A stretch of DNA of 37,960 bases from assembly GCA_031279675.1 (NCBI GenBank), contig JAITIB010000006.1:1-37960 (forward strand). The letters are read 5' to 3'. This document shows positions 1-37,960 of the stretch, piece after piece (positions within the stretch are counted from its first letter, which is position 1; each line of letters starts with the position of its first letter). A program made the position numbers and the translations under genes. The notes below the pieces were generated by a model. That model was not told the DNA's origin and made no database searches. It was given only the letters and a program-made list of their open reading frames with translations. The stretch comes from Puniceicoccales bacterium. Lineage in GTDB: Bacteria > Verrucomicrobiota > Verrucomicrobiia > Opitutales > UBA953.

Positions 1-327
1 ACCCTCCTCCGCCTCCACCCCCGCCTCGCCCCCTACAAAGCCGCCATCTTCCCCCTCGTCAAAAACAAGCCCGAACTCCTCGCCCGCGCCGAGGAGCTTT
101 ACAAAAAACTCAAACGCCGTTGGAACGTCTTCTTCGACGCCACCGGCGCCATCGGACGCCGCTACCGCCGCCAGGACGAAATCGGCACCCCCTACGGCAT
201 CACCATCGACTTCGACACCCTCGAAAAAGACGACACACTCACCCTCCGCCACCGCGACACCCTCCAACAAGAACGCCTCAGCGAAACCGCCCTCATCCAC
301 TACCTCGAAACCCACCTCGACCCCTAA
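1..327 (+). CDS. glyQS: glycine--tRNA ligase, C-terminal anticodon-binding part (5' end outside window)
   Basis: Frame 1 is open from the window edge to TAA at 325-327. The translation ...[77 protein letters not shown]... carries the GlyRS-type anticodon-binding signature [22 protein letters not shown]. Confidence 0.8.
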
Positions 328-351
328 GCCACGCCCCCCCGCCGCCACACG

Positions 352-1482
352 ATGCAACCCAACGACAACAAAACCCACTGGCACCACGGTCAGGGCCACT
401 GGGCCCACATCCCCCCCGCCCAATGGAACAACTGGACCTGGCAATACCGCCACCGCATCACCACCCCCGCCCAAGCCCAAACCCACCTCACCCTCACCCC
501 CGAAGAACACGCCGGCTGCCAGCAAGCCCCCACCCGCCTCGCCCTCGCCATCACCCCCCACTACTTCAACCTCATCGACCCCAACGACCCCCACTGCCCC
601 ATCCGCCGCCAAATCATCCCCCGCATCGAAGAAACCCACACCACCCCCGACGAACACACCGACCCCATCGGCGAAGAAACCACCACACCCATCCCCGGCC
701 TCGTCCACCGCTACCCCGACCGCGTCCTCCTCCTCCTCACCAGCAACTGCGCCGCCTACTGCCGCTACTGCACCCGCAGCCGCCTCGTCTCCAACGCCCA
801 AGCCTACAACTTCCAACCCCAACACCAAGCCGCCCTCCACTACATCCGCACCCACTCCCAAATCCGCGACGTCCTCCTCAGCGGCGGCGACCCCCTCCTC
901 CTCACCGAACACACCCTCGACACCCTCCTCACCCAACTGCGCGCCATCCCCCACATCGAAATCATCCGCATCGGCACCCGCATCCCCGTCTTCATGCCCC
1001 AGCGCATCACCCCCGCCCTCTGCGCCACCCTCCGCAAACACGGCCCCATCTGGATGAACATCCACGTCAACCACCCCCGCGAATGCACCCTTGAGCTCGA
1101 CCACGCCCTCAAACAACTCACCCAAGCCGACGTCCACCTCGGCAACCAATCCGTCCTCCTGCGCGGCGTCAACGACGACCTCCCCACCCTCCGCTCCCTC
1201 CTCCACCGCCTCCTCATGATGCGCGTGCGCCCCTACTATCTCTACGCCTGCGACAAAGTAAAAGGCACCGCCCACCTCCGCGTCCCCATCGAAAAAGGCA
1301 TCGAACTCATCCACCAACTCCGCGGACACACCACCGGCCAAGCCATCCCCCAATACGTCATCGACGCCCCCGGCGGCGGCGGCAAAATCCCCATCAACCC
1401 CGACTACATCGACCACTGGACCCTCACCGGCCCCATCCTGCGCAACTACCAAGGCAAAACCTACCCCTACACCAACACCTGA
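352..1482 (+). CDS. KamA-family radical SAM protein (lysine 2,3-aminomutase / EpmB-like)
   Basis: ATG at 352, TGA at 1480-1482. Has the radical-SAM CxxxCxxC motif (CAAYCRYCTRS) and KamA-family blocks VLLSGGDPLLL, IRIGTRIPV, NIHVNHPRE, NQSVLLRGVNDD, RVRPYYLYACD..KG..H. Confidence 0.85.
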   Translation: MQPNDNKTHWHHGQGHWAHIPPAQWNNWTWQYRHRITTPAQAQTHLTLTPEEHAGCQQAPTRLALAITPHYFNLIDPNDPHCPIRRQIIPRIEETHTTPDEHTDPIGEETTTPIPGLVHRYPDRVLLLLTSNCAAYCRYCTRSRLVSNAQAYNFQPQHQAALHYIRTHSQIRDVLLSGGDPLLLTEHTLDTLLTQLRAIPHIEIIRIGTRIPVFMPQRITPALCATLRKHGPIWMNIHVNHPRECTLELDHALKQLTQADVHLGNQSVLLRGVNDDLPTLRSLLHRLLMMRVRPYYLYACDKVKGTAHLRVPIEKGIELIHQLRGHTTGQAIPQYVIDAPGGGGKIPINPDYIDHWTLTGPILRNYQGKTYPYTNT

Positions 1483-1598
1483 AACGCACCCCCACCCGCC
1501 GACACCATCTCGAAAATCCATTGGTTCGGAAGTCCGGATTTTCATAACCGGCGACGTGCACGACTGGGCAAAAACAGCACGAAAACCGACTGTCACCG

Positions 1599-2480
1599 TT
1601 GCCCGGGAAGGCCGGAGGCCGCAAACGCGAAGAACCGGCATCCGGTGCCGCCGACCCGGACGCAAGCGCGTTGCAAAACGCCGCCAAGCCCGGCGCAAGG
1701 GGTGCGGATGCGCCGGATCCGGAGCTTGAGTCCGAGCTCACGGGCATCTTCGACGGCCTCGCCATCGCCATGGAAAAGCAGATGCTCAAGGCACTGCCGC
1801 CCCCACCCAAGGACACGAAGATCAAGAATGCCGACTTCACCGTGGACTCCAAAAAAAATCATCACGCCAAGGAGGGCGAGAACGGTGGCGAGTTCATCAC
1901 GAAGGACGGTGATGGTGCGACAGCGAAGAAGCCCGAGGAAAAATCTGCCGAGATTGCGCCCCCCAAGCGCATCACTGTCGCCGAGGCCGACGCCCGTTTA
2001 ACAAGGGGAGAAAAGGTAACGGCAGTGGACGGGAAAGAGGTGAACTTTGGCCAACGCCTCAAAGGCAAGCTGGAGGACCCCAAGCATCCCGAATACGGGC
2101 AACAGAGGAGGAAAGAACTTCTCGAATACGCGCAAGATTCCGTCCGGAGCGGACAACACATCAAGGAGACGACCAACGGCGATACGCGTGGCGTCTATTA
2201 CAAGGAGCATGAGATCGTCAGCATCAAGGACGGCGTCCAAAAAAAGAAAGGGATAGCCTGCATCGTCAGTGAGCGAGATGGCGAGGCATTCGACATCCGC
2301 TACATGAACAAGGGCCAAGCGCTCAGGAAAGGGCTCATCAACAGGACGCGCCCTGCCAAAAAAAATAGGCTCCCTTTTACGGGAGCTGTGGCGTGCGCAA
2401 TGGACTGGCAGCCGTCCCGCGCCCTGCTGGATGCGATTGTCGCTGCCGACGGCAACCAGCTTCGTGGCGCAAAGAATTAA
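1599..2480 (+). CDS. hypothetical protein in a compositionally distinct mini-island; start uncertain (TTG 1599 or first ATG 1770)
   Basis: 293-codon ORF ending in TAA at 2478-2480. Codon usage (GAG/AAG/GCG) differs sharply from kamA immediately upstream. The N-terminal half is charged and low-complexity. The C-terminal half (VNFGQRLKGKLEDPKHPEYGQQRRKELLEYAQDSVRSGQHIKETTNGDTRGVYYKEHEIVSIKDG...IACIVSERDGEAFDIRYMN) loosely resembles small phage/polyvalent-protein nuclease-like modules; this was not verified. Confidence 0.45.
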   Translation: MPGKAGGRKREEPASGAADPDASALQNAAKPGARGADAPDPELESELTGIFDGLAIAMEKQMLKALPPPPKDTKIKNADFTVDSKKNHHAKEGENGGEFITKDGDGATAKKPEEKSAEIAPPKRITVAEADARLTRGEKVTAVDGKEVNFGQRLKGKLEDPKHPEYGQQRRKELLEYAQDSVRSGQHIKETTNGDTRGVYYKEHEIVSIKDGVQKKKGIACIVSERDGEAFDIRYMNKGQALRKGLINRTRPAKKNRLPFTGAVACAMDWQPSRALLDAIVAADGNQLRGAKN

Positions 2481-2514
2481 CCCTCCACCCCGGCGCATCA
2501 AGCATTTTTCACCG

Positions 2515-2802
2515 ATGAAAAAACGAACCCAAAAACCAACGCCGCTGCGCCTCTACATTTCCGGGCCGATGGCGGGCAAAGAAAACAACAACCGCGAGAG
2601 CTTCGCCACCGTGGCTGGGCGGCTCCGTGCGGCCGGACACCGGGTGTTCAACCCGGCGGGCTCCTTGCTGTTCGAGAGCCCATCCTGGAATGGGTGGGAT
2701 CGGGATGAGGAGTGGCACCGCCGCAACCTTGCGGAAGAAGGCGTGAGAACGGGTGCGGGGATGTGTCGCGGCGTCAGGCGTTTCTCTTGTTTTTCGCTTT
2801 AA
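2515..2802 (+). CDS. DUF4406-like (nucleoside 2-deoxyribosyltransferase-like) protein, probably C-terminally truncated or degenerate
   Basis: ATG at 2515. The N-terminus MKKRTQKPTPLRLYISGPMAGKENNNRESFATVAGRLRAAGHRVFNPA fits the YI(S/A)GPM.G...N...F......L...G..V.NP pattern of DUF4406. The remaining roughly 45 aa do not fit, and the 3' end overlaps the convergent ORF by 29 nt. Confidence 0.45.
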   Translation: MKKRTQKPTPLRLYISGPMAGKENNNRESFATVAGRLRAAGHRVFNPAGSLLFESPSWNGWDRDEEWHRRNLAEEGVRTGAGMCRGVRRFSCFSL

Positions 2803-3022
2803 TGCCTTCAAGATGGATGCGGCGCGCTTCGATTTTCCGCATCTTGTTCTTTTTTCTGCACGTTGAACATTCCACTGCGAGAGATTCAATCGGGCCTTGG
2901 GCCTCTTCATACCACCACTGTTGCCGCTTCGCTGTCCAAATCTCTACCTTTCCGCAGTTTCGGCACGTAAATTCTCGATCGAAATAATAGTCCGGTATTT
3001 CTGGAATCGCCGACCGCGACAC
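2774..3022 (-). CDS. small zinc-ribbon protein (two CxxC pairs; zf-trcl-like)
   Basis: 82-aa ORF with a GTG start. FTCRNCGKVEIWTAKRQQWWYEE....VECSTCRKKNK matches the pattern F.C..CG......A..Q.....KG....P..C..CR of the probable zinc-ribbon family. Basic C-terminal tail. Confidence 0.55.
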   Translation of the reverse strand: MSRSAIPEIPDYYFDREFTCRNCGKVEIWTAKRQQWWYEEAQGPIESLAVECSTCRKKNKMRKIEARRIHLEGIKAKNKRNA

Positions 3023-3243
3023 TACTTTCAGCGGATTTACGGGAATCGCGGTTCCGTTCGCGAGTCGTTCCGCGAGTTCGCGTGCCTCTTGCGGATTCCT
3101 CTGTCAAAATTTATGCCGCGATGGCTATTGCGACGCCGTAGCCATTGCAATCGGGAAACGGGAGGCACGGCGGGAAAATGTGCGCGGCGGCGAGCATTTT
3201 AGCATTCCGTTCGGTGGCATTTTTCTTAACGAGGGGTTCCAGC

Positions 3244-4236
3244 ATGAATGTTCTCGTAGTAGGCGGAGCCGGATACATCGGCAGCCATTGCACAAGGCAG
3301 ATTATTGCCGCCGGGCACCACCCTGTGGTGCTCGACAACCTCAGCTCCGGGCATCGCGAGGCGGTGGCAATCGGAACGCCCTTTTACCATGGCGACTTGG
3401 GGGATCAGGCGTTGGTGCGACAGGTGTTGCGCAGGGAAAAAATTGACATCGTGATGCACTTTGCCGCGTTCATCGAAGTGGCCGAGTCGGTCGCAATGCC
3501 CATCCGGTATTACAAGAACAATGTGGTCAAGACACTGGCGTTGCTCGAAACGATGATGGAGGAGGATGTGCGCAAGTTCATCTTTTCGTCAACGGCGGCG
3601 GTTTACGGAATGCCGGAAACGATGCCGATCACCGAGGGTGTGAAAAAGGCGCCGATCAATCCTTACGGGCAGACAAAGCTTGATTGCGAAAACATTCTGT
3701 CCGCGCTTGCGGTGGCGCACGGGCTGGGCTTTGCGGTGTTTCGCTACTTCAATGCCTGCGGGGCGGCCACCGATGGCGCGATCGGAGAGGATCATGCGCC
3801 GGAAACGCATCTTATCCCGAACGTAATCCGCTCGGCCCTCGGCCTTGCGCCCGTCATCAAGGTGTTCGGCACGGACTATCCCACGCCCGACGGCACCTGT
3901 TTGCGCGACTACATCCATGTCGATGATTTGTCCCGCGCGCACATTGCGGCGTTTGACAGGATTGGGACGCCGGGAACGCAATTGCATTTCAACCTCGGGA
4001 CAGGACATCCCCACAGCGTGATGGAAATCATCGGCGCGGTGGAAAAACTTTCCTCGAAAAAAGTGCCGGTGGAATTTGCCCCCCGGCGCGCGGGCGATCC
4101 GCCGGAATTGTGCGCCGACGCCACTTGCGCGCGCACAGCGCTTGGGTGGAAACCGCTCTTCACAAGCATTGAGTCCATCATCGAAACCGCATGGCGCTGG
4201 CACAGCGCGCATCCGTCGGGATACGCGACGCGGTGA
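3244..4236 (+). CDS. galE: UDP-glucose 4-epimerase
   Basis: Internal ATG at 3244 gives MNVLVVGGAGYIGSHC (Rossmann GxxGxxG). Also FSSTAAVYG, the YGQTKL catalytic YxxxK and DGTCLRDYIHVDDL. Length is about 330 aa. The upstream 33 codons of the track ORF look non-coding. Confidence 0.9.
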   Translation: MNVLVVGGAGYIGSHCTRQIIAAGHHPVVLDNLSSGHREAVAIGTPFYHGDLGDQALVRQVLRREKIDIVMHFAAFIEVAESVAMPIRYYKNNVVKTLALLETMMEEDVRKFIFSSTAAVYGMPETMPITEGVKKAPINPYGQTKLDCENILSALAVAHGLGFAVFRYFNACGAATDGAIGEDHAPETHLIPNVIRSALGLAPVIKVFGTDYPTPDGTCLRDYIHVDDLSRAHIAAFDRIGTPGTQLHFNLGTGHPHSVMEIIGAVEKLSSKKVPVEFAPRRAGDPPELCADATCARTALGWKPLFTSIESIIETAWRWHSAHPSGYATR

Positions 4237-4269
4237 TTTTCTTCACGTGAAAAGCAAAACCGCGTCCCG

Positions 4270-4755
4270 ATGAACCATCTGCACCCTTACTGGCGAATGT
4301 CCTATGTCGAGGCGCCCAAACCGCCGGGCGGCAATGCGGTGTTTGAGGAAATCCCCAGGGTGGCGGACGACAGGAGCGCGCACCTGCTCCATCGCGGCCA
4401 GACGGGCTATCTTGTGCTAAACCGTTTCCCCTACAATGCGGGGCACTTGCTCGCAGTGCCGTATCGTCCGGTGGCAACGCTGGGCGGGCTGGACAGCGCG
4501 GAGCGGGCGGAATTGATGGATCTCATCGTGCTGGCGCAGGATGTGCTCACCGCGGCGTTGAGTCCGGACGGATTTAATGTGGGGTTTAACTTCGGGGCGG
4601 CGGCAGGCGCTGGCATCCCACGGCATTTGCACGCGCACGTCGTGCCGAGATGGAGCGGGGACAACAATTTCATGCCCGTGGTTGGCGAAACACGCGTGCT
4701 GGTGGCGTCGCTCGACGCGATGTGGGAACGGTTGAAGGCGTTCTGTCCGGGATGA
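4270..4755 (+). CDS. HIT-family protein (Ap4A phosphorylase / nucleotidyl-transferase-like)
   Basis: ATG at 4270. Histidine triad IPRHLHAHVVPRW, preceded by LNRFPYNAGHLL. 161 aa. Confidence 0.85.
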   Translation: MNHLHPYWRMSYVEAPKPPGGNAVFEEIPRVADDRSAHLLHRGQTGYLVLNRFPYNAGHLLAVPYRPVATLGGLDSAERAELMDLIVLAQDVLTAALSPDGFNVGFNFGAAAGAGIPRHLHAHVVPRWSGDNNFMPVVGETRVLVASLDAMWERLKAFCPG

Positions 4756-4774
4756 AGTCGCTGGAGGCAACGGA

Positions 4775-7700
4775 CTACAGCTCCCCGGGCGAGAGCCAGC
4801 GCAGGGAAAGGATGCGGAAGCGACGCCCAAAGTATTGGTTGACCGCGTTGAGTTTGCGCCCCTCGGGATCGTTGGACGGGGCGATGTCCGCAGTCTGAGT
4901 GTTGTCCACGTATTCGGGGAGGCGCTGGACGACGGCCTCAAGATAGGCACGGGCAGTGTTGCCCACGGCCTTGTGGGTGGCGTCGCCATAGGCACGAATG
5001 ACAAAAGTGTCGCTACGCGCATTGAGTCTGGCGCCAATCGCCTGTAGAATATCGCCTTGGAGAAGCATTCCGGGAGCACCGGTGGCAATGGGGATGTTGG
5101 CACCGTCCACGACATCGGGACGGCGGAAGCGTCCCGATATCTCGTCGTTGAGCATTGCGCTGGTGATGGTCTGCGCGCTCAGCCCGGTGTTGATACCCGC
5201 GCCATACTTGCGATCCGCGGCGACGAGGGCGGATTGGATGACGCCAAGTTTCCCCACCTCGTCCTGATCGGCAAGCCCGCGGTTGACAAACTCGCCGATG
5301 GAAAGAAAGGGACGGCAAAGTTCCTCGCCCGTGGGCGCCGTGTAGGGGGCGCGGTGCAAAGTGTGCGCGAGGCGGAGGCGGATTTTTTCAACAAGCGCCC
5401 TGGCAAGTTTTTCGATCTGGGCTGTGTTAAGCGCCTTTGCGCTGGTCCACGCATTGTCGTCCGCAAGGTTATCCGTTGCGAAATCGGAGCCGGACACGGG
5501 GAGGGTTCGCGGGAAAGGAGCCCGCCCGCTGGAGGGTCCGCCCAGGGGCGCGGGGCTGCTGGCCAAGGGAATGTCACGAGTGGAACCAAGGATGGCCCGC
5601 CATGCGCGCTCGTCGGTGGCGTTGATGTTGAAAGTTCCGCATTGGACGAGGCTCGCGGCGGACTTTCGGTAACGCGCCGGATCGCCGAGCAGGCTGGCGG
5701 ACTGGACCGCGTCGGCGCCAGGGGCCAGGCGGATGCTCGGGTTGGCAAGCGGGGTCTGCTTTTGCGGACTGAGAAAATCCGCCCACACCTTTTGCTGGTT
5801 GCGAACTTCCGTGGGGACGCTGTTCAGGTTGGAATGGTTGATTTCGGGGGCAATGGTGGAGAAGTAAAAGTGGTCCCAGAGACCGGTGTTGAGCATCCAT
5901 GTCTGATCGTAGAAGGTGTATCCGTCCGTTGGATCAAAGGCCATGCCGGTGCCGACATAGGGGCTTGGGAATGAATGCCCGACACCATAAAGGGCGACGC
6001 TGTCGAGAATGTTGATGTTGGCGGTCTGGAATTGCCCCAGACCCACCATGGGGGCGCGCGGGACGTGGGCGCGGATAGTGCGGGTTCTCCCGGAGGAGGT
6101 CATGCTGTTGCCGCCGTAGGCAAACCCCTTGCCGTCGGTCTCAACAAGGGTGGCGAGATCGCCTCCGGGGATGTCCCCAATGCGGTATTGCCAGCTGTTG
6201 CCGCTCGTGCGGTAACCGAAGTTCCCATACGCGTCTATGCAACGCACGGCGCCGAGCGGGTTTGTCATGGCATAGGTGGGAATGTTGTTGTTGGTGCTGA
6301 CGGCACCTCTCCAATCCGTCATTTTTTCGAACCACTCGATGTAACCGAAAAAGTGCGGGGCCTGGCTTTCGCTTGGCAACGACGCAATGTTCACGCCCGC
6401 CGCTGAACCACTGCACGCCGGATTGTAACTGCGGAAAAAATACTCCTGGTGTTCCGCCGCGTTGTAGTAGTCGCCATCGTGGGTAAGGTTCGCACCAAGG
6501 TTGCCCTCATCCGTGGCCTTGATCAGCTCGCGAACATAGACACCCGCTGTTCCGATCTGGGCGAAGAGCGCATCCTCGGGATCAATTTCAATCTGCGCCC
6601 CGTTAAGCTTCTCAAAATAATAGCCGCTGTGGTAATTGAAGTTGTTTTTCCCCACAATGAAGCGGTCCCATGGCTCGGGTTTGCCCTCTCCGGCGGAAAA
6701 GATGCGGTATTCGCCCGGCTGCAACACCATTTCGGGGACAAAAATGCTGATGTTGTCCTTGTCCCCGCCCCCGTAACTCCCCCAGCCCGGCTGGTCTTTG
6801 AAAATGCTCTGGAGGCTGCGGCTCAGCAGCGTCTCTCCCGTTTTGTTGTTGCGGATCGTCACATGCGCCCCGTCATAACGCAACGAAAGGCGCAACCCAG
6901 CGCGCTCCGTGCCGTTGCGTGTCTGGATGGTCTCCCCGCGCCAGCGCATGGGGACATTGAACGGATTGTGGACCACAACAATGGGATTCAACACAAGGCG
7001 CAGCACCTTTTTCCCCTCCGAACTCGCACCTTCAGCGGTCGATTGCAAACCAAGGGCGAGCATGTAGCGCACGCTGTGCGGTGTCGCCGCGACGGCGGAC
7101 GGGCGCATCACGGCAAGCCCCGAATAACCGCCAATGTCCCGCGTGTTGATGTCGCACCCCTGAACGCGCATGATGTGCGAATAAACAAAGGTCTCGCTCC
7201 CGCCACGCGACTGGATGAGCGATCTGTTCGACCACGCATCGGGATAAAATGGACGCGCAACAAAGATTCCGTCGGGGTGAAAATTCTCAGGTTTGTAGAG
7301 CCTGTAATAGTTGCGCATGAGTGTCCATGACGGGCCGAAAAGATGGCCGCCGTTCACTCCCTTGACGTTGAACATGGGGCGGAAATTCTCGTTGTTGCGC
7401 GAATTTTCGAGGATGCGCAGGGTCTTGTGTTCCCAACGCGGATTGCGCACACCGCCGGTGTCGTCCGGATCAAACGTCACCGTCACCGGCGCCGCTCCCG
7501 TCGTAAAATCAGACCGGGCGAACTCGTCATTATCCATCTCAAAGGCAAGCGAGAGATCATACCGAAGCCCCCCGAGTGTCGTGCTGGTAAAAAGCCCCTC
7601 CGAATAGGCGGTCACCGCATGGGCATAGTTCTGCGCGATGCGCGGGATTGCGCCCTCGCCAGCGCCGCCTGCCAGCCCGCTCAGGGCCTCCATCCCCGAG

Positions 7701-8518
7701 TAATCCGCAGTGCCCAGAACGCGCGCGAGCTCGGGATCCTCCGCACCCACCTTTTCCCACCGGGGAATCAGCCCCGCGCCCGCACCCCCCGGCGCCGCGA
7801 GAAGCCGCGCCAAGCCCCGGGGCTCGCGCGCATCCACGCCTGCCGCACGATCCGGGAGGTTCAACCGCGCCTTCACACCTTCGTCCGCGACCCAATAAGC
7901 GTAATGCCCCAAGCGTGTTTCCGCTGCCTTCAGAGGAACCCTCCGAACCCTGACCAGAGTATCAAACGGAGACCGGTTCAATTGTTCCTCCGGGCTCCCC
8001 GCCTCGCTCGTGAACAAGGTGACAAAATCAGGCGTGTCCGTCCCCGGCACCACTTCCCACGGCGTGCTGTATTGCGATGGGTAGGCCGATTTTCCCGCAA
8101 GCGAATACGTCTGAACCACGCCGCTTACCAACCACGCCGGGGGTGAATCGCGAAATCCCCCGCGCGAATCCCACACGCCCGTCCACCACGGATTGCGCCC
8201 TTCCCAAAGCGTCCGCGCCTCCTCCGGCAACCCACTCGCAACCGGCAAGGTCACGTTCGCCTGCGCCGTCACCCTCTGGTCGGCCCCCGCCGTCTGCTGC
8301 AACTGGCCCAGCGCAACGCGCAGCCCCACCACCGCGTTCAGGCGAGCCCGCTCGCGCTCGACCGATGCCGAGGTAATACGCAACTCGACCGCCAGAAATG
8401 CCGTGAGGCTGATGACAAGCAAAAGCAACATGCTCATCACCACGAGCGACAACACCAGCGAAAACCCGCGGGAACGCTTGCCGACAATTGACTCACTTGG
8501 GATGGATGATTTTTTCAT
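4775..8518 (-). CDS. giant pseudopilin-like protein (GspK/PilX-like N-terminus, 1247 aa)
   Basis: The N-terminus MKKSSIPSESIVGKRSRG|FSLVLSLVVMSMLLLLVISLTAFLAV is a prepilin-type leader plus hydrophobic helix, but it lacks Glu at +5, as in GspK-type minor pseudopilins. The C-terminal ...DTFVIRAYGDATHKAVGNTARAYLEAVVQR is GspK-like. No other T2SS/T4P genes lie in the window. Confidence 0.7.
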   Translation of the reverse strand: MKKSSIPSESIVGKRSRGFSLVLSLVVMSMLLLLVISLTAFLAVELRITSASVERERARLNAVVGLRVALGQLQQTAGADQRVTAQANVTLPVASGLPEEARTLWEGRNPWWTGVWDSRGGFRDSPPAWLVSGVVQTYSLAGKSAYPSQYSTPWEVVPGTDTPDFVTLFTSEAGSPEEQLNRSPFDTLVRVRRVPLKAAETRLGHYAYWVADEGVKARLNLPDRAAGVDAREPRGLARLLAAPGGAGAGLIPRWEKVGAEDPELARVLGTADYSGMEALSGLAGGAGEGAIPRIAQNYAHAVTAYSEGLFTSTTLGGLRYDLSLAFEMDNDEFARSDFTTGAAPVTVTFDPDDTGGVRNPRWEHKTLRILENSRNNENFRPMFNVKGVNGGHLFGPSWTLMRNYYRLYKPENFHPDGIFVARPFYPDAWSNRSLIQSRGGSETFVYSHIMRVQGCDINTRDIGGYSGLAVMRPSAVAATPHSVRYMLALGLQSTAEGASSEGKKVLRLVLNPIVVVHNPFNVPMRWRGETIQTRNGTERAGLRLSLRYDGAHVTIRNNKTGETLLSRSLQSIFKDQPGWGSYGGGDKDNISIFVPEMVLQPGEYRIFSAGEGKPEPWDRFIVGKNNFNYHSGYYFEKLNGAQIEIDPEDALFAQIGTAGVYVRELIKATDEGNLGANLTHDGDYYNAAEHQEYFFRSYNPACSGSAAGVNIASLPSESQAPHFFGYIEWFEKMTDWRGAVSTNNNIPTYAMTNPLGAVRCIDAYGNFGYRTSGNSWQYRIGDIPGGDLATLVETDGKGFAYGGNSMTSSGRTRTIRAHVPRAPMVGLGQFQTANINILDSVALYGVGHSFPSPYVGTGMAFDPTDGYTFYDQTWMLNTGLWDHFYFSTIAPEINHSNLNSVPTEVRNQQKVWADFLSPQKQTPLANPSIRLAPGADAVQSASLLGDPARYRKSAASLVQCGTFNINATDERAWRAILGSTRDIPLASSPAPLGGPSSGRAPFPRTLPVSGSDFATDNLADDNAWTSAKALNTAQIEKLARALVEKIRLRLAHTLHRAPYTAPTGEELCRPFLSIGEFVNRGLADQDEVGKLGVIQSALVAADRKYGAGINTGLSAQTITSAMLNDEISGRFRRPDVVDGANIPIATGAPGMLLQGDILQAIGARLNARSDTFVIRAYGDATHKAVGNTARAYLEAVVQRLPEYVDNTQTADIAPSNDPEGRKLNAVNQYFGRRFRILSLRWLSPGEL

Positions 8519-8775
8519 AAAGGGAAACCGCCGCCATTAAAGATGAATTCCAAGGTGAAATAATTCCAAATAAAGAGCCGCTGCCATCTGCCTTCGGGCA
8601 GAGAGGACAAGCCCCCCATCGATGTCGTGGATTTTCCTCCCTGCCCCGCCCCCGTCAACTTTTTAATGGCAAAGCGACATGAACACAACAACCACCCGCC
8701 AAGATCGCCTCAGCGATCCTGCCAGACACCAAATCGCCCTCCCCTTTTTTTTGGGGGAGAGGTCATCAAGATGTG

Positions 8776-12912
<4,137 letters not shown>

Positions 12913-12998
12913 GGAATCGCGGGCGTGAAATGACGTGAACCTCCCAGAAAGAAGAATTGGATCAGTGGCGTCAAGCGATATTACCGCCGCGACACGGG

Positions 12999-13694
12999 CT
13001 ATTTTTGCAAGATTCCGGAAGTGGCGTCGTCGGCAAATTTCCGCCTGTCGGTGGCGTCGAAAAACGAGGTTCCCGCAACCAGCGTGTCCGCCCCGGCAAT
13101 GCGGCATGCCTGCCCGCTCTCCAATGTGATGCCACCATCCACCTCGATACGATAGCGCAAGCCCGCTTCCCGCCGCCATCGGGCAAGCGTTCGGACTTTC
13201 CCAAGCATCTCGTCCATGAACACCTGCCCGCCAAACCCCGGGTGCACCGTCATTGCCAAAATCAAGTCCACCTCGGCAAGGAAAGGGCGAATTTTCTCGA
13301 CGGGAGTATCAGGGTTGAGCGCCAGCCCGGCATTCAGCCCAAGCGCCTTGATTTTGCGCAACGCATCAAGATGTCCATAGTCGGGCTCGACGTGCACGGT
13401 GATGTTTTGGGCGCCTGCGCGGGCAAAGGTTTCGATATAGAGGTGGGGTTGGGCGAGCATCAGGTGCGTGTCAAAATACAATGAAGTGCGCGGGCGCAAG
13501 GCGGCGAGCGTCTGGGGACCAAAGCTGAGATTCGGGACAAAATGCGCGTCCATGATATCAAGGTGAACCCACGCGAGCCCGGCATCCTCAATGGCGGCGA
13601 CGCTTTGCCCGAGCGCCGCGTGGTCACCGGCAAGAAGCGAGGGGACGAGCAAGGGAGTGTCAGGCGGGGGCATTTGCGACGGCGGTGTTCGCAT
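12999..13694 (-). CDS. rpe: ribulose-phosphate 3-epimerase
   Basis: Motifs [38 protein letters not shown] and VDGGI. Alternative ATG at 13673. Confidence 0.9.
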
Positions 13695-13716
13695 CGTTTT
13701 TTCGTCTCCGGCGGTG

Positions 13717-14268
13717 TTACCAGACGCCGGTCACGGCGTTGCGGATTTTGCGCGCAAGCTCACGCGTGAGGACAGGCATTGTCTGGTATTCGACGGCGGA
13801 GAAGCCGCCCGTGTCATGCGCATCGGCAGTGGCGACGACCTCGCGTTCCTTGAACAAAACCTCGCCGGTGCGGTTGTTGACAAGCGTGCAACGGGCCGTG
13901 AGACGGAGCGTGAATGCGCTCCCGAGCACGGTATCGGTGGGGCGCGTGGCGGCAATGCTGTGCTCATAACGCTCAAGGCGCACATGCAAGGTGGCGTCGG
14001 CACCAACAGTACGCAGGGTGATTCCAGACTCCTGTGCGAGGGTGTCGTTAAGCTGCTGATGAAGGAGCGCTTGGGTCTGGGGCGCGTAGGTGTCGTTGAC
14101 GATGGGACTGACTTTGATACTGGCAAAGGGCGGCTTGGCACGCGTGCCAAGGGTGTAATTGGCACAAGCGGAGAGAAAGGGGACGATGAAAAACAGCGCG
14201 ACGGAAAAAAGCGCCCCGCGGGGACGACGGGCACGCGCGCACAAAGCGGTTGTTTTTGCGGCGCTCAT
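13717..14268 (-). CDS. LptE-like outer-membrane lipoprotein
   Basis: Signal peptide with lipobox (FLSAC). Size and alternating beta-strand pattern resemble LptE. The ATG overlaps the upstream BamD-like stop (ATGA). The call is by pattern and context only. Confidence 0.5.
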   Translation of the reverse strand: MSAAKTTALCARARRPRGALFSVALFFIVPFLSACANYTLGTRAKPPFASIKVSPIVNDTYAPQTQALLHQQLNDTLAQESGITLRTVGADATLHVRLERYEHSIAATRPTDTVLGSAFTLRLTARCTLVNNRTGEVLFKEREVVATADAHDTGGFSAVEYQTMPVLTRELARKIRNAVTGVW

Positions 14269-15635
14269 TTGGATTCCCCGGACGGGGCCGCAAATCCCAT
14301 GTCCTCAAGTTTCGGAGGAGGCGGCGGCACAACATACTCGCCCTCGGGCGTGAGCGGGAACCGCCCGAATATCCAGTCCATGACATCGCGCGAGGCGGGT
14401 TTCCGGGAACGAATGACGGCAAGATGCTTCCGCGCCTCCACGGCGGGCTCCGAGTCAGGCGCGGCATTGATTGCCTCATTGAAAAAGATGGCCGCGGCGC
14501 GCGGGTTGTTGCGATGTTCGTAATAGAAGAGCCCGATGTTGAGCCGGTTTTGAGCCAGAGTGGTGCGCATGCGCCGGGCAGCCTCGACAGCCTCTCCGGC
14601 GCGGGGGTGCGCGGGGTAGAGCTGGACAAAATCGGTGTAAATATCGAGGGCGTTGCGGGTGGAGCCCTGATCCCAATCGGCACCGGCGACATCCCTCTCG
14701 TAAGCGAGGGCAAGGCTAAGGTAGGCGTCGGGCACAAAACCCGAATCGGGATAGTTGCTGATGATGCGCTCAAAGGCGTCAATGGCGTCCGCGCGCTTGT
14801 CGAGCTCAAGCGCAAGCATCCCCTTGTCGAGGAGGGCGCGCACAGCATTCGGCCCATAGGGAGCATTACGGTTCACGCCCTCAAAGTAACGCAAACCCCG
14901 GGAGCTGTCGGTGAACCACGGGATCCAGCCCCACAAGTAGGGGCGCTCGCCGTTTTTGATGGCGGAGGCAACCGCGTATTGGCGTTCAACCACCTCGCCG
15001 TAACGGTGGTATTCCGGATGGTGCTGAATGAGTTCCTGAAACGAATCGTAGGCTTTTTCGAACTGGCTGCGCTTGTGATAAATGATTCCCCGCTGGTAGT
15101 AGGCCTCGGCAACAATTTCCAAAATGGAGTTCTGATGCACAAGAACGCGGGAGGCCTCCTTGCCAAACGTCCCGCGCGCCGTGAGGCGCGTCGTGGGGGA
15201 AAACTCGAAGACGGGGTCAGACAGGGGGAATTTTCCAAAACTGGTGATGCCACCCTTCACATGAAACGAGACCCCATAAACGTCGATAAGATCGCGATAC
15301 GCATCAACGACATCGTTGTAATACCCAAGCGCCCGGAAGTAGCTTTCCTCATCCTGAAGACGCCTCGCCTTGTTCATGTTTTTCAGCATCTCCGCGATTT
15401 CGGGAACCTCCTCCGGCGCTCCGGCAGACTCCACGGCGTCCGACTCCTTCGCGATGGCGTTGGCAGCCAAGGGAACGAGCGCCCCACCCTGAAGCTTCCA
15501 TCCCTCCCCGGCACTCCAAACGAGCGCGGACCGCGCTGCGGCAAGCGGCATTAACGCGAGCAAGAGCGAGGCCAAAAACCGTTTCCAAGGGAAAAATAAC
15601 ACCCGCATCATGAGATTGTTCTGGGTTGAAACCAT
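14265..15635 (-). CDS. BamD/YfiO-like TPR outer-membrane assembly protein
   Basis: Signal peptide followed by TPR-like repeats. The C-terminal LAQNRLNIGLFYYEHRNNPRAAAIFFNEAI is typical of BamD. The alternative ATG at 15611 overlaps the fabH stop as ATGA (translational coupling) and may be the true start. Confidence 0.6.
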   Translation of the reverse strand: MVSTQNNLMMRVLFFPWKRFLASLLLALMPLAAARSALVWSAGEGWKLQGGALVPLAANAIAKESDAVESAGAPEEVPEIAEMLKNMNKARRLQDEESYFRALGYYNDVVDAYRDLIDVYGVSFHVKGGITSFGKFPLSDPVFEFSPTTRLTARGTFGKEASRVLVHQNSILEIVAEAYYQRGIIYHKRSQFEKAYDSFQELIQHHPEYHRYGEVVERQYAVASAIKNGERPYLWGWIPWFTDSSRGLRYFEGVNRNAPYGPNAVRALLDKGMLALELDKRADAIDAFERIISNYPDSGFVPDAYLSLALAYERDVAGADWDQGSTRNALDIYTDFVQLYPAHPRAGEAVEAARRMRTTLAQNRLNIGLFYYEHRNNPRAAAIFFNEAINAAPDSEPAVEARKHLAVIRSRKPASRDVMDWIFGRFPLTPEGEYVVPPPPPKLEDMGFAAPSGESK

Positions 15636-16627
15636 TTAAGCAGAGTCGCAGCCCAAGTGAAACCGCCCCCGAACGCAACAAGCAAGACGTAATCCCCCTC
15701 CTTCACAAGCCCCTCGCGGTAGGCCTCCTCAAGCGCAATGGGAATGGACGCAGCGGAAGTGTTTCCGTAACGCTCCAGATTCACCTTCACGCGTGCTCTC
15801 TCCACCCCGAGCTCGTCCACAATCGCATCAATGATGCGCATGTTGGCCTGGTGCGGGATGATGAGCGCCACCTGCTCAATGCCCACGCCACACTTTGCCA
15901 GCACCTCGCGACACGCCTGGCTCATGACACGGACGGCGTTCTTGAACACTTCCTTTCCATTCATCACGATCCTGTGCGTTCCCACCGGCAAGCCCTCCAC
16001 CGGTTCCGGGGCCGGCGCCTGCCGCGGCGCCACCGCAAGCAAGTCCCCCTTCGTCCCGTCCGCCCCAAGCACATTGCCCAAGATTCCCACGTGCGGCACA
16101 TCGCACTTGGACACCACCGCCGCCCCCGCCCCATCCCCGAACAACACACACGTCGTCCGGTCCTGCCAGTCCACGATGCGCGACAATTTTTCCGACGCCA
16201 CCACGAGCGCGTTCCGGTAATCACCCGCGCGCAGCATATGGTTCGCAATCTGCAACAGATAAAGGAACCCCGAGCACGCCGCCGAGATGTCAAACGCGGG
16301 AATCCCCGCCCGCAACCCCAGCTTGCGCTGGAGAAGACACGCAGTGGACGGCACCGTGGACTCCGCCGACGCTGTGGCGACAATGACCAAGTCTATCTCC
16401 TCCCTCCCCACACCCGCATCCCGCAACGCCACCTCCGCCGCCTGCGCGCCCAAGTCCGCCGTTGTCTCCTCCGGCGCCGCGACGCGTCGCTCGCAAATGC
16501 CCGAGCGGGAACGAATCCACTCGTCGGACGTCTCGACGATACGGGACAAATCCTCATTCGTGAGGCGGCGCTCCGGCTTGTAAGCACCGAGCCCGCGGAT
16601 GAACACAGATGGTGTTGGCGATCTCAT
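15608..16627 (-). CDS. fabH: 3-oxoacyl-ACP synthase III
   Basis: Active-site blocks ISAACSGFLYLL, IPHQANMRIID and YGNTSAASIPIAL. 339 aa. Confidence 0.92.
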   Translation of the reverse strand: MRSPTPSVFIRGLGAYKPERRLTNEDLSRIVETSDEWIRSRSGICERRVAAPEETTADLGAQAAEVALRDAGVGREEIDLVIVATASAESTVPSTACLLQRKLGLRAGIPAFDISAACSGFLYLLQIANHMLRAGDYRNALVVASEKLSRIVDWQDRTTCVLFGDGAGAAVVSKCDVPHVGILGNVLGADGTKGDLLAVAPRQAPAPEPVEGLPVGTHRIVMNGKEVFKNAVRVMSQACREVLAKCGVGIEQVALIIPHQANMRIIDAIVDELGVERARVKVNLERYGNTSAASIPIALEEAYREGLVKEGDYVLLVAFGGGFTWAATLLKWFQPRTIS

Positions 16628-16747
16628 TCAACACAGCCACTTAGGTCAAAAAACATCCTGTGAAAAGCGGAAAACACCACCCCCGGACATCCACCCGACC
16701 GGCAAAACCGCCACCGCCACCCCGGATTTTGCAAAGTTACGGCGAGA

Positions 16748-16770
16748 AACCCGGGGCAACGCCCCGGGTT
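16748..16770 (-). terminator. candidate terminator hairpin downstream of the PEP-CTERM gene
   Basis: Perfect 10-bp stem AACCCGGGGC / GCCCCGGGTT with a 3-nt loop, 48 nt past the stop at 16818. On the minus strand it is followed only by TTTCTCG, a weak U-tract. Confidence 0.4.
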
Positions 16771-16817
16771 CCGAGCTCCCCCCGCGCCTGCCCGTCCGCC
16801 AAGCAGAACCCCAATCC

Positions 16818-17858
16818 TCACCGCCGACGACGCCACCGCGCCCCCATCGCCAACGCCAGCGCCCCCACCCCACCAATCAACGCATACGTCGACGGCTCCG
16901 GAATCGCCCGCGCCACAAGATAAGTTTCATAAACACCGGCATTGAGCTCGTCGTAGGAAATATCAAACACCTGCCCCGTATCAGCTATTATAGGATCATA
17001 TCCCCACAACCCGTCCACAGGAGCCCCCTCAAGAACCAGGATCCGGTCCCCAAACGCAAACTCACCCTCGGCCAGAATTGTTAACGCGGACTCCGCGAAA
17101 TCGATAAAGCCAGTGTTGCCAAGACGGATCTTCCCGGCGGTGACAGCCGGACTCACGGCAAATGTGAACTCCAAAACGCCTTCAATCGCAAAGTCATGGG
17201 AAACCGACAGCAGGCTATTGCCTCCAATGAAAAGTTGTGCCCCGGATTCCGTCATCAGGTTGTCGGCACTTAAGGCACCTCCACTGTTCAGCGCAACCCG
17301 CCCGTACCAATCAATGTAAAGATTCGACACATCAACGCCTCCCGCGTCGGACACAACAAGCTCACCATCGTCTGAGAGACCGACGACAAGTTCACCGGAC
17401 ACATTCATTGTTGCAGTAGGACCCACCACCGTCACGCTGCCAGCAACTCCGTAAATTTGACCGATATAGAAGTGCATGCTGGAAACATGTCCGCCGAGAA
17501 CATTCAAATATCCAGGATCATTTTCTCCAACAAAGATAGTGTGCCCTGCGGTAAATGCCCCGCCCTCGTAAACATTGACAGTGCCCGGCCCAACGTGGCC
17601 AACGTAGCCAACGCGGGAACACTCAATCAATCCACCGCTTACAATATCGACAATCGCCTCCTCCCCATCCCACCCGATAATAACATCCTCTGGCACGCCA
17701 CCCGTAGTAGAGTGTACAACTCGATGAGCAATTGTCGTCCGCCCATCTGGCGCGATCCAGTAATCAACCGCATTGACAGCGGGCGGGCTCGCAAGGGTAA
17801 AAGCTGCCGCTGCGGCGGCAAGGGTGAGGGTTTTGAGGGTTACGGATGTTGTTTTCAT
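16818..17858 (-). CDS. PEP-CTERM sorting-domain protein with beta-helix / autotransporter-like repeats
   Basis: N-terminal signal peptide (..AAAAAFTLASPPAVNA). Gly/Val/Asn-rich repeats. The C-terminal IPEPSTYALIGGVGALALAMGARWRRRR is PEP motif + TM + Arg cluster. GC looks lower than in the neighbours. Confidence 0.8.
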   Translation of the reverse strand: MKTTSVTLKTLTLAAAAAAFTLASPPAVNAVDYWIAPDGRTTIAHRVVHSTTGGVPEDVIIGWDGEEAIVDIVSGGLIECSRVGYVGHVGPGTVNVYEGGAFTAGHTIFVGENDPGYLNVLGGHVSSMHFYIGQIYGVAGSVTVVGPTATMNVSGELVVGLSDDGELVVSDAGGVDVSNLYIDWYGRVALNSGGALSADNLMTESGAQLFIGGNSLLSVSHDFAIEGVLEFTFAVSPAVTAGKIRLGNTGFIDFAESALTILAEGEFAFGDRILVLEGAPVDGLWGYDPIIADTGQVFDISYDELNAGVYETYLVARAIPEPSTYALIGGVGALALAMGARWRRRR

Positions 17859-18094
17859 TTTTTTGTCTGTTTGGTTATTGGTTGGTTGTGAGAAAAAAGA
17901 GTTTCATGCCCGCACGAAAGCGGCGCGTTTGCCCATGGCGATGAACCCGCCAACGAGGGCGAAATGTGTCCCGTTAAACAGGGAGATCCGGCAAAAGAGC
18001 TCGGTTTGGCGCGTGTTACTCATGTTTTTTTATACAGTTGAAAGGGATTGTTTGAAAAAAATGCGTGTGATGGGGCCAAAATGTCCCGAAACAG

Positions 18095-18437
18095 CTTTCT
18101 GACGCGTAAGGAGATCCCAAAAAATATTTTTGCGACTTTCTGACGTGTAAGGAGGAGCAAAAAAAAATCCCCGCGCCCTTTCTAACGCGTAAGGAGGTCC
18201 AAAAAAAATATTTTGCGACTTTCTGACGAGTAAGGAGGAGCAAAAAAAAATTCCCGCGCTCTTTCTGACGCGTAAGGAGGAGCAAAAAATATTTTTCCGA
18301 CTTTCTGACGCGCAAGGAGGAGCAAAAAAAAATTCCCGCGCCCTTTCTAACGCGTAAGGAGGTCCAAAAAAAATATTTTGCGACTTTCTGACGAGTAAGG
18401 AGGAGCAAAAAAAATTCCCGCGCTCTTTCTAACACGT
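18095..18437. repeat. tandem array of 8 full and 1 partial units of about 41 bp, each with a TAAGGAGG motif and an A-tract
   Basis: Units start at 18095, 18136, 18178, 18219, 18261, 18301, 18343, 18384 and (partial) 18425, with spacings of 40-42 bp. Core is CTTTCT[G/A]ACG[C/A/T]G[T/C]AAGGAGG[AG/TC]C followed by A6-A9. Two tail types alternate: ATATTTTGCGA and TTCCCGCGC[C/T]. Units 1-4 and 5-8 form a higher-order duplication of about 165 bp. Confidence 0.9.
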
Positions 18438-18749
18438 CCGCAAGGGCCAGCGCGGTGCCCGCGCGGTCATCGTCGCGCTACGCGCAATTCCGCCTGCGGC
18501 GGGAGGTTCCGCTAACTTCAGTCCCACACTCCATAATTAGACGCCGCTTCGCCGACGGCAAAATCAGGTGGTATTGGAGCGACTTGAGAGTTCGTTTGCC
18601 CAACACTCTTGGGGAATGAAGTTTCATGGTCTGGTTTGTGTCCGCGCTTCCGCCGACTCCACATGGGGCAACATGTCTATGGGTCTTTCCGCACACACCG
18701 CACATTTTGGCTTGGCTCGGACAAGGATAGGCATCAGGCAGGAAGCGTT

Positions 18750-19418
18750 ATGAATCCGCGACTGTTTCCCCGTTCCACGTTTATCTTGTTTGCAGCGCTT
18801 GGTGCGCTCGCCTTTTCACCGCCAACGCGCGCGGCCAAGGTAAAAAGCAACGCGTTCCCAAACAGGAGCATTTTCGGCATCGAAATGGCGGGGACAGCCT
18901 TGGGGTTTTACGGGCGCGCCGACCGGGTGCTCTCGGTCTCGTTCCAAGAATACACAACGGGACCGCTTGTGGTGAGCGAAGTGGTGATTGATCTGGAGGG
19001 GGCAAACCAGCTTTTGCGCCTCTACTCGGCACGCCCGGTCTCGCCAGAGGAAATGGCGCGCCGGAGTTACGAGGGCGTCGCCGCAGGCGCTGCGGAAGGA
19101 ACGGACATGGCGGCGCCACCGGCGGAAATCTTGCCAAGCTCAGGAGGAGCGACGGCAAAACTGGAGGCGGGAGGACGGGCGGCGGTCGAAAAATTTAACG
19201 CAGGTCTTGTCGTAAAAACTTATCCGGTGACAACGCACGCGAAGACGGCGGAATTCTCCGTCAGCTCGCGCAAAGAATTGCTGGCCTTCTACAATAGCTT
19301 CCGGAGCCTGTGCACTAACAAGCCCGTGGCGGTAAAGGCGGACGGCTCGCCGGGCGGGGGCGGCGCAGGCGAGACACAAGTGCTTTCGCTCGGGGGAACA
19401 CTCTTCACGCTTGAATAG
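18750..19418 (+). CDS. secreted hypothetical protein
   Basis: Internal ATG at 18750 gives the signal peptide MNPRLFPRSTFILFAALGALAFSPPTRAAK. No recognisable domain. The upstream 47 codons of the track ORF look non-coding. Confidence 0.6.
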   Translation: MNPRLFPRSTFILFAALGALAFSPPTRAAKVKSNAFPNRSIFGIEMAGTALGFYGRADRVLSVSFQEYTTGPLVVSEVVIDLEGANQLLRLYSARPVSPEEMARRSYEGVAAGAAEGTDMAAPPAEILPSSGGATAKLEAGGRAAVEKFNAGLVVKTYPVTTHAKTAEFSVSSRKELLAFYNSFRSLCTNKPVAVKADGSPGGGGAGETQVLSLGGTLFTLE

Positions 19419-19472
19419 GCGCCCCTCGCGGACAAACCCCGAAAAACTCAACTTCAACCCAACAGGACAACC

Positions 19473-19829
19473 ATGATCGAAACGATAAAGAAAACACTCT
19501 TCGCCGGACTTGGCGCCGCCGCCATCACGAAGGACGCTGTCGAGTCCGCCCTCCACGACTGGATCGAGAAGGGGAAAATCACGCCCGAGGAAGCCCGGCA
19601 TTTTGCCGAGAAACTCGTCAACACCGGCGAGCACCGCTGGGAAAAAACCAAGGACGAGGTCTCGCAAAAAGTCTCCGAACTGGCGGGCAAGGTGCCGTTT
19701 GTGAAACGCGGCGACCTGCAGGCGCTGGAGGCGCGCGTCGCGGTGCTTGAACAAATGGCATTGCGCGCGCAGCTCGCCGGGGACGCCACCCCAAGGCAGC
19801 CAAGCACGGAAGGGGAGCTCCTGCCCTAA
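19473..19829 (+). CDS. phasin-family / UbiK-like coiled-coil protein
   Basis: MIETIKKTLFAGLGAAAITKDAVESALHDWIEKGKITPEEARHFAEKLV... matches the COG3937 phasin-like pattern. The C-terminal VKRGDLQALEARVAVLEQ is coiled coil. Lies directly upstream of the UbiB-like kinase. Confidence 0.6.
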   Translation: MIETIKKTLFAGLGAAAITKDAVESALHDWIEKGKITPEEARHFAEKLVNTGEHRWEKTKDEVSQKVSELAGKVPFVKRGDLQALEARVAVLEQMALRAQLAGDATPRQPSTEGELLP

Positions 19830-19877
19830 GGCGGGAAGAGGACGCGCCCGCCGCGCCACGTCGCGCCCAGCGCCGCC

Positions 19878-21554
19878 ATGTCACCAGTCCCGATCCCCGT
19901 CCCGCTCAAGGCCCTCGCCCTGCTTAAGAATGTCGCCCGGGCAAGGGAGATTTTTGCCATCCTCATCAAGAATGGCTTTCTGGAATTTCTGGAACAGGTC
20001 GGCGCGCCCTCGTCACGGCTCGCCAAAATTCTCCCGATCCCGACGCAAAACATCACGCTGTGGCAACGCATCCGCGTGACCTGCGAGCAGCTCGGGCCAA
20101 CCTTCGTCAAGCTCGCCCAGCTGGCCAGCTCGCGCGACGATCTGCTCCCGGAGGCGCTCGCGACGGAACTGCGCCGCTTGCGCGATCAAGTGCCGCCCGT
20201 GCCTTGGGCGGACATGGCGCAGGTGCTTGCCGCGGAGCTGCACGAGGGCGTGGAGGCCCATTTCGAAGAAATGGACACGACGCCGGTGGCGTGCGGCTCC
20301 ATCGGCCAGGTTTACAAGGCGCGACTCAAGGCGGACGGACGCGCCATCGCGATCAAGCTCCAACGCCCGGGCATCCACCGCGCGATGCGCGCCGACATCG
20401 AGATCCTGTCCTGGCTCGCACAACGCGCCCACGAACGGTTCGCGGAACTGCGCCCTTACGCCCTGCCGACAATCGTCGCGGAGGCCGCGACAGGGCTTTT
20501 GCAAGAACTCGACTTCAACATCGAGGCACGCAACGCCGCGCATTTCAACGCAATCAATCCCTGCCCGTCAGTTTTCGCCCCCCGTGTGCACGAGCATTAC
20601 ACCACGGCGCGCCTGCTCGTGTCCGACTGGGTGGAGGGCGTCCCGCCGGGCTCCCCGGAAATCCCCGTCGAGACGGCGCGCCTGCTCGCCGCAGCCGGGG
20701 CAAACTCGGTTTTCCGCCAGATATTTCTCGACGGATTCTTCCACGCCGACCCGCACCCGGGCAATCTGCTCGTCACACCAGATGGACGGCTCTGCCTGAT
20801 TGACTGGGGCCTCGCGGGCAGCCTCACGCGGCGGATGCGCTACATGCTTGCCGACCTCCTCGGCGCGCTCGCACGACAGGACGCCGAAAAGGTGATCCAG
20901 GCGCTGCTCGCCAACGGAATGAAAATCCGCTCCGACCGCACCAAGCTTGAGGGCGATGTCGCCCAAGTGTTGCGCCGCCACCACAAGCTCGCAGAAACGC
21001 CCGGTGAGTTCGGCAGCGCGATGACAGACCTGCTGCGCGTCTTCGCCCGCCACGGCATCGCGCTCGCGCGCGACTACACGCTGCTGGCCAAGGCCGTGCT
21101 CGCCATTGAGGAGACAGGGCGGCAACTCGACCCGGCATTTGACCTGCAACACCATGCGCGCCACTTCCTGAAAAAGCTGCGCGCGGAACGCTGGAGTCCC
21201 CGCACACTGGCAAAACTGGGCGCGTGGGCGGTGGCGTCCAACATCGCGCAATTCCGCGAGATCCCCGGGAGCGTCAGCCGCATTTTGCAAAAGCTTGAGG
21301 ACGGCGAGGCGACGCTGAGTGTCGAGCACAACGGGCTGGAGGATTTCCGGCGCACGATGGAAATCGCCGTGAACAGGCTCGTCTTCGCCGTAATCGTCGC
21401 GGCGCTCCTGGTGGGCTCGTCAATGTTGGTGCGCGGAGACGACAACCCGTGGCAATTCCCTCCGAGCCCCGGAGTGATCGGCTACGCGCTGGCCTTCTGT
21501 TTCACCCTTTACCTGCTCTGGGATATTTTGCGCCACGGACGCCACAAACATTAG
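19878..21554 (+). CDS. ABC1/UbiB-family atypical kinase
   Basis: FVKLAQLASSRDDLLP, GSIGQVYKA, AIKLQRPG, FFHADPHPGNLLV and IDWG, plus two C-terminal TM helices. 558 aa. Confidence 0.9.
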   Translation: MSPVPIPVPLKALALLKNVARAREIFAILIKNGFLEFLEQVGAPSSRLAKILPIPTQNITLWQRIRVTCEQLGPTFVKLAQLASSRDDLLPEALATELRRLRDQVPPVPWADMAQVLAAELHEGVEAHFEEMDTTPVACGSIGQVYKARLKADGRAIAIKLQRPGIHRAMRADIEILSWLAQRAHERFAELRPYALPTIVAEAATGLLQELDFNIEARNAAHFNAINPCPSVFAPRVHEHYTTARLLVSDWVEGVPPGSPEIPVETARLLAAAGANSVFRQIFLDGFFHADPHPGNLLVTPDGRLCLIDWGLAGSLTRRMRYMLADLLGALARQDAEKVIQALLANGMKIRSDRTKLEGDVAQVLRRHHKLAETPGEFGSAMTDLLRVFARHGIALARDYTLLAKAVLAIEETGRQLDPAFDLQHHARHFLKKLRAERWSPRTLAKLGAWAVASNIAQFREIPGSVSRILQKLEDGEATLSVEHNGLEDFRRTMEIAVNRLVFAVIVAALLVGSSMLVRGDDNPWQFPPSPGVIGYALAFCFTLYLLWDILRHGRHKH

Positions 21555-21618
21555 GGGCGCCCCGGCATGTTTTGCGGTTGCCACGCCACGGCGCAGGCGC
21601 ATTTCACAGGGCACGCTC

Positions 21619-22674
21619 ATGCGCCGGTATTTTCTCAAACGCCTTCTCCTCCTGCCGCTCACCTTGCTGGGCATAACATTCATCGCCTACGTGATCACGC
21701 GCTTTGTGCCGGGCGGGCCGCTTGACCAGGCGCTCGCCCAAAAACAGCAGGCGGCGGCGCGCGGGCGCGGCGTGGTGGCCTCGGGGAACTCAAGCTCGCT
21801 CTCGCCGGCGGAGGAGGCGCAGCTGAAAAAATTCTACAAACTGGATCGTCCCCTGCTGATCGGCTACGGGGAATGGCTGGGCGTGTGGCCAAACCCGGAC
21901 ACGGGCAAATACGAGGGGTTGATGCAAGGGGAGTTCGGACATTCGTTTTTGCGCGGGCAACCGGTGCTCGAAGTCATCGTTGAGAAGTTGCCGGTCTCCG
22001 CCTGGCTTGGCGGATGGTCGCTGGTGCTGACCTACGGAGTCTGCATCCCCCTGGGCATTGTGAAAGCGCTCCGCCACCGCACGCGCGTGGACAATGTGAC
22101 CTCGGTCGTGCTGTTCACCGGGTATGCGCTGCCCGGATACATTCTTGCGGTGGTGTCCCTGTATTTCTTCGCCTTCCACTGGGAGGTGTTCCCGCACTCC
22201 GGAATCGCCACGAAGGAGCTTGAGGGAGCGGGATTGTGGTTAAGACTGAAGGATCGCGCGTGGCACAGCGTGCTTCCCCTGGCATGCCTCACGAGCGGGA
22301 ATTTCGCGCTGATGACCCTGCTCATGAAAAATTCCCTCCTGGATAATCTCGCACTGGACTACGTGCGCACGGCAGTGGCAAAGGGCGTGTCGTTCCACAA
22401 CGCGGTGCTGCGACATGCGTTCCGCAACAGCCTTGTGCCAGTGGCAACGGGCTTTGGAAACTGCCTCGGGGCATTGCTCGCGGGAAGTTTCCTGATTGAG
22501 AAAATTTTCGACATCGACGGCATCGGCTTGCTGAGCTTCAGCTCGCTGGTGGGACGCGATTACCCGGTGTTCCTCGGATTGCTGACATGCTCGTCATTCC
22601 TGCTTCTGCTGGGAAACATCGTTTCGGACGTGTGCGTCGCACTGGTTGACCCGCGCATCCGCTTCGGGAAGTAA
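21619..22674 (+). CDS. ABC transporter permease, OppB/DppB/YejB family
   Basis: N-terminal MRRYFLKRLLLLPLTLLGITFIAYVITRFVPGGP, six predicted TM segments and the EAA-like loop LDYVRTAVAKGVS.....RHAFRN. No partner permease, ATPase or binding protein is adjacent. Confidence 0.85.
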   Translation: MRRYFLKRLLLLPLTLLGITFIAYVITRFVPGGPLDQALAQKQQAAARGRGVVASGNSSSLSPAEEAQLKKFYKLDRPLLIGYGEWLGVWPNPDTGKYEGLMQGEFGHSFLRGQPVLEVIVEKLPVSAWLGGWSLVLTYGVCIPLGIVKALRHRTRVDNVTSVVLFTGYALPGYILAVVSLYFFAFHWEVFPHSGIATKELEGAGLWLRLKDRAWHSVLPLACLTSGNFALMTLLMKNSLLDNLALDYVRTAVAKGVSFHNAVLRHAFRNSLVPVATGFGNCLGALLAGSFLIEKIFDIDGIGLLSFSSLVGRDYPVFLGLLTCSSFLLLLGNIVSDVCVALVDPRIRFGK

Positions 22675-22703
22675 AGACCTCGTGTTCGGAAGGACGGCAG
22701 GGA

Positions 22704-24053
22704 TTAATCCGTGGAACCCCCTTCGTCATCGCAACGGCCCACATTGCGCTCAAGCCGGACCCGACGAATATTTCCCGCAGACACCTCGTAGGCGATGACA
22801 CGAAACTCACCAATCTGAACCGTGTCGTTACGATGCGGGAAAAAATCCATGTGACGCTTCATCCACTCTCCCACGGTTTCCGTCGGCGCCGCCTCAAAGG
22901 CCCACCCCGTCTCCGCCTGAAGCTCGCGCATCGGCATTTCCCCATGAACAACAATGGATCCCGCGGTACGCGTGAGGACATAGCCCTTGCCACGGTCAAG
23001 CTCGTCGCGGATATCGCCAAGGATCTCTTCAAGCACATCCTCAAAGGTGACAATGCCGGCGAGATGTTTCCCATCGTCAAGCACGACGGCAAGATGGCTG
23101 CGCGCGGCGCGAAAACGCTCTATCATGATGGGAACGGGCGTCGTCAGGTGAAATCGCAACACAGGGCGGATGAGCGGTTCAAAGGAACAGATCTCGCCCA
23201 GCGTCTGCATCTGCCAAAGCCATTCGCGCGCAAGGACCAGACCGCGCACCTCGTCCATTTTCCCATCGCACACGGGGAAACGGCTGCGCCCGGAACTGCG
23301 GGCAATCTGAAGGTTTTCCTGCGTGCTTTTGTCGAGCCAGAGGGCGATGACCTGATGCCGGGGCATCATGATCTGGCGCGCTGTCGTCGTGCGCACACGA
23401 AGGGTTTGCACCATGAGCCGGTTCACGAGCGCATGCGCGGCGGAAAGATCGTTCGCATGGCTGAAGACATACTCAAGCTCATCCGCGCCAAAAGTGTGCT
23501 GGGGCTCGTCCACCGCCCCCAGCCCAAGGAGCCGCAACAACTGGTTGGCCGCACCATTGAGAAGCCAGATGAAGGGATAAAGAACCCAGTGGAAGAGCAT
23601 CAACGGCGGTGCCGTCCAAAGCGCAATCTGCTTGGGACGCTGGATCGCAAGGGACTTGGGTGCGAGCTCACCAAGCACAATGTGGAAAAACGTGATGACA
23701 CCAAAGGCCATGGCAAAGGCCATGGACGACACCGCAGTGGCGTCGGTAATTCCGCAAGTGGCCACCACGGGGGCAATCCGTTTGGCAAGAAAGGGCTCCC
23801 CTACCCAACCAAGGCCAAGGCTGGCGAGAGTGATGCCAAGTTGTGTGGCAGAGAGCGCGGCATCAAGGTGCTGCGTGGCTTTCAGGGCGAAACGAACGCG
23901 CCACCCGCCTGTCTTGCTCATGGGACGAAGCTGGGTGTGGCGGACTTTGACGAGGGCAAACTCGGCGGCCACGAAAAACCCGTTAGCAAGAACAAGCGCG
24001 AGTATAACGACGAATTCGGTAATGGTTCCCAAGAGGGTGCTGGAAGTGTTCAC
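22704..24053 (-). CDS. CNNM/TlyC-family hemolysin-like protein (DUF21-CBS-CorC_HlyC)
   Basis: DUF21 membrane N-terminus (ANGFFVAAEFALVKVR), a CBS pair (IMMPRHQV..., GIVTFEDVLEEILGDIRDE) and a CorC/HlyC C-terminal domain. Confidence 0.9.
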   Translation of the reverse strand: MNTSSTLLGTITEFVVILALVLANGFFVAAEFALVKVRHTQLRPMSKTGGWRVRFALKATQHLDAALSATQLGITLASLGLGWVGEPFLAKRIAPVVATCGITDATAVSSMAFAMAFGVITFFHIVLGELAPKSLAIQRPKQIALWTAPPLMLFHWVLYPFIWLLNGAANQLLRLLGLGAVDEPQHTFGADELEYVFSHANDLSAAHALVNRLMVQTLRVRTTTARQIMMPRHQVIALWLDKSTQENLQIARSSGRSRFPVCDGKMDEVRGLVLAREWLWQMQTLGEICSFEPLIRPVLRFHLTTPVPIMIERFRAARSHLAVVLDDGKHLAGIVTFEDVLEEILGDIRDELDRGKGYVLTRTAGSIVVHGEMPMRELQAETGWAFEAAPTETVGEWMKRHMDFFPHRNDTVQIGEFRVIAYEVSAGNIRRVRLERNVGRCDDEGGSTD

Positions 24054-24097
24054 GTGCGGGGATTGCTTCTGTGCGTATGGACGTGGACGACAAGCAA

Positions 24098-24126
24098 ATA
24101 TGCCGGACGGCTGGCGTCCGGCATAT
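24098..24126 (-). terminator. 12-bp perfect inverted repeat; possible terminator of the alpha operon
   Basis: ATATGCCGGACG-gctgg-CGTCCGGCATAT, 136 nt downstream of the rplQ stop. On the minus strand it is followed by TTGCTTGTCG, only a modest U-tract. Confidence 0.35.
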
Positions 24127-24261
24127 CCGATCGCGCGGTCGTGGCCGCGCTCACTGTCCTATTTACGAAAAAGAATAACCACGAAATTACTGGATAGTCG
24201 GTTGAGTGACTTAGTTTTTGTTAGTCCTTGTAATATCGTGGTTAAAGTGGTTTGCGCCCGG

Positions 24262-24789
24262 TTACGCTGAGACAGCAGGCGACGGAGAAGGTTCCACATT
24301 CTCTGTCTGTGAGGGAGCGGGGGCGGCATCCGCGGATGCGGCGGTTCTCCTCGTTCTGGCTTTCCGCGCAGGCTTCCGTGCCGCCGCCGTCTTTTTGTAG
24401 CCCTCGTCAGAGGCGGACACCAATTCAATCAACGCCATCTCCGCGGCATCACCCGTGCGCTGGACGAGTTTGTAAATACGGGTATAGCCGCCGGGTCGCT
24501 TCAGGAACTCGGCAGCACGTTCGCCAAAAAGTTTCTTGACGGCATCGGCGTCGCGAACACGGGCGACCGCAAGCCTGCGGTAGTGCACCTTCACGGCGCT
24601 CTCCTCCGCGAGCGCCGCCTTCTTTGCATAGGTTATGATTTTCTCCGCGTATGGGCGCAAGGCCTTGGCCTTGGCCAATGTGGTCTGAATACGTCCGTGG
24701 GCGAAGAGGGCGGTGGAGAGGCTTGCCATTAGGGCTTCGCGATGGGCGCGTTTTATGCCAAGCTGGTGGCTGTGTTTCCGGTGTCTCAT
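24262..24789 (-). CDS. rplQ: 50S ribosomal protein L17 with an Ala/Pro-rich C-terminal extension
   Basis: MRHRKHSHQLGIKRAHREALMASLSTALFAHGRIQTTLAKAKALRPYAEKIIT is the canonical L17 N-terminus. 175 aa. Confidence 0.92.
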   Translation of the reverse strand: MRHRKHSHQLGIKRAHREALMASLSTALFAHGRIQTTLAKAKALRPYAEKIITYAKKAALAEESAVKVHYRRLAVARVRDADAVKKLFGERAAEFLKRPGGYTRIYKLVQRTGDAAEMALIELVSASDEGYKKTAAARKPARKARTRRTAASADAAPAPSQTENVEPSPSPAVSA

Positions 24790-24837
24790 GGGTGTTTGTC
24801 GTGGTGATTCGTCGGTGGTGAACGGGGATTGGCGCGC

Positions 24838-25839
24838 TTACTTGGTGATGGCTTTGTCGAGCAGACGCTCGTCAAGTTTCATGCCGAGCGAAAGCCCGAG
24901 CTGCTCCAATTTCGCCTTGATTTCATTGAGGGATTTCTTCCCGAAGTTGCGATACTTCAGCATCTCTTGCTCGGACTTAAGCGCGAGCTCGCCGACCGTG
25001 GTTATGTTGGCGTTGTTCAGACAGTTGGCGGCGCGAACTGAGAGTTCGATCTCATTGACGGACATGTTGAGGAGTTTGCGGAGACGGTTTTGCTCCTCGC
25101 TGATTTCTTTGCCATGCGCTTCGAACTCGATGTCACGATGCGTGCCATCACCAAAAATATCGAGGTGATGCCGGAGAATGGCTCCGGATTCCTTGAGGGC
25201 ATCGTCAGGAGTGATGCGCCCGTCGGTCCAAATTTCGAGGATGAGCTTGTCGTAATCCGTCATTTGCCCGACGCGGGTGTTCTCAACGGCATATTTGACG
25301 AGGCGGACAGGGCTGTAAAGGGAGTCCACGGGAATGACTCCGATCGTCTGTGTGTCGCTCTTGTTGTCATCCGATGCGGCCCAGCTGCGACCGACGCGGA
25401 CTTCAATCTCGGCATAGAAACGACGTTTGCGGTCCAAGGTGCAAATGACCTGACCGGGGTTGATGATGTCCAAGTCGGGCACAAGCTGAATGTCTTTGGC
25501 TGTGATTGGCCCCTCGCGATCGACATCAAGGGTGACCTGGAAGGTATCCCGTTTTCGGGCTTTGAAGAGTATGGATTTGAGGTTGAGGACGATGTCGGTC
25601 ACATCCTCAACGATGCCTTCAATGGACTGAAACTCGTGCTGGACACCGTCTATTTTGATGGAACTGATCGCGGCCCCCTCAATGGAGCTGAGAAGGACGC
25701 GGCGGAGGGCATTCCCGATGGTGTGCCCGTAACCCGTCTCAAAGGGTTCGGCAACAAACTTGGCGTAAGTGTCGTTGGATACGGCTTCATCCTTTTTCAA
25801 CTGCTTGGGTAATTCGAATTTTCCGAGTCGTTTGGGCAT
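24838..25839 (-). CDS. rpoA: DNA-directed RNA polymerase subunit alpha
   Basis: GYGHTIGNALRRVLLSSIEGAAI in the N-terminal domain, and the C-terminal domain ELSVRAANCLNNANITTVGEL. 333 aa. Confidence 0.95.
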   Translation of the reverse strand: MPKRLGKFELPKQLKKDEAVSNDTYAKFVAEPFETGYGHTIGNALRRVLLSSIEGAAISSIKIDGVQHEFQSIEGIVEDVTDIVLNLKSILFKARKRDTFQVTLDVDREGPITAKDIQLVPDLDIINPGQVICTLDRKRRFYAEIEVRVGRSWAASDDNKSDTQTIGVIPVDSLYSPVRLVKYAVENTRVGQMTDYDKLILEIWTDGRITPDDALKESGAILRHHLDIFGDGTHRDIEFEAHGKEISEEQNRLRKLLNMSVNEIELSVRAANCLNNANITTVGELALKSEQEMLKYRNFGKKSLNEIKAKLEQLGLSLGMKLDERLLDKAITK

Positions 25840-25893
25840 GGCTTTTATTTCTCCGGTGATGATTGTGTTGTTCGGGTGCGGGTGGATTGCTTG

Positions 25894-26502
25894 TTAACGG
25901 CTGTAGAACTCGACGATGAGCTGGACGTTAATTTCAGTGGGGAGCTCCTCGGCGGCGGGCTGACGGTTAACGGTGCCACGGAGGACATCGTTCGCCATGC
26001 TGAGCCAGGCGGGGACAACACGCTGTTGGTTCTCCTCGGTGCCACGGGTGGCAAGCTGTTTGGAAGAGGTGCGATTACGCACCTCAATCTGGTCCCCTGG
26101 CGAGCAGGTGTAACTGGGGATGTCAACCTTGTGCCCGTTGACGGCGATGTGCCCATGACACACGAATTGCCGGGCAGCACGACGGGTGCGGCTAAGCCCG
26201 AGAAGGTAAACCACATTGTCAAGACGGGTGTGGAGGAGACGGAGAAAATTCTCACCAGTAACCCCCCCCTGCCGCTTGGCCCTGGCAAAGGTGAGCTGAA
26301 ATTGTTTCTCGTTGAGGCCATACATGAAGCGAAGCTTCTGCTTCTCATTGAGGCCGGTGCCATACTCGGAAATCTTGCGGCGTTTGGTAGGGCCGTGGAT
26401 GCCCGGGGCGTAAGGCTTGCGTTCTTCCGCCTTGCTGGGGTGGAAGATATGCTGGCCAAAACGGCGGTTGATCTTGCTGGTGGGTCCGGTGTAGCGGGAC
26501 AT
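25894..26502 (-). CDS. rpsD: 30S ribosomal protein S4
   Basis: MSRYTGPTSKINRRFGQHIF..., the S4 domain RLDNVVYLLGLSRTRRAARQFVCHGHIAVNG. 202 aa. Confidence 0.95.
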   Translation of the reverse strand: MSRYTGPTSKINRRFGQHIFHPSKAEERKPYAPGIHGPTKRRKISEYGTGLNEKQKLRFMYGLNEKQFQLTFARAKRQGGVTGENFLRLLHTRLDNVVYLLGLSRTRRAARQFVCHGHIAVNGHKVDIPSYTCSPGDQIEVRNRTSSKQLATRGTEENQQRVVPAWLSMANDVLRGTVNRQPAAEELPTEINVQLIVEFYSR

Positions 26503-26595
26503 GTGTTTGAGCTTTTATTGTTTTGCGGCGGTTGAATCAACCGCCCGGATTGCCATCACCGGGCGGGAAAATGCAAATTGGGTGAGGTTCCTGGG

Positions 26596-27195
26596 TTAAA
26601 CGCGACGACGCTTGGGCGGACGGCATCCGTTGTGAGGAACGGGAGTGGCGTCAACTATGGTTGTGACATTGAGACCGAGGGTTTGCAGCGCACGAATGGC
26701 ACTGTCCCGCCCCATGCCAGGACCTTTGATCTTGACGGCAACTTCCTTGAGCCCGTGCGACATGGCAACGCGCCCGGCGTCCTGACAGACAACCTGCGCG
26801 GCATAGGCGGTGGACTTGCGGGAACCACGGAAACTGTTTTTGCCAGCGGTCGACCAAGAAATCACGTTGCCATTCTGATCGGTGAACGTGACTTTCGTGT
26901 TGTTAAACGTGGCGAGAACGTGGCAGACCCCGACGGAAATATTTTTGGACCCTTTGGCTTTGCGGATTTTGACCTCTTCAAGGCCTTCGGAAAGAAGATC
27001 CTTGGCCGTGATTTCTTTCTTTTCCGCAGGAGGGGACGCAGGGGCGCTGTCAGCCGCCAACGGCGCGGCGGCGGCAGGCGCGGCATCTTTCTCACCCTTC
27101 GTTTTTGCTTTGGGTTTCACTGGAGTGGGAGCCTCCTTCTCAACGGCGGGCGCGGGCGGGGGCGTGATGGTGATGTCCTTCTCGTCTTGACTCAT
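26596..27195 (-). CDS. rpsK: 30S ribosomal protein S11 with an N-terminal Pro/Ala/Lys-rich extension of about 70 aa
   Basis: Core [30 protein letters not shown]...[12 protein letters not shown]...[13 protein letters not shown]. No in-frame start codon lies between M1 and the core. Only a 27-nt gap to the rpsM stop. Confidence 0.92.
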
Positions 27196-27222
27196 GTTTT
27201 TGGATGATTGGCGGTGTCGTGA

Positions 27223-27600
27223 TTATGCGGATTTTTTCGCCGCGCCAATGGTTTTGCGCGCGCCCTTCCGGGTGCGGGCATTGGTGCGGGTGCGTTGACC
27301 GCGAACGGGAAGCCCGCGAAAATGACGAAGCCCGCGGTAACACTTGATGGCTTGGAAACGCTTGAGGTTCTGGCTGATTTCGCGGCGCAAATCCCCCTCG
27401 CACTTGTAGCCACGTTCAACGATGTAGCCGACAATCTTGTTCAGCTGCTCCTCGGTGAGGTCCTGTGCGCGAAGGGCCGGGTTGATGCCCAAGGCATCCA
27501 CGATTTCAATGGCACGGGTCGGACCGATGCCATAAATGTAGCGTAACGCGTATTCAACGCGCTTGTTATTAGGTATATCGACACCAAGGAGGCGAGGCAT
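27223..27600 (-). CDS. rpsM: 30S ribosomal protein S13
   Basis: Internal ATG at 27600 gives [30 protein letters not shown], the canonical S13 start. 125 aa. Confidence 0.93.
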
Positions 27601-27704
27601 AGATGATGATGAGGTTGTTCTGTGTTTTGATTGGAAAAGAGGGAGGAAAGTGGAGAGGCTTCGGGTGCTTGGAAAGAAAAAAATCGAGGGAGGTCCAAAA
27701 AAGT

Positions 27705-28469
27705 TCATCCGGTAACAGTCAGGATTTCCGGGGGACCTTCGGTGATAAGGATGGTATGTTCGTAGTGGGCTGCCGGCTTGCCATCCTTCGTGCGAACCGT
27801 CCAGCCATCGGCAGCAAGGACAATGTCCGCCGCGCCAAGTGTTATCATGGGCTCAACGGCAAGAGTCATGCCGGGTCGCAAAAGAGCCCCCGTCCCGGGC
27901 TTTCCAAAATTGGGAATCTGCGGCGCTTCATGCAAATCGCGTCCAATACCGTGCCCAACGTATTCCTCAACGATACCGTAATTGGCAAAACGGACATGGC
28001 GTTGGACGGCGTGGGATATATCGTGCACCCTGTTGCCGGCGCGGGCTTGGTCGATGGCGGCATAAAGGGCCTCGCGGGTCGTTTCACAAAGGGCGCGGAC
28101 TTCAGTCGAAACCGGCTCGACCAAGACAGTACAAGCGTTGTCGCCCGAAAACCCTTTCTTGCGGACAACAACATCCAGCGAAACAACGTCCCCCGGCTGG
28201 ATGGCACGACATGGGCTGGGCACGCCATGGACAACTTCGTCGTTGACAGAAATGCAGGTATGCGCGGGAAAGCGCAGACGCCCGTGTTTGTAATTGTAAC
28301 TGCCGCTTTCCACCCCCAGCTCCTTCATGAAATCCCTCCCGGCAACATCCAACTCCTGCGTGGTAACACCAGCCCGCACAAGCGGCACCATCCGGGAGAG
28401 AACGATGGCAGCAGCGAGACAAACCTCGCGCATGATGGCAATTTCCGCCGCTGTTTTTATCGGGATCAT
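27705..28469 (-). CDS. map: type I methionine aminopeptidase
   Basis: Internal ATG at 28469 ([16 protein letters not shown]...). Metal-ligand blocks [29 protein letters not shown] and YEHTILIT. 254 aa. Confidence 0.92.
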
Positions 28470-28509
28470 GAGCGATGGCCAAATGTGAAAAAACAGTGTT
28501 CTCGCATGC

Positions 28510-30075
28510 TCAGGAAGCGGAAACGCGTGCAAAGTTATAAATGGCGGCAGCGATGCCGAGCACAAGGATGAGCACGCAAACATAGCCCAATCGTCCAAGG
28601 CCGCGTTTCTCTCCAAAATCCACAACCTTGCGCGACGGCATGGGGATGTTGAGCCCGCCAATGCGTCCTTTTTTCAAGAAACCTTCGTAGTGGCGCTGCA
28701 GCAATATGGCCTCAATTTGCGCCATTGTATCAAGCGAAACACCGACAGCAATCAGACCTCCGGTCCCTCCCATCAAGTAGGCAAGCCGCGACGGAAATGT
28801 GAACTGCTGCGCCAAAATATTCGGCAGCAATGCGATGATCACGAGAAACACCGAGCCGGCAAGCGTAAGCCGGGTCATCACGAAATCCAAAAACTTGGCG
28901 GTGGCGTCCCCAGGGCGCACCCCGGGAATATAACCACTGTTCTTTTTAAGATCATCGGCAATCTGTATGGGTTTGAACATGAGCGAGACCCAAAAGTAGC
29001 TGAACGCAAAGATGAGCACGGCCTCGACAATGTAATACAAGGTGGAGCTCGCGCCAAAATCATTGGCAAACTTCAAGCAGTAACCGCCGATATCCCGCCA
29101 GACGCCCTCCTTCGTGGAAAGCAACGCGCCAAGCCATTGGAACATCATGGAAGGAAAGCTCAGTATGGCACTGGCAAAAATGACGGGCATGACGCCGGCA
29201 AAATTGATTTTCAGCGGAAGATACGAGGACTGCCCGCCATACATTTTGCGCCCGACAAGCCGTTTGGCATACTGCACCGGAATTTTGCGAATGGTTTGCG
29301 CCACCGCCGTCATCGCCGCATAAACAAGCACCCCCATGATGATAATGCCAACACCATGCTCCCAAGTGTAAAGTTGAGTCTGCCCCGCCACCTTGGGCGT
29401 GAACGCGGTGAGGAACTGTTTGGTCGCGCCCGGGAGGTCGGCAAGAATGCCCACGGTAATCAATATCGAGGTGCCGTTGCCTATGCCGCGCTGTGTGATC
29501 TGCTCGCCCAACCAAGTCATTATCACCGCCCCAGCGGTGAGAATGACGACAGCCAGCAAAATGAAAAGCGACTTGTTGATGACGACCAACTCAATGTTTT
29601 TGGCATCGGCATTGCCAAGAACCTGCCCAACGGCGTCCGGGTTGCTCAGCGCAGCGGCAAGCATGAACCCTTGGACGACCGCTATGAGAATGGTGAGATA
29701 ACGGGAATACTGGGCGATTTTCTGGCGCCCGATATCGCCTTCCTGCTGAAGCCGGGAAATGGACGGAACCACCGCGCCCATGAGCTGCATGATGATGCTG
29801 GCACTGATGTAGGGCATGATGCCGAGGGCAAAGATGGCCCCCTTGATAAGGGCACCGCCTGTGAACAGGTTATACATCGCCATGAGCCCAGCCCCGGCGT
29901 CCGCTTTCGACATCGCCGCGCTAAGCGCACGCTCCAATTCCGTCGGGTTGATCCCGGGCAAAGGAATGCACGCGCCCATGCGGGCGACAAAAAGAAGGCC
30001 GAGGGCAACAATCAGACGTTGGCGCAGCTCGGGAATTTTCCAACAATTGGCGAATGCCTTGAACATCGTTAGCAA
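28510..30075 (-). CDS. secY: preprotein translocase subunit SecY with a C-terminal extension
   Basis: IPELRQRL...PGINP...GGAL....IFALGIMPYISASII.QL...QYSRYLT.. are typical SecY blocks. At 521 aa it is about 70 aa longer than typical. The C-terminal tail contains an extra hydrophobic helix. Confidence 0.93.
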   Translation of the reverse strand: MLTMFKAFANCWKIPELRQRLIVALGLLFVARMGACIPLPGINPTELERALSAAMSKADAGAGLMAMYNLFTGGALIKGAIFALGIMPYISASIIMQLMGAVVPSISRLQQEGDIGRQKIAQYSRYLTILIAVVQGFMLAAALSNPDAVGQVLGNADAKNIELVVINKSLFILLAVVILTAGAVIMTWLGEQITQRGIGNGTSILITVGILADLPGATKQFLTAFTPKVAGQTQLYTWEHGVGIIIMGVLVYAAMTAVAQTIRKIPVQYAKRLVGRKMYGGQSSYLPLKINFAGVMPVIFASAILSFPSMMFQWLGALLSTKEGVWRDIGGYCLKFANDFGASSTLYYIVEAVLIFAFSYFWVSLMFKPIQIADDLKKNSGYIPGVRPGDATAKFLDFVMTRLTLAGSVFLVIIALLPNILAQQFTFPSRLAYLMGGTGGLIAVGVSLDTMAQIEAILLQRHYEGFLKKGRIGGLNIPMPSRKVVDFGEKRGLGRLGYVCVLILVLGIAAAIYNFARVSAS

Positions 30076-30219
30076 TTATTATTCCTTGGAAAAAAAGAGA
30101 CTGGCCTGACGCAGGAATGAGACCTGGCGGAGGTCTCTTTAGCGTCGGGAAGGGATGGTTGCTTTCCTCGCATCAAGCCAGAATGGGTTGTCCTACCCCC
30201 CAAGGAGGGGGGGATTCGG

Positions 30220-30702
30220 TCAAATTTTGGACGCCTCTCCGGTGGCGTCGGGTTCGGGAGATGCCTTCAACTCGATTACCTTGCCTCCGGCAGCCTCAAT
30301 CTTGGATTTCGCCGAGGCCGAAAATTTGTGCGCGGAAACAGTGACGGCACGGCTGAGTTCGCCCACACCAAGCACCTTGAACAATGCGGACGATGCGCGA
30401 AGGGCGCCGAAACGCACAAGCGCGTCGCGGTCAACGGAATCGGACCCAATCTTGGCAATGGTGGACAGGTTGACGACGGCAAAGGTTTCGCGATTGATGT
30501 TGTTGAAACCCCGGTGCGGGAGTTTGCGGTAAAGCGGCATCTGCCCGCCCTCAAATCCCGGGCGGACGCCACCGCCGGAACGGGCCTTCATGCCCTTGTG
30601 TCCCCGCCCGGAAGTTTTTCCGTGCCCGCTGCCACGTCCACAACCAAGACGTTTGTGCCGGTGTGTGGAGCCCTCGATTTTCGGTAAAGTGTGCAATTTC
30701 AT
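30220..30702 (-). CDS. rplO: 50S ribosomal protein L15
   Basis: Internal ATG at 30702 gives MKLHTLPKIEGSTHRHKRLGCGRGSGHGKTSGRGHKGMKARSGG, a canonical L15 N-terminus. 160 aa. Confidence 0.9.
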   Translation of the reverse strand: MKLHTLPKIEGSTHRHKRLGCGRGSGHGKTSGRGHKGMKARSGGGVRPGFEGGQMPLYRKLPHRGFNNINRETFAVVNLSTIAKIGSDSVDRDALVRFGALRASSALFKVLGVGELSRAVTVSAHKFSASAKSKIEAAGGKVIELKASPEPDATGEASKI

Positions 30703-30733
30703 GAACGTTACTTTTAACTTGCTGATTATTGTA

Positions 30734-31546
30734 TTAGGAGCGCGTGGCCTTGATTTGCTCAAGGGTGCGCAGTTGGTGCAGCCCGGCAAGCGTCGCCTTG
30801 ACAACAGCCTGCGGATTGTTCGAACCAAGTGATTTCGAAAGGATGTCCTTGATGCCGGCAACCTCAAGAACGGCTCGAACGCCACCCCCAGCAATGACCC
30901 CTGTGCCGGGAGAGGCCGGACGCAGGAGGACCCGGCCTCCATCCGATTCGCCAAAAACTTCGTGCGGTATCGTGTTGGCTCGCAGGTTCACGGCGCGCAA
31001 CGAGCGGTGCGCACGCTCCGTCCCCTTGCGGATGGCCTCCGGAACTTCCTTTGCCTTGCCGTAGCCGACGCCGACGCGGCCCTTGCCATCCCCGGAAACA
31101 ACGAGCGCGGCAAAACTGAAACGACGTCCGCCTTTGACGACCTTGGAGCAACGGTTGACGTGGACGACCTTGTCCGTGTATTCGTTTGCCTGAAGGTCAT
31201 TGAGGGCATCCGACCGGCGTCTTCCCCGCCCGCCACGGTCACCACGACGGCGTCCGCCACCACTGGCGCCCGCGCCGGAATTCGCGGGGGATGCGCTGCC
31301 GCCGCTCGCGGTGGCATCGGCGGTGGGAGCTCCTCCGCCACTGCCCCCACGGTCACCGCGCGGAGCGCGGCGGTCGCGACGGTTGCCGAAACGGGAGAAG
31401 TCTCCACGGGGGCTGTCGCGCGAGACGGAAGCGTCACCAGCATTTTTGTTTTCTGCCGTGGGTTCCCTTGATTCCGCTGTGGCAGCGGGGGGTTGCTCCG
31501 CAACAACGGCGGGTGCGTCAGCTTGGGTTTCCTGTTCGTTGGACAT
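30734..31546 (-). CDS. rpsE: 30S ribosomal protein S5 with an N-terminal Arg/Gly-rich extension of about 110 aa
   Basis: Core [50 protein letters not shown]...[27 protein letters not shown]. 270 aa. 17-nt gap to the rplR stop. Confidence 0.9.
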
Positions 31547-31563
31547 TGGTCAAATGAGTTGGA

Positions 31564-31929
31564 TTAGAATTGGACGCCTTCGGCCCGGACGGCGTCGGCA
31601 AAGGCTTTGACGGTGCCGTGGTAACGGCGGCTCCCGCGGTCAAAAACAACGGAGGCAATTCCGGCGGCCTTGATTTTTCCGCCCACTTGCTTGCCAAAGG
31701 TTCCGGCCCCGGCAGTGTTGGGCCTGAGCTTGAGATCACGAAACACTTTTTGGGTGGTGGCTCCGGCAACGAGGGTGCGCCCGGTGGCGTCATCAATAGC
31801 CTGGGCGTAAATGTGCAGGTGGGTGAATTTCACGCTGAGGCGCGGACGCTCGGCAGTCCCGATGATTTTCTTACGGATGCGCCAGTGGCGTTTTTGAGCG
31901 AGTTTGAGCTTCGTTGGAGTCTTGTTCAT
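31564..31929 (-). CDS. rplR: 50S ribosomal protein L18
   Basis: KRHWRIRKKIIGTAERPRLSVKFTHLHIYAQAIDD...VFDRG...YHG.VKAFADAVR..G..F. 121 aa. Confidence 0.92.
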   Translation of the reverse strand: MNKTPTKLKLAQKRHWRIRKKIIGTAERPRLSVKFTHLHIYAQAIDDATGRTLVAGATTQKVFRDLKLRPNTAGAGTFGKQVGGKIKAAGIASVVFDRGSRRYHGTVKAFADAVRAEGVQF

Positions 31930-31987
31930 AATGATGTGGTATGCGCGTGCTGGGTGTGGTGCTGCTGCGTTGGAATCAAGCGGAGCA

Positions 31988-32524
31988 TCATGAGGTTTTC
32001 TTGCCTTCCTTGCGGCGGACGAACTCGCCGACGATGCGGACCCCCTTGCCCTTGTAGGGCTCGACGGGGTAATACTGCTTCACGTCGGCAGCGACCTTGC
32101 CCACGGATTCCTTGTCGGCTCCGGTGACCTCAAGCTTGGTGCCGTCCACGATGCCCACCTTGATTCCGGCGGGCAGCTTGTAAAGCACCGGATGGGAATA
32201 GCCGAGGGAGAGATCAAGCACGTCTCCCTTGAGCGTGGCCTTGAACCCGACGCCTTCGATTTCGAGCTTTTTTGAATACCCGACCGTTACGCCAGTGACC
32301 ATGTTCTTGATGATGGCCCGTGCGGTTCCATGCATGGCACCCGCGAAGCGTGATTGCTCGCGGGGCGTGACCGTGACAACGGCACCCTCGTGCTTCAGGG
32401 CAACGACCGGGGAAAAGGTTTTGCTCAGTTTGCCCTTGGGGCCTTCGATGTTGATCGTCTGCCCGGAGAGGGCGATTTTGACGCCCGCCGGGATGGCGAC
32501 TGGAATTTTGCCGATTCTGCTCAT
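31988..32524 (-). CDS. rplF: 50S ribosomal protein L6
   Basis: Internal ATG at 32524 gives MSRIGKIPVAIPAGVKIALSGQTINIEGPKGKLS, then ...EGVGFKA...L.L.LGYSHPV...YKGKGVR. 178 aa. Confidence 0.92.
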   Translation of the reverse strand: MSRIGKIPVAIPAGVKIALSGQTINIEGPKGKLSKTFSPVVALKHEGAVVTVTPREQSRFAGAMHGTARAIIKNMVTGVTVGYSKKLEIEGVGFKATLKGDVLDLSLGYSHPVLYKLPAGIKVGIVDGTKLEVTGADKESVGKVAADVKQYYPVEPYKGKGVRIVGEFVRRKEGKKTS

Positions 32525-32805
32525 TGGTGGCTGCTTAGAAATATCGAGACGTGAAAAGTCGTGAAAGGGCGCGCAGCAAAAACGTTCGGGGCAATCGCGC
32601 AAGTTTTTTTTTCGACTTTATTTCCCCGGGTCCCTCCTGCCGCTCACAGTGCATCCGGAAATTTTTCGCCCCGGACGGGAGTTGGCCATGGGATGCATGA
32701 TTTCGGGAATACCTCCGGCAGGGTGTTTTGACGCGCCGGTTGCACCACCAAGGCGTATCCGTTTTCACATACATTGCAACGGGCCAGGGAGGCGCGTTCC
32801 GTTCG

Positions 32806-32850
32806 CAAAACAAAAATGCAAAACGGACGCGAAGGGTTTCGCGTCCGTTT
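32806..32850 (-). terminator. rho-independent terminator downstream of thymidine phosphorylase
   Basis: 13-bp stem AAACGGACGCGAA / TTCGCGTCCGTTT (32821-32833 / 32838-32850). On the minus strand it is followed by TGCATTTTTGTTTTG. Lies 41 nt past the stop at 32891. Confidence 0.7.
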
Positions 32851-32890
32851 GCGGCTGTGACAGGGAAAGCTTTGCGCCGGCAGGCTCGCC

Positions 32891-34225
32891 TCATGCGATG
32901 CGCTCGACAATGAGCGGCTCATCCTTGGGACGTTTCGGAGCGAGACGGTAGGCATCGCGGAAATAATGCAGCGAGGCATCCATGCGGGCCTCGTCGTTGT
33001 AGTGTATCATGATGAGTGGTTCCCCCTGCTTGACTTGGGTGCCCACTTTGCGGATGTCCGTGACACCGACAGCGGGGTCAAGGGTGCCATCCTTGCGGGC
33101 GGCGAGCACCTGCACGCCGCGAGCGATTTTCCCGGCATCGATCGTGTGAACGTATCCGCGCTTGGGGGCAGGGAGCTTGCGCACGTACTGCGCCTTGGGG
33201 AAAGTTTCCGGGTGGTCGATCCAGGTGGTGTCGCCACCCTGCGCCTTGACCATTTCGCGGAATTTGGCGAGCGCGGTGCCGTCGCGAAGGTGCTTGTCCA
33301 CGGTCTGCTTGGAGGAGAGGGTGGACCCGGCGACACCGGCAAGACGCACAATTTCCATGCCAAGCTTGGAAACGAGCTCCTTGAGATCCTCCGGCCCCCC
33401 GCCCTTGAGCAACTCGACCACTTCCTTGATCTCCAAGGCAGTGCCAACGGAATTGCCGAGGGGCTGGTTGCTGTCTGTGACGACGGCAACACAACGGCGG
33501 TTCATGCTGCGAGCGACGCGGGTGATGGTGCGCGCGAGCTGCCGCGCCTGTTCCTTGTCACGGATGAATGAGCCGTTACCCCACTTGATGTCTATCACCA
33601 AGCCTTCGCACCCCTCGGCGAGTTTCTTGGCAAGGAAACTTCCCGTGATGAGGGGGAGGCTGGTGATGGTGGCAGTGCTCTGGCGCAGGGCATAGAGAAT
33701 TTCATCGGCGGGCGCGATCTCGGGGCATTGCTCGACGATGGCTGTGCCGACCTTGGTCAGGACAGCGATGTAATCCTTGAGGGGCATCCTGCCCCGGAAT
33801 CCGGGAATGCTCGTGAGCTTTTCCACGGTCGTGATGGCGAAGTCCTCATCCTTGCCGTTCATGCAGGGGACGACGACACCGGAAGCGGCGGCAAGGGCGG
33901 CGAGGACAATGTTGGTTTTGTCCCCAACGCCCCCGGTGGACACTTTGCTGATCTTGGGAAGATGGATTTTTTCCAAGTCTATGACTTCGCCTGAGAGCAT
34001 CATCTCCTCGGCAAACGAGGCGGTTTCCTGCGCCGTCATTTGCTGGAAATAAATGGCCATTGCGAGGGCGGCTTGCTGGGACTCGGGCATCTCGCGGTCC
34101 ATGATGGAGTCAACGATGTGCCGGATTTCCTCGTTGGTGAATTCGCCTCCCTCACGTTTTTTCTCAATGAGGTAGGCAAACGACGGCTTCAATGCGCGCT
34201 TTGGTTCGGAAAGTTTTTCAGACAT
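32891..34225 (-). CDS. deoA: thymidine / pyrimidine-nucleoside phosphorylase
   Basis: Glycosyl-transferase family 3 blocks (A.AMA....MT..E...F...M..SG, KVSTGGVGDKT) and the PYNP C-terminal domain (...VGTQVKQGEPLIMIHYN). 444 aa. Confidence 0.9.
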   Translation of the reverse strand: MSEKLSEPKRALKPSFAYLIEKKREGGEFTNEEIRHIVDSIMDREMPESQQAALAMAIYFQQMTAQETASFAEEMMLSGEVIDLEKIHLPKISKVSTGGVGDKTNIVLAALAAASGVVVPCMNGKDEDFAITTVEKLTSIPGFRGRMPLKDYIAVLTKVGTAIVEQCPEIAPADEILYALRQSTATITSLPLITGSFLAKKLAEGCEGLVIDIKWGNGSFIRDKEQARQLARTITRVARSMNRRCVAVVTDSNQPLGNSVGTALEIKEVVELLKGGGPEDLKELVSKLGMEIVRLAGVAGSTLSSKQTVDKHLRDGTALAKFREMVKAQGGDTTWIDHPETFPKAQYVRKLPAPKRGYVHTIDAGKIARGVQVLAARKDGTLDPAVGVTDIRKVGTQVKQGEPLIMIHYNDEARMDASLHYFRDAYRLAPKRPKDEPLIVERIA

Positions 34226-34430
34226 GGATTATGGTTTTTAATCGGGAAAAGCCCCGCTGCTGGCAAAGTGACTCCGCAACGGGAAACCGTGCACTTGAGG
34301 AAATTTCCCATGGGTGTCGAGCACAAAATTTTTCAAAACCGTCATTTTCACCCTGAAAAACTTTTCTCCATTTTGGGTCTTGCCAAACGCAGCCCAAACC
34401 TTATCCGCAGGCATCCTTCAATTCATCCTT

Positions 34431-34622
34431 ATGATAGCCGAAACACAAAACCGCTCCAAGACACCGCTCGACTACGACTTCACCGACACAGAGGCGCTCT
34501 CCCGTTACGTAACCGAGACCGGACGCATCCTGCCACGCCGCATCACGGGACTGACTGCGCGCCAGCAACGCCACATCACCAAGACCATCAAGCGCGCCCG
34601 CAACATGCTCCTGATGAAGTAA
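34431..34622 (+). CDS. rpsR: 30S ribosomal protein S18 (short, 63 aa)
   Basis: Internal ATG at 34431. [49 protein letters not shown] is the S18 core. Not flanked by rpsF, ssb or rplI. Confidence 0.85.
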
Positions 34623-34662
34623 GTGTCCCGGACTCCATTCCTTTTACGCATCGACAGCCCAT

Positions 34663-34690
34663 GACGCGCCGGAAGTGCGCGTCTTTTTTT
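34663..34690 (+). terminator. rho-independent terminator after rpsR
   Basis: 7-bp stem GACGCGC / GCGCGTC (34663-34669 / 34677-34683) with a 7-nt loop, followed directly by T7 (34684-34690). Confidence 0.6.
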
Positions 34691-34705
34691 GCAGACGCAC
34701 CGTCC

Positions 34706-35734
34706 ATGCCAACGCCACCGCTGCCGCCATTTTTTCGCGACACCACCACCGATCTCATCCGCGTCGCCGCCCTGCTTCGCGCAGGAGAGCTGGTGGCATT
34801 GCCCACGGAAACCGTCTATGGACTCGCCGCCAACGCACTCGATGAAACCGCCGTGCGGCGCATCTTCACCGTCAAGGGACGCCCATTGATAGACCCCCTC
34901 ATCGTCCACGTCCCAACACTCGAAGCAGTGGCGCAAATCGCCACACCACCGCCCCGGCTCCGCCGCCTCGCGACACAATTCTGGCCCGGTCCGCTAACGG
35001 TCGTCCTGCGGAAAAAAAGGATCATCCCCGACCTTGTCACCGCAGGAACTCCGACAGTCGCCATCCGCATTCCACGACATCCCCTGATGCAAAAAGTGCT
35101 CTCACTGACAGGGTTGTTTTTGGCCGCCCCCAGCGCGAACCCGTTCGGCTACATCAGCCCCACACGCCCCGGACATGTGCGCGACTCGCTCGGCGAAAAA
35201 ACGCCATGGATACTCGACGGGGGCGAATGCGCACACGGGATCGAATCCACAATCCTTGATCTCACCAATCCCGCCACACCCCGCCTGTTGCGGACAGGCC
35301 CCGTGACGCGTGACGCATTGGAATCCGCCCTGAACCAGCCAGTCGCGCCACCGCCCAAAACACCCCCCGGCCAAGGAGGACATCCGGAACAGCCAACGGC
35401 ACAACCCGCGCCCGGGATGTTAACGCGGCACTACAGCCCGCGCACTCCCATTGTCCTGCGCAACCACGGCGCAGCAATACCGGTGTCACCACCCTCCCCT
35501 CTCCAACGCCGCGCAATTGTCTGGTTGCAACGCCCGGACAAGCCATCCACCGACGGCCTTGACTTCTGGTTGAGTGAAACCGGATCGCCGGAAGAAATTG
35601 GGCGCAACATTTTCGCGCTGCTGCGCCAGCTCGACTCCGGCCAATTCGACGTCATGCACGTCGAGTTGACGAACGGCACAGGATTGGGCGCGGCAATCAA
35701 CGACCGCCTGACCCGGGCCGCTGCAAAACCTTAG
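34706..35734 (+). CDS. tsaC: L-threonylcarbamoyladenylate synthase (YrdC domain + Sua5 C-terminal domain)
   Basis: LRAGELVALPTETVYGLAANALDE.AV.RIF..KGRP..DPLIVHV and SANPFG are YrdC/Sua5 blocks. The in-frame ATG at 34661 is also possible, but it lies inside the rpsR terminator stem. The first roughly 620 nt of the 564-aa track ORF overlap deoA and rpsR and are not coding. Confidence 0.85.
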   Translation: MPTPPLPPFFRDTTTDLIRVAALLRAGELVALPTETVYGLAANALDETAVRRIFTVKGRPLIDPLIVHVPTLEAVAQIATPPPRLRRLATQFWPGPLTVVLRKKRIIPDLVTAGTPTVAIRIPRHPLMQKVLSLTGLFLAAPSANPFGYISPTRPGHVRDSLGEKTPWILDGGECAHGIESTILDLTNPATPRLLRTGPVTRDALESALNQPVAPPPKTPPGQGGHPEQPTAQPAPGMLTRHYSPRTPIVLRNHGAAIPVSPPSPLQRRAIVWLQRPDKPSTDGLDFWLSETGSPEEIGRNIFALLRQLDSGQFDVMHVELTNGTGLGAAINDRLTRAAAKP

Positions 35735-35830
35735 CACCCACTCCCCTCGCGATTTTTTTGCCCCGCGAGGAACCTTTGCGGCAAAGCATTGTCTTCGCCA
35801 GCCTTCAGCCCAATTCCAAACCAACACGAT

Positions 35831-37222
35831 ATGCGAATCTCACTCATCCCCTCCACGTTTCTGCTCGCCGGGGCCATCGCCATGGCCCCGCTTCATGCGC
35901 AGGATTCCAACGGCACGCCTGATGTCGCCAAGCCCGAATACGTTCGCGCCGCGCTGGCAAAAATGACGCCTGCGGAAAAAGAAAAAGCCGTCCTCACGGC
36001 CACAAAACGCATCAGCGACCCCGGCACGGACGCCACCACGCGCGTCAGTCTCGTTCGCACCCTCGCCCTCCTGCAGTCGCCGGAGAGCATCCCCGCGCTG
36101 CGCCCCCTGCTCAACGACGCCACGCTCGCAGACGAGGCCCGCTACGCACTGCAACGCATTGCCAGCCCCGCCGCCAACGCCGCGCTCCTTGCCGCCCTGC
36201 GCGAGAGCACCGACACACGGATTCAAATCGGCCTCATCGAAAGCCTCGGCACTCTCCGGGAAGCCGCCGCAATCCCCACCCTCAAGGAACTGCTCAGGAA
36301 CACCAAGACCACCGAAGCCGCCCTGCGCTCCCTCTGCGCGATTGGCACCGTCGAAGCCTTCGCAATACTGCGCGACGCCACTATCGCCCCCACGCTGGCG
36401 GAACTTCACCGCGACCTCCTCATAGACATCTCCGCCAAACTTCTCGAATCGTCCAAAAGCGGGCTCAACCGCAAGGAAGTCCTCGCAGTCCTCACCCGGA
36501 TCTCGCAAAACACCGAGGACACCGAGGCCGGTTTCACCGCCTGGCTTCTCCGCTTCCGCTTTCTCGATGCGGACGCGGCGGCAGCCCTCACCGGAGCGGA
36601 TCCCGTCGCACGGCGAGCCGCCGCCATTTTCTTCAACGGATCGCGCGACATCGAATCCGGAAAAGTTCTTGAAAAGGCCCTCCTCAACACAAAGAGCAAT
36701 GACGTCGAGATCATCGCCGGCGCCCTCGTCAACCGCAACCAAACCAGCGCCGCACCCGCATTGCGCACACGCATCCAAGCCGAAAAAGACAGCTCCGCAA
36801 AAGCCGGCCTCGTCAAGGCTCTCGCCCAACTCGGTGGACCCGAGGACGTGAAAGCATTCGCCCAATGGGCCAAAAACCCCGCCCCCATCGGAGATGCCGC
36901 AAAGGAAGCCCTCAGGCAGGTTCGCGGGGCAAGCATCGCCGATGCCTTCACCAGCCTCATTGTCAATACCCGGACCGACAAGGAAACGCGGCTACTCCTC
37001 CTCAGCATCGTGATACGCCGTCCCCTCAACCAAGCACTGAAAGAACTCGTGCCCCTCTTGAACGATGCCGACGCCGATATCCGCATCGAAACAATGAAGA
37101 CCGTGGATCGCCTCGCATCCAAGGAGCACATCGAGCTTTTGGAAAAAACGAAGGGAAGTCTCACGGACAAAGACATCGCCACTCGCCTTTCCGATCGCAT
37201 CACCAAACTGCGCCGCCAATAA
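35831..37222 (+). CDS. secreted HEAT-repeat protein
   Basis: ATG at 35831 gives the signal peptide MRISLIPSTFLLAGAIAMAPLHAQ. Repeated blocks such as ..R..A...L..IG....A.P.L..LL.D... are PBS-lyase/HEAT-like. 463 aa. Confidence 0.7.
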   Translation: MRISLIPSTFLLAGAIAMAPLHAQDSNGTPDVAKPEYVRAALAKMTPAEKEKAVLTATKRISDPGTDATTRVSLVRTLALLQSPESIPALRPLLNDATLADEARYALQRIASPAANAALLAALRESTDTRIQIGLIESLGTLREAAAIPTLKELLRNTKTTEAALRSLCAIGTVEAFAILRDATIAPTLAELHRDLLIDISAKLLESSKSGLNRKEVLAVLTRISQNTEDTEAGFTAWLLRFRFLDADAAAALTGADPVARRAAAIFFNGSRDIESGKVLEKALLNTKSNDVEIIAGALVNRNQTSAAPALRTRIQAEKDSSAKAGLVKALAQLGGPEDVKAFAQWAKNPAPIGDAAKEALRQVRGASIADAFTSLIVNTRTDKETRLLLLSIVIRRPLNQALKELVPLLNDADADIRIETMKTVDRLASKEHIELLEKTKGSLTDKDIATRLSDRITKLRRQ

Positions 37223-37274
37223 AACCAGCCCGAAAACTCCGGGCAAAGGAACCCCCGCCCATTTTCGCATCACC

Positions 37275-37308
37275 AAGGCGCAACGAAAAACGTTGCGCCT
37301 TAATTTGT
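37275..37308 (+). terminator. rho-independent terminator after the HEAT-repeat gene
   Basis: 11-bp stem AAGGCGCAACG / CGTTGCGCCTT with an A5 loop, followed by AATTTGTG. Lies 53 nt past the stop. Confidence 0.6.
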
Positions 37309-37663
37309 GCCGTCACGAGACAGCTTGCCAAGGAGAAAACCATGGGATAGCGGCAACCGTGTGAAGGACAGAGCAGTTGTGCAATAAGAGTCTGGGCAAG
37401 CGTTCGCGAGGTATTCGGGCTCAGTTAATGTAAAAGTTCCACAGGCCGGCAGAGAGCAGGTTGAATTTGTCGTCGAGTTTGGGTAGCCGGGTTGCGATGT
37501 TTGTCGTGGCAGGCTCCGCGTTTGCTCGGCGAAAGATGCCCTATCCGGCGTTTTTCATCCACGATGACAATCGTCTTGCGCGCAGGTCTGCAGCATCCCG
37601 GGTAACTGGGCATGGCTGTCCGTCAGGGACGAGTTGGTTCACAGGTTTCGTTGGGTCTTCCCC

Positions 37664-37960
37664 CTACTCTCCTGTGGCGAGGAGGAGTTCGATGCATTTT
37701 TTGGCGGAGTCGGGGATTTTGGTGCCGGGGCCGAAGATGGCGGAGGCGCCTTCTTGGAAAAGGTATTCGTAGTCTTGGGGGGGGATGACGCCGCCGACGG
37801 TGATGAGGATGTCTTCGCGGCCGTGTTTTTTGAGTTCGGCAACGAGTTGGGGGAGGAGGGTTTTGTGGCCGGCGGCGAGGGAGGACATGCCGATGATGTG
37901 GACGTCGTTTTCGACGGCCTGGCGGGCGGTTTCTTCGGGGGTCTGGAAGAGGGGGCCGAC
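37664..37960 (-). CDS. methylmalonyl-CoA mutase, C-terminal cobalamin-binding domain (5' part outside window)
   Basis: Open from the window edge: [86 protein letters not shown]. This is the B12-binding domain with the DxHxxG-type context. TAG at 37664-37666. Confidence 0.85.

Follow-up and report, generated by a model that had tools for sequence, protein, structure and literature searches.

A tandem array of 41-bp units beside a PEP-CTERM gene in a Puniceicoccales bacterium: ribosome-sponge RNA, or phased and copy-number-variable DNA?

What is a cluster of Shine–Dalgarno (SD) motifs doing in the space between two genes, in a bacterium whose genes do not use them? A tandem array in an uncultured Puniceicoccales bacterium raises this question, because its eight ideal SD motifs stand against a gene set without SD usage. 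We address it here by computational analysis of the array and the DNA around it (37,960 bp in all, ‘the window’). The neighbourhood is core chromosomal, and includes rpoC, fabH, ubiB and a ribosomal-protein operon by Pfam annotation. As the original prediction stated, the array lies in a divergent region, 891 bp in length, between a gene for a PEP-CTERM protein and one for a 222-amino acid protein with a signal peptide (Table 1). The latter gene starts 313 bp from the right edge of the array; its product matches no family in Pfam or NCBIfam, and has 142 homologues, the best of which, itself apart, are 50–52% identical. The PEP-CTERM protein has only two homologues above 40% identity (P0125 and P0126). 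Of 21 genes compared, its gene is the lowest in GC3 (0.55); the leader is rich in A and has no SD sequence, and no stretch of the contig is lower in GC than this segment. We regard the PEP-CTERM gene as a compositionally atypical, probably accessory surface-protein gene.

The array (18095–18437; 343 bp) comprises eight full units of 40–42 bp, followed by 13 nt of a ninth. TRF reports a single array with these limits, at periods of 42 (7.8 copies, 76% matches), 83 (4.2 copies, 89% matches) and 165 (2.1 copies, 93% matches). The core of the unit, CTTTCTGACGCGTAAGGAGG, occurs with one mismatch or none at 18095, 18136, 18178, 18219, 18261, 18301, 18343 and 18384, always on the + strand. It is absent from the rest of the 37,960-bp window scanned, and 0 of 100 shuffled sequences held a match. 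All the anatomy described in the original prediction that could be checked is confirmed. The core positions, together with the start of the partial unit at 18425, give the predicted spacings of 41, 42, 41, 42, 40, 42, 41 and 41. Exact AAGGAGG is present in seven units (7 of the 12 + strand AAGGAGG sites of the window fall in the array), and TAAGGAGGT in two, which are its only sites in the window. Two types of linker, ‘A’ and ‘B’, alternate along the array, by both unit list and alignment; unit 5, a hybrid, combines the core tail of the A type with the linker of the B type. Units 1–4 and 5–8 form a higher-order repeat of ~165 bp, corresponding to the longest TRF period. In alignment, units 7–8 differ from units 3–4 by a single 1-nt indel; units 5–6 are more divergent from units 1–2. 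The GC content of the array is 43%, versus 59% for the contig. When the flanks were aligned locally to the unit consensus, with shuffled sequence as a control, only the 13 nt at 18425–18437 rose above chance; the left flank gave nothing, and neither flank contains decayed units. The edge of the array is sharp, because similarity to the unit ends with these 13 nt. The array is real, is not a product of chance, and has nested periods.

Conservation is distributed unevenly within the unit. A module of 31 bp, consisting of the 20-nt core (CTTTCT-N8-AGGAGG) and a run of A, is conserved; CTTTCT does not vary in any of the nine units, nor AAGGAG in any of the eight full ones. Substitutions in the core are concentrated at positions 7, 11 and 13, and it is thus the centre that varies and the outer arms that do not: ACGCGT, the most variable part, is intact in only half of the eight full units. 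In duplex DNA the core makes a weak palindrome, CTTTCT matching the reverse complement of AGGAGG at four of six positions; the centres of the two arms are separated by 14 bp, which does not correspond to one helical turn. When A and B units are compared, their 20-nt cores are 91% identical and their last 10 nt, the linker, 11% (Fisher p ~2e-5), whereas units of one type are 94% and 85% identical in these two parts. The B-type linker forms a perfect palindrome with the A-run that precedes it, AAAATATTTT, according to an inverted-repeat scan.

Table 1. Positions of the array, its parts, the flanking genes and predicted signals
Feature	Positions	Strand	Basis
PEP-CTERM sorting-domain protein gene, 346 aa	16818..17858	-	TIGR02595 and TIGR04393 above cut-off; Pfam, NCBIfam
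Sigma-70-like candidate, TTTTCA/TTCAAA, N18/16, TATAAA, towards PEP-CTERM gene	18029..18058	-	9/12 positions; not above chance
Whole tandem array	18095..18437	.	TRF periods 42/83/165; eight core matches; GC count
Higher-order copy 1, units 1–4 (order B-A-B-A)	18095..18260	.	TRF, unit list
Higher-order copy 2, units 5–8	18261..18424	.	Alignments
Example 31-bp module: core CTTTCTAACGCGTAAGGAGG, TCC, A8	18178..18208	+	Unit alignment
B-type linker TATTTTGCGA	18209..18218	.	Sequence, inverted-repeat scan
A-type linker TTCCCGCGCT/C, unrelated to B-type linker	18251..18260	.	Sequence comparison
Partial ninth unit CTTTCTAACACGT	18425..18437	.	Flank-to-consensus local alignment, shuffle control
Predicted 61-nt inter-unit hairpin, if + strand transcribed	18178..18238	+	-23.2 kcal/mol, z = -3.0
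Weak terminator-like hairpin CGCGTTAGAAAGGGCGCG, GGAA, U9	18337..18354	-	Consensus scan
Further weak terminator-like hairpins	18172-18189, 18255-18272, 18419-18436	-	Consensus scan; one per 83-bp double unit
222-aa signal-peptide protein gene	18750..19418	+	Homologues in Opitutia/Puniceicoccales

Two familiar identities, coding sequence and CRISPR, had been argued against from the outset, and both arguments stand. An open reading frame of 139 codons does run through the array on the − strand; it has no Pfam match, no codon-usage signal and no real homologue. Its codon-usage log-likelihood is 0.04 per codon, versus 0.14–0.38 for in-frame reference genes (one of which, the Sua5-like ORF at 34040–35734, lies outside this range at 0.05). 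Three weak matches to it among 1.84 billion protein representatives (33–34% identity) proved to be translations of unrelated 41–42-bp repeats in other organisms. Short reading frames within the unit fare no better on reading the sequence: TTG-CGA-CTT-TCT-GAC-GNG-TAA would start 15 nt from the SD motif and is not conserved in unit 5, and those opening at AUU or AUA are not conserved from repeat to repeat. CRISPR arrays are similar in that short, non-repeated segments separate conserved repeats, here of ~31 bp. Their spacers are unique, however, and ~26–40 nt in length, with cas genes nearby; the linkers here are 10–11 nt, of two recurring kinds, and the window ORFs scanned contain no cas domains. 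Among the Rfam CRISPR-DR families there is no significant match to the array, the sole hit (CRISPR-DR36; 14 bits, E = 4.6) lying to its left. Neither a tRNA nor a tmRNA was found, and no Rfam family reaches its gathering threshold in the array, the best matches at E up to 10 being noise.

Signals for transcription were sought in the same region. A sigma-70-like scan of the 891 bp returned two overlapping matches, versus 1.55 ± 1.3 in shuffled sequence, and relative to the resulting candidate (18029–18058) the array would lie between roughly −60 and −400. With a stricter scan of 17700–18900, no sigma-70-like promoter was found; the best sigma-54 match agrees at 8 of 12 positions, a level common across the window. 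Such negatives are weak in a lineage that has no established promoter consensus.

Most striking to the eye are the SD motifs themselves, and they suggest a + strand transcript whose eight SD mimics would sequester 30S subunits or a GGA-binding protein (CsrA, for example), or which would form a structured leader for the 222-aa gene. We consider this very unlikely. The motifs do stand out from their surroundings: seven exact AAGGAGG sites occur in a contig where GGAGG and AGGAGG are both missing upstream of all 24 gene starts checked (the original prediction had remarked on this for several genes; it applies more widely), and Verrucomicrobiales are reported to be globally without SD sequences (PMC10798248). 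The + strand of the whole array also folds better than shuffled sequence (z = −4.2), unlike the − strand (z = −0.8); the invariant parts of the unit, CTTTCT and AAGGAG, can pair in RNA, and the A-runs of the A-type units are predicted to be single-stranded (probability 0.96–0.99). The comparison with CsrB and RsmZ, drawn originally, is nevertheless not supported. These RNAs, and RsmY, resemble the array in carrying many GGA-containing, SD-like motifs within ~350 nt. They display GGA in hairpin loops or single-stranded linkers, however, with a spacing of ~15–20 nt, whereas in the array the spacing is 41 nt and AGGAG is predicted to be paired (probability unpaired 0.02–0.13). Rfam gives no match, even when hits with E as high as 10 are considered, and neither a promoter upstream nor a + strand terminator downstream was found (17700–18900). 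No homologous array occurs in the collections searched, and the asymmetry between the strands comes only from two G–U pairs per core. Moreover, the prior probability of AAGGAGG in a 41-bp ancestral unit would be ~0.5%, which is modest given the other motifs that might equally have caught the eye.

The pairing of CUUUCU with AGGAGG through two G–U pairs, foreseen in the original prediction, is possible. Within a unit the hairpin is weak (−4.5 kcal/mol, z ~0); the stable predicted fold joins neighbouring units, core i pairing with core i + 1 around a B linker (Table 1). No covariation accompanies it: 18 of its 24 pairs are invariant, the other six depart only by unpaired cells, compensatory changes number zero, and existing substitutions break pairs. 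A model in which the array acts purely as DNA would not call for a + strand that folds better than shuffled sequence, and this counts against such a model. In its most elaborate form, the RNA would present eight SD mimics, each masked by CUUUCU and accompanied by an exposed A-run, and act as a conditional decoy for ribosomes with an exposed anti-SD, or for a regulator that binds GGA or A-rich sequence. This is highly improbable. Were it true, an SD-sponge would be known for the first time from a system of SD-independent translation. In Bacteroidia the anti-SD tail is occluded, and an array that is transcribed and binds ribosomes would bear on whether it is likewise occluded in Verrucomicrobia (PMC10798248), although nothing here supports this yet.

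Transcription of the opposite strand provides a different set of RNAs, which we judge quite unlikely. The array could form part of the 5′ leader of the PEP-CTERM gene, and serve as a multi-step attenuator with a hairpin and U8–9 in each 83 bp, or it could encode 83-nt double-unit sRNAs, each with two CCUCCUUA motifs (CU-rich and anti-SD-like) and its own terminator. Listeria, with its tandem LhrC sRNA genes, offers an analogue of the second version. Terminator-like hairpins occur on the − strand only, one in each double unit, with the rightmost at the edge of the array; the G–U pairs of their stems can form on that strand alone. Runs of eight or more U are rare elsewhere in the contig, and the predicted − strand ensemble leaves CUCCU partly accessible (probability unpaired 0.13–0.65). 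The number of hairpins, though, is not significant (4 versus 2.3 ± 1.5 in shuffled sequence, by consensus scan). The stems are weak, too, at 5–6 bp (four G–C and two G–U), and GGAA intervenes between stem and U-run. As noted above, the − strand folds no better than shuffled sequence; no promoter was found to the right of the array or within the units, and anti-SD seeds would have few targets, since the genes of this organism lack SD sequences.

If RNA does not account well for the array, DNA may. One such reading is a replication or partition element, either origin iterons or a centromere like sopC, the 12 × 43-bp repeats of plasmid F. Superficially, the likeness is good. Direct repeats of ~41–43 bp with an internal palindrome lie in an AT-rich island of a GC-rich genome; the unit spans about four helical turns, as in sopC and plasmid iterons, and a conserved site is repeated directly on one face of the helix. 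The details are at odds with it. The array is chromosomal, and the annotated neighbourhood contains housekeeping genes only, with no sopAB, par, rep or dnaA. No DnaA box (TTATCCACA-like, with at most one mismatch) occurs in the array region, there is no global skew minimum, and no similarity to any plasmid was found. The palindromic centre, ACGCGT, is the least conserved part of the core, and the linkers alternate between two types. The synonymous-site polarity switch that had been placed at the array is a local change of gene strand; it is not a skew switch of the replication type. A role in replication or partition is scarcely tenable, and already largely refuted.

More promising is the geometry of the repeat. 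The module recurs every 41.25 bp, or 3.91 helical turns, and so successive modules lie on nearly the same face of the helix, although phasing alone is weak evidence, because about one-quarter of random periods fall near enough to a multiple of 10.5 bp. We modelled the path of the DNA with wedge parameters after Bolshoy et al. (1991), and checked the code with phased and unphased A6 controls. The ratio of end-to-end distance to contour length predicted for the array is 0.58–0.59, versus a mean of 0.89 for the contig, and replacing the A-runs raises it to 0.81. Among 343-bp windows sampled along the contig every 50 bp, six of the eight that are least extended start at 17851–18101, and the other two lie at 6451–6501. 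Synthetic arrays in the same model are curved at periods of 41.5–42.5 bp only. The original prediction called for strong static curvature. The wedge model retains a sustained bend that depends upon the A-runs, but a moderate one, because there is only one A-tract in four turns. By this model, the A-tracts are near-integrally phased and a net bend is predicted. The array thus resembles phased A-tract curved DNA, and UP-like elements, in that its predicted bend needs the A-runs and in having A-tracts at near-integral turns upstream of a candidate promoter; it differs in that such DNA has an A-tract in every turn. A phased binding site or curved array, among the original suggestions, fits the data best overall: conserved module versus divergent linker, recurrence at 3.9 turns and A-run-dependent curvature in the model all agree with it. 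The part that does not fit is the palindrome TGACGCGTAA, the core's most variable part, and no par or rep gene lies nearby.

How widespread is the array? The organism is present in one sample only, SRR14710902. An independent Logan assembly of that sample is 100% identical to the window to the left and to the right, but its contigs end at 16813 and 18660, leaving the PEP-CTERM gene and the array unassembled. This gap is no more than suggestive, given that Logan contigs are commonly fragmentary (a further break occurs near 12676); no mobile-element boundaries were found at the break points. A degenerate 20-mer of the core gave two single chance matches in GTDB species genomes, six in JGI metagenomes (none of them tandem) and none in IMG/VR, and a blastn search of plasmids and phages with the entire 891-bp region gave no match. 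In all, no relative of the array was found in GTDB genomes, JGI metagenomes, IMG/VR, plasmids, phages or 1.84 billion protein representatives. The nearest relatives with an orthologue of the 222-aa gene (L004–L008; 45–50% identical) have an intergenic region of 48–170 bp, other neighbours, and no array beside it. Nor did literature searches find a relevant description of an SD-bearing tandem array or a repeat associated with PEP-CTERM genes. As to dispersal like that of MIRU or REP elements, the unit is absent elsewhere in the 38-kb window, and public collections yield single chance matches. Judged by sequence, the array is specific to its lineage and one of a kind in the data searched.

An orphan of this sort could be a neutral by-product, a minisatellite thrown up by slippage or unequal recombination that has no effect on the flanking genes, and whose SD-like motif, phasing and hairpins are accidents of the ancestral unit. 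Its isolation in every collection searched and its absence from the nearest relatives fit this account, as do the nested 41/83/165-bp periods and sharp edges, which are typical of satellite dynamics, and the lack of promoter, terminator, Rfam or covariation signals. Yet modules that are 91% identical between linkers that are 11% identical are unlike uniform neutral divergence; biased gene conversion could mimic this pattern, the core being conserved without selection by conversion seeded in the longest identical tracts. The array would also have persisted in the face of deletion bias between direct repeats, as the divergence of its units implies (76% matches at period 42). We view strict neutrality as somewhat unlikely.

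The explanation that we tentatively prefer, while rating it below an even chance, treats the array as a non-coding minisatellite, specific to this lineage, whose action, if any, is at the level of DNA, as a phased binding array or a curved upstream array, and which is likely a VNTR. In keeping with its nested structure and sharp edges, the VNTR part is plausible on sequence grounds. The array might have grown by tandem duplication in steps, first of 41, next of 83 and finally of 165 bp, by a slipped-strand route or by unequal recombination; AAGGAGG would then be incidental, one motif of one ancestral unit that duplication multiplied. With modules facing nearly one side of the helix, and A-tracts summing to a sustained bend, the array could form a platform on which a regulator or nucleoid-associated protein binds cooperatively or wraps the DNA. 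Alternatively, it may be an intrinsically curved, AT-rich upstream element. Its site would be the divergent control region of the PEP-CTERM surface-protein gene, and this gene, or the 222-aa gene, might be tuned as units are gained or lost, as at a contingency locus. From this arrangement we infer that a protein binds the array, that transcription is affected and that copy number varies. If the array is functional at all, it most likely acts as bent, copy-number-variable DNA, and not as a ribosome-sponge RNA.

Bacterial minisatellites provide a close parallel. Like the array, they consist of head-to-tail units of tens of bp (10–100 bp), are intergenic and non-coding, and display nested duplications. 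The mycobacterial MIRUs (units of 46–101 bp) are an example, with differences: these are dispersed over many loci, whereas the array is single-copy in the available data; they lie within operons, and the array in a divergent region; and they carry small ORFs for translational coupling, whereas the stops and near-starts of the array do not stay in frame. If the DNA-level reading is true, the array would be another minisatellite placed to modulate a surface-protein gene, here of the PEP-CTERM kind, and the first such noted in the poorly studied Opitutia/Puniceicoccales. Its use would be mainly as a strain marker, and it may be a contingency locus.

The repeats between the PEP-CTERM gene and the gene for the 222-aa signal-peptide protein form, we tentatively propose, a lineage-specific, non-coding minisatellite whose module acts at the level of the DNA. 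Tandem Repeats Finder reports a single array with three nested periods (17700-18900 was also inspected by reading). With at most one mismatch, the 20-nt core, CTTTCTGACGCGTAAGGAGG, matches the plus strand at eight places (table), and occurs neither elsewhere in the 37,960 bp nor in 100 dinucleotide-preserving shuffles. The core positions give unit spacings of 41, 42, 41, 42, 40, 42, 41 and 41 bp. Seven of the window's 12 plus-strand AAGGAGG sites, and both of its TAAGGAGGT sites, lie within the array, and the description in the original prediction, these motifs and spacings included, held in every detail. The GC content of the array is 43%, and that of the contig 59%.

Coordinates of the features discussed, in the window unless another locus is named
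Feature	Position	Strand	Description
Array, 42-bp period	18095-18437		7.8 copies, 76% matches (Tandem Repeats Finder)
Array, 83-bp period	18095-18437		4.2 copies, 89% matches (Tandem Repeats Finder)
Array, 165-bp period	18095-18437		2.1 copies, 93% matches (Tandem Repeats Finder)
Core matches (starts)	18095, 18136, 18178, 18219, 18261, 18301, 18343, 18384	plus	
Partial ninth unit (start)	18425		13 nt
Inverted repeat	18025-18061		AT-rich, T7-ATACAGTTGAAAGGGATTGTTTG-A7, just left of the array
Sigma-70-like candidate, -10 TATAAA	18034-18029	minus	
PEP-CTERM protein gene	16818-17858	minus	TIGR02595 and TIGR04393 (T5SS/PEP-CTERM-associated repeat), above cut-offs
222-aa protein gene	18750-19418	plus	Signal-peptide-like N-terminus; no family assigned
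Three-gene cluster	18750-21554		
Same cluster, Puniceicoccales MAG	L004:4001-6957		
Gene starts without SD (examples)	17859-17888, 26503-26532, 27196-27225	minus	
rpoC	8776-13179	minus	
rpe	12999-13694		
1247-aa protein gene	4775-8518	minus	No Pfam or NCBIfam match
Repeats in unrelated organisms	L009:3175-3535, L011:53-390, L010:3525-4210		41-42-bp periods

The repeat comprises a conserved 31-bp module (the core, three bases and an A-run) followed by one of two 10-nt linkers, which distinguish A-type from B-type units. Core identity is 91% between the types and 94% within a type; for linkers the values are 11% and 85% (Fisher's exact test of the module–linker contrast, on the consensus, p ~2e-5). 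None of the nine units departs from CTTTCT, and none of the eight full ones from AAGGAG. The palindrome TGACGCGTAA, once proposed as a binding site, fares poorly: it holds every core substitution (positions 7, 11 and 13) except one, at position 20 of unit 1. The edges of the array are sharp; aligned to the unit, neither flank resembles it past the 13-nt partial copy. Units 3-4 and 7-8 are a single indel apart, units 1-2 and 5-6 are more divergent, and unit 5 aligns as a hybrid of the two types, together the signature of repeated unequal exchange. The array would have grown through tandem duplication in steps, the duplicated length rising from 41 to 83 to 165 bp. That it is a neutral by-product with homogenized cores strikes us as somewhat unlikely.

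The array is non-coding, as had been claimed: the 139-aa minus-strand reading frame through it has no Pfam match and a low per-codon log-likelihood (0.04; in-frame reference genes, 0.14-0.38; the Sua5-like ORF at 34040-35734, 0.05; the remaining ORFs of the intergenic region, -0.13 to -0.02). Rfam gave no match in the window at the gathering threshold and only noise in the array region at E up to 10, and no tRNA or tmRNA genes were found. We sought relatives with a degenerate 20-mer of the core, which gave two single matches in GTDB species genomes, six in JGI metagenomes and none in IMG/VR; each is a lone match attributable to chance, and several are simply ordinary ribosome-binding sites. 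Plasmid and phage sequences gave no blastn match to the 891-bp divergent region. Among 1.84 billion protein representatives the array-spanning ORF has three weak matches (33-34% identity), which we rejected as homologues because they translate tandem repeats of other organisms, 41-42 bp in period but unrelated to this one. In all data available, the array is an orphan. One of those foreign repeats, at L009, contains a 41-bp unit (a GC-rich hairpin plus T8) 8.7 times over and shows an 83-bp higher-order period; the three may represent a recurrent class of four-turn minisatellites with A/T runs, or a coincidence.

Curvature was modeled with dinucleotide wedges, using Bolshoy–Trifonov parameters; control ratios of end-to-end to contour length were 0.32-0.39 for phased A6 and 0.98 for unphased A6. 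The array scores 0.58-0.59 (contig mean 0.89), rising to 0.81 when its A-runs are replaced. Its unit length is 3.91 model turns, and synthetic arrays of its units curve at periods of 41.5-42.5 bp only. When 343-bp windows were taken at 50-bp steps along the contig, the eight least extended comprised six with starts at 17851-18101 and two at 6451-6501. On a 150-bp scale the ratio falls only modestly (0.82-0.88 versus ~0.96), so the predicted static bend stands as a sustained curvature, and the word ‘strong’, used originally, does not. Conservation of the module between unrelated linkers, its return to one helical face every ~4 turns and the A-tract dependence of the modeled bend all point to the module as what matters, and to action at the level of the DNA.

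Could the array act as RNA? On the plus strand, adjacent cores are predicted to pair, CUUUCU with AGGAGG through two G-U pairs, forming inter-unit hairpins (61 nt, ~-23 kcal/mol, z ~-3); the intra-unit hairpin suggested earlier is weak (-4.5 kcal/mol, z ~0). Whole-array folding gives z = -4.2 for the plus strand and -0.8 for the minus, an asymmetry that rests on those two G-U pairs per core. In the predicted plus-strand ensemble every AGGAG is paired rather than displayed in a loop (probability unpaired 0.02-0.13), and open positions are confined to the A-runs of A-type units (0.96-0.99). The covariation check recommended earlier also counts against a plus-strand sponge RNA: the inter-unit hairpin has 24 pairs, of which 18 are invariant, the other six depart by unpaired cells only, and none shows compensatory change. 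Nor did a first, stricter scan of 17700-18900 find a sigma-70-like promoter on either strand or a plus-strand terminator. The sponge or decoy RNA first hypothesized is hence unsupported, and we consider it quite improbable. The minus strand, whose hairpins carry G-U pairs of their own, absent on the plus strand, offers one weak hairpin followed by GGAA and U8-9 per 83-bp double unit. Four such sites occur, versus 2.3 +/- 1.5 in shuffles, and a looser scan yielded one sigma-70-like candidate, on this strand only and not above chance; a role as attenuator or tandem sRNAs is unlikely. This candidate is overlapped by the inverted repeat beside the array; the plus strand of 18000-18100 folds at -27.8 kcal/mol (z = -1.9).

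For 24 gene starts in the window we examined the 30 nt upstream for the Shine-Dalgarno (SD) motifs GGAGG and AGGAGG, and none carries either. Most leaders are A/C-rich and G-poor, and an A-run often abuts the ATG (e.g. the PEP-CTERM gene, and rplF with A9 at 32604). The Opitutia-like host appears SD-scarce, in agreement with reports that SD sequences are lacking globally in Verrucomicrobiales (PMC10798248) and that ‘SD-scarce’ members occur among Verrucomicrobia (PMC10783764). It is a genuine curiosity that an SD-poor genome should hold eight ideal SD motifs. Yet a single origin, in the ancestral unit, would have sufficed for the motif (AAGGAGG has a rough prior of 0.5% in a 41-bp unit, both strands counted), and many other ‘interesting’ motifs could have drawn attention. 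A decoy for SD recognition would be interesting if true, and is very improbable.

Nor does the array have the tested defining features of CsrB/RsmZ, CRISPR, oriC or partition sites. CsrB and RsmZ present GGA in loops, the opposite of the pairing predicted here; CRISPR had rightly been dismissed, the linkers being 10 nt long and of two kinds. With sopC the array shares unit length and direct orientation and nothing more. The region has no DnaA boxes, skew switch, or par or rep genes; we rejected the centromere, iteron and origin comparisons, and a replication or partition element is scarcely credible.

The surroundings are core chromosome: rpoC, rpe, lptE, a BamD-like TPR protein, fabH, corC and a ribosomal-protein cluster (rplQ-rpoA-rpsD-rpsK-rpsM-map-secY-rplO-rpsE-rplF). 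The 222-aa gene is followed by genes for a phasin-related 118-aa protein and UbiB, a trio conserved in a Puniceicoccales MAG. Its product has 142 homologues at E <= 0.001; those with names all belong to Verrucomicrobiota, mostly to Opitutia/Puniceicoccales. Judged by the names that homologues carry, the organism belongs to Verrucomicrobiota, class Opitutia (Puniceicoccales or Opitutales). The best non-self homologue of the 222-aa protein is ~50% identical, and so a close relative of the organism is not yet sequenced. In three relatives the orthologue has no tandem array upstream, the upstream region is 48-170 bp and the neighbours differ (ArgJ or an ABC transporter). For the PEP-CTERM protein, just two homologues exceed 40% identity; its gene has the lowest GC3 of 21 genes compared (0.55; others 0.60-0.88), and no 1.8-kb stretch of the contig is lower in GC than the PEP-CTERM/array segment. 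Logan contigs assembled independently from run SRR14710902 match the window at 100% identity on both sides but end at 16813 and 18660, which leaves 16814-18659, with the PEP-CTERM gene and the array, unassembled. Logan contigs are generally fragmentary, and this gap is only a hint of a variable, probably accessory segment; possible readings are an island that was acquired or varies between strains, and an assembly weak point. Synteny in relatives did not confirm the join, and no mobile-element boundaries were seen at the break points. A sigma-54/enhancer model for PEP-CTERM genes was rejected, the best -24/-12 match being 8/12 and such matches common across the window.

Elsewhere in the window, rpoC has rpe, not rpoB, as its upstream neighbour. 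As listed, its ORF overlaps rpe by ~180 bp, and the true start is therefore probably later. Directly downstream lies the gene for a 1247-aa protein whose N-terminus (RGFSLVLSLVVMSMLLLLVISL...) resembles a prepilin-type hydrophobic segment; by sequence it may be a large pseudopilin-like protein of no known family. No other ORF of at least 1000 aa in the window offers a possible rpoB. The rpoB–rpoC linkage is nearly universal; here it seems broken.

In its working, the array comes nearest to minisatellites of the VNTR type or to arrays of phased binding sites. If it is a DNA-level minisatellite, a regulator or nucleoid protein could use the module as a platform on which to bind cooperatively or wrap the DNA; alternatively, the array may serve a probably accessory PEP-CTERM gene as an AT-rich upstream element with intrinsic curvature, placed in the divergent control region, where it might affect transcription. 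Under either version the number of units, which may vary, would be a tunable parameter. As a sequence family the repeat is new and so far stands alone, but objects of this kind are familiar.
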